The notes below the pieces were generated by a model. The model was not told the origin of the DNA and did not search any database. It saw only the letters and a program-made list of their open reading frames with translations. This document shows, one piece after another, positions 1 through 64,000 of a DNA stretch of 64,000 nucleotides. Positions within the stretch are counted from its first letter, which is position 1; each line of letters opens with the position of its first letter. Source of the DNA: Eledone cirrhosa (Eukaryota); contig OZ024743.1 of NCBI GenBank assembly GCA_964016885.1, forward strand, positions 120,466,001 to 120,530,000. Reading direction: 5' to 3'. The translations under genes were made by a program, and so were the position numbers.

Positions 1-509
1 AGTTGAAGTAACAAAACATTTTCGGACTCTACATGCGTTTAACATTGCTATGAAGAGCTTTTAAGCTCAGATTACATGTTCTTAGTATCTCAAAGTAAAA
101 GATACATAGTAATATATTTACAAATAACATTGATTACATTTGCTAATGGTTGTGGTATTTTACCATGGAGACATTATGCTATAAAATACTGCATTTCTGG
201 ATATTAAAGAACATCCCTTTCTTTAATCTTCTTGTACTTGTAATATCAAGCTTGCAGAAATGGCCGTCACACTGTGGATTCCTCGGCTTTCTCCACATTC
301 CGGGAATTGCACGGGGAACACTAGACCTATCATGGTTACAAATAAGCATCAGAAGTACAGTCAGTATGTTATGTAGAATTTGGCATTTTTGAAAATTTAA
401 TTTGATATCGGCTTGGTTCCAACATACTATAACAGAATTTATTTGGTGAATTATTGCATTTTTACCTGAATGTTATATGACGTTTGGTATGTAAGTGAAA
501 GTGCTGCTT

Positions 510-700
510 ACTACAATGTAAGTTTCTAAAATATCAAAATCAAAATTATAAGTGCATCTCTATAAAGTTTAATGATAGCCAAAAAAAAAAAAAAAAAAAT
601 CTAATAATGTTTTTGGAATCTGCACCACCTCCAAATCTAGAGATATTCGGTGAAACAACAACGATACCAAACATTTTTGCAAAATTTGTTATTCAGTGTT
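510..700. mobile_element. Possible terminus of an old DNA transposon (CACTG-ended, Chapaev3-like)
   Basis: Ends in ...catttttgcaaaatttgttattcagtg-tta. The reverse complement starts CACTGAATAACAAATTTTGCAAAAA. No partner terminus or transposase seen. Confidence 0.25.
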
Positions 701-724
701 ATATATGCATGTACGTATGAATGG

Positions 725-916
725 TCCCGTAACTCCTGATAGAGTCGTAGGTGCGCCATATTGACATATGGCGTTTCTTGGGCATTTTAAGCCTGGCGGA
801 GCCCATACCTCTCCAGGCCTGAGTATAGCAGATTTCTTCCAAAGAGAGGAAGAATCGACCTCAGTACTAGACCGGTACTTTTTTTATCGACCTCGAAATG
901 ATGAAAGACAAAGTTT
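725..916 (-). mobile_element. Degenerate SINE 3' part, paralogous to 1975-2280
   Basis: Shares 'ttttaagcctgg(c/t)ggagc' and 'gatttc(t/c)tcca' with 1975-2280. Carries the SINE body 'ggtactttt..atcgacctcgaaatgatgaaagacaaagt'. Confidence 0.6.
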
Positions 917-1729
917 TCATATATATGCATAGCATTCTATTATTCAAAGTTGTAACATTCCCAATAATTGGAAACTTTTCAAATCACTATGAATTTTATA
1001 AATTTCTGTCTTACTGATATTTAAAAATCCTTAAGTGCAAATTTTTGACATTTTGAAAACATCCACGGACAATACCAGTGGGAATATGACACGACACCAA
1101 AGTGTGCGTTTATATATAGATAGATAGAAAGATAGATAGATAGGTTTGTATCCCCCCTCTCACTCTCTATCTATCTAGCGATGTATCTGTCTATTTGTTA
1201 ATCTGTCTGCCTGTTTCTCTATCTTTGAATTCAGTGGTACTGAGTATTTTTTAAGTAATGTTTAATTTTTGCTTCGACTGCATGCTGGTTGTTTAAACAG
1301 TCATGAGTATTCATGAAGTTAGACCGAAATTCGTTAAGGTTATATTATTACTAGGTCAGTATTTATCACGCCATTATTTCTAATATAACCTAGACCAATA
1401 TGTATTTACCGGCAGTTCACTATTATTACCATATTTCTGAATGGCTACTTACGGTAATTATGGTATACTTCGCTTACTTAAACTCATTTTAATACAATTT
1501 TGCCTTCTATTTGTATGCATAAACACAGCAATAGATAGCGCAAAACAGCTAGGCTGAAATACATTAACGATTTATTATTACTATCAGCTACATACTGCTA
1601 ATATTGTTTCAATAAAATACTATTGATCTATTACTTCATTAACGGCATATCTCCAAACGGCATATCGGAATTTTTATAGTTTTTTATTAGAAAAATATGG
1701 TGTATATAATATTCATAGAAATATATATC

Positions 1730-1770
<41 letters not shown>

Positions 1771-1974
1771 GGGGATATTTATATGTATAATTTACGGATT
1801 TTGTTGCTTAAAAACCTAAGAAGATTAACAGTGTTATTCTTAGATTTGGTATTTAAATATATTAAAAAAAAGTTAATGACTTTTCAGTAAACATTATAAG
1901 TATCTAACTATCACTTCATTTCTTTATTAAAGTTTCCACCATGATTATCTATAAATTCTATCCATGTACCCTAA

Positions 1975-2280
1975 ACTCATTGGGATATACGGCATGTCTT
2001 CGGTATTTTAAGCCTGGTGGAGCTCACCCGTCTCCATGTCTTAACACAGCTGATTTCCTCCAGAGAAATAGAATAAGAAAGAAAGAGAGAGTGAAAATAA
2101 AGCGATAGAATCAGCTTCTATTTGGCTGGTACTTTCTTTATTGGTCACAAGGGCTATGACTGGTAATTCATCGAGCTCGAAAGGATGAAAGGCAAAGTAG
2201 ATCTAGGGAGGATTTGAACTCAAAGCGCAGATAGTCCCAATGAATACCCCAACGTATTCTATCTCACATTTTAAGGACTT
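1975..2280 (-). mobile_element. Degenerate tRNA-derived SINE with variant tail
   Basis: Contains 'atcgagctcgaaaggatgaaaggcaaagtagatctagggaggatttgaactc' (antisense body plus B-box GAGTTCAAATCC). Confidence 0.65.
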
Positions 2281-3616
2281 GACCTTCTCAATAAATTACC
2301 TGTTCAGCTATTCCTAACTTATATGTTTCCCTTCTCATTAAGTTTAATGTTATATATGGATGACTAATGCTATATATGGATGACTAATGAAAAATAGTTT
2401 AGAAAGAAATGTTCAAGTTTGAATCCAGTTCCGCCATATTTATCATATTTAGAAATAAAAGCCAAACGTAAAGGTGTAATTATATAAAACAACAACATAT
2501 ATTTGTGTTTTAAAAATGAGTTTGCTGGTGAAAAAAAATTACAATCATATCTCATCTCCGATATTTTGGCATTTAATAAAATATTCAGTTACTCTCTTTT
2601 AATCTTTTATTTGTGACGTTCAACAAAGAAAAAACTCTCAAACTTAGCTCGTAATCTGTATATTACTTTTCACATAAAATATCCGGATTTTATTTCATGC
2701 AGAATTTAAAATTAATAAATTAAATTATTAAATTTATGTCTAAATTGATATATTTCAATTACAAATCCCAGTAAGAATTTTGAAGCCTAAAATAATAATA
2801 TTTTGGTGGCTTTCGATAATACTTTTCTTTGGAAGATTGAATGAAGCATTTCTTTTTCTTTAAAAATGGATTAGAATTTGATATTTTTATTAATGACGTT
2901 ATCTATTCACACCACGCACACATACCCACATGCACGCACTCATGCACACATACACACACGCACACGCATACAAAAACACACACGAAAACGATTAATTTTT
3001 TCTTAACATTGTCTAAAATGTGAAGCAAAGAAAGATTATCTATATAAAATAAAAATCGTTATTTCATTAAATTTGTTTACATAGAACGTGTTTATCCCTA
3101 ATAATCATGGAAACTGAAAATAGGTTCCTTTAGAACAATAATAAATATTGTTTTAATTATATATAGATTTTGTATGAAACAAAAGTCAACATCAATTTTT
3201 ACAATGCTATTCAATATATATACAGTTTATCCTAACCGTTTTTTATATAATTGTTCCATGTAATATCTACTAGATTTACACAACCACCATATCATCCGTT
3301 ACTAAATACCGACGAAGAGCACTTTTTAGATAAATGTATCGTATTTGCTGCCGGTACAGAATAAAAGACCCCATCCCCTTCACGTGCCTCATGTAAATAT
3401 AGTCTCCAAATATGAAAACTTCTCTGATCATTGTACCCCAAGAAGGGGACCAAGCCCGATGTTCTTGCTATTAATATCAAACAACACTCTCTCGAGTGAG
3501 TTTTTATTCCTATTAGACTCTTCAAACTTTCTCTCCATTTGATAATCTGTGTTCAATTAAAAAAAAAAAAAAGAGTAATCTCTCCTTCCTTGTCAACTAT
3601 CATTATACCTTTCTCA

Positions 3617-3830
3617 GAGGGTGGTGGATTGGCAGTATCGTTAGAGGGTCGGACGCCATGCTTTTCAGCAAAGAGTTACGGCCCTTTATGATCTGAGCTC
3701 AAATCCCTCCGAGGTTAACTTTGCCTTTCATCCTTATGAGGTCGATAAAATAACGTACCAGTCACGCACTGGGGTGGATTTAATCGACTCCCCCCCCCCA
3801 AATTACTGGCCTTGTGCCTATATAAGAAAC
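3617..3830 (+). mobile_element. Full-length tRNA-derived SINE with 16-bp TSD
   Basis: A-box-like tggcagtatcgttagag, B-box-like gagctcaaatcc, body gcctttcatccttatgaggtcgataaaa. TSD cattatacctttctca at 3601-3616 and 3831-3846. Confidence 0.9.
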
Positions 3831-3930
3831 CATTATACCTTTCTCAATTTCAGCATCTCAAAAATCAATAAAAACGTTTGTAAACAACCTTTTTATTTAG
3901 GAACCTGAACATTTTACACCACTCTGAGTC

Positions 3931-3975
3931 CTTTCTGACCAGTGCAGGTTTCGTAGAGTCAGATCCATCAGAGAT
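3931..3975 (-). ncRNA. Degenerate type I hammerhead-like motif (Penelope pLTR remnant)
   Basis: Minus strand reads tct-CTGATGG-atctgactctac-GAAA-CC tgcact GG-TC-aga. Stems I and III pair, stem II is decayed and A9 is mutated. Confidence 0.45.
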
Positions 3976-4179
3976 TGGCTTTGCTACATACAATAAATAT
4001 TCTTTCGCTTTTGAGAACTGTTTCATGTGTGGCTGTACTCGTTTCCTTCTGTCAATTTTGTTCTTTTGTTAATGCTGATCACACTGCCATATACAGTTGT
4101 TATTACCCTATGCAATTTCACGTACAAAAATAACTAATTCTCTTCGACAATACCAATATATTTATATATATATATATAT

Positions 4180-4403
4180 GTGAGAAAAACCAGATGTGAG
4201 AAAAACCACAGACCCTCCATCTCAACTCTACTTTTGAAAAGCAGAAGAACTGCGAAACCGGTAAAGGAACCAAATAAATATATATATTTTTTTAAAAATA
4301 AGACTCCAGTTGCATTTTCGATTTCATCTTTTTTTCTTTATACTTTCACTCGTGTAGGACACCTCGGTTATTTTTCATTTTGTAAAAAAAACCTCACTTT
4401 CTA
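4180..4403 (+). mobile_element. Penelope-like pLTR remnant between (TA)n tracts with degenerate hammerhead
   Basis: 4231-4266 reads ctt-TTGAAAA-GCAG aagaa CTGC-GAAA-CCGG-TA-aag. All three stems pair and the core has 2 substitutions. Followed by aataaa and a T-rich tail. Confidence 0.6.
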
Positions 4404-4610
4404 ATATATATATATATATATATTAGTTAGTTACACTATAGATATCGAAGAAACATGCTCTTTACACTTAAACAATACATGGCCGAAATTCTAAAATAGG
4501 TCCTCACTCACTCCAGTCAGTTTTCATGTGACCTAACATATTTAACATTGCGAAAACTCCATCCAAAAGACTAGGTGTCCGCATCATGCTCAGAAAATAC
4601 TTCAGCTCTA

Positions 4611-4801
4611 CAGACCTGTCAACTCTCCCCGTCCGACCGGGAGATCTCCCATCCACTTCGGGGTGAGTGAGAGATGTCTTTTCTTGTGAAAACCGGTATA
4701 GTTTTCATTAAAATCTCCCCATTTTGCCTCATTTCTCCCCGATTTGGGGCACTCTTTTTCATATTACTCCCCATTTGGTGTTTTAGAGGTTGCTCGATCT
4801 G
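4611..4801. mobile_element. Non-autonomous DNA transposon (MITE, hAT-like TIR CAGACCTG(T/C)CAAC), copy 1
   Basis: Starts cagacctgtcaac, ends gttgctcgatctg. Colinear with 13262-13435. Flanks gctcta / gctcca. Confidence 0.7.
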
Positions 4802-6924
4802 GCTCCATTAGACTGCCGAATGTCCATACAATGTAAATACAATCAACATTAAAACATCGCTCACCAGCTGGAACGTCACTCGATCATATCCACAAACATC
4901 TCACACTATATCCAAAATAAAGACGATCTGACAGACTCACGCTATAACCACTAGTTTTCAGTTTCTGTTCTGCATTGAAACAGGCTCTGCTCCTTCTGAA
5001 AAATAAGTTTATCAACCACATATGTTCAAGCCTACTCGTTGAACGGCAGCCTTGTGGAACTCACTCTACGAGCTATTTCTACCCATAAAAATCAATGTTT
5101 TTATCACACTGAGGAAAATATGAATATTCTTAAAACTCTACAAATTTTACTAGAATCAAAGCCACTTTCTGCGTTTTTATCTTTGTAATATTAATGATAT
5201 TACATAATCTACTTCTATTCAATGGCCTAATTTTACATAGTATAACACATTTTAATCACGATTTTGGTTTAATTCCAGTAACATCGAAATTATATGTGTA
5301 GCCTATAATTAAATCACTCAGTACTTATTATAATTGAAGTTTTTCAGAAATTTCACAGTAAAAGATATAGCATTTATGAACAAATGTAAAACTTTCACTG
5401 TAAAATTGTAGTCATCATTACTCATTAATAGCAATTAATTTTGACATAACATGAAATTTTAGAAGGAAGGGACAAGTTTAATTGAATCGCGACCAGTATA
5501 TTATTCGTAATTATAATGTATGGTGGTGTCTGTATCTTGTCTTTATCGAAATACTTATTAAAAAAAATTCTATCTATTAAGAAATAGCTATGAGGAGAAA
5601 TACATGACACACTTGTATGTGAACTTGCCTTCTCACAAGGCACTGATTACGGCGACTCTGAAAATATATCTATTATTACACACCTGTCTCTTAGTTCTTG
5701 TTAACAATAGACAGAACAAATTATGTTAAGAAGAAGACTAACAATCGATGTGAGAAAGGATTTATTTATATGCAACATTAGGCTGGTTGCTACTACAACT
5801 GCATATTGATAACTCAGTACATCATTGTGCTATTAGAATAAATACATTAAAATAATAAAAATCAAACAAACAAACAACAATTAAATTCCATTCACAGTTA
5901 GTTATCTCTTTCCCCACCTCATTCTGCTAGTTCGGATTAGTAGCTTCTGTAATTGATATCTTGGAGATCGAAGCGTAAATACGCCCACTAAATCATGTTT
6001 TCTCTCACTTCAAGATACTCTTGTATTTTTATGGGTACATCTTTTATTGAAGACTATTTTCTCTTTGTTTCTTTTAATATAAGCATCATTTTCATGGTCA
6101 ATGTAGCAGTGAATAGTACAATTATTTTGTAGTAGGAGTAATATTCTTCAACGTATTCTGCATAGCTTCTTCCTCAGCTTCACTAACTTAGTAGCGGTAG
6201 TAGAATAGCAATAATAATAAGATATGTAGTAGTGTCTTTTAGTGTAGCAGTAGCAGCAACAGCGACAACAACAATAGCAGTAACGGCATTAGCAGCAGTC
6301 ATAACAGTAACAACAATAATAACTGCATTAAGAATTGTAGGTGAACTTCAGCATACCACTCTTATAAAGCATTCTGGAGAAATCTCACAATCTGGAACTG
6401 TTAGATATATATGTTTGTAAATATAACATATAATATAGTATAATATTTCTTCTAAATTACCTACCCTATATTGTTTTCACCTTTAGCTGGTAGAAATTAT
6501 TTTAATAACATCATGTTTAAATGGCATCCGTTGATACTCTTTAAACGTGGACATGAAATAACTAATAACACTAAGAATAATTGCTTTGGCTTAGGTATAT
6601 AAATGGGTTTTATGTTTGGCCTCTGTATGTTGCATGAGATCATGGCTATACTCATGGGAAGGCTTGCTTTACTCTATGTTGGTAGAGATCGGTGAGGCAA
6701 GTCTGGAGTATCTTCACCAGGGCACAGATCTGGTCAAGATTGTATGGAAAACAAATAGTTGTCTATGCAGCAGGTTTCCCATCGTCACGTTACCAATGTT
6801 GTCCAAGAGAGAAGCAAGGACCGATACAATTTCACACCTGTGTGGTCACTAGAAATAAGATAATATTGGACTACTTTAGGGACTTCAGCGTCTGATATGT
6901 AAACGCTTATATCAACGCCGCTAT

Positions 6925-7088
6925 TTGTTTGATACCAGTATCTTTTTAACTGCCCCGGAAAAGTGAAAGGCGGGTTTTGAACCTTGGCAGGTTTTGAACC
7001 TTGGCGGGTTTTGAACACAGAAATTAACTGGAACAAATACCGCACGGAATTCGGTTCGACGTCCTATGATACTGCCATCAACCGCTCT
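6925..7088 (-). mobile_element. Degenerate tRNA-derived SINE with internal tandem duplication
   Basis: 'ggcgggttttgaac' unit repeated about 3 times. Antisense head 'gatactgccatcaaccgc'. Confidence 0.55.
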
Positions 7089-7379
7089 TTGTGTTTACAT
7101 CAGCAAACATATACATCATATGTAAATTTGAACGCAACAATTTTAGACGGAAAAGAAGAACAATTCACAAACAAGATTTGAATTAGCTTTGTCAGATTCA
7201 TTCCCCCTTAACAAATTAAATACAGCTATTTAATTATTCATCAGTCACTTAGTCCTAAAAGGACAAGCTATTATAGTAATGTCCAATATAATGAGGCGTC
7301 TGGCCATGGTTTAATAATTATAATGAGAAATGGCCCTATAAATATAATCAATAATTCATTAAGATTTTAATAATAATAT

Positions 7380-7595
7380 TGCTTTCTTATTCTGATACTA
7401 TGTCAGCAAATTTGAGGGAAGGGCAAAGTTGGTAAAATCAACCCCCAGTATTTGACGGGTACTTTATGTTATCTGCTCCGGATGAATGAAATGCAAAATT
7501 GATCTCGGCAGGATTTGAACGCAGAATGTCAAAAACCGGAACAACTACCGCAATGGCATTTTATTTAACACTCTACCAATTCTGTTAATCTACAA
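7380..7595 (-). mobile_element. Degenerate tRNA-derived SINE
   Basis: Contains 'ggtactttatgttatctgctccggatgaatgaaatgcaaaattgatctcggcaggatttgaac'. Confidence 0.65.
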
Positions 7596-8559
7596 CTCTT
7601 TATGAAAACAAGTAGCACAGCATCATCGGTAAAATCTGAATCGGTTTCATGTATGGGTGAATAATGTTTATACGTGTTTGGAGTAACTATATATTGTATT
7701 CACTAATAGTCAAAGTATATGATTGATGACAAAGATACAAAGGAAGGACACTAAAGTATCATATTGAAGAATTCGTGCAATTGCATCAATCGACTCTGTT
7801 TCACCTTTAGAGCAATCCACCCATACATTAAACCGATACAGATTTTGCAGATGACTTTTACTGCTTGCTTGTTCTTTACACGAGGGACAGGATCTTTTAA
7901 TCTGCATTATGACAGCACCAAAGTGCAAAGGGTTAAACCTAAATGATACAATTCCCACTCAAAAAAGAAAAAAGTTCATTCATCTCTGTCATAAAAAGAT
8001 CAACGTTACAAGTTAAAGTATGTATCTTTGAATACGTTCATTTATATGTCCCGCGACGTATAAATATAATATACTACCTTTTATGTTGAAGATTTCAAGA
8101 GTATTCTTTGATTTTATTTATTTCATATAAAGTCAAAGGATCGACTACATTTGGAATCATTGCGCACTCTCAGAGATAAAATATCCCACTTAGATAAATT
8201 AGAATTGTATTACCCAGGATCATATACGTCTAACCACTTTAGAGCTCTTATTTTTCAATATAGAAATTTATATTCATCCAGTAGAGCCATACTGAAAGTA
8301 TGTTTTTATTTGGTTTTCTAGGATAGACATTTTTCGTTCACATATAAATTCACTATGTCGTTCCTTTGTTAGTTCCTGGTCGATGTAAAAAGTGCTATGT
8401 ATTGCGTGGTTAAGCGAGAAAACTGTCTTTAGTTTAACAGCGGCTGGCAAGAGGATTAGGGACCGAAACATCTGGACATCCAGCAACATAAAATGAAGGA
8501 AATATACCATATTTTCTTTAGGTTGTATATTTGAAACCAATCCTTTTCATTTGTTTTGT

Positions 8560-9135
8560 TCACAGGCATAAAATCACCACCGACTACTCAGTGGTGGAAG
8601 GTTCTGTAGGAGTATGGGATCGATGGACAGCTTCTTGTTGCCCCGAATGCACTAGTATTTGTGTTCGGATAAATGATGCTAACTCAAAACTATTCAGCAT
8701 GAGTATCGGACTCCGCCAAGGGTGCGTAGTGTCACATCTGTTCATAATCTACAGGCGTAGCCGGGTTGGAAGTGGTGTCAAGATAGGTGGGTGTAGTATT
8801 GGTCTGCTGGAATTCACAGACGACATGGAATTACTTAACTAGTCAGAAGGTGATCTCTAAAATGCACATGATTGGTTTGATGCCGAGTGCCGTACGGTAG
8901 GAACGAAAATCATTGTTGCGAAGATTGAGACACACGTTATCCCAAGGAGATCTCCACAACGCGTTCTACGTGGGATTAGAGTTCCATTGAAGCAAGTGGA
9001 AAAGTTCAGGTATCTAGAGGCCGTGTTCACAAGTGATGGAATAAGTGCCAGGTCTGACAGGACTCGCTGGAAGGCGTGTTTCAGGATTCAGTCCTCATCC
9101 ACACCTGTTATCAAGACCGCGTCTGGGATTCTCCT
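8560..9135 (+). mobile_element. Internally deleted RTE-clade LINE fragment (RT C-terminal part plus 3' end)
   Basis: ORF pieces VRINDANSKLF..GLRQGCVVSHLF, LLEFTDDMELL, KQVEKFRYL. 9054-9090 resembles the 3' end at 10605-10640. Confidence 0.8.
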
Positions 9136-9139
9136 CTCT

Positions 9140-10688
9140 CTAGAGAGTGTCATAAACCCGATCACAACAGCATACTTTGGTGTATACGAGGTGAATCTGG
9201 GAACGGTGGCTAATCTCTCAAAAGGGCAGTTAAATAGCTCAAATGTGGCAAAGCCGCCAGGGAAGATGAAATCCGACTCGAAATGTTAAAAGCCTTAAAT
9301 AGAGAAGGTATTCTCTGGCTGACTCGTGTGTGCCGGGTGGGCTGGATCTCTGGAAAGGCACCTAAGCCATGGCAATCGGCAGTGATAATCCCAATTTTCA
9401 AAAAGGGAGACAAGAGATATTGTTATAATTACAGAGTGATATCCTTGTTAAGCCTCCCTGGTAAATTCTATGCTAAGTGTCTGGCAAAGAGATGCAGGGA
9501 GATTTCGAGTCCAAGCTAGCTGATGAACAGTGCGGATTTCACCCCGGACTCAGCTCAGCCAACCAAATATTCACACTGCGGCAGGTCTTCGAGAAATCGT
9601 GGGCCTATTGCCAAGAGATCTATTCTTGTTTTGTCGACCTTGAAATGGCATATGACTGCGTTGCTCGGGACCTGCTGAAGAAGGTTGTGCAGAAGTATAG
9701 GATCGATGGTTAGCTTTTTGTTGTCCTGATGTCTCTATACGAATGCCCGAGTATTTCTGTTCGGATAAATAGTGCTAAATCGAAACCATTCGATGTTGGT
9801 GTCGGACTCCGCCAAGGGCATGTACAGTCACCTCTCCGGAACAGGATTGACATGCATAGCTGGGTTGGAAGTGGTATCGTGACTGGTGGGTGTAAAATCA
9901 GTCGACTGGAATTTGCAGACGAAATGGTGTTACTTAACACGACAGATGATCTTCGACTTGCACTCAATAGGTTTGATGCTGAGAGTTGCATGACTGGCAT
10001 TGAAAATCAGTGCTGCTAAAACAGAGACACATATCCACTCATGGAGGCCGTGCAGTCCACGCTATATGTGAACAGAGTTCCATTGAAACCAGCAGAGAAG
10101 TTCAATTATCTCGGAGCCGTATTAACGAGTGAGTGGAAGACAGGAAGCTTGATTAAGTGCAGTAATGCGCCTGTTTCAGCATTCAGTAATCAGAAGGGAG
10201 GTAGGCGAAAAAGCCAAACTCGGTATCCTTAATTTGGTATTCGTACCAACCCTTATCTATGGTCATGAATCTTAGGTAATGCCCGAAAGAATACGATTGC
10301 GAATACCCCGAAATGAGGTTTCTCCGAAGTTTCTGTGGAGTAATGTTATACGATAGAGTACGTAGCTCGGAAATCATAGAGTCACTTCAGGTAAAGCCGC
10401 TACTTCTCCGAATTGAGAGATCACAGCTCCGATATTATGGGTATGTGGTTAGTATGTTTCAGGAAAGAATCGCTGGACAGATTTTACGGGCAAAACCAAC
10501 CGGCAGGAGATCCAGGGGTAGACTCCGAGCAAGATGGTTGGATAACATCCATGAGCTTGGCTGGTCTCATTTGCGATCCAGCCGAATTATTTGGACACGG
10601 TTGCTTCTGATAGAACCCACTGGAAGGAGTGTCTGAGGAGTCTGCTCCCACGGTCCACTCAGGAATAACTGGGCGAAGAAGAGGAAGA
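9140..10688 (+). mobile_element. 5'-truncated RTE-clade LINE (Expander/Rex3-like), frameshifted reverse transcriptase
   Basis: GKAA.EDEIRLEMLKAL; WQSAVIIPIFKKGD..NYRVISLLSLPGK; QCGF..FVDLEMAYD; GLRQG; LEFADE; MRFLR..DRVRSSEI..LRIERSQLRYYG..GRRSRGR..RWLD. Ends in a gaagaagaggaag tail. Confidence 0.92.
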
Positions 10689-10836
10689 TCTTCAGGAACA
10701 TTTCACAGTTGATTGGCTCAAAGTCCATATATACTCAGAATCTGCTTTAGTATCGAATATTAATGTTGGTACCACGTCCGGTAAACCACGAGATTATTGA
10801 ATAACTTAAACTATATACACCCACACGCGCATACAG

Positions 10837-10905
<69 letters not shown>

Positions 10906-10927
10906 GTTAGGATGGTGGAGTGTACGC

Positions 10928-11044
10928 ATTATAAGGATTTTCTGTCCTAAGTTTGAGCTCTTACCGTTTCGACAGCAAGTGACTTACTTATTTGCTCTCG
11001 AAATGGTAAGAGCTCAACCTTAGGGCAGTAAAATCCTTATAAAT
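10928..11044. mobile_element. Older palindromic element related to family A (hammerhead 3'-half fold-back)
   Basis: Inverted arms ttataaggatttt..gagctcttaccgtttcga / tcgaaatggtaagagctc..aaaatccttataa. Confidence 0.65.
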
Positions 11045-11145
11045 ATAGAATTTTGAAATAGAAAAGTGGCAGAGGCTTGGGAGTTTCAATTTGCCCGCTC
11101 CATATGCAGAGATACATACATACACAGGCATAGACAGACAAACAG

Positions 11146-11227
<82 letters not shown>

Positions 11228-11244
11228 ACACACACACATATATA

Positions 11245-11395
11245 GGGATTAAAATCAGTATTAAACTAGATAGACTATTAAATCAAGTGAGTACTGGATA
11301 CTTGGGATAGGAGAGTGTGACTATGTTAGAAAGGCTTGACGACGTAGCTCTTGCCGTTTCGAAATAGCAAGAGCTCAGCTGTTGGTCTCAGACTC

Positions 11396-11403
<8 letters not shown>
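11245..11403 (-). mobile_element. Diverged family A element with tail
   Basis: Tail 'gagtactggatacttgggataggagagtg' plus the fold-back 'agctcttgccgtttcgaaatagcaagagctcagctg'. Abuts (TA)n. Confidence 0.55.
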
Positions 11404-11456
<53 letters not shown>

Positions 11457-11701
11457 AATATGATAATAATGGAGCTGCGGCGCTGCAAATGGGTTACATA
11501 TGAAAAAGTTTGTCCTCATCAGTGGCCATCCAACCGTCGTAGGCATTTCGTCGCATTAAAGGCCATATACCTCAGGTTGGTGCGAGCAACGGCTAAAAAA
11601 AAGTCGTTGGGACACGTAAATAAAGGGGACGCTAGGGTAAACAAACAAAATGGTTTAAGCAGCAGAAAGTGATGAAGAAGAAAACAAGTCCCAGATTTCT
11701 A

Positions 11702-11752
<51 letters not shown>

Positions 11753-12005
11753 TCCGGAGTGTTGAAACCAAGGATACCACTAATCATGGGAGTAATTAAT
11801 GCATAGGGGGATACAGCGTGGCTATAGAGATAGGTAAGGATTTTACCTCTCTCTCTCTCTTTCATTCTCTCTCTCCCTCTTCTCTTTCTCTTTCTTTCTC
11901 TTTCTCTCTCTCTCTCTATATATATATGTCTATATGCATACATAAATATATGTATAAATAAATAAATAAATAAATACACACACACACGCACACACATATA
12001 TATAA

Positions 12006-12054
<49 letters not shown>

Positions 12055-13261
12055 CACACACACACAGTCACACACACATATACATATATATATATAATTT
12101 TATATATATACACACACACGCACATAGACACACACACGCACACATATACATATATAAAGCGATTCTTTCAGCTTTCTACGATCGGAGTTCAAATACATCC
12201 GAGATTAATGTTGGTTTCCAGGTTTTTTCCGGATCGGTTAAATAAATACCAGTCGAAGTCAATGACTGGTGTAACGTTTAGTGCACTGGACGAGATGCCT
12301 CACATTGCGTGATTGTTCACAAAATGATAAATTATATATATTCTGAAGAAACCAATGGTGGTCTTTTTCGATGAAAATGACTTAGTATAATTCGTAGATT
12401 TGGATAATTTAGTAGTGACTCGTGAGTCTTGATGTTTCGAATAAGGTTCTTCATTGGAGAGTGAACATTTGCTTAAAAATTTTGTAGCAGTGCTTTGAAT
12501 ATATATGTTTCAGGAAGGGAATACGAGAGAAGGGGTATTGATATTTGCCAGTGGCTAAAACGATGAAGTGAAGTGTGGGGAGAAGAATAGTGATAAGTTA
12601 AATACACTAAATTAAATTGTAGACGAGGAATGATGGTGGCTAAAAGATGAAACGGACATAGGAGTTTTTTGAGTATATAAACATATGCATAAATGTATGT
12701 ATCAACATAGACGAAGACTTTCATAAAAAAGAGAGAAAGGGTAATGCATAAATGCTGGGAGGAAATGTGTGTCAGTATGCACACAAGTATAATTACGGTA
12801 ACGTTGAGAATGTGCGTAGGATGAAAACATAGTGCGAAAAAGTGTAGCTGGGCAAAAAGTGTGTTAATGGGTGGTTAGCAGTACAAAGGGTAATAAAAAG
12901 ATGTATTTTCACGGAGGAGGAAAGATGATGTGTCAATGCATGAGTGGGAATTCGTCTCAATATGAGTATACAAATATCAATACAAACACTCACAAAAGTG
13001 CGGAGGTAGGAGGAACGAGAAATTATAAAACGGAGAATTGTTTATTTAAGCTTGAAAAAGCCATATGAAGCGAACAAATATATCGTTACTTCTTATATGA
13101 AAAAATTTGTAAATGATATACACAGAGTCTCCATTTATTGCGCGGAGGTCAGTAGATTGAACTGAAATGGTGAGACACGTGTTTGCAATGAGTATTGTGG
13201 TGAATATGACAGATATTTGCGGAAGCAGACCTCTAAAAAGCGTCCCATTTCATCTATATCT

Positions 13262-13435
13262 CAGACATGTCAACTCTCCCCGTCTGACGGGAAGATCTCC
13301 CACCTACTTTGGGGTGTGAAAATGGGTATAGCTTTCAATATGTAACATCTCCCCATTTTGTTTCATTTCTTCCCGTTTTGGGGCACTTTTTTTCATTGCC
13401 CTACCCGTCTGGGTTTTTAGATGTTGGCAGGTCTG
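13262..13435. mobile_element. Non-autonomous DNA transposon (MITE), copy 2
   Basis: TIRs cagacatgtcaac / gttggcaggtctg. Colinear with 4611-4801. Flanks atatct / acatct. Confidence 0.75.
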
Positions 13436-13945
13436 ACATCTAACGCATTACAAAGTTTGCATGCTATTAAATAAATGAGACTGGTAAAGTGCAGCTAAAA
13501 TGAAATGCATCGTAGTGCTGTGAATTTGGTGCGGTTATTGACACAAGACCATCTGAAACTCTAGCACTCTCATAAATTATCAAAGTTATTAAAATGTAAT
13601 TTTAAATACCATGAATGATATTCAGCATAGACGTACTGTCAATATATTTAAGGAATGAATAAGAGAAGCCTTTCAGTATATAAATTGCCAATTTATCTAA
13701 ACATGAAAAATATAAAGCTAATATATTTTTGAAATTATTACGCTTCATTCAAAGTTGTATATTTGAAAAAAAAAAACCAACAACATATTCCTACCATATA
13801 ATATATATATATATATATATATATAGACAAAATATATATATATATATTTCGTTTTTGAAAACGTGTGTTGAAACCGATATTGTTGTACTTTGGGAGGGTC
13901 ATGTTGCCTATAAGAAACACACGCAACATGACCCTCCCAAAGTAT

Positions 13946-14021
<76 letters not shown>

Positions 14022-14910
14022 ATGTGTGTGAAAGTAGGTGGTGATTAACCTTAGTCAAGATGGCCTATGATCATGAGTATTCTATTATAGACATATTTTA
14101 CCTTATACTACACTATATATACAATTGTCCATCTTTTTTCTAGGAGATCGGACAATCATGTACAGGCACCTTCATTGGCTCGAATATATTACATAGACTA
14201 TTTAATATATTACATAGACTATTTAAAACATTGAATTATTTAGTTTCGGTGTACCAGCGTTCGAGTTCACATCCTATTGAGATTAGCTTTTATTTAATTT
14301 CAATAATATAATTAGTTTAATGGTTTAACAACAAGTGACTCTGCATGTGAGGTGGAAAATCAATATTTGAATGCGACCACTGTTTAAAATGATCGAAATT
14401 TATGATTTAGAGAAGAAATAAATGATTCGTAAAAGATGTACACTTTATATAATTAACATTTTTAAGGGTTATTTTCTTAATGCCATCTATTGTTTCATTT
14501 AGTATGCCAGCGATGATATGTCATTGACAATATTCCAAAAAGCTAATACTTGCATATAATTATTTTGAATAGCTTACTTCCTGATGTCTCAATTCTTCTG
14601 TCTCTGCTATTTTTGATTTAGTAGAAATATTATTTAGATATTTCTTATTAGTTATATATTCAGTACCAGTGATAATCTCTTGTAGATTCTTTTTTCTTCT
14701 CTTCCTCATTGCATGCATATATGTACGAGGTATATTATGTATGTATGCATGTATGTATGTGTGTATGTATGTGTGTATGCATGTATGTATGTGTGTATGC
14801 ATGTATGTATGTGTGTATGCATGTATGTATGTATATATGAAGTGCAAAGTCTTTCCTCACTTTAAAATAAAATCTTCACGCACAGGCATTGCACGATAGA
14901 ATTAATTAAT

Positions 14911-15101
14911 CTTTTCTACTTTTGGCACAAGGCCAGCAATTATCCAGTGTATTACTGGTACTTTAATTTATCGACCCCGTAAGGATGAAAGGCAAAGTTA
15001 ACCTCGGCGGGATTTGAAATCAGAATGGCAAGGGCCGTAACTCTATGCGTCAAAGCATGGAGTCCGACTCTCTACCGATACTGCCAATCCACCGCCCTAC
15101 C
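14911..15101 (-). mobile_element. Full-length tRNA-derived SINE with 20-bp TSD
   Basis: TSD gcacgatagaattaattaat at 14891-14910 and 15102-15121. Body 'atcgaccccgtaaggatgaaaggcaaagttaacctcggcgggatttgaa'. Confidence 0.92.
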
Positions 15102-15206
15102 GCACGATAGAATTAATTAATAATTATTAATAATGCTATATCGTGCAATGGCCATACTTGATAACGAAGGGGCAGCCATCATGTATATATGTATGTATGT
15201 ATATAT

Positions 15207-15815
15207 GTCAGGTCACCAGTTGGTGCTACTGGTAACATGTATCCCAGTACAACCTGTCTCATGGTCGGGTCGTTGGCGACTAAACTGGCAACCCCACCAA
15301 GGTTTCTTGGTGAGGAGGGTGACTTTGGACAACCTGCAGGACTAAAAACAAAACCTGTCAAAGGGCAAAGGAGCTCTTAAGAGTCAATGGCCATCCAAAA
15401 TCACCGGGAGAGATGACCCCTTAACCTTTGTCAAGGCAGAATTCTAGGAGAAGGAAAACTCTGATATAACACCTGCAACCCTGATGGTATCCAATGATGT
15501 TGACTTGTTCTTCTTTTTGGTAAATATCATCTTGGTTAAGAGAGTGGGACTGGCTTTGTGCAGTGCCTTTGTTCACTATAAAAGCTTCACGGCACAGGCA
15601 TTGCTTTGTATCTGGAGATCTCTCTGCACTTGTCGTCACATGGTACCATGGGCCCAGCACTATGTGTCAATAATTGTCACAAGTGTAGTGTTTGTACTAG
15701 AGTTTTCAAGTCGCTGGCTGGACTAAAAAGTCACACTCGTTCAGCCCATCGGTAGGGGTTCTCCTACATGGATATAAAGTAGTGGCCGTACTCGAAAACG
15801 AGTTGGCAGCCACCA
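15207..15815 (+). mobile_element. Probable RTE-type LINE 5'-region fragment
   Basis: GC-richer insert between (TATG)n tracts. Contains 'ctaggagaaggaaaactctga', a motif I recall from RTE 5' regions. No coding motif found. Confidence 0.35.
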
Positions 15816-15829
15816 TGTATGTATGTATG

Positions 15830-17950
15830 TTTTTCCGGACATTACTAGAGTTTTAGAATTCATTTTGTAGCAAGATTGTAAGGAAATATTTTAAAACATG
15901 TATGTATTTTGTTCTCTTTGTCAACGTTAGCAATATCAACTACCCTTTAACGTTTAAGATCTGGCAGATTTTTTAATGCCACAGATAGTGTGCTTATCTG
16001 TAGCATATATATTATGAAGCTATACTCTTTTTACCAGAATACAAGTTTAGCTCTACTTTGATGCAAGCGTGTTGGTACATATACCGTTGGTCCATTTATT
16101 ATGGATATAAAAATGCGTGTATTTCTGATGCTGGATTTATATACTCTTCATTAATGGTTCATTGATGTCTTCTAACTCCTCGATTCCTTTTGAACATATT
16201 GGTGGCAGCTGACTTCCAGAACAAAGCTGTTTTTATTTTCTAATCGCAAACAACTCTATCAGGTCGGTTGATGTTAGTTCTCCTAGATTCCACTAATATT
16301 GTTTTATTCATCTGTCTCAGTAAATTTATCTTCTTTTGCTATTAATGTTTTCCTTCTCAGTCTATTCCAATTTTCTCTGGCTACCACATCATTCCTCATG
16401 GGAAGTTAATATGCAGAAGACATTATATCACAGTTGTCAATGATATGGCTAATGGAATCGGTTTGGGCTTCATCTATTCTACATTTGTTTTAGCTGGCGC
16501 TTCTTATCATTTGTGTAGAAAGTACTAAGAGGGTATATCTTGTTTTTGTCTTACATATAGGCAATTTTCAAGGTGTGGTGTTATAAACCTGTCGGCAGTC
16601 TGTACTAGATTTTTAGTGTGGTTTATTCTCTTTATGGGATGTGTTTTCATTAGTATGCATGTGAAACCTTCTCAATAAACTGGTTTATATTTTGATTGTG
16701 CTGTATTGTTAAAGTGAGTTCTTATTAACTTTCATTTCAAGTCTCTTCCCAAGAATATTTGCTCTTCTAACGATGTTTTATTTTCGTGCTCAAAAATATG
16801 AATGAATAAGCTGTTTATCTCTTATCTTCTGTTGGAGCTTTCGCTTCATGTTACTATCTAAGTCTAGTATTGTTAACACATATTTAATGTTCCGGCCAAC
16901 TTCTTTGCAAAGTGAATATGATTTCTACATCACTATGATGTTATATTTTCCAGTAACACTGAGCAGCTTGCTTCTGAATTCTTATTTTCACTTCGTTGAG
17001 TACTTGAAGTACTGAAGGTCAAATGTAGGTATCGGAATAAGTACTCGAAAGGTGTTTTAAGTGATATGTTTGTTATTTTCAGTAGATTTTGCTCTTTTTC
17101 ATTAATGAATCAACCATACCTGACATTCTCATTCTATTGAATATACTTGTAGTTTTCGCTCGAATGTAAAGGCTGTATGTTACTCCATTTCTGTTTATTT
17201 TTATGAGAAGGGTACGAGTTTATTGGCTTACCACAAAAATATGTATATTCCATATCTGTGGTCTATTGGATAATGGAATACAAGTCTTAGTTAGGTGCTG
17301 AATAGCATCTACCAGTGATTGTGGGATTTTCAGTAATTGTAATGCTTACAATCTAGATATATACTATGCTACCAAATGCTTTCTGAGAGTTCAGCAAATA
17401 TACAGCAAAGTTCTTTATTGGTTGTTTTTTGCTGTATGACGTTGTTGATTAGCAACTGCACTATACAACCTAATACTTTCTTTTCCGTCTATCTTCCTCA
17501 CATGATAATACTACTGTTGGCAGTACAATTATCATGTGAAACACTTTGGGGCACACAGTTTATATTTTATACAAGATATTCTGACAGGGTGGGACATTTT
17601 AGTTTGAGTGGTTTTGCTATTTTGGGGAATGAGAATAATAATGAAACGTGACAGCCACCTGGAAATATCCAACACAACTATGATGCTCTTTCCTTAAAGT
17701 GTTATTAAAACTCGGAGATAAAAGTAGAGAGTCTTGTTATAAGACCTGGGTCTGGGGATTGTCTGTTCGTTATTTTGTTTAGGATTGTTTCATTGTTTAC
17801 TTTCAAAATATTTGCAATAACTCTCTTCTAGTTCTTCTGTCCACACAGCTTGTTTATTAAACTCATCATATCTTCTCCATATACACTTCTAGCAGTTTTC
17901 AAATTGTTCCTTTAGTGGGGATGCCTTTTACAGAGTTTATACAAAGACAC
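15830..17950 (-). mobile_element. Highly decayed R4/Dong-like non-LTR retrotransposon (RT, CCHC finger, restriction-like endonuclease)
   Basis: Minus-strand pieces: QSPDPGLI (~17750), GCIVQLLIN and LNSQKAFGS (~17370-17470), KCRIDEAQTDSISHIIDNCDIMSSAY*LPMRND (~16390-16490), INRPD (~16260). The 3' end runs into (CATA)n. Confidence 0.75.
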
Positions 17951-18259
17951 GAGCAATGGACAAATTCTTTCCGAGTTATGCACTAAATGCATTTGTATTT
18001 GAATGTACATACTTAATTAGCATGCTGCTCGTGGAGAGTGTGTCTGAAGTGAGGCTTGTATTATTCCTGTATGTATGCTTTATTGACGCAGCAACGGTTT
18101 CCAAAGTCCTGTGGCAAAAAACACTTTTGGCGCCGCCACCTAATTAGCAAGCATGATAAGCCAGGGGGGACTTTAGAGCTCCTTCACACCTGCGCCCGAG
18201 GGAAACTGTCCCGTCTTTCCACACACTTGCAATATCTCTGTTCGGATAGTTATGTAAGT

Positions 18260-18566
18260 GAGTAAGTAAGTAAGTATGTACGTACGTACGTATGTATGTA
18301 TGCATGTATGTATGTATGGATGTATGTATGTATGCATGTATGTATGTATGGATGTATGTATGCATGTATGTATGTATGTATGTATGTATGTATGTATGTA
18401 TGTATGCATGTATGTATGTATGTATGCATGTATGTATGTATGTATGTATGTATGTATGCATGTATGTATGTATGTATGGATGGATGGATGGATGCATCTG
18501 TTTCTTTATCAATCTTTTCTTTCTCTTCTACTACTACTACTACTACTTTCTACTACTACTACTACT

Positions 18567-18613
<47 letters not shown>

Positions 18614-18614
18614 T

Positions 18615-18683
<69 letters not shown>

Positions 18684-18715
18684 TCTTCTTCTACTACTAT
18701 TCTTACTCCTACTTT

Positions 18716-18750
<35 letters not shown>

Positions 18751-18790
18751 CCCATCCTCCTCCTCCTCCTCCCCTCTCCTCCTCCACCTC
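18260..18790. repeat. Compound microsatellite (TAAG/TATG/TGGA)n + (CTA)n + (CCT)n
   Basis: Direct inspection. Source of the spurious 180-194 aa ORFs. Confidence 0.95.
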
Positions 18791-19264
18791 GTCGTTATTG
18801 TACTCATATATTATCAGATAAATTGCTCTGTTAGATGGACTTTAACGATAAAGATATTTCTGTGTGGAGTTTTATCTTAATCGACATTATAAGGGTGTTA
18901 TCTAATCAAATCTAATTTTATCAACTTTTTTTTGTTATTTTATTTTATCAAAGAAATCTGCTCCTCTGGATATTTAAACACTGCTGCGCGTCTTGCGTTT
19001 TTACATCCTGAAATTCGAGGTTCTTGATCGAATTTCAGTTTCAACTATGAAGATAGAAGGAGTAAATTACATATTACATCAAAATATGTAGATCTTCAAA
19101 CATGAAGGGAAGGAGCTCTAAGTGTGCACGCATGCTGAATACAAGTAGAAACTCAAATATTCTCGTACATGTTCAAGAAAACGTAATATGGCCATACGAA
19201 ATTGTATGGATCTTCGTCGGTTCTGAAGATGAGTGTCCTAGTTCTTCGCTCTAAGAAACATCCT

Positions 19265-19470
19265 GTTCATCCAAGTGACCGGCCATTCCATAGACACGTA
19301 TTCATTTAATGTTGAAGATTCGACGTAACACGATGTGAGACAAGGCTGGCTGTTTGAATTATAGGTACAATCCACCAAATGGTCTTTCAACCAGTTTATA
19401 TCAACCCAGTTTCTTTCACAAGGCTTGGGCTGATCCGGGGCTATGGTAAATGTCACTTAACCAAGATTGC
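19265..19470 (-). mobile_element. Degenerate SINE tail related to the CORE-type SINE at 36540
   Basis: 'caagtgaccggccattccatagacacgtattcatttaatgt' resembles 36622-36665. Confidence 0.45.
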
Positions 19471-19639
19471 AAAGCAAACTTCGTCACTATTCGGCTGTTT
19501 CGTCCACATGACCATATATGTATTTACCCAAATATACGCAGAATGGATTCTACCGAAGGGAGGGAACTGACGTTGTATTGTTGAAATAAACAATCGGATA
19601 ATGTGCGGATATTTCTATGTAGTATAGTGTCTCTATAGG

Positions 19640-19792
19640 TTGGTAAATTGGTAGAGATTTTAGAACATCGGATAGAATGCTTTGCAGTAGTAGTTCCGTC
19701 TCTCTGTATTCTGTGTTCAAATCCCACCTAGGTCAACTTTCCTTTCATCCTTTAGAGGTCAGTACAAAAGTATCAGTCCAGTACTGGGGTAG
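19640..19792 (+). mobile_element. Degenerate tRNA-derived SINE
   Basis: 'gtgttcaaatcccacctaggtcaactttcctttcatcctttagaggtc' followed by 'cagtactgggg'. Confidence 0.7.
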
Positions 19793-20075
19793 ATTCTTTC
19801 TCCATATCTCTTCCCTCTCCTCTCAATCTCTCTCTCTCTCGACTGTGTTCAGACACGGAAAGGGGATAGGCTCTGACAAATTCAAAATGCACGCACACAC
19901 ACATACACACCTACATACATGCATAGATTCATACATACATACGTATGTAGAGTGTCTCGAGACTAAATATTTCAAGCTATTTGGCTTGATGTCAAATGAA
20001 TAAATTTGACCGTGCGTCAGTCAATTTACATTACCAATCGTTTCTCATCTCTAACCTTTCTCGTATTCTCTTTTA

Positions 20076-20180
<105 letters not shown>

Positions 20181-20219
20181 ACACACACACGCACACACAC
20201 ACACACACTCACGTGCACA

Positions 20220-20261
<42 letters not shown>

Positions 20262-20553
20262 AACACTCACATATATAAAAAATAAGCGTGCACCCACATA
20301 TAAACATATTTGGTAACTAGGCAGACACACATGAACCGCACAACGTACATCCTACATCGTTTAATAGAGTCATTTATTGAGTGCCAGAGTTCTGCAACTA
20401 ATCAGAAATTTGCTCAAGCTTAGGGTAATATTTACCTCAGAATGTGCACAGGTGAGTGGCTAGTGGTTAGAGCATTGGATTTATGGTGATGAAGCTGGAG
20501 TTCGATTCCTGGATTTTAATAAATTATACGAGCGCACGCATATACGCATATCC

Positions 20554-20603
<50 letters not shown>

Positions 20604-20607
<4 letters not shown>

Positions 20608-20769
20608 AACAAGTAAGACCCCGACGGCTGAGCTCAGAATTAGCCGTCGAAACGGCTTGAGCTCAGCCGTCGGGGTCTTACTTGTTCCTATTACCCACTC
20701 TACTACCCTAAGTATTGAGTACTTTGGTGCGTTATGGTCCACCTGGTTCCTTACCACATTTCCTTCGTT
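20604..20769 (+). mobile_element. Family A fold-back element (Penelope pLTR-like) in (TA)n
   Basis: Inverted arms taggaacaagtaagaccccgacggctgagctc / gagctcagccgtcggggtcttacttgttccta, plus an ~80-nt tail ending ccacatttccttcgt-(TA)n. Confidence 0.88.
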
Positions 20770-20799
20770 ATATATATATATATAAATATTCAAACTTAG

Positions 20800-21595
20800 T
20801 GGCCATATACTCATCATTCAACGGTTAGTCATTCTAGGCCTGTCTTTTATAGGTGGCCTTATTTACAGTATTATTCAAGCACCATGTCACCTTTCGTCTG
20901 GCTGGTACCGTCTCTCTTTGTTTGCTCTTCACTGAACCTTTGTTTTGCAACGATCTCTTCCATCTCCACACATTCCCTCTTCCACTATCTTATGTCTCTC
21001 CGTCCGTCTGAAATCATTAATCACTAATCTAATAGTAGAATCCTCCCCAGAAAAATGACTTTGTATTCACAATCATCTGTCTATCCTATCTCTTAATGAG
21101 TATGTAGAAGATCGAGTTATTGATTGGGTTCCTGAAGTTAGTGTTGACGATGGTTAGGTAGTTTGAATCACAGGTCTCTTAAAACTTTGTTTCCTCTTCA
21201 TTCGTTGAACCATATCCATAGCTACAATGTACTATATCATGGTGCTGCCCAGTTAAAGTCACCAGCCACTATAATGAAGCCGCTGTCCTTCATTATGGAG
21301 GTGGCCTGCAACTGTACGTAATAGAAACTGTCCTTTTGCTCAGTGGTCAGTCTGGATTGTGGCATGTAAGCAAAAATAAGAGTTGCAGTTTTGTTACCCA
21401 CGACTAGTTAAAACTTAATTATTTCATTGCATACTTTCACTACTTAAACTACTTCATCCATTTCTGTGTCAACAGTCTGCCCATTTCATCTAACATTTCA
21501 TTGTTTCTCACCCAGAAGAACTCGTACTTCTGTTCTTTGCCTATGTAAAATCTGGCTGAAAATGCCCTCTTTTGCACACAGGACACATCTCAACT
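20800..21595 (-). mobile_element. RTE LINE apurinic-like endonuclease fragment (decayed)
   Basis: Minus strand: DVSCVQ..KYEFFW..TLIFAYMPQ..QKDSFY..FIIVAGDFN..GYGSTNEE..LTIVNTNFR, then KVTWW. Contains stops. Confidence 0.8.
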
Positions 21596-22649
21596 CCGTC
21601 CTCTTTGTATCTCTCTAGCTTTCTCTCCACTCTCTCTCTCCATATATATATATATATATATATACATAGGTGTGTGTTTATATATGTAAACACACAGATA
21701 TGTATATACATATAGTGTATATCTATAAAGATAAATATATATACAATGGGCTTAAAAATCGATTTCTTTTGATTGGAAACAAGTTAAAATTTTGTATAGA
21801 AAGTTGTAAAAATGTATTAAGCCACAATCTCTTGCAGTGATTTTATCGACTACAGAGAAATTGAATACAAAGCGGATTCTAACAAAAAACAAAAAAGCCA
21901 GAGAAGGCACCCTACCATTTTTCTATTATCATCCAACAGAACGTTTTCAAAAGTAAAACGAATTTTACATTCGAAATGGCCTGTTGTATGAATCAGATAA
22001 CTTTGAATAAAACACGCATATGTGGGCATTTGTACAAATGCATAGACATATACTATACATGTGAAAATTCGACACACAGATATATTTATAACTATTTGAA
22101 AGGTTCCTAAAAACTGATGCTTAATTCTGATTTCATAGCGTAAAGCGTTATATCAACGCTTGATTAATTCCCCTGAATTGGTTGCATAGAAATCGCAGAT
22201 TACTTTTACTAATATCTGGTACCTAAATCTACTTGTCTCAGTTCACCTACCTAAGAATAAAGTGTGTTGCTGATGACACAATGAAAAGCAATCTATGATT
22301 TTAAAATCATATTTCCGTCTGTACATTTTGAACTACTATTTGCCAAAGTAAACCATAAGTGGCGTTAGGATTTTACTATTTCACTAATAATACAATATCT
22401 CATTTCGATATACACATATATATGCATACAAACAGTCTTCATATAAACACACACGCACATACACACGCACACTCACACACACATATACATACTAGATATT
22501 AGATGCTTCAAATGTATAATGTTTCTCTTTAAACTTCGTTTGAAGAAAAAAATTGTGCTTTTGTCGCATTCGGTTTTAGAAAAAATAGTTGAAATAAATA
22601 AATCAACGCCTACCTACATTACATGTTTACGTGTTAGACTAACAATAAC

Positions 22650-22855
22650 AATGGTTTCTAATTTAAGCACAAGGCTAGCAATTTGAAAGGAGGGGAAAAT
22701 ATATAAAATCGTCTTCAGTATTTGACTAGTACATTATTTGAGCAACCCTGATAGGATGAAAAGAAAAGTCGACCTTGGCGAGATTTGAATCAATAATAAT
22801 AGTAATGGTTTTTAATTTGGCACAAGGTCAGAAACTTTGAGAGAGGAAACCCTTG
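22650..22855 (-). mobile_element. Two 5'-truncated SINE pieces
   Basis: 'ggtttctaatttaagcacaaggctagcaattt..ggatgaaaagaaaagtcgaccttggcgagatttgaa' and a second tail at 22805. Confidence 0.65.
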
Positions 22856-22856
22856 G

Positions 22857-22910
<54 letters not shown>

Positions 22911-23067
22911 GCATATTATAGGTGATTCGGTGATTTACTAGTGATAGTACCAATATGAGCACTCGATACAGAATTAGAGTGCATGTAGTAAGAAAAAAAA
23001 CAATGAAATTTAATTAACATGTTTTTATTGATTATCGACCTGTTATGTACGTTTCACAGGTAATTGG

Positions 23068-23222
23068 ATCAAGGTCAGCCATGGAAGCTATGGACCGACA
23101 GCATCGATCAACTCGTCAGACTTGGTGATTCAATATACTCTGTTTTTTCTTTGTTGAATCACAATGTCTGACGAGCAGATGGATGCTGGAATCTGGCCCA
23201 TAGATTCCATAAGTGACCTTGA
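23068..23222. mobile_element. Old inverted-repeat element with hammerhead-like CTGACGA arms
   Basis: tcaaggtca..atggaa.ctatgg..cagcatc.atc..ctcgtcagac is mirrored by gtctgacgagcagatggatgctg..ccatagattccat..tgaccttga. Confidence 0.55.
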
Positions 23223-23368
23223 GCAAAGCATTTATGAAACGTACGTAACAGGTCTATAATCAAAATAAACATGCAAACGATAGGGATGTCAACATGAATG
23301 AACCTGTTATTTTTATCTAAACACTTTTTTTCCAATTCCACCCCACCCGTCCCTTCAATCTATCTTAT

Positions 23369-23404
23369 TCTTCCGATGAAGGACTAGCATCCGAAACGTT
23401 AAGA
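23369..23404 (+). ncRNA. Degenerate minimal type I hammerhead (pLTR remnant)
   Basis: tctt-CCGATGA-A GGA ctagca TCC-GAAA-CG-TT-aaga, with one core substitution. Related copy at 51508-51543. Confidence 0.55.
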
Positions 23405-23533
23405 CCATCTTCCTGCTATTTCAAACATTAACCTAATATATTCCTTCCAGATACTGTACCCATTGTGTTGTTATTTCTGTTTACCTTTTACACACACACA
23501 CGCACACACACACGCACACACACACGCACACAC

Positions 23534-23715
<182 letters not shown>

Positions 23716-23718
23716 TTA

Positions 23719-26116
23719 TATAGGAAAATAGGGAGAAAAAGACGATTATTATGAAGAAAATTATATTTTTTTCCCTTTTATTTTTTTCTCTTTTTTTCTG
23801 GGTTAGAAAATGTTTAAAACAAAATATTTTACTTTGTGTGAAGTATTAAGGTATTAGTTAATTTATTAATTAATTAACAATGGCATTTATTTATTTATTT
23901 ATATATTTAATAATTGTATATTACCGGTTTCAGCATTTTATGCATTATCAAAGGGGGGAATTTGTATTGGTGTAAAATGTTGGTGATGTTGAACATCCCG
24001 CCTCCCAACAACACTTAATAATGAACATACCCCACTAGTAACCTTTGATGTCATCAATCTATATTCCAATATCCCACACAACCTAGGTATAGAGGCAATA
24101 CAATTCTGGCTTGACAATTTCTCTAGCGAACTTCCACAGCGCATCACTAAAGAATTTGTGTTGGAGGGACTCAAATTCATCTTGGAAAACAACTTCTTCG
24201 AATTCGATGCAAAATACTACAGACAGAAATCTGAAACTGCCATGGGCACGAAAGTAGCCCCCCTCATACGCCAATCTTGTCATGGGATATTTGGAAACCA
24301 CTCTCTACCGCAAAGTTCTAGACAAATACGGTAACCACTTCTAACTACACATAGAAAAAAACTGGAAGAGATATCTGGACGACTTCTTCATCCTCTAGCA
24401 TGAAAGTATAGAATGACTGATTGAGTTTACAACCCTTCTAAATGGACTCAACACAAACTTACAATTTACAATGGATTACAACTCCTTTTTCTCGACATCC
24501 TCATCAAGAAAACAAACAACAAAATAGAAACAGACATATACTACAAACCCACAGACTCCAAACAATATCTTCCATTCAACTCATGCCACCCTCGCCATAC
24601 CAAAATAACAATTCCTTATAACCTAGCCAGAAGGATCTGCACAATAGTTTCAGATAAATACACTTGCTACACACGACTAGAAGAATTAACAAACACACTT
24701 ATCAGCAGAAACTACTCACCATCCCTAATCAACAATGAATTCCAACGTGCCCTAAAACTCAACATCCAGGAACTCAGACACCCCAAACCCAGGAATGAAC
24801 CGCAACAGAAAACTCTACCATACATCTCCACACACAACCCCCTCAACAATGAGGCATTCGACACCATCCTCCAGAACATTCCTTTACTAAAAAGAGACCC
24901 AAGAATGAACAAAATCCTCCAAACACACATCATAAAGAGCAAAAGACAACCTAAATCCATAAAAAACATCCTCACTCAAGCCAAAATCCAACCAACCCTC
25001 ACAATTTTCCCTACAGTAAAAAAATGCGGAAGCCCAACTGTGGCATATGTATAAATCTAATAGAAGATTCAACATTCCATTTTAAACAAGGACAACATTT
25101 CACAGTTAAACACAACTTTACATGTGCATCTGAAAACCTAATCTATGTTTTGACCTGCTCAGTTTGTCAAGAGCACTACATAGGACAGACAAAAACAGCC
25201 TCCGACAACGTCCATAGATCACAAATCAAAATACAAGAATACAGAAAATTGCTTTTAGTGAACATATCGCCAATTGTACACCTAACAAACACCCAAACTT
25301 TAAAATTTTCCCCATTTACAAATTCATAGACAACGCTTCTTTCATCCATCGTACCAATAAGGAAACGTACTTCTTTAACAAATTCCAACCTCTACTTAAT
25401 GGACTAAACTTCGGACTAAACAAAAACTGGAACGAACAATGAACCAAAACCAAATGCCTATGTTATCTAAAGAGTTACATCCCTTACACCCAACCTAATC
25501 CTTTTACTTATATAAATGAATTACCCTGTCTCATTTCTCTCTCCCCTACCTGACCCTGCATATTAACTCCGCCTGCATATTAACTCTCTAAAAAGGGAAA
25601 TCATATCAAACCCCAGACTCCCATTTGCCTCCATCATGGATCAACTAAGCACTCTTGCACATTTTGAACTGCTTATTAACACATTTCGAACTGCTTATCT
25701 TCAAGAACTATGCCTGTAAATAATATCATTTTTTCTTTCCCATTACCTTATCATGTTCCACATTAACCCCTTTTTTTTCGTTTTTCTTTTTACTTCAAAA
25801 ACCTTGTTTGTAAATAACATTATTCTTCACGACACATGTTCAACATGTTCAACATCACCAACATTTTCCACCAATCAAATTCCCCCGATTGATAATGCAT
25901 AAAATGGTGAAACCGGTAATAGACAACTATTAAATATATTAATAAATAAATAAATGCCTTTGTTAATTAATAAATAAATTAACTAATACCTTAACACTTC
26001 ACACAAAGTAAAATATTTTGTTTTAAACATTTTCTAACCCAGAAAAAAGAGAAAAAAATAAAAGGGAAAAAATATATTTTTCTTCCTAATAATCGTCTTT
26101 TTCTACCTATTTTCAT
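23719..26116 (+). mobile_element. 5'-truncated Penelope-like retroelement (Neptune-like) with inverted pseudo-LTRs
   Basis: RT motifs LVTFDVINLYSNIPH, TAMGTKVAP, WKRYLDDFF, DIYYKPTDSKQYL..SCHP. Cys linker KPNCGIC. GIY-YIG LIYVLTCSVCQEHYIGQT. Frameshifts and stops present. ~275-bp inverted repeats at 23719-23996 and 25845-26116, flanked by microsatellites. Confidence 0.93.
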
Positions 26117-26176
26117 ATATATATATATATATATATAAGGTAAGTATGTACGTTCAACAATCTGGCAGGAGGGTAT

Positions 26177-26219
26177 ACGTTGCTGACGATGGCTAATAAG
26201 CTTGAAACTAGTACAGCGT
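26177..26219 (+). ncRNA. Minimal type I hammerhead ribozyme, intact core
   Basis: acgttg-CTGACGA-T GGCT aata AGCT T-GAAA-CTAG-TA-cagcgt: 6-bp stem I, 4-bp stem II, palindromic stem III, GUA cleavage triplet. Confidence 0.8.
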
Positions 26220-26501
26220 TCCTTTGTCAGTGTTGAACAAACGAGCAACGATGGTTGCTAGACACTACGGCTTAATACGGGATGTTTGTTTACAAACACA
26301 CCGAGCATTATAATAAATGTTCGGTGAATCCATACGTACATATATATATGTATGCATGTATGTATATATATATACATACTACTGTACGTCTGTATACATA
26401 TATGTATGTACGTGTACATACTTATATTTAAGTAACAGCCGTACTAAGAGTGGGAAATGAAATTTCGTTTCATTTTTCCGTTTATATATATATATCTCCA
26501 T

Positions 26502-26594
<93 letters not shown>

Positions 26595-26599
26595 GTATA

Positions 26600-26703
<104 letters not shown>

Positions 26704-26809
26704 TACATATATATATGTATATATCCATTATATACATTATATATATATATGTGTACATATATTATGGATATATATATATATTATGGATATATATATATAT
26801 ATATATAAT

Positions 26810-26906
<97 letters not shown>

Positions 26907-27090
26907 ATGGATACATATAGATATATATATATGTGTGTGAGTTGATATATGTTTGTTTGCGTGTATGAACGATTTTAACTCTTTTTCTGTCTTTTAAAGG
27001 TATTCACTATTTTATAAGCTATTCTATAGCATCTACGCGTAAAGTATATTCATTATATTAACCACACACACATACTCACTTATATATATA

Positions 27091-27213
27091 TACAGGGTGT
27101 CCCCCCAAAATGTATACATTCTTCAATGGCATTCTAATATATATATACAGGTTGTCCCTCAAAAATATCTATATATACTTATATATTAGAATGCCGTTGA
27201 AGAATGTATACAT
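27091..27213. mobile_element. Rearranged Tc1/mariner-like terminus with internal inverted repeat
   Basis: TA-cagggtgtcc occurs twice. Inverted repeat aatgtatacattcttcaatggcattctaatatata / tatatattagaatgccgttgaagaatgtatacatt. Confidence 0.45.
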
Positions 27214-27220
27214 TATATAA

Positions 27221-27286
<66 letters not shown>

Positions 27287-27288
<2 letters not shown>

Positions 27289-27519
27289 CGAAGGAAGTGT
27301 GGTAAGGAACCAGATGGACCATAACGCACCAAAGTACTCAATACTTAGGGTAGTAGAGTGGGTAATAGGAACAAGTATGACCCCGACGGCAGAGCTCAAG
27401 CCGTTTCGACGGCTAATTCTGGACAAATTAGCCGTCGAAACGTTCTGGACGAATTAGCCGTCCAGAATTAGCCGCCGAAACGGCTTGAGCTCTGCCGCCG
27501 GGGTCATACTTGTTCCTAT
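27287..27519 (-). mobile_element. Family A fold-back element with scrambled centre
   Basis: Tail on the left. The centre has three 'aattagccg(t/c)c' units. Confidence 0.88.
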
Positions 27520-27533
27520 TATATATATATATA

Positions 27534-27743
27534 TAGGAACGAGTAGGACCCCGACGGCTGAGCTCAAGCCGTTTCGACGGCTAATTCTGGACTAAAAAAA
27601 AAAAAAAAAAAAAATTAGCCGTCGAAACGGCTTGAGCTCTGCCGTAGGGGTCATACTCGTTCCTATTACCCACTCTACTACCCTAAGTATTGAGTACTTT
27701 GGTGCATTATGGTCCACCTGGTTTCTTACCACATTTCCTTCGT

Positions 27744-27744
<1 letters not shown>
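27534..27744 (+). mobile_element. Family A fold-back element with A-tract centre
   Basis: ctggact-(A)n-ttagccgtcgaaacggcttgagctc. Tail on the right. Head-to-head with the previous copy across a short (TA)n. Confidence 0.88.
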
Positions 27745-27775
<31 letters not shown>

Positions 27776-28066
27776 TAGATATATATACATATATTTATAT
27801 ATTTATATATTTATATACACACAGAAGAAGGTATGACACTTATTGATAATCTAAAATATATTGTCGCTGGTTGAAATTCCGTGGAAAAGGAGACTTCGGT
27901 GATACCGAGGGCAGGTTGAGCGACTATATACACAGCTAGCGACAAGTATTCAGGGGAAGACAGAGGGGAGGTGATGTGTAGGAATGTTGGGAATATTGAG
28001 GCTATGTTCGAGGTTATTCCATCGAAGTCTTATCTGATGTTTAAACGACGTATGTATGTGTGTATG

Positions 28067-28098
<32 letters not shown>

Positions 28099-28168
28099 GA
28101 TGTATGGATGGTTGGTTGGATGGTTGGTTGGATGGATGCATGGACACATGTTTCTATTTATGTATATG

Positions 28169-28238
<70 letters not shown>

Positions 28239-28281
28239 TACACACACACATTTATTTATCTCTACCACTTTCACTCCATCA

Positions 28282-28339
<58 letters not shown>

Positions 28340-28394
28340 AAATAAGAATGCATACTTACTCTCTATATATATATAAAATAAGAATGCATACTTA

Positions 28395-28446
<52 letters not shown>

Positions 28447-28464
28447 CATACACATATATATATA

Positions 28465-28595
28465 GATCCCGCGTTAAATCGGGTGTAAACAAGGTACTCA
28501 ATACGTTACTAGAGTGAAAACATCAATATTTAATATATAAATGGCTTCTACAGGACTAGAACTGTTCCACGAGTATGAAAGCATCAGGAAAACCC
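28465..28595 (-). mobile_element. Family B hammerhead element (degenerate core)
   Basis: 'ggtactcaatac..atggcttctacaggactagaactgttcc..gaaagcatcagg'. Confidence 0.7.
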
Positions 28596-28606
28596 CATCA
28601 CTGTTG

Positions 28607-28732
<126 letters not shown>

Positions 28733-28777
28733 CCTATATATATATATATATACGTATATATATATATGTACACACAT

Positions 28778-28832
<55 letters not shown>

Positions 28833-28930
28833 TACACTAACATATATATATATATATATACGTATATATATATGTAAATATACATGTATATATATATATA
28901 TGTATTTATATATATATATATATATTATAT

Positions 28931-28996
<66 letters not shown>

Positions 28997-29030
28997 ATAT
29001 ATATTTATATATATATATATATATATATGT

Positions 29031-29080
<50 letters not shown>

Positions 29081-29194
29081 TAACATATATATATATGTAC
29101 ACACACACTAACATATATATATATACGTATATATATATGTAAATATACATGTATATATATATATATGTATTTATATATATATATATGATATGTT

Positions 29195-29235
<41 letters not shown>

Positions 29236-29241
29236 TAACAT

Positions 29242-29296
29242 AACAGATTAAAGTTTAAGCAAAGAATCGCTGTTTTCACCCTTAACGGGATCTTCT
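29242..29296 (-). repeat. Short dispersed repeat, also at 37330-37412; hammerhead-like GAAGA-T CCC..GGG T-GAAA
   Basis: gattaaagtttaagcaaagaatcgctg(t/c)tttcacccttaacgggatcttc is near-identical at both sites. Confidence 0.7.
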
Positions 29297-29444
29297 ATAT
29301 TTGATATATATTTATATATATTTATATATATATTTATATATATTTATATATATTTATATATATTTGATATATATTTATCCTTATCGGGCCCACTTTGGAT
29401 TTTAGTCTTCAAATTTATTATTATTACTATATATATATATGTAT

Positions 29445-29507
<63 letters not shown>

Positions 29508-29930
29508 CACTAACATATATATATATATATAAATATACACATTTTAATGTAGCAAACTTTACCTTTCAAAACCTACAACCTGCTTCCACATACGTCATCA
29601 ATGTCCTTGGGAAATGTATGAACGCTACAACTTACTAATATCATTCGATTGTAAATGTGGTGTATATTTATGTAGAGGTATGCTACATAGAAGTATGCCT
29701 ACATGTAGCCACTCACCCACAACCAAACACACTGTACACACATATATAAATATTTGGGTGTGAGTATGCATCTATGTAGGCATGTGGATATATAGAAATC
29801 TCTGTCTATGTATGTATGTATGTATGTATGTATGTATGTATGTATGTATGTATGTATGTATGTATGTATGTATCTATATATCTGTTTATCTATGTATTTA
29901 TCCATTTATTTCTCACATTCTTCTCTGTCA

Positions 29931-30018
<88 letters not shown>

Positions 30019-30066
30019 CATGTGTATATATATAGGAATGGATGTATGTATGTATATACGAATGTA

Positions 30067-30173
<107 letters not shown>

Positions 30174-30220
30174 GTGTGTGTATGTGTTTGTGTGTGTAAG
30201 TGTGTGAGCACGTGTGCGTG

Positions 30221-30313
<93 letters not shown>

Positions 30314-30389
30314 ATTAATACATATATATGTCCATATGCATATAGGGAAATAATAGCGTGTAACTGTTTAAGTTTGCATTTCTGTATGT

Positions 30390-30662
30390 TGTTTGTATGT
30401 ATGTATGTTAGTATGAATGTATGTATATATATTTTTTGTATGTATATATGTATGTATGTATGTTAGTATGAATGTATGTATATATATATTTGTTTGTATG
30501 TATATATATATGTATGTTAGTATGAATGTATGTATATATGTATGTTAGTATGAATGTATGTATGTATATTTGTTTGTATGTATATATGTATGTATGTATG
30601 TATGTATGTGTGTGTATGTATGTATGTATGTGTGTGTATGTATGTATGTATGTATGTATGTA

Positions 30663-30693
<31 letters not shown>

Positions 30694-30718
30694 ATGTATG
30701 TATGTATGTATGTATGTA

Positions 30719-30749
<31 letters not shown>

Positions 30750-30826
30750 ATGTATGTATGTATGTATGTATGTATGTCTGTCTGTCTGTCTGTCTGTCTG
30801 TATGTATGTATGTATGTATGTATGTA

Positions 30827-30857
<31 letters not shown>

Positions 30858-30870
30858 ATGTATGTATGTA

Positions 30871-30905
<35 letters not shown>

Positions 30906-31002
30906 ATGTATGTATGTATGTATGTATGTATGTATGTATGTCTGTCTGTCTGTCTGTCTGTATGTATGTATGTATGTATGTATGTATGTATGTATGTGTA
31001 TG
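30390..31002. repeat. Long compound (TATG)n/(TCTG)n microsatellite
   Basis: Direct inspection. Confidence 0.95.
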
Positions 31003-31372
31003 TCTCTAAACTATAGAATATATTTGTATTTCGGCTCAGTGTAGAAGAAATTAAGCCAGAGTAAGGAGCGAGATAAAAGCATACTTTCCATTAAACACTG
31101 AAGCGCAAAGCTTATGTTAATGTCGCAATTTTATAGAATTTTATAGAATTATTCTTTGGAAAATAGTGTGGAAACAGCAAAGAAATGTGTAAAGGCGACA
31201 TTGTTTGGTAGAATTTTGTGGTTAATCGCTGGGAAAATATTCAGATTTCCAGCAAGAAAAGAAATGTTTGGCAATGCTTAGTCAAGTTCAACATTACCTT
31301 TTAGTAATTTTGTGTGTGCGCACGAATATACATACATACATACTTACATACATACATACATAGATATTATAT

Positions 31373-31423
<51 letters not shown>

Positions 31424-31539
31424 TATATTATATACACATACACAAAAACACACTCACACATATATATATATATATATATACATATGGGAAAGTGAGTGTA
31501 TGTATTGTGTATGTGTAAACAATATAATATATATATATG

Positions 31540-31650
<111 letters not shown>

Positions 31651-31664
31651 TACACATACACATT

Positions 31665-31701
<37 letters not shown>

Positions 31702-32339
31702 AATGCACACACACAAATATATATATATATATATATAATATATCTAGAGATTGGTAAATGATATTAAGCACGGAACTCCAGGCTTTGAGCCCCTGATGTA
31801 GCTTTGTAGCTAAAACAATGTATGCATACATGTTCATGTATGCACACACATGCATGTTTACACATGTATATACTCATATACACTCACACATACAGTAGTT
31901 ATATAAATGCAGGTGGTGGAGTTGCTTGGTGGTTGTGTATGCGTTATGTATATGTGCCATACATATATACATACATTCGTACATACATACATACATACAT
32001 ATATACATACCTACATACACACATATATATATGTGTGTTTTTGTGCTTACACAAACTTACATACATACACACACATTTATATATACATGTATATATATGT
32101 GTATATATCACTCTATATATATATGCATAAATATATGTACACACACATTTATATATACATGTATATATGTGTGTATATATCACTCTATATATATATGCAT
32201 AAATATATGTACACACACATTTATATATAGATGTATATATGTGTGTATATATATCTCTCTCTCTATATATATGCATAAATATATGTACACACATATATAT
32301 ATATATATATGTACATACATACATATATACAGATATTCA

Positions 32340-32396
<57 letters not shown>

Positions 32397-32418
32397 ATAT
32401 ATATATACATACACACAC

Positions 32419-32508
<90 letters not shown>

Positions 32509-32774
32509 ATGTAGGTAACTACAGGTTCATCGTGTTGTTATATATAAAACGGTGGAGTCTGTTGTAGTATAAAAGTATACTTATTGATAGCTGTATTTTC
32601 GTGAAACTCCGTCTAGAAACTCCGAATAGCGACTCACGAAGACTCAGATTTAAACACAAGCACACACCCATACGCACATATGTATACAAATGTGTTTTAG
32701 AACGCGAGGGCGCGTTTGTATGTGATACATATGCGTATGTGTGTTCGTGTATGTGTTGTGTTTAGATGTTCGTT

Positions 32775-32819
<45 letters not shown>

Positions 32820-33469
32820 GTGTGTTTATTCCTATGTATGTTCGTGTGTCTTAGTGCGTTAGTGCGTGTGCTTGTGTGATTGTGTGTGCGTGTGTGTGTT
32901 TGTTTGTGTGTGTGTGTGTGAGTATGTATGTGTGTGTTTGTTTGCGTGTATGTGTTTCTGTGTGTACACCCACTCAATATAGATATGAAAACGTGTAAGA
33001 AAGCGAATGAATGAATGAATGAATGAAAGTATAAAGATGGACGGAAAATGGAATTGTTATTAAGTACATAGAATAAATAGAACATTCCAAAGAATGATAG
33101 GTAGAGAGAATGAACTGTGAAGTAACAGTGAGGGTGTTGTATGCAGAGAGATAGAGATAAGTATCAACCAGCATTAATGCATACATTAACTGAGTCCATC
33201 ATAAAAAAATTTTCTGTGTGCCTTTTCTGTAATATTGTTCTCTATATATTACCTTTTATATCTGAATATTTTTCACAAAAATCCTTATCTAACGGCTTCA
33301 AGTGAATAATAAAAAAATAATAAATAGCTTATCGTTAATTATTCCCTCTATATTGAATGTTATAAGACATCTCCCACCAACTTTTCCTTGCATCATTTTT
33401 AAGGAGCTGTAATGTTTGTTTCATTTCAAAATATAAAAATATTACTACCACTTGCTCTCAGTGTGTTCT

Positions 33470-34076
33470 TGTCGTTGTAATCATTGTCATTGTCGTCGTG
33501 TCGTCGTGTCGTCGTCGTCGTCGTCGGTGTCGTCGTTGTTGTCGTCATCATCATTGTCATCGTCATCATCGTCATCGTCATAAACATTATTGTCACTTTC
33601 ACCGAAGCTACTAACGCTTTCGTCTTCATTGGAATTATCATTTCCACCACTTCCACCACCTTAAGCCAGTCTTCCCTCACCTCCATCACTACCATCACTG
33701 CAGCCATAGCCAATACCCACCACAACTACCACTATAATTATAAGCTCTACTGTAATCATCATAATCAGAAGAGCAGCAGGATCACCAACACCGCCACCAC
33801 CACCACCGCCACCGCCACCGTCACCACCGCCGCCATCATATATACTAACATTGCTGCTATTACAAATATTACCTTGTTTCATCAGCTATGTTTTCATAAT
33901 TCGATAACCACCTATATTCCTAATGGAGCTCTTATTATCGCCGTCGCCGCCACCACCATCGTCGTCGTCGACGCCATCATCGTCATCATCAGCATCAACA
34001 TCATCAGCATCAGCATCAGCATTATCACCTTCATTATCATCATCCCCATCCTTATCCCCCTCCTCCTCCTCCTCCA

Positions 34077-34130
<54 letters not shown>

Positions 34131-34295
34131 TCTTATGATCACTACCACCATCATCGTCGCCGTTGTCGCAGACCCCTCCTCAATAGCAATAACTATAAAA
34201 GATATGTGCTGTTTAGTCTAACCTTACTGTTGTTTCTGCTGTTGCTGCTACAGCTGCTGCTGTTGATTCTATTCTTGCTGCTGCTTCTGATGATG
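33470..34295. repeat. Degenerate trinucleotide array (GTC/CAT/CAC/GCT)
   Basis: Runs of gtc, cat, cac, gct. Gives a 245-aa low-complexity pseudo-ORF. Confidence 0.9.
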
Positions 34296-34430
34296 TGGCG
34301 GCACTCGTCTGTAATGTATAGTGCGGCGGCGGGCGATAAACATGAATTACGGCAGTAGCTGGGCGCTCATACCGCCACAACCGATCTCGACAGCGGTGCG
34401 GCCTTACGCAGAAGGGCGCCCCTGAAAGCT
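34290..34430 (+). promoter_or_regulatory. GC/CpG-rich non-repetitive patch, candidate promoter or 5'UTR
   Basis: Dense CpG (gcggcggcgggcga, gacagcggtgcggcc, gggcgcccc) in an AT-rich window, 160-300 bp upstream of a candidate first coding exon. Confidence 0.4.
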
Positions 34431-34593
34431 GTTTTTAAACAATTGTGAACAGCTAAATGCCACTGTCTTCTCCGATACAAAAAGGACTAGTGGATGACCT
34501 CAGTAATACAGTGGAGCTGGTCTTTAGCATTTACATGGCACCTCCCTTTCGGACTAACAACCGGTTGAAAATACAAATTCTACATATTCCACG

Positions 34594-34669
34594 ATGCGTC
34601 TCCCCATGACATCTGTAGGAAGGGCATTGTTTCTTGTCGTGCTTGTATATGCCCAAGTGAATTTACAAG
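34594..34669 (+). CDS. Candidate first coding exon encoding a signal peptide (secreted or membrane protein); downstream exons not identified
   Basis: ATG..MRLPMTSVGRALFLVVLVYAQVNLQ-G followed by a consensus donor AAG|GTAAGC (phase 1). Basic n-region then hydrophobic h-region. Confidence 0.5.
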
Positions 34670-35440
34670 GTAAGCCTCTTTACCCAATATCTTGACATGC
34701 CTAGTTATTGCCAAAAACAAAAAACAAAAAAAAGAAGAAAAATGTGAAAAAATAAAGAAAATAAAATTTTCCCCATTTAAATTTGAGTACACAATATAAA
34801 AGGTAAAAGGTAAAATAAAGAAATTACAGTTTGAATATATATAATATTGTTATAAAAAGAAAAATTATTTATGAGAGAATCAGAGACAGAAAATAAAATC
34901 GAAACGAAATATAAGGAAATGAAAAAAAATAAAGGCGGGGAGTTCTAAAGAGGGTGTGGAGTAGAAGGGCTGAAAAATCACAAGTGAAATTCAGTTATGT
35001 AGAAATAAAACCGGGATTTCTATATATTATTTCATTTCAAATTATTTTTGTTACTGATGTATTCAATTTTATAAGTAATGGTTATCAATTTTAATTCTTG
35101 TTTTATTTCTGAATTTGAGATTTATATCTGAAATATCGTAGAAAAATTGAATTCATAAAAATGGAAGGTTGAATTGAAATTCTGAGATATTAAAATGTCA
35201 AAGAAAGAGAGCATATACAAAGTGAGAGAGGAACATATAGAGATAGAGGTATATAGATAAATATTGTGTGTAAAAGGGAGTGATGTGTAATATAAGAGAT
35301 ATATAGATTAAGAGAGTGAGGGAAAGTAAGAGAAAGTGTGTTAGAGAGTGAGAAAGAGTAAGAGAGCGAGTGAGAAAGAGGGTAACAGGGAGTGGGAGGG
35401 TGAAAGTGGGAGAGGCAGAAAGAGAGGGAGTGAGATAGAG

Positions 35441-35489
<49 letters not shown>

Positions 35490-35689
35490 AAAAGTGTGTG
35501 ATACCAAATGAGAAACAAGAGAAATGTGCGATAGATTTTACTTGTTGCAGATATTTTAAAATATGTTCAGAAATTCTAAATGAATTCTTAAAAGAAAAGT
35601 GAATCATTTCCATATTAAACAAAATGAAAAAATATTTAAAGAAAAGAATATGACTGTGTTTCTTATCCCCCCCACACACATAGGTGTGC

Positions 35690-35730
<41 letters not shown>

Positions 35731-35733
<3 letters not shown>

Positions 35734-35900
35734 TGAGATTCCGTTATAACGAAATTCACGGGGTAAAAAAATTCGTTGTAACGAAAAATTCTTTATAACG
35801 AGATCGATCTAACACATCGAGCGTGTGGCCGGGGATTGAAAAATCTCGTCATACTGAAAAATTCGTTATAATGATATTCGTTATAACGGAATTTTACCTG
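35731..35900. mobile_element. Tc1/mariner pogo/Tigger-type MITE in (TA)n
   Basis: TIRs cagtgagattccgttataacga / tcgttataacggaattttacctg, TA on both sides, internal ttcgttataacg repeats. Confidence 0.85.
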
Positions 35901-36237
35901 TATATATATGTCTCTATCTATCTATCTATCTACCTATCTATATGTATGTGTATGTTTGTGTGTAGGTTAACATATATATATATATACACATATAAACATA
36001 TGTGTGTATGTATATACTTATGGTGTGTATGTGTGTGTGTGTAGGTTAACATATATATATATATATATACACATATAAACATATGTGTGTATGTATATAC
36101 TTATGCATATGCATATAAACATACGGAAGATGTTAAGACTGACTTTTCTGGTGGCAGATATTCAGTAATTCAATCAAATATTTAGCAACGTGTTGTCAGG
36201 CGTTTGATCAAACCACAATAAAAATCATTCTAATCTT

Positions 36238-36277
<40 letters not shown>

Positions 36278-36279
36278 GC

Positions 36280-36394
<115 letters not shown>

Positions 36395-36539
36395 TATATA
36401 CATATACATATACATATATACACATAGATACATAATATAAAATATATAATATATATATATACACACACACATACATAGATATTCACATATAAATATATAT
36501 GAATGTGAGTGTGTGAGTGTCTCTAACTGGATATATATT

Positions 36540-36805
36540 AAAAGGCACTCCGTCGGTTACAACGACAAGTGTTCCAGCTGATACGATCAACTGAACACAG
36601 CCTGCTCGGCAAAATTAACATGTAAGTGGCTGAGCATTTCAGAGTTACGTGTACCTTTAACGTAATTTTTAGGGACACAGAATGTGAGTATATAAGTGGA
36701 CTGAAGCATCGTGAAATAAAGTGACATGCTCAAGGGCACATGGCACGCCGGGAATCGAACTCATGACCTTACGATCTTGAGCCGAATACCGTAACCATAC
36801 AGCTT
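36540..36805 (-). mobile_element. tRNA-derived CORE-type SINE (resembles octopus OR-like families)
   Basis: Minus strand: tggttacggtattcggc..gagttcgattccc (B-box), then CORE-like gtgcccttgagcatgtcacttt. Confidence 0.8.
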
Positions 36806-36850
36806 CACACACACACACACACACAAACACAGAAATATATTATATATATG

Positions 36851-36987
<137 letters not shown>

Positions 36988-37112
36988 ATATATATATATG
37001 AATATTTATCTATCTGTCAATATATTAATCTATCAATCTATTTTCTTTTTCTCACTCGTTATCTCTCTCCATATATACATACGTATATATATAATTATAT
37101 GTATATACATAC

Positions 37113-37229
<117 letters not shown>

Positions 37230-37329
37230 ATTACATAAACTTATATATTGATATATATGTCTAAATGAACAGACATACACATATACACACACACATATAT
37301 ATATGTATATATATATATATAAAAATAAA

Positions 37330-37409
37330 AGATTAAAGTTTAAGCAAAGAATCGCTGCTTTCACCCTTAACGGGATCTTCCATTAAGGGTGAAAGCAGCG
37401 ATTTTTTGC

Positions 37410-37412
<3 letters not shown>
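37330..37412. mobile_element. Fold-back copy of the 29242 repeat in (TA)n
   Basis: taagcaaagaatcgctgctttcacccttaa / ttaagggtgaaagcagcgattttttgctta. Confidence 0.7.
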
Positions 37413-37474
<62 letters not shown>

Positions 37475-37672
37475 TGGGTATGAGTCCCTGGTTCAAACAG
37501 GGGTACCACAGTTAGTAAGGTACATTAGTAGAGAGAAAAGTTCTTGTTTAAAAAAAGGAATGGCTTCTACATGATTAGATATGTTTCATTCAAAAGAAAT
37601 CATCAGGTAAACTTTCCAGATGATTTCTTTTGAATGAAAAGTTCTAGTCGTGTAGAATACATTTCTTAAACA
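37475..37672 (-). mobile_element. Family B palindromic hammerhead element
   Basis: Two opposed copies of tgatttcttttgaatgaaa. The minus arm has core CTGATGA..GAAA-CAT..ATG-TA, with weak stem I. Confidence 0.75.
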
Positions 37673-37683
37673 TGTATTAAACA

Positions 37684-37791
<108 letters not shown>

Positions 37792-37828
37792 GTGTGTGTA
37801 TATATATATATGTATATATATATATATG

Positions 37829-37904
<76 letters not shown>

Positions 37905-37967
37905 TATATATATATACATACGATATTAAATAAATGGAAACTATATTTATAAAACCATATTTATTTC

Positions 37968-38022
37968 ATTATACATATTTCAGGGATACCAAATTAAAAT
38001 ATGGCATGCCTTCGTCAGATAA
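37968..38022 (-). ncRNA. Degenerate hammerhead-like motif
   Basis: Minus strand: CTGACGA-aggcatgcca..tggtatccct-GAAA-tatg-TA. Long imperfect stem II. Confidence 0.45.
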
Positions 38023-38756
38023 AATACAATATATAAACAGTTTTATAAATAATTTTGACGTACCCTATTATAAGTGACCATTATTTTTGGAAGCTGTCTG
38101 GATATATACATATGTATATATACCTGATATATTAGGTTATAAACATATATATATATATATATATTTAATTACATATGTATATATATATATTTACATATGT
38201 ATATATATATATATTTACATATATATATATATTTACATATGTATATATATATTTACATATGTATATATATATATTTACATATGTATGTATATATATTTAC
38301 ATATATATATATTTATATATATATTTACATATGTATATATATATATATATTTACATATGTATATATACATATACTTGCGACAGATGCATGGTACGTTTAC
38401 TATTTTTACGAAATTCCTGTCATATTTTATGTGTAATATTGCATGATTAAATTTCTACACACACGCATATATTCATGCGTGTACATGTGCATATTCAAAT
38501 TATACCATGGAAGAGATTCTATCCAGTGAAACTGTGTCAGTGACCAGGTGACAAGCACGGCGACCACTACTGTGACACGAAAAAATACATGCCAAATGTT
38601 ATTTTGTTTTTTTTTATAGTAATAAAAATGTAATTTCTTTAGTTTTAACACATGCGTTCTCAAATGTCATTGACTTACAATTGTATCTTTTAATCATGTA
38701 TATTCATTTGTGTATCTTTTTTTTTACAGAGATGCAGACACATACAGACATATGTA

Positions 38757-38830
<74 letters not shown>

Positions 38831-38877
38831 TATATATATGTAGATATATATGTAAATATATATATGTATATATATAT

Positions 38878-38915
<38 letters not shown>

Positions 38916-39154
38916 TATATATATGTAGATATATATGTAAATATATATATGTATATATATATATTGTATATATATAAATATATATATGTATATATATATA
39001 TGTATATATATTTCCGTTTACCAATATATCATAACTCGTGTGTTACACCTCTATTCTTTAAAATATATATATATATATATCTATGTATGTATGTATATAT
39101 CTCTTTATTATGGATATTATTCATATAATTTCTATATATTATCTATTTATCTCT

Positions 39155-39338
<184 letters not shown>

Positions 39339-39402
39339 TCATAGATGAATGAAACAGAGCAACCACATAGATGCAAAATTACAAAGTGATATATACAAAG
39401 GC

Positions 39403-39520
<118 letters not shown>

Positions 39521-39537
39521 ATGTATATATATATATG

Positions 39538-39608
<71 letters not shown>

Positions 39609-39699
39609 GTATGTATATATATGTATATATATATGTATATATATATGTATACAAATATGTATGTATATGCATATATATCTATCTATCTATATATCTATA

Positions 39700-39818
<119 letters not shown>

Positions 39819-39934
39819 GTATATATGTATACATTACATAATATGTATATATATATTTATATATATATACAAATAATATACAAACATATATATGTATTCA
39901 TAGGTATATTTGTATTCGTATATATTCACATGTA

Positions 39935-39981
<47 letters not shown>

Positions 39982-40180
39982 TTATTCATAAATATGTATA
40001 TATATATATACATACATACACATATATATATTCATATATATACATATACACTTTCAGTCTTTTATCTGAGGCCATGCTGTGGCACCTTCCTTATATATAT
40101 AAGCGGATTTCTAATGTGACCACTCTTGAAAAGTACTCAATATGTTAGTAGAGTGTAGAAACAATTATTATTTTAGAGAA

Positions 40181-40249
<69 letters not shown>

Positions 40250-40275
40250 AATATATAAATATGTAAATATATATA

Positions 40276-40355
<80 letters not shown>

Positions 40356-40429
40356 CACACATCACACATATACACAGAAACACACACACAACCATATATA
40401 TATATATTCATACACATACGCACACACAT

Positions 40430-40700
40430 TATTACGGTTGGACTATCCTCTGAAATCGGATGCGAACCACTGTTAGAAAGGTACTCAATACGTTTGTAGA
40501 ATACAAACAATTATTTTATATGGAAGTGACCTTTACAGGACTAGATCTGTTTCATTCGTAAGAAATCATCAGGAGTTTCGAATGACACAGTTCGAGTCCT
40601 GTAAATATCATTACCATATAAAATAATTGTTTATATTCTAGAAAAGTATTGAGTACCTTTTTAACTCTGCTTACCTCCTGGTATCCATTGGATATCCGCT
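40430..40700. mobile_element. Family B palindromic hammerhead element with tails on both arms
   Basis: aggtactcaatac..aaacaattattttatatgg..tacaggact / agtcctgta..ccatataaaataattgttt..gtattgagtacct. A tail-only relative lies at 40085-40180. Confidence 0.78.
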
Positions 40701-40709
40701 CATAATAAT

Positions 40710-40870
40710 GAGGCCATCAATACCCAGTACATTACTGGTACTTTATTTTATTGACCCCGTAAGGATGAAGGACAAAGTTAACCTCGGCGGTATTTGAACT
40801 CAGAATGGCAAGGGCCGTAACTCAATGCCTCAAAGCATGGCGTCTGACCCTCTACCGATACTGCCAATCC
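40710..40870 (-). mobile_element. tRNA-derived SINE
   Basis: Near-colinear with 14911-15101. A truncated tail copy lies at 41001-41058. Confidence 0.85.
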
Positions 40871-41104
40871 AATAATAATAATAATCATTTCATTTATTGG
40901 CCACAGGGGCCGACATGTAGGGGACAATACAAAGACAGGGATAGTAGGGGTTTACAATAAGGTCGAGTAAAAGTGCACAATGGCAAGACTAATAATAATA
41001 ATTGTTTCTACTTTATGCACAAGGCCAGCAATTACCCAGTGCATTACTGGTACTTTATATAATAATAATAATAATAATAATAGTAATAGTAATAATAATA
41101 ATAA

Positions 41105-41356
41105 TGATTTCTTTGTTAACCACAAGGGTTTACATAAAGTAGACATTAAGGACAGTGCAGGACAATACAGGACGGTACTAATGGGCATTTCTGCGTGTAA
41201 AAAACAAAAACAGAGGATGTAACAAAAAAATAACAATGAAAAATTCCCCAATAGGGGGGAGACTTCGGAGGGACATTTGTGGAGAAAGCCCAGTAAAAGG
41301 CCACAGTGACCCTGACCACCAGGGCAAGTGCCCTCTCCCAGTTTTCCACCTTTCCA

Positions 41357-41357
<1 letters not shown>
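41105..41357 (-). mobile_element. Probable LINE 3' UTR fragment between (TAA)n tracts
   Basis: Starts 'atttctttgttaaccacaaggg..ggacaatacaggac'. A similar piece lies at 40885-40945. Flanked by (TAA)n. Confidence 0.4.
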
Positions 41358-41400
<43 letters not shown>

Positions 41401-41424
41401 GATAATAATAAAGATAATAACAAT

Positions 41425-41489
41425 TACCCTATGTATCGAGTACTCTGGTGCGTAATGGTCCACCTGGTATCTTACCACACCTTCTTTGT

Positions 41490-41490
<1 letters not shown>
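41425..41490 (+). mobile_element. Family A tail only
   Basis: taccctatgtatcgagtactctggtgcgtaatggtccacctgg..ttaccacacc then (TA)n. Confidence 0.8.
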
Positions 41491-41529
<39 letters not shown>

Positions 41530-41729
41530 AGTGTGTGTGTGTATGTGTCTGTGTGTACATATATGTATGTATGTACGTGTGAGTGTATATTTTAGAAGAA
41601 ATATCTATATCTATATTATATATATATATAAAGATACGTATATCTATCTATCTGTCTGTCTATCTACCTATCTCTTTTTTCTCTTTCTCTTTCTCTCCTT
41701 ATATATATACAAATATATATATATATATA

Positions 41730-41965
<236 letters not shown>

Positions 41966-42039
41966 TTTGTATATATATATATATGTATGTATATATATAT
42001 ATATATATATTTGTATATATATATATATATGTATGTATA

Positions 42040-42074
<35 letters not shown>

Positions 42075-42091
42075 TTGTATATATATATATG

Positions 42092-42212
<121 letters not shown>

Positions 42213-42355
42213 ATATATAAATGCACACTCTCTCTCACACAAACACACTCACATTTATATTATATATATTATCCATATATGCAATATATATATACCTACA
42301 CGCGTACACACACACACGCAAACTCAAACAGAAACACACACTCATACACACACAT

Positions 42356-42408
<53 letters not shown>

Positions 42409-42538
42409 ATATATTGTATAGAAATTACTTCTATATCAGAATTATTCATATACAGCTACAGCTACCAATCTATCTCTCCATACGCATACTTAAGTCCATA
42501 CATACATACATACATACATACATACATACATACATACA

Positions 42539-42571
<33 letters not shown>

Positions 42572-42702
42572 GTGTACATACATGCATACATACATACATA
42601 CATACATGTGTGCATTCATACGTATATGTGTACATTCATACATACATACAGACAGACATACATGCATACATACATACAACATACATACATACATATATAC
42701 AT

Positions 42703-42912
42703 ATTGGACCAAAGTATGACTGAACTTGGATTTGCGGACAAAAAGCGCAGCCCCCTAATTCATAGTCTACAAATGGCTGCGATAGCTGGCACCTTCAAAA
42801 TTTGCAAAACATTCTTGCGATTCAAGGGATGACAATTTCTTCTCTTTTACAACCTTGCCACCAGGAAGGTGGCCGGTCAAAAAAAATATACTCGAAATTA
42901 AGAGAAAGAGAT
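42703..42912 (+). mobile_element. Young 5'-truncated 3' end of R4/Dong-like LINE inside (CATA)n
   Basis: ORF end ELGFADKKRSPLIHSLQMAAIAGTFKICKTFLRFKG* followed by an ~80-nt 3'UTR. (CATA)n on both sides. Confidence 0.7.
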
Positions 42913-43391
42913 AATACATACATACATACATACATACATACATACATACATACATACATACAGACAGACAGACAGACAGACAGACACACATACATACACA
43001 CTTACATGTACGCACGTTCACTCATACACGTTTATGAATGCATACCAATATACTGAGTAGAGTTATCTGCTGCAGTTACTTTGATCCACCTATCTGAAAA
43101 CGATTATCAGCAGCAACTTGTTTTACGTTCGCATGGACTTGGTACCATCTTCAATTGGAAATCTGTCACTTAAAACCATGTGAAGCCAGAGCATGCCCTG
43201 ATTCTTGTTCAACGTTTCTTGAATGTCTAACGAACCAGGATAATAATTGGTATACATATATACATTACTTTCAAACATGTATACAGACATAAACACATAC
43301 ATACATACATGCATATATTACTTCCACACATGCATACATCCACATATATCCATCCACACTAACTCACACATATATATAATGAAATTGTTTA

Positions 43392-43489
<98 letters not shown>

Positions 43490-43515
43490 TATATATATAT
43501 ATATATATATAAATA

Positions 43516-43580
<65 letters not shown>

Positions 43581-43617
43581 GTATATATATATATATAAAT
43601 GTATATATATAAATATA

Positions 43618-43691
<74 letters not shown>

Positions 43692-43707
43692 TATATATAT
43701 AAATATA

Positions 43708-43785
<78 letters not shown>

Positions 43786-43890
43786 GATATATATATATAC
43801 ATATATATATATAAATATATATACGTGGATAATTGTATAAAACATATACAATTATATATGTGCATATATATAATGTATACACACACAACC

Positions 43891-43937
<47 letters not shown>

Positions 43938-44238
43938 ACAAACATATGCATGTACATATATATATGTAAATAATAGGTTTATGTATATATACATATATAT
44001 ATATATGTACACTTGCACAGCCAGAGACATACGCATTGGAATATCTAAATACATACACATACATACTTATGCACACACACACACATGTATATATATATAT
44101 ATATATATATATAATAGGAAATATGTATCGTAGGAGAGGATAAGAAAGAGAAATACAGAGAGGTGCTATACATATATATATCTGTATAGGTATACACACA
44201 CGCACATACATACATACATACATACATACATACATACA

Positions 44239-44302
<64 letters not shown>

Positions 44303-44381
44303 TATTTATATGTGCAAATTAACCGAATATTATTAGTGATATTCGTAAAACTCAGATTACATATATATAAATATATATGTA

Positions 44382-44421
<40 letters not shown>

Positions 44422-44429
44422 TGTATATA

Positions 44430-44614
44430 AGTTATTCCGGGTTTAACCGGAGGTAACCACAGTAAGTAAAGTACTCAATACATTGCAGAGTATAAAAGTT
44501 TTAATACAGAAGAGCTTCTACAGGACTAGAACTGTTTCATTCGTGAGAAATCATCAGGAAGCTTCTTGATGATTTCTCACGGATGAAACAGTTCTAGTCC
44601 TGTAGAAGCTCTTT
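44430..44614 (-). mobile_element. Family B element: two opposed hammerheads plus tail
   Basis: Palindrome centred on gaagcttc (44558-44565). Tail with gtactcaatac on the left. Flanked by (TA)n. Confidence 0.85.
44513..44563 (-). ncRNA. Type I hammerhead ribozyme, intact core
   Basis: Minus strand: agcttc-CTGATGA-T TTC tcac GAA T-GAAA-CAG ttctagtc CTG-TA-gaagct. Confidence 0.8.
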
Positions 44615-44627
44615 TATATATATATAT

Positions 44628-44820
44628 AACGAAGGATATGTGGTAAAGAACCAAGTGGACCATAACGCACCAAAGTACTCAATACTTAGGGTAGTAGAGT
44701 GGGTAATAGGAACGAGTAGGACCCCGACGGCTGAGCTCAACCCGTCTCGACGGCTAATTCTGTCCAGAATTAGCCGTCGAAACGGCTTGAGCTCAGCCGT
44801 CGGGGTCCTACTCTTTCCTA
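44628..44820 (-). mobile_element. Family A fold-back element
   Basis: Tail on the left. Arms meet at aattctgtccagaatt. Confidence 0.88.
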
Positions 44821-44849
44821 TATATATATATATATATTATATATATATA

Positions 44850-44889
<40 letters not shown>

Positions 44890-45185
44890 ACCTTCTGTCT
44901 CTTCAACTGTCACTACAATGACCTTTAATTCCAGGAGATTCCTATGCTCCTGCCACTTTCACTCCAGGACTGTAGATTCACTCGTTTCTACTACTTTCCC
45001 CCCATATTGTATACTATCCGGAGACCTGCACTAACCGTAGCATCACGTTCTTTCCTGCGAAAAATGTCGGCATAATGGACGCCCTTGGATTTTGCCCATT
45101 CTTAATCTGTTTCTATATGTTTGTGTGTCTTTATCACTCTCTCCTCTCTCCTCTTCCCTCTCTCTCCCGCTCCGTTTCTTTTTCT

Positions 45186-45240
<55 letters not shown>

Positions 45241-45296
45241 TATATATATATATGTTTACAAATATATATAACTGCATTATATATAATGTATGTTTG

Positions 45297-45460
<164 letters not shown>

Positions 45461-45552
45461 TATATATATATATGTTTACAAATATATATAACTGCATTAT
45501 ATATATATGTATGTTTGTATGTATGTGTGTGTTGTGTGTTTACGGATTTATG

Positions 45553-45600
<48 letters not shown>

Positions 45601-45767
45601 CCGTTAAACACTCCATGTCGCTGTTAAGTGTTCAATTGTGATATGGTATTAAAACCTAGTCAATAAATGCTCACTCATATATATATATGCATGTATGTAT
45701 ATATATATATATATACACTCTTTTTGTACCCTTTTTACAGACACAGCGAGAGACAGAAACACACACT

Positions 45768-45860
<93 letters not shown>

Positions 45861-46155
45861 TCACACGGACACACTCACACACACTCACATATATATATAT
45901 AATACTTGTCTCGGGCATACTGAATATGGCGAGTGTAAAAATTTCACTCAACTGAGCATATATTTGTAATTCGTAGAGCGAAGTCAAAGGATGGAATTGT
46001 TATAATCTTAGTTGATCGAAATGCTTTGGAACATTTTTAGACAACGGACCTTATCTTACTGGATGCAGACATCATTAAAGCTACAAGCAATTTAGTTATC
46101 CTCATTAAATCTTATTCTCCTTGTAAGTTAGAATGATTAGAAAAGTCATATGTAC

Positions 46156-46247
<92 letters not shown>

Positions 46248-46249
<2 letters not shown>

Positions 46250-46459
46250 CGAAGGAAATGTGGTAAGGAACCAGGTGGACCACAACGCACCAAAGTACTC
46301 AATACTTAGGGTAGTAGAGTGGGTAATAGGAACGAGTAGGACCCCGACGACTGAGCTCAAGCCGTTTCGACGGCTAATTCTGGACTAAAAAAAAATTTTT
46401 TTTAGTCCAGAATTAGCTGTCGAAACGGCTTGAGCTCAGCCGTCGGGGTCCTACTCGTT

Positions 46460-46463
<4 letters not shown>
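46248..46463 (-). mobile_element. Family A fold-back element, most complete palindrome (~75-bp arms)
   Basis: Centre ctggact-aaaaaaaaa-tttttttt-agtccag. Flanked by (TA)n. Confidence 0.9.
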
Positions 46464-46514
<51 letters not shown>

Positions 46515-46579
46515 GTGTGGTATTGGCGGACGGAATAATAAGTACGTAATATACCAAATTAGAGCCAAATATTCTTTAT

Positions 46580-46682
46580 TATGGCTGAGTCATATTACTC
46601 TATAGTTTCACCTGTGCAGATACGTATGTGTTGAACCTGTGAGTGCACAGGTAAAACTCCAGAGTAACAAGACTCACCACTT
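46580..46682. mobile_element. Family D fold-back element (hammerhead-like), related to 58440-58508
   Basis: tgagtc..ttactct..agtttcacctgtgca / tgcacaggtaaaactccagagtaacaagactca. Confidence 0.55.
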
Positions 46683-46711
46683 AACCACAATATATATATA
46701 TATATATATAT

Positions 46712-46796
<85 letters not shown>

Positions 46797-46929
46797 TATA
46801 TAATTCATATATGTATATTTACATATATCTAATGTACATATAGATACGCACACACATACACGCACACAACATATAAATATTTATATTATAAACATATACG
46901 CATGCACACACGCGCACTCACAAGTTCTT

Positions 46930-47760
46930 TGTGAAACGGAGTGATGGCGGTTGAGACACACGGCCATTCCAAATGGCTTTTGCATGTCACATGGCAATAC
47001 ACCGACCTTGCCTGCTGAGTATTAATGGGAGAATCGAATACATCTTATGCGTACACAGCCATGAAACCGTCTTATCAGAAGCTGAAGGACTTCTGAATAA
47101 CTACTCTGAGTTTGCAACTATTCCATGCAACCCAAAGCTTCACTAACCTACATATAGAGAAACCTGGAAGAGAGACGCTCATCATACCAGCAGGATGTGA
47201 TATATTGGTAAATGTCTCTCAACTATGCAAATAGCTTTCACAGAAAACGTGGACACTCCTGGACACATGAGAGATATATCCCATCCCGCGTAAAAATACA
47301 TCACTTCGTTATACAGAATCAAATGATAGATATTAAATACTCAACCAATATGAAAGATAAGACTACTTCTAAAACCAAACGTTGCGATAGAAAATGTCTA
47401 TTGTGCCATACTATCATGGAAGATACCACTCACGGCATTAACAGCTGCCCAAATATGCCCGTAAAGTACGATCTTCCCATGCAACATCACATAGCTGCAA
47501 AATCAGGAAGGATTGCTTTGGCCGTCATTAAAAAAATCACTATTAAACCTACTTGTATCCACAACTTAGGAAATAGGGAGTATTGGTGTGACATTTCATT
47601 AAACCAGCAATCCAGAAACTTAACGAAATTGATGTGGTGCTATAGGGTAGGGAACAAGTGTATACAATATATTTATGTATAGTGAACATATATCGTCTTG
47701 CTGTGAGTATTTTAAGTTGTAATCATATCACAGCTATCGCAGAAACCATGTGAAAACGCC
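46930..47760 (+). mobile_element. Decayed R4/Dong-like LINE C-terminal fragment (CCHC finger)
   Basis: ORF 47212-47682: SWTHERY..FVIQNQMIDIKY..KCLLCHTIMEDTTHGINSCPNMPVKYDLPMQH..EYWCDIS, i.e. C-x2-C-x8-H-x4-C. Confidence 0.8.
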
Positions 47761-48016
47761 ACCCAAATGTATTTGAGATTCGTTAATCCATAATCTGTGA
47801 TTCTTAAGCGCTTAGTACTGAAGTGTATAAGCTAATTCTTCATATATATATATATTTTACAAACAATACCAGTTAGATGTTGGCTTATGTGCACAGAGAG
47901 CGATCTTGAAGGGCTAGTATTAATTAACAATAGCACTAACACTGCACGATTAAAATAGAAGCTTACATGTCAGATTACACAATTTATGTATGCATAATAA
48001 ATAGCTACACGCATAT

Positions 48017-48089
<73 letters not shown>

Positions 48090-48104
48090 ATGAATAACAA
48101 ATCT

Positions 48105-48163
48105 AATGTAGAAATTGTTCTAGAACTGTTTTTCATTCGAAGGAAATCATCAGGCTTTCCTGA
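48105..48163 (-). mobile_element. Family B remnant
   Basis: ctagaactgtttttcattcgaaggaaatcatcagg. Confidence 0.65.
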
Positions 48164-48183
48164 CACACACACACACAGACACA

Positions 48184-48288
<105 letters not shown>

Positions 48289-48714
48289 TTATTTGTCGCA
48301 CAAATAATGTAGCTGATTGTAACAATTGGCGAAGAGTCTCTTGTCGGTCTCAGACTTTTGCAATAGGCTTCTACACATATCTAACATTATCAGTTGAAGT
48401 TACTTTGAAGGACAGGTCTGTATTTCCCCCGGCCACTCTTAATACATTTTATTGAGTTTAAAATTTTATTGAATAGTGATTATCGAGAAACCCTATGGAG
48501 CATCACATAAATTTACGGCAGTACAGACCAATGCAATCCACTCATTAGAAACATTAACATTTCTGAAAATTGAAACACTACAAATTTTGACATTTTAACC
48601 GAGGTGGCGCACATGTCGCCATTCAAGTCTCTACTAGATGTAGAGTCAAAAAAGCAGCCCACAATACTGAGTATATACAAGGACACACACACACACACAC
48701 TCACACAGACGCAG

Positions 48715-48805
<91 letters not shown>

Positions 48806-48869
48806 TATATATATATACATACATACATGTGTGTGTGTATTTATATAGTTATATTTATATTTATCTCTC

Positions 48870-48943
<74 letters not shown>

Positions 48944-48997
48944 TATAGGAGGAAGTTAGAGTTCACTTGAAGCATTGTGTAATGAGGTATAAACGTT

Positions 48998-49055
<58 letters not shown>

Positions 49056-49259
49056 AGTGTGTGTGTAGACAATCCAAGCTCAAATGGAAGTGAATACATG
49101 AAAACGTGCTAACGTATAATTTAATCTATCTTAATCAAACTTAAAATTCAAGTGTTCAGGTCACTTCTGTGATCCATTAATGCATCAGTGCCACTTCAGT
49201 CAGTATTGCACGTGGAGCTTAGACAGGGAAATTTAGACGAAGAATGACTATATATATAT

Positions 49260-49394
<135 letters not shown>

Positions 49395-49437
49395 GATATG
49401 TATATATATATATGTATATATATATATATGTATACAA

Positions 49438-49480
<43 letters not shown>

Positions 49481-49593
49481 ATATCCAATGCATTTTATAC
49501 GCGACGGATAATCTTATCGAAACGGTGAAGCTTAGTCGTCGTCGGGCAATGAAACCGAATATAACATATACACTCACATATATACACACGTTA

Positions 49594-49722
<129 letters not shown>

Positions 49723-49990
49723 TGTATATATATATATATATAAATATATAAATATATATATATATATAAATATATATAAATATATATATATACATATATA
49801 AATATATATATACACGTAGGTATATATTTAACGTATGTATGCACACACACACACAGACATACAGACAGACAGACACACACACACACACATATATATATAT
49901 ATGTAAATATGAGTATGCGCATTGCCAGGCACGTAGACACATACTTATTAAAAAACACATGCACACTTATATATACAATGGACATCTTAC

Positions 49991-50042
<52 letters not shown>

Positions 50043-50052
50043 TAATATACTA

Positions 50053-50121
50053 TGGGTAATAGGAAAAGAGTCAGGACCCCGACGGCTGAGCTCCAGCTGT
50101 CAAAACGGCCGGAGCTCAGCC

Positions 50122-50125
<4 letters not shown>
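50053..50125 (-). mobile_element. Family A subfamily fragment
   Basis: ggaaaagagtcaggaccccgacggctgagctc..aaacggccggagctcagccg. Same variant as 51737-51914. Confidence 0.8.
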
Positions 50126-50177
<52 letters not shown>

Positions 50178-50181
<4 letters not shown>

Positions 50182-50382
50182 GAAAATGTTTCACCCCGAC
50201 GGCAGAGCTCAGGCCGTTTCGACGGCTATTTCTGGACGGAAATAGTCCAGAAATAGCCGTCGAAACGGCTTGAGCTCTGCCGTCGGGGTCAAACATTTTC
50301 CTATTACCCACTCTACTACCCTAAGTATTGAGTACTCTGGTGCGTTATGGTCCATCTGGTTCCTTACCACACCTTCTTCGTT
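50178..50382 (+). mobile_element. Family A fold-back element (subfamily variant)
   Basis: Arms ggaaaatgttt.accccgacggcagagctc..gctatttctggac / gtccagaaatagc..ggggtcaaacattttcc, plus tail. Confidence 0.88.
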
Positions 50383-50416
50383 ATATATATATATATATAT
50401 ACATATGTATATATAC

Positions 50417-50465
<49 letters not shown>

Positions 50466-50634
50466 CACACATGTACGTGTTTGTGTGTACATATGTGCAC
50501 AGACACTATTATAAATGTACGCATTTATAAATTTAAATGCTTATATGAAAACCCACACAATCGCATATGAACTGAAACAATGTGCACATAAAGGAATTTT
50601 TGTAGACCTCCACAACCACATGAAAGTATATAAT

Positions 50635-50818
50635 TGTTTCTACTTTAGACACAAGGCCAGCAATTACCCAGTGCATTACTGGTACTTTATTTTATCGACC
50701 CCGTAAGGATGAAAGGCAAAGTCAACCTCGGCGGGATTTGAACCCAGATCGTAAAGGAACGTAACTATGCTCGAAAGCATGGCGTCCGACGCTCTACCGA
50801 TACTGCCAATCCACCGTC
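50635..50818 (-). mobile_element. Full-length tRNA-derived SINE with 16-bp TSD
   Basis: TSD cat(g/a)aaagtatataat at 50619-50634 and 50819-50834. A-box tggcagtatcggtagagc, B-box ggttcaaatcc. Confidence 0.92.
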
Positions 50819-51159
50819 CATAAAAGTATATAATGCGTGTATATAGATTTATACATACATTAATACACAAATACATCCTCAAAATGCCTGCGCATAGACA
50901 CTCATTCACCCATACACACCCATGGAAAAAACTCATGCGTATATACCAATTTAGACACATATGTACACGTGCACAATTAAACATGCATACATATATACCC
51001 ACCTACACACTCACAAACGTATATATATATATATATATATATACAATATTCAAACATATGCATACTTACATTATATGAATATTATAAAAAATATTTACGT
51101 ATATATATATATGTCTTTTATATTTGATACATATACTGACAGAGCACACCCATACATAA

Positions 51160-51340
51160 CTGTTTCTACTTTTAGCACAAGGCGAGCAAATACCCCAGTG
51201 CATTACTGGTGCTTTATTTTATCAACTCCGTAAGGATGAAAGGCAAACTTAACATCGGCGGTATTTGAACTCAGAACATAAAGGGACATAACTCTATGCT
51301 GTAAAGCATGGTGTCTAACGCTCTACTGATACTGCCAGTC
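51160..51340 (-). mobile_element. tRNA-derived SINE with 11-bp TSD
   Basis: TSD cccatacataa at 51149-51159 and 51341-51351. Confidence 0.9.
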
Positions 51341-51668
51341 CCCATACATAATGCTAATACAGCCGGACACACTTAGACACTATCACAGACAATGTATTGA
51401 CCTTCCCAACTATATATACATGGTGATACACACAAAAAATACAAACTCACATGTTCGTCACATCCACTTTTCTATTTTTTTCTATTTTCTCATCTGTCAA
51501 CTTTTACTCTCCTGAGGAAGGACTAACGTCCGATACGTTGAACTTATTTTCTCTCTTTCTTCCAAAGCGTGAACCAAATAATACTAATTATTTTTTTAAT
51601 CTCTCTGATTGTCATTTTTATTCTCTCTCTGTCTCTCTCTTCCCCTTTCTCTCTCTCTCACTCTCTCT

Positions 51669-51736
<68 letters not shown>

Positions 51737-51739
<3 letters not shown>

Positions 51740-51914
51740 GAAGGAAGTGTGGTAAGAAACCAGGCGGACCATAACGCACCAGAGTACTTGATACTTAGGG
51801 TAGTAGAGTGGGTAATAAGAAAAAAAGTCTTGAGCTCCGGCCGTTTCGACGGCGTTCAGACCTAGCTGTCTAAACGGCCGGAGCTCAGCCGTCGGGGTCC
51901 TGACTCTTTTCCTA
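51737..51914 (-). mobile_element. Family A element (subfamily variant)
   Basis: Tail on the left. gagctccggccgttt / aaacggccggagctcagccgtcggggtcc. Confidence 0.85.
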
Positions 51915-52254
51915 TATATATGCATAACCATCAAAGTTCTCTACTCGTAGTAATTCTCAGTGAACGGGGGAATGTTATTCTTCTTCTCACCATAGCCGCA
52001 CCTGGAATCTAATATTCCACCTGCGCTTATATTCCACATAGATATCTAATACATTTAGGCAATATATATATATATATATATATATATACCATTGATTGGT
52101 ATATATATAAATATATACAGATAAATATACCAATCAATGGTAGGGTCTAAACCGTATGAAGAACTCAATGTAATCCGTATGTAGATGTCGTGAAGCAAAG
52201 TTTAAAATACAAAATTTTCAACGACATAATTCATTGGATACAGAGTAAAATAGA

Positions 52255-52373
52255 AATATTAAAACAATGAAATTAAACAAAAAAACGGTTAATTCATAGT
52301 AAAACTCATTATTTTTAGAAATAATGAGTTTTACTATGAATTAACCGTTTTTTGTTTAATTTCATTGTTTTAA

Positions 52374-52378
<5 letters not shown>
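52255..52378. repeat. Near-perfect ~60-bp-arm AT-rich palindrome next to (TA)n
   Basis: aatattaaaacaatgaaattaaac..gtaaaactcattattt / aaataatgagttttac..gtttaatttcattgttttaatatt. Confidence 0.9.
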
Positions 52379-52460
<82 letters not shown>

Positions 52461-52467
<7 letters not shown>

Positions 52468-52640
52468 TTCCAAGTATTAACAAAATAGATGTTCTTGTGA
52501 TCAATTATATTTTATTATACATATATCAGAGTTACTGAATTAAGTTCAACAGTACGTCCTCATCAGATACAATAAAATCTGTATAATAAAATATAATTGA
52601 TCACAAGAATATCTATTTTGTTAATATCTTGAATTAATAT
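52461..52640. mobile_element. Inverted-repeat element with a CTGATGAGGAC motif in the spacer
   Basis: Arms attaacaaaatagat.ttcttgtgatcaattatattttattataca mirrored at 52580-52626. The spacer has gtcctcatcag. Confidence 0.6.
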
Positions 52641-52729
52641 TAATAACTCTGGAAAACATTACTGTAGAGTGCTTCCAATCTATTGTAAAACTCATTCTTT
52701 GAAGTATTCATTTAATCTTGTGTAACTCT

Positions 52730-52773
<44 letters not shown>

Positions 52774-52881
52774 CATATATATTTATGTATATGTGTGTGT
52801 TTGTGTGTTTTTATATATATATATATATATATATGTGTGCGTGCGCACGCGCGCGTTTTTGTATGTATGTATGTATGTATG

Positions 52882-52912
<31 letters not shown>

Positions 52913-53009
52913 GTACTTGTCTTTCTGTCTGTCGCTCTCTCGCTTTAGTCACTCTCACTCTCTCTCTCTTTATTTATGTACATATATCAATCATGATAGA
53001 TTCAGTTTG

Positions 53010-53188
53010 AAACTGGTTAGACCATTACTCAACATATTACTTAATCTTTGGGGCAGTAAAGTATGGTTATATTTATAAAGAGTCATCACACCGACGGTTG
53101 AGTCCTTGCCATTTAAACAGCTATTACCAGACTAGAACCAGCTGTTGAAACGGCAAGAGCTCAGCCGCCGGGGTTCCGATTCTTTATA
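53010..53188 (-). mobile_element. Older family A element
   Basis: Decayed tail plus gaaacggcaagagctcagccgccgggg. Confidence 0.65.
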
Positions 53189-53211
53189 ATATATATATAT
53201 ATATATAGTAC

Positions 53212-53242
<31 letters not shown>

Positions 53243-53291
53243 CATACATACATACACACACGCGCGCGTGCGCACGCACACACACGTATAT

Positions 53292-53399
53292 ATGTTTAAC
53301 CCCGACGGCAGAGCTCAAGCCGTTTCGACGGCTATTTTGGTCGAGACGAGAAATAGCCGTCGAAACGGCTTGAGCTCTGCCGTCGAGGTTAAACTTTTT

Positions 53400-53403
<4 letters not shown>
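53292..53403. mobile_element. Family A palindrome without tail
   Basis: gtttaaccccgacggcagagctcaagccgtttcgacggctattt / aaatagccgtcgaaacggcttgagctctgccgtcgaggttaaac. Confidence 0.85.
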
Positions 53404-53465
<62 letters not shown>

Positions 53466-53608
53466 ATGTTGTTTCGGGTTCAGACTCAATTCTGTGGCTC
53501 TTTGAACTACTATAGACATGAGTTGACCTTGTGACCTTCGGCTGACCTTGTGAATGGAATTTGGTAATAGTGCATACAGATGTGTGTGTGTGTGTGTGTG
53601 TGTGCGCG

Positions 53609-53661
<53 letters not shown>

Positions 53662-53740
53662 CTATGTCTTTGTGTGTGTATGTGTGTGTAACCGTGTCTA
53701 CTTCTTTTAAAAACTGGTGTTTTATACACACACACACACA

Positions 53741-53794
<54 letters not shown>

Positions 53795-54235
53795 ATTCCT
53801 TGTTTCTTGGTTTCTCCTCTAAGTGTCTATAACTCTTCTCTCCCAATCCTACTTCATTAGAATGTTCATTCTTTTTATATCACCTTTTAACAAGAACTCC
53901 GTTTCCAGAGTTTATTACATTGGATACAACATATTTTTGCTCATGGAATATTCTGGAATAGATCTTGATCACTTTTGATGATTCACTGAGAAATGGCGAC
54001 GTTGTTATAAGGCAAACAGAAAATTTCTGATTTTCATTTCACACACGCATACACGCACGCATACACACACAAAACACACAGACAAACGTACACAAATATA
54101 TACACACCACATGTACACACCACACACATACTTACACGTAAATCCACACACATGTATACGGCAAAAATGGTGTCGCCAATTATAACAATTAGTGGGGAGT
54201 TAGAATGTTATTGGTCACAGGCAAGGTATTTTGCA

Positions 54236-55339
54236 ATATGGACGATTACCGATTACCAATTACCGATTAATCGGCCTTGCCTTATTGGCCGATTCGGTTT
54301 AACCATCCGCCTATTTTCTATAATGTAATTATATACTGTGATATGAAAATGTGTATTACAATTAATTGCAGGTAATATATAATATTTCATATCTAAATTA
54401 CAATTATGGAGCTACTATTTGAAAGCACATGATAACAAAATTAGGTCAATTTTAGCTTAGTTTCTAGTCTTTATTGGCATTGAACTGTGTCATTCAATAA
54501 CGCCACCTTCTGTTCATAACATGCCCCACATTCTGTATCATCACATAAGTTTCCGTTTTGCTTAATCATTGTATGACCATAAAGCCAACATGTTTGTCTG
54601 AGTAGTTATATTGACATAAAGCCAACATGTTTTGTCTGAGTAGTTATATTGACATAAAACCAAAAGTAACAAAAAAATATTACAATTAACTAAACATGCA
54701 TAGAAGGCAATATGTAGCATAGCTATTAACATATTTGTTAGCTATCTAAACTCAGCCTGTTTATTCTCCAGTACTTAATGAGTCATAACGTCGAGGCTCG
54801 AGACAAAATTGGTTGGGATAGTGGATTCACTTAAGCTATATATACCTAAGAGTGGTCCGATTACTAGACAAGTTAGTAAGGAAGCCGTTAATTGGTTATG
54901 CTTTTTAAAGAGGGGGGGGGGGGGGGGGGGTTGAATACATTTAAAGAAACATGAAATCGGAATCTTTATAATTCTAAAATTAATTCCTTTTTAAAATATC
55001 AATTAAACATATCCTCTCAGGTGGGCAGGTTGGTCTCTCTTCTACACTCTTTCACCTACAGGAAGGTACGCACTGTGGGTTGTCCGAAGAAATTTCCAGT
55101 AGTGTAGACCAGCGCATTCGAGTATTAGGAATACACTGGTGGGTATAGATTGTGTCTCTTAGAATATATGTTTCTCATATATTTCTATAACAATTGAACA
55201 TGTTTCGGAATTTCTCTGTCATCCATGATTTTTTTGCTTCAACATACATGTCTATCACTAAGAATAAAAAACAATAGTGGCCGATACTGATTAATCGGCA
55301 AAATGGCCGATAGGGTGCCGATTAATCGTTGCATCTTTA
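54236..55339. mobile_element. Possible decayed non-autonomous hAT-like DNA transposon
   Basis: Both ends carry clustered ccgattaatcgg / ccgat subterminal repeats. Right end ..ccgattaatcgttgcatcttta. Confidence 0.4.
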
Positions 55340-55743
55340 ATATAATAAAAGGCAGAGAATTTGCAGAATTGTTATGTCATCGGATAGAATGCTTCGCCGT
55401 ATTTGTTACACTTCCCTGCAATCTCAGTTCAAATCCTGTCAAGGTCAAATATACCATTTATCCTTTTGCACAGATCAGCGAGTGATTGGTTGGTCATTGG
55501 TGAAATTATTAGATCATTGGACGGGGTTATTTGTATCTATTCAGTTCTTTGGGCTCTAATGGTAACAATATAAAAAATAATTTAGATGACCATCTTGCTG
55601 TTATTTACCATTACATTTTGAAAGTAATGTCTTTTCTAATGCTTAACTCCTTTTATTGGCCGTTTCATACTGCACATTGAAAGACATACACACATGCACA
55701 CACACGCTACACATACATGCGTACACAGAGACACACACATATA

Positions 55744-55797
<54 letters not shown>

Positions 55798-55894
55798 AAC
55801 ATATGTGAAAAGATACGCATACATAAATATATGCATGCATATGTAAATATGCATGCATACATACAAACATACACGCACGCACACACAGCCACAC

Positions 55895-55946
<52 letters not shown>

Positions 55947-55968
55947 GCACACACACACATACACACAT

Positions 55969-56016
<48 letters not shown>

Positions 56017-56089
56017 CCACATACATATAAATATTTACACGTACATACACGCACACACACGCACACACACGCACATGCACACACACACA

Positions 56090-56139
<50 letters not shown>

Positions 56140-56179
56140 CACATGCCCCTTCCCTTTTATATAGATTTACCGGAAGAAA

Positions 56180-57400
56180 TAATATGATCTAGGAGTGCAT
56201 TAATGCGTTAGTCCTTAAGGGTATATTCCTATATCTACGGATTTTATGCATGCCTACTAAGCTGCATATGGGTATCTGTAGGATATATTTCACCAGAAGA
56301 TAAGTGGGATTAGATGCCAAATTTAATGGTTGTTTAAAAACAGTGTTTCAGTTTTGGGGGATTTCTGCCTAATTTGCGAGGAAAGGAAAGTGGCTAGATA
56401 CGGCTTATTGTGGGTGAAATATTTACTGTAAATTAAAGTTGTCTATGCTGGAGTGGTTGACATTAAATAAGAACAAATGAAAGTTTAGAGTCGTTGATTA
56501 ACCCATTCTATTGGCAAAGTAACTCTTAAACTGTGCTAGTTATTAAGGTTTAGATGTACATGGATTTGAAAGAAAGCATTCTATTTAAGTGGGGGAGGGG
56601 GTAATGAAATAATAGAGCTAATAAAGTTAGTGATAAAGCAATGTTATAAGATAGATTGTTTTGTTTTTAGATTTTAAAATCTGGCTAACGTCCTATTTTT
56701 GGAGGATGAAATTAGTGGTTAAAAGTTTGATTTAATTTCCATACCATATATGGTAGTCTTGACTATTTATCCTTCTAAGGTATTAATCGATAGTATTTAA
56801 TTTATTGAAGATAATTTAAATTAAGTGTATGGTCTAATAGGAATGTAATCTTAGGGAACCTTTTCGTGAAAGTAGTGTATCTTCCATGTTATTTAGGAGC
56901 AGATTTATAAGTTACCTATGAAGAAATATCAGTTTAAATATCAGTATTTAATTGTTGAAGAGGATCTTGAGATAAACTTAAGTATGAAGTTGATATGCAT
57001 CTTTGTTACCAATCTAGGTTTTATCAAAAGCGAATACTTTGTAATTGATTTTATAAGGAATGATGCTAACTTTTAGGGGCCAGATATAACTCAATAAAGA
57101 GTTTTTCTTGTAGGATTGCGGAATCAATGGATGTGTTCTTTAAATCTACTTTTAAATATTATAGCTATTAAATTTATGTAAGACACATGTTATTAGATTT
57201 AGTATATACGGTAGTCAATTAGTTTCTGTTAGAGACCAAAAGTCGATATTAAATATAGTTACAAGAGTAAAAATTAGATTTAATATCGTCTTACTAAGTA
57301 GAAAGTTTGGAACGGTCACTTCCAGCTAACATATATTCGCAGTTATTATTAGAGCGGTATCACAGTGTGGCATCCTTTTGGTTTAGTCGTGTGTAATATT
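56180..57400 (-). mobile_element. Possible very old Penelope-like RT remnant
   Basis: Minus-strand scraps DYIPIRP (~56840) and MLSF-KSMY (~56560) in the expected order. Heavily decayed. Confidence 0.3.
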
Positions 57401-58023
57401 TATGCATAGGGCGGGGGTGAATGTTTATGTCATAATTTAGATAAAATTTTACGACCAGGGACAGAGATTTGCAGGTTGAATGATGGATAGAATCTGACCA
57501 CTCTAGATGAAGGGGAAAAATACTGATAAAACAAGTATATAAAAATTAGTAAAAAAAAAAATTAGAAATGTCAACTAGAAAGAAAAAGTGCAACTAGAAG
57601 AAAACATAACAATTCCAAAAAACTATTCAGAAACTAAAATTATGAAATAAACAAATTTTTAATATTTTTTAATTCATTTACAAATATAAGAAAAAATGTA
57701 AGCAAGCACATTTACACTCATATACCCATACAAACACGCATACACATACATATATGCCCATTGTTATATTAATAAAATTACTACTCTCAGTGTAATGTAT
57801 ACTTACATACGCACAGAGTAACATGACAGCAGATAGAAATACTTGAAAATACTTAACAACATAAAAATGGCGAGCCGAAATGTCAGTTGCAACAATGTTT
57901 TGTTTGAAGAGATTGCAAATTGCAGCGGAAATATTTATGAGAAATAAATACAACAGAAATGAAAGAAATCACTGAGTATTTTACAATTTTCACGACTTAA
58001 AACTACTAAAAATCCAATAGACA

Positions 58024-58106
<83 letters not shown>

Positions 58107-58129
58107 TATATATATATATATATTTATAT

Positions 58130-58299
58130 AACGAAGGAAATGTGGTAAGGAACCAGGTGGACCATAACGCACCAAAGTACTCAATACTTAGGGTAGTAGA
58201 GTGGGTAATAGGAACGAGTAGGACCCCGACGGCTAATTCTGTCCAGAATTAGCCGTCGAAACGGCTTGAGCTCAGCCGTCGGGGTCCTACTCGTTCCTA
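58130..58299 (-). mobile_element. Family A element with an internal deletion in one arm
   Basis: Tail on the left. The deletion lies between two gacggct direct repeats. Confidence 0.88.
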
Positions 58300-58370
58300 T
58301 ATATATTTATATATATATATATATTGAATGTATACACACACACATATATAAATATATATACATATATATA

Positions 58371-58433
<63 letters not shown>

Positions 58434-58439
58434 CTTTAT

Positions 58440-58508
58440 ATGGCTGGCTAAGTGATGAATTTTGTTACACTGGAGTTTCGCCTGTGTGTACAAAGGATCA
58501 TTAGAATT
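58440..58508 (-). ncRNA. Family D degenerate hammerhead
   Basis: Minus strand: CTAATGA-T cctttgtacacacagg C-GAAA-ctccagtg-TA-acaa. Confidence 0.45.
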
Positions 58509-59039
58509 AGCAGTTTTTTTGTGAGTCGTGAGTAATAGGCTATGACTCGGAATCACACAGCAAAGTGTCGAGGATGCATGCCGCATAGAAACTGATCTTA
58601 GTCTTTGTATTGAGCAGTTTGTTCTTCAATGAGCCTTTTTGTTAATTTTCAAATGTTACTGCTGACGTGTCTATTTTAATACTTATCTTTTGATCTTAAG
58701 ACACCGATGCTGGCATAGTAGAGGCGAAATATTAACTCATAAACACATACGAATAAGCATCTATTCAAAGTGAATATAAGCAGGCGCCGTGCTTCATTTT
58801 GAAAGGATAAATGTCTTCATTGTGCTGATATCCAGTGAAACGAGTTGCATGCTTAGGAAAGCTTGTCAATCATTTTTTCCGTACTCGACGATATGATCTG
58901 TAATTTAGTCAAAGGATAATGTGGTGCTCAGGTGAGGAAAATTTTCTAATACCTCGGGCGTTGAGTCCCGTTGTTCTTTCAGTAATATCTCAACACACAG
59001 GAACTAGTTTCTCAGGCTTTTCGCAAGCTAAGAAAGTAT

Positions 59040-59420
59040 ATAAGGCAATATAGAAAGATCAGCTCCTAACAAAAATTAAAATGTGGCAGTAAAGCCTTGA
59101 CCATTAAGAAAGATGAAACTAGACCATACTTTTTGAGATGCGATGGTTGAAGGCAATAGCAGAAGTAACCCTGAAAGACAGAAAAGCGAACGATGCAGTA
59201 AAATACGGATTAGAAGCCAAAATTACATTTATACATATCATGTTTGGATATGTTGTTCGCCAACAGGAGATATATAGGAAATACCGAGTATTCAACAGAC
59301 ATTTCCAAGGCCCAAGAAAAAAGGGGCAGCCTATCGCAGCCTTGGCGAACCAATATCCTGGAAGGACCTGAAACTGTAGCTTATGGCGTGCGAACGACTA
59401 GTCAAGAATCTAGTCCAATG
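59040..59420 (+). mobile_element. RTE LINE C-terminal fragment
   Basis: FEMRWLKAIAEVTLKDRKANDAV..FGYVVR..GPRKKGQP..W. Confidence 0.7.
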
Positions 59421-59699
59421 CAGGCAACACACACACACGCACACACTCCCACACACACACACACGCACACACTCCCACACACACACACACGCACACACTC
59501 CCACACACACACACACGCACACACTCCCCCACACACACACACGCACACACTCCCACACACACACACACGCACACACACACATACACGCTTATATATATAT
59601 ATATGCGTGTGTGTCTATATGTATCTCTCCTCTCTATATATAAATTTATATATATATATTTATATATATACATATATATATATATATGTATATATATGT

Positions 59700-59770
<71 letters not shown>

Positions 59771-59773
<3 letters not shown>

Positions 59774-59833
59774 ACGTTTCAAATGTTGCCAATTATATAT
59801 ATATATATATAATTGGCAACATTTGAGACGTAC
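59771..59833. repeat. Inverted repeat enclosing (TA)n
   Basis: tgtacgtttcaaatgttgccaatt-(AT)n-aattggcaacatttgagacgtaca. Confidence 0.85.
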
Positions 59834-60202
59834 ACCCACATGCATATATTAAATACAATTTGCATTTTGGCATATTTACACGCGCTTTGAAGTGTTTGGA
59901 AAGATGTCCCCCTCTCCACATGTACTTACATAGAAACTAATGAACACCAACATATACTAATCTATTATACAATTTTACAAGATCACACATACTTGCCTGT
60001 ATACATAAATACTTATTAGTGTTAGGCGGCAAGCAGTATGTCACTATGTGCAGATAATTTACACAATTCTATTCTTTTCACAGTTATGGAAAATATAAAC
60101 TCATAAAAAAAAGAAACCCACGCACAAAAGAAGATAAACATCTTTTTAAAAATATGTACATATAAAAGAACATGTCGAATATATATATATATATATATAT
60201 AA

Positions 60203-60357
60203 TATAGAAATGGCTTCTACAGGACTAGAACTGTTTCATTCGGGAGAAATCATCAGAAAGCAGTCCTGTAGAAGCCATTTCTATATTAAATATTTATACT
60301 TTGTTATGTATTGAGAGTACCTTACTGTGGTTACCCCGATTGAACCTGGGATAAACA
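60203..60357. mobile_element. Family B element with an intact hammerhead on the minus strand (60213-60261) and tail on the plus arm
   Basis: Minus strand: gcttt-CTGATGA-T TTC tccc GAA T-GAAA-CAG ttctagtc CTG-TA-gaagc. Confidence 0.82.
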
Positions 60358-60364
60358 TATATAT

Positions 60365-60429
<65 letters not shown>

Positions 60430-60446
60430 TATACCTATATATATAA

Positions 60447-60640
60447 TGATTTCAAATATATGCAAATGGCCAGCAATTATGGGGGGCGGCTAGAATTATG
60501 GAGTGGTATTTTATCGACCCTGGAATGATGAAAGGGCAAAAACAACCCCGTAGGGATTTGAACAAAGAATGTGAAGAGCCGGAAGAAATTCCACAATGTT
60601 CTTCGCATGATCACCTAACAATTATGCACATCCACCACCC
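60447..60640 (-). mobile_element. Degenerate SINE
   Basis: ggtattttatcgaccctggaatgatgaaagggcaaa..gggatttgaac. Confidence 0.65.
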
Positions 60641-60683
60641 TAGAATATATATATATATATATCTATATATCTATATATATATA

Positions 60684-60893
60684 ATTGTTTCTACTTTAGG
60701 CACAAGGCCAGCAATTTTGGGAGAGGCGAAAGTCGATTAAATCGACTCCAGTGCATTACGGGTACTTTATTTTATCGACCCCGTAAGAATGAAAGGCAAA
60801 GCTAACCTCGGCGGGTTTCAATACAGAACGTAAAGGGCCGTAACTCTATGCCACAGAGCATGGTGTCTGACGATACCGCCAACCCAGCGCCCT
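60684..60893 (-). mobile_element. tRNA-derived SINE
   Basis: Same family as 3617-3830. Confidence 0.88.
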
Positions 60894-61372
60894 CATATAT
60901 ATACATATATAATAAGTAGAGTTATGTTTGATAGATGTCGAAGAGGGAAAGAGAGAGGAAGAGGAAGAAAAGGGATATCATAAGAAGGAGGAAGGGATAT
61001 AAGAACGAAGAGAGAGTGTGTAGTAGGGGTAAGAGAAAATAATTGCTAAATATCAAGGATAGGAAGAAGGATACAGGTATTAAGGCAGAAATAATGAAGA
61101 TAGAAGACTAGGAATAAGTGGTGCCGAATCAGTGGGTGGTATTATCAGTGGGGTGCGTTACATATTCTATTTCATGTTTACAATATAAAATACAAGTGAG
61201 ATTTCCAATTTATGTACTCTAATCACGTGACATTAATGGTATTTTTAGAGCATTCCATTGAATACCATAACAATTCTATAAACGCGTCTGTATTTTTTAA
61301 TATCAGTTAGAAAATTGCTTTGGGATGAATGTTTAGGAACTCAAGTAGGTATATATATATATATGCGGTCAT

Positions 61373-61449
<77 letters not shown>

Positions 61450-62099
61450 ACACATACACACAAATATATATATATATAGTTATATAGTTCAAGGAGACAA
61501 CAAGCAGATGTACAAAAAGTCTTATTGGTTTCACGCTTTATATGGAAAAGGGGAGGAGAAATGAAAGTTCGAATTGTCGGGCTTTAACCCAACTTCAAGA
61601 GTACAAAAATAGAGACAGGATAACAAAGGAGATACAGAAAATAAAGATAGTCCAAGTAAAGAAAAAATATCGGAAACAAATTTATATATATATATTATAT
61701 ATGTATGACCCTATGAATTGCCTTAAATTGAACAGAAATAAATCTATACCAAACTATTGATATCTTCGAAATCAAGCAGAAGCAATCACAAACATACATT
61801 CGACCCCAATCACAAGTCATATACCTCAAAAGACAAAAGTATAAATCAGATACGTCCTTCAAAACCACCCATCAACACTTTCAGTATAACAACAGCCAGC
61901 CTGCATTTATACATAAGTGGTCCACGGACGTCATCAGGCTGCAACTGTTGTATTACGTAGTTTATGAATACACACACACACACACACACACATAGAGATA
62001 CCAGTAATCGAACTCATAAAAAAGGGATACTTTTGTTTACAAATGTATGTATATGCATGTATGTATGCATTTATGTATGTATGTATGTATGTATGTATG

Positions 62100-62193
62100 T
62101 TTTCTCTTTCTCTTAATTTCGAGTATATTTTTTTGACCGGCCACCTTCCTGGTGGCAAGGTTGTAAAAGAAAAGAAATTGTCATCCCTTGAAT
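62100..62193 (-). mobile_element. Second young 3'-end copy of the R4/Dong-like LINE inside (TATG)n
   Basis: Near-identical reverse complement of 42820-42911. Confidence 0.8.
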
Positions 62194-62299
62194 GTATGTA
62201 TGTATGTATGTATGTATGTATGTATGTATGTATGTATGTATGTATGTATGCATGTATGTATGTATATTTGTACGTTCGTATGCGTGTCTATGATTATTC

Positions 62300-63560
62300 T
62301 TAAATAATGTTTCTATGTGTGGATGTGTGATTTGGAGGATGCGGGACAGTTTACTTTCTTTTTCTTAGAAAATTCCAACGTTTGCAAGCTTTTTTAAAAA
62401 ACCTGCTATAGGGCTCCCTTTATACAAATATATTGTCAGGATATAAACTTGGATAGAAGAGTTGTAAGATCTGGATTAGATTACCATAGATGTTTTCTTA
62501 TTCCTCAATCTTAGTCGATACATTCACATCCATTGGAAAACTGACCCCGACAAATGTGTATGACCTTTGTTTCCTGTTTCACCGAACCATATCTGGTCTA
62601 TTTTGTTTGCACCGGATTGCTGTTTTGTTAATGTTCTACCAGCAGTCTTTATTTTTAAAGCCATCAATATACTCTTGTTATGGTGGGCTTTTGGCATAAC
62701 CGCCAGGGCAATCTTTCCTGCAGATAATATTGCAAATAATGTTCGCAACCATGGAGAGAAAGTACCCTGCAGATATTTTTGGAGAGTTGCTGATGATTTG
62801 GGTGATATCTTCCACACTGGTTTGACAAAATCGACATTTTATATTACACTTTAGGGATTTGGAGACGAAACTGTTTTTCTAATTGATCAGCAATTTTGTA
62901 GCTAACTGCTCTTCTTGGATAGAGAAAGCGTGTCCTTCCAGGTTGGATGTGATGTATTTATTATAGGTCTAGGAAAGGATAGTCTTTCTGTCAATATTGT
63001 TGGTTACCTCTGGCTTGCAGGTTGTTTGCAATACCGACGATGCATATGATTCACTCGAATTTCCATAATATTCCAGCAGATATTGTTTGTGTGATACAAT
63101 GTGACATACAAAAAGCGTTTGAACAGATCTTATGCTTCTACTTTCATCCCTGTTTTAATATAGATCGTGTCTGTTAGTGGCACTATCAATGTAGAACTAA
63201 CCAGTGAGTCTTGATATCGAAACTGCGGATCTTATCACGTATCCAGTTTAATATCTCATGTGTTGGTATTATATCTGGAATTGGAAGAGTATTATGGGCA
63301 CTGGTTTTGTTGAATATTGACACATCTGACGGTCATTCAATTCGAAGTCTAATGAGATATTTATTGGTAAATCTAGCACCACTCATAAACATTCTCACCA
63401 TTGATATTTATATTGTCTTTCTGGTCGATGATTTCTCCCCGGTTGACTGCCAAATATGAGCACTTGTCTTAATTAAACTCCTTCACTATATGTCATGAGG
63501 ATACTGCGATCTTGATCTGTCGCTTGATGCTTTGAGTATTACCCGAATAAAGTCTTTGAT
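62300..63560 (-). mobile_element. Decayed R4/Dong-like LINE 3' half (RT thumb, CCHC finger, restriction-like endonuclease)
   Basis: Minus strand: FNKTSAHN..ILNW..FDIKT; KCRFCQTSVEDITQIISNSPKIS; CKQNRPDMV..VGVSFPMDVNVSTKIEE*ENIYGNL. Confidence 0.82.
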
Positions 63561-63609
63561 TGTTTACAACACGTATCCGTAAACACAAACACAAACACAA
63601 ACACAGACC

Positions 63610-63675
<66 letters not shown>

Positions 63676-64000
63676 GCGTACACCCAAACATATTAACACA
63701 TATATACTTAAATGCTTCACAAAATAGATACGTATGCACATACATGCATACATATATGAACACACATACATATATAAACACACACATATACATACGTAAA
63801 CACAAATGCACAATACACATATACGCACAAACATACATGCATACATATGTACGTACATATGTATTTAGATTAATACATGCATAAATACATACATGTATAT
63901 ATGTTTATAAGCATGTACGCATACATTCTTACGTTTTAGCTAAAGACAATTGGTACAGAAACTTCAATATGTACGTTGTATCAATGTATGTATTCAGTGC

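Follow-up and report, generated by a model that had tools for sequence, protein, structure and literature searches.

Inverted and truncated copies, tails, and (TA)n targets have all been described for Penelope-like elements (PLEs) (PMC8557442, PMC3846280). Pairs of hammerhead motifs on opposite strands, 100-700 bp apart, have likewise been published and tied to truncated PLEs, and the known animal PLE hammerheads cleave poorly (PMC4209133). A rotifer pLTR carries a TATA box and an Inr-like motif, and self-priming on an antisense template has been proposed (PMC3846280). For the Poseidon element PAc of Anolis, reverse transcription in vitro initiates internally at two sites, both target strands are extended, and uncleaved RNA serves as the template (PMC11167929); inverted joints are not treated in the accessible part of that paper. 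As far as the available text of PMC3846280 and PMC8557442 goes, how head-to-head repeats form, whether sense or antisense RNA is used, and what the hammerhead does are left open, and the accessible portion of PMC13282606 mentions neither ribozymes nor palindromes. An explanation of where the centre of an opposite-strand pair falls was not found in print. Our literature search, conducted outside subscription papers, found no paper placing a Penelope inversion joint at a capped start or deriving such inversions from run-off products.

Here we analyzed a palindromic insertion in a 64-kb window of the Eledone cirrhosa genome (the window being the whole stretch of DNA studied). The insertion at 44430-44619 is almost certainly the stub of a Penelope-like element. 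Its parts are as follows, with arm positions numbered throughout from the hammerhead cleavage site.

44386 to 44429, no strand: left flank, (TA)n-rich target sequence
44430 to 44619, minus (sense strand): whole insertion, almost certainly a Penelope-like stub, made of an inverted tail-less arm, a hammerhead, and a one-sided tail
44430 to 44503, minus: one-sided tail; in full elements, the 5' leader between the ribozyme and the ORF start
44474 to 44490, minus: small bulged hairpin motif in the tail, common to the neighbouring repeat family
44504 to 44619: palindrome of two 58-nt arms with 4 mismatches, centre GAAGCTTC
44513 to 44563, minus: type I hammerhead whose core is intact; cleavage site at 44519/44518
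44560 to 44563, no strand: AGCT common to both arms, position -45 from the cleavage site; putative capped start and arm joint
44560 to 44610, plus: inverted hammerhead copy, with C3-to-U at 44566 and G8 unchanged
44615 to 44628, no strand: right flank, (TA)n target; a different repeat begins at about 44629

The stub is 185 bp long, and its right end merges into (TA)n at 44615-44619; the (TA)n target makes any target-site duplication unreadable. The palindrome is centred where the initial annotation had placed it, and its hairpin has z-scores of -18 and -20, with 0 of 200 shuffles equally stable. The two motifs that this annotation had called are indeed hammerheads belonging to a family, one with an intact core on the minus strand and one with the C3-to-U change on the plus strand, the latter also bearing an A-to-G change in helix II at 44582. 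The minus arm contains the CUGANGA, GAAA, and NUH elements and the three helices of a type I hammerhead, whereas a search of Rfam at the gathering score gave 0 matches in the 64-kb window. Helix I is 6 bp (AGCTTC/GAAGCT), helix II is 3 bp and closed by U-U, and helix III has 4 bp and a loop containing the palindrome CTAG. The plus-strand copy, failing in the core at C3, is likely dead. The type I topology, 6-bp helix I, and palindromic loop III match the metazoan PLE pLTR hammerheads described in PMC4209133, which differ in the G10.1-C11.1 pair that is missing here and in the lengths and closure of helices II and III. The two motifs of this insertion overlap by 4 nt, in contrast to the published spacing of 100-700 bp. 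The insertion is asymmetric: the minus arm extends to about +89 (44430), and the plus arm ends between +11 and +15.

The ribozyme and tail sequence of the stub sits at both ends of full RT/GIY-YIG elements elsewhere in the 3.0-Gb genome. A first search yielded 1625 candidates; it used the palindrome as the query, was biased toward symmetric copies, and was excluded from the break-point counts. Exact matches to a 33-nt tag numbered 324 for the stub's own subfamily and 4520 for a sister subfamily, and searching with the tail only recovered copies with arms ranging from ~10 nt to kilobases and leading upstream to ORFs. Within the own subfamily, the long copies L140 and L142 have an endonuclease fragment flanked on either side by the ribozyme, and just one of their arms bears the tail; in L211 the tail continues straight into an ORF start. 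Full elements of the sister subfamily were found at L170, L171, and L175-L178, the last four being pLTR-ORF-pLTR units with direct pLTRs and a 713-aa protein; inverted copies occur at L170, L171, L105, and L106. The L175 ORF carries YRDD and GIY-YIG, the Pfam GIY-YIG matches falling below the cut-off (E=5e-4, E=0.13). The tail forms the 5' leader of the sister-subfamily elements, whose start codon is found 181 nt downstream of -45. The stub's sense arm shares 95% identity with the ORF-linked arms of L140 and L142, and 92% with L175.

Searching with the parent protein gave 144 matches at 93-100% identity, mostly stop-free over the matched part, which argues that the wider family has been recently active. 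A PDB sequence search with this protein returned nothing meaningful. In L140, L142, and L175-L178 the 3' UTR contains extended (TA)n/(CA)n repeats, which the element itself targets, and has taken up other repeats. A Hydra-like ORF of more distant kinship occurs at L144 (4943-6010, minus); it shares 45-57% identity with the L175 protein and lies ~4 kb upstream of an own-subfamily pLTR, either as a nested insertion or as a swapped ORF.

Judged by its protein motifs, the parent element appears to be Hydra-like. Shared with the Hydra clade as described in the accessible text of PMC8557442 are the C-terminal GIY-YIG, DKT in place of DKG (SDKTK at residue 115), the CxCx5C linker, the C-terminal CxxC and CxH (residues 566, 666, and 694 for the three), the (TA)n target, and a hammerhead. 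As in the clade, the protein has no CCHH, and its GIY-YIG core has no internal CxxC. The clade is characterized by RWK and by a lack of GxKF/Y; this protein has RWR at residue 38 and no GxK[FY]. The unit is ~4.8 kb, with a long microsatellite-rich 3' UTR, compared to less than 3 kb for the clade, a size that is a general tendency rather than diagnostic (PMC8557442). In L175-L178 the hammerheads are ~4.8-5.7 kb apart, and some of these copies may contain later insertions. The hammerhead differs from the one given for Hydra-1_Obim in the supplement of PMC8557442; this is a different family.

The family resembles the endonuclease-bearing PLEs described in PMC8557442 and PMC3846280 in its pLTR-ORF-pLTR tandem, adjacent inverted truncated copy, one-end tail, pLTR hammerhead, and (TA)n target. 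It differs in tail length (~65-75 nt here, 30-40 in the published elements) and in its commonest product, which is a ~190-bp stub joined at what appears to be a TATA-linked, cap-marked start. The tail is restricted to one end: the inverted arm ends between +8 and +35 in all short copies scored in the two subfamilies (43/43 and 29/29), and two-tailed copies are few (L011, L216, L310). (TA)4 was found after the tail of 115/129 copies, compared to a window background of 14%. A MITE or other DNA transposon was rejected, as the ends are unequal and the centre varies, rather than there being two equal TIRs with fixed ends. Short type I hammerhead repeats tied to PLEs are also a feature of metazoan non-LTR retrozymes (bioRxiv 10.64898/2026.07.22.740005; PMC7229834). 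Those, in the sections available, are head-to-tail tandem units, and we rejected this identity for a head-to-head stub continuous with an ORF-bearing element.

Five relatives within the window, named in the initial annotation, were all found; they proved older and diverged (70-90% identical), and none has two intact cores by eye.

28466 to 28612, minus: older relative, a single arm with tail, damaged core, and a remnant of the inverted arm
37480 to 37667, minus: older relative, two arms, the core of the inverted arm damaged
40440 to 40678, minus: older relative, two long arms, one core partly deleted
48105 to 48163, minus: older relative, a fragment
60200 to 60354, plus: older relative, core in the inverted arm; the tail arm begins only ~9 nt before the cleavage site

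The window also holds a second, unrelated Penelope-like element at 23724-26114, which we take to be Neptune-like from its motifs. Its RT is broken and its GIY-YIG core contains CxxC. One pLTR, at 23724-23996, is inverted, and each of the pLTRs carries a minimal hammerhead that has decayed, in a textbook layout. Its ORF at 24425-25329 was considered as the stub's parent and rejected, giving no tblastn match with the parent protein. The repeat family that adjoins the stub at 44629-44818 has the same layout of a tail and a fold-back in (TA)n and recurs at 20606, 27288-27743, 41425, 41778, 46248, 50180, 51740, 53294, and 58130. GAAAC, a palindromic-loop helix, and GTC are present in this family, and CTGANGA is not visible. 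The bulged hairpin motif of the tail has 10 matches in the window, where 0.01 would be expected, and 8 of the 10 fall in this neighbouring family; the motif may be a signal at which the RT binds or starts. A stretch resembling it by eye stands at the end of the record before Hydra-1_Obim in the PMC8557442 supplement. A third fold-back family (37322-37410, L015, L088) has CTGAAGA and GAAA core boxes and is probably another PLE stub. More local palindromes lie beside microsatellites at 10929-11042, 13881-13949, 23018-23273, 52255-52377, and 52464-52637, and several of these may be stubs of other families.

We then located the upstream break points of copies selected only on +1 to +33. From the 324 own-subfamily tag matches we used 90 in listing order, leaving out C2:413453810 and L310's second arm; the sister sample comprised the first 50 of 4520 matches. 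In the own subfamily, tail arms break at a rate per base of 0.146 at -46 to -43, compared to 0.004 at +1 to -36 and at -47 to -120. The corresponding sister-subfamily rates are 0.140 at this wall, 0.007 (+1 to -36), and 0.003 (-47 to -120). The break rate at the wall is thus ~35-fold above that elsewhere in two subfamilies. The wall is the first base of helix I, and both arms stop there. Inverted arms passing -46 were called automatically in 1/43 and 1/29 short copies, both of which are alignment artefacts by eye, and numerous arms end at -37 to -42 instead of -45. Automated calls were wrong in a few loci (L223, L181, L255; L093, L101), which were kept in the counts. For the older subfamily, a pattern search gave 3 matches, and its wall at -46 comes from query-biased loci read by eye.

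At their other ends, the arms also stop at fixed positions, inverted arms at about +11 to +23 (+15 or +22/+28 when aligned) and tail arms at about +90, indicating two start sites for copying. Breaks within -5 to +1 of the cleavage site occur in only 3/90 and 4/50 copies. This lack of a pile-up led us to reject ribozyme cleavage as the cause of truncation and suggests that most templates were uncleaved.

Copies extending beyond the wall reveal a TATA-like box. Among long own-subfamily copies it lies at -74 in 20/28, nearby in 5, and was not found in 3; all 13 long sister-subfamily copies have one, at -75 or -78 in 12/13, and in the older subfamily it stands 37 nt before C3 in 11 copies. The box is 29-33 nt upstream of the wall, the usual spacing between a TATA box and a transcription start. 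We also counted by hand the base preceding -45 where the flank consists of five A/T bases. In the sister subfamily (first 100 of 376 junctions) this base is G in 47, C in 23, T in 21, and A in 9, and in the own subfamily (68/68) G in 27, C in 19, T in 14, and A in 8. The template base before -45 is C, and the G is therefore untemplated. At a control break point, -38, G was found in 1/100 (first 100 of 211); the excess over this control, from the hand counts, gives P=4e-16 (sister) and P=1e-11 (own). The templated C precedes -45 in 23/100 and 19/68 junctions, indicating that the start is not a single base. We rejected a leftover 7-9-nt inverted stub as the origin of the extra G: this model predicts T before the G in one subfamily and A in the other, and the base is mostly T in both (31/47 and 18/27).

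Untemplated G at complete 5' ends of LINE-1 and SVA has been read as cap copying (PMC4859970). From the wall at helix I, the TATA box 29-33 nt upstream, and the untemplated G, the centre of the palindrome is very probably a capped transcription start. The TATA-less, internal promoter reported for D. virilis Penelope (PMC2377424) counts against a TATA-linked start.

Considering these features together, we regard the palindrome as an extremely 5'-truncated, inverted Penelope-like insertion in (TA)n that probably arose from two run-off cDNAs on capped RNA that became joined. In this proposal, both cut ends of the target would prime reverse transcription near the 5' end of the element's capped RNA, usually on one RNA molecule, and the element protein would begin copying inside the RNA at two sites. 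Position -45 would be the capped Pol II start, where two short cDNAs would run off the RNA. With copying starting inside the 5' leader, the commonest product would be a strong-stop-like run-off cDNA. The cDNA ends would anneal via short homology, here the self-complementary AGCT, and a joint through AGCT would account for the perfect palindrome. Exact symmetric -45/-45 joints were found in 11/43 short inverted own-subfamily copies, which have AGCT, and in 0/29 of the sister subfamily, which has AGAT (P=0.002). The joining of two run-off cDNAs, taken as a step by itself, is likewise likely on these sequence features. Palindrome centres can be deleted after insertion, which can blur the original joints.

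Inversion of LINE-1 is not known to duplicate sequence, whereas the arms here overlap in most cases, which requires that one cDNA displace the other or repeat it. At L078 and L272/L273 the arms barely overlap, the ribozyme being in the inverted arm and the tail arm beginning at or after the cleavage site; this is the outcome expected of plain twin priming without duplication. The proposal otherwise parallels LINE-1 twin priming in that the second target end would prime inside the RNA, and in the untemplated G at complete 5' ends (PMC4859970). It likewise resembles PAc, as described in the accessible part of PMC11167929, in having two internal RT start sites that would define the tail, an AT-rich target, extension of both strands, and uncleaved RNA as the main template. 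The PAc ORF differs in beginning inside the ribozyme (PMC11167929), the start codon here being well downstream of the putative start.

The best-surviving alternative, although an unlikely one, retains the same element and capped start and makes the inverted arm by fold-back: a cDNA from the tail runs off, snaps back, and copies itself, with asymmetry arising from later deletions at the centre. Both arms of one insertion carry the same lineage variants (9/9 and 18/18), suggesting that they derive from one RNA or one source locus; fold-back copying or gene conversion would explain this concordance just as well. Counting against our own proposal, the two arms have different loop II sequences in 9/31 own-subfamily copies, mostly at a CpG. 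Junction overlaps are short, some with small fillers, as fold-back would have it. Fold-back, however, cannot yield a tail-less arm that extends beyond the tail arm on the upstream side, and automated calls place the tail-less arm at least 5 nt further upstream in 4/43 and 9/29 copies (the opposite way in 8 and 8), two of these calls being alignment artefacts and two representing one duplicated insertion. In L105 and L106 the ORF is on the tail-less arm, which is the long one, and a perfect AGCT joint leaves no room for a loop. That either arm can be longer, and that the tail-less arm of L105 and L106 carries the ORF, favours two primers, with the caveat that later deletions could alter arm lengths.

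Self-priming on an antisense transcript, the published model for rotifer Penelope (PMC3846280), accounts for the head-to-head orientation and for palindromes at the joint. It predicts neither a sense-strand wall at TATA+30 nor an untemplated sense-strand G at that wall, and we consider it very improbable here.

We assign a similarly slight probability to the idea that the palindrome is a non-autonomous unit which propagates in this form and is retained for placing a ribozyme in transcripts from either direction, an effect that the initial annotation had suggested for a fresh copy. The 30 loci best matching the palindrome query are nearly all of the exact symmetric form, but these were picked by their likeness to a palindrome. 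In the set selected on the tail side, exact symmetric joints occur in 11/90 and arms run from ~10 nt to kilobases; of the copies sampled, 30/90 and 14/50 are short ones in which both cores are complete. A comparison of core with flank conservation, which that annotation had put forward as a check, further undercut the claim. Scored on copies with the full core region (76/90 own, 38/50 sister), dispersed own-subfamily copies have core mismatches at 27/836 compared to 77/2128 outside the core (P=0.66), and sister-subfamily copies have proportionally more mismatches in the core (18/418) than outside it (20/1064). All core bases are kept in 52/76 own and 25/38 sister copies. The warning that a full hairpin would compete with the ribozyme was well founded: the hairpin is favoured over the ribozyme fold by 66-70 kcal/mol, and on either strand of the whole palindrome the hammerhead pairs have a probability of 0.0. 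The hairpin thus abolishes the ribozyme fold, and the stub has no TATA box. The second motif is a by-product of the Penelope-like mode of insertion.

Least probable of all is that the wall marks a 3' splice site (CAG at -46 to -44), as in D. virilis Penelope, whose intron ends at the helix I 5' end (PMC4209133): a pyrimidine-rich stretch and CAG do precede helix I in the two young subfamilies, but by eye the AG is kept in only 2/11 promoter-retaining copies of the older subfamily while the pyrimidine-purine step at TATA+30 is kept in 10/11, and before -45 there is only target (TA)n plus at most one base, with no common first exon.

Taken by itself, an arm is no more stably folded than its shuffled versions (z +0.9 and +0.7). 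Helix II, with pair probabilities of 0.05-0.07, is weak, and a dimer through loop III is predicted. U-U replaces G10.1-C11.1 in nearly all copies, and the hammerhead is a non-canonical variant that is likely slow. Conservation was seen only between source lineages, as an apparent compensatory change in helix I, with loop II varying and the core constant; these arms were found by a core-based pattern, and the core constancy is partly built in. Of 86 arms, 42 have C-G and 41 have A-T at this helix I pair, a single event between lineages. One source lineage, whose helix I contains a C-A mismatch (L202, L229, L234, L210, and others), accounts for 10/102 promoter-retaining arms, and its spread indicates that a perfect helix I is unneeded for mobility. 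Having neither a TATA box nor a promoter, the copy at 44430-44619 is probably inert. The ribozyme of the source element would form the first 51 nt of the mRNA, such that cleavage would remove the cap. We tentatively propose that it acts as a decapping switch. By the same speculative account, which we rate no higher, self-decapping would end translation, the uncleaved capped RNA would be the insertion template, and strong-stop-like run-off cDNAs, one per target end, would join as the head-to-head repeats typical of the whole group.

Overall, the palindrome is ordinary transposon debris, yet its ends record the insertion reaction. The helix I wall, together with the TATA spacing and the cap-like G, points to a sense template that is capped and to an mRNA whose first base belongs to the ribozyme. 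Many uninterrupted ORFs, together with subfamilies that differ by one base at the RNA start (AGCT and AGAT), make this family a ready test system. If the centre marks the capped first letter of the RNA, both the formation of mirror-image ends and the role of the ribozyme become testable.
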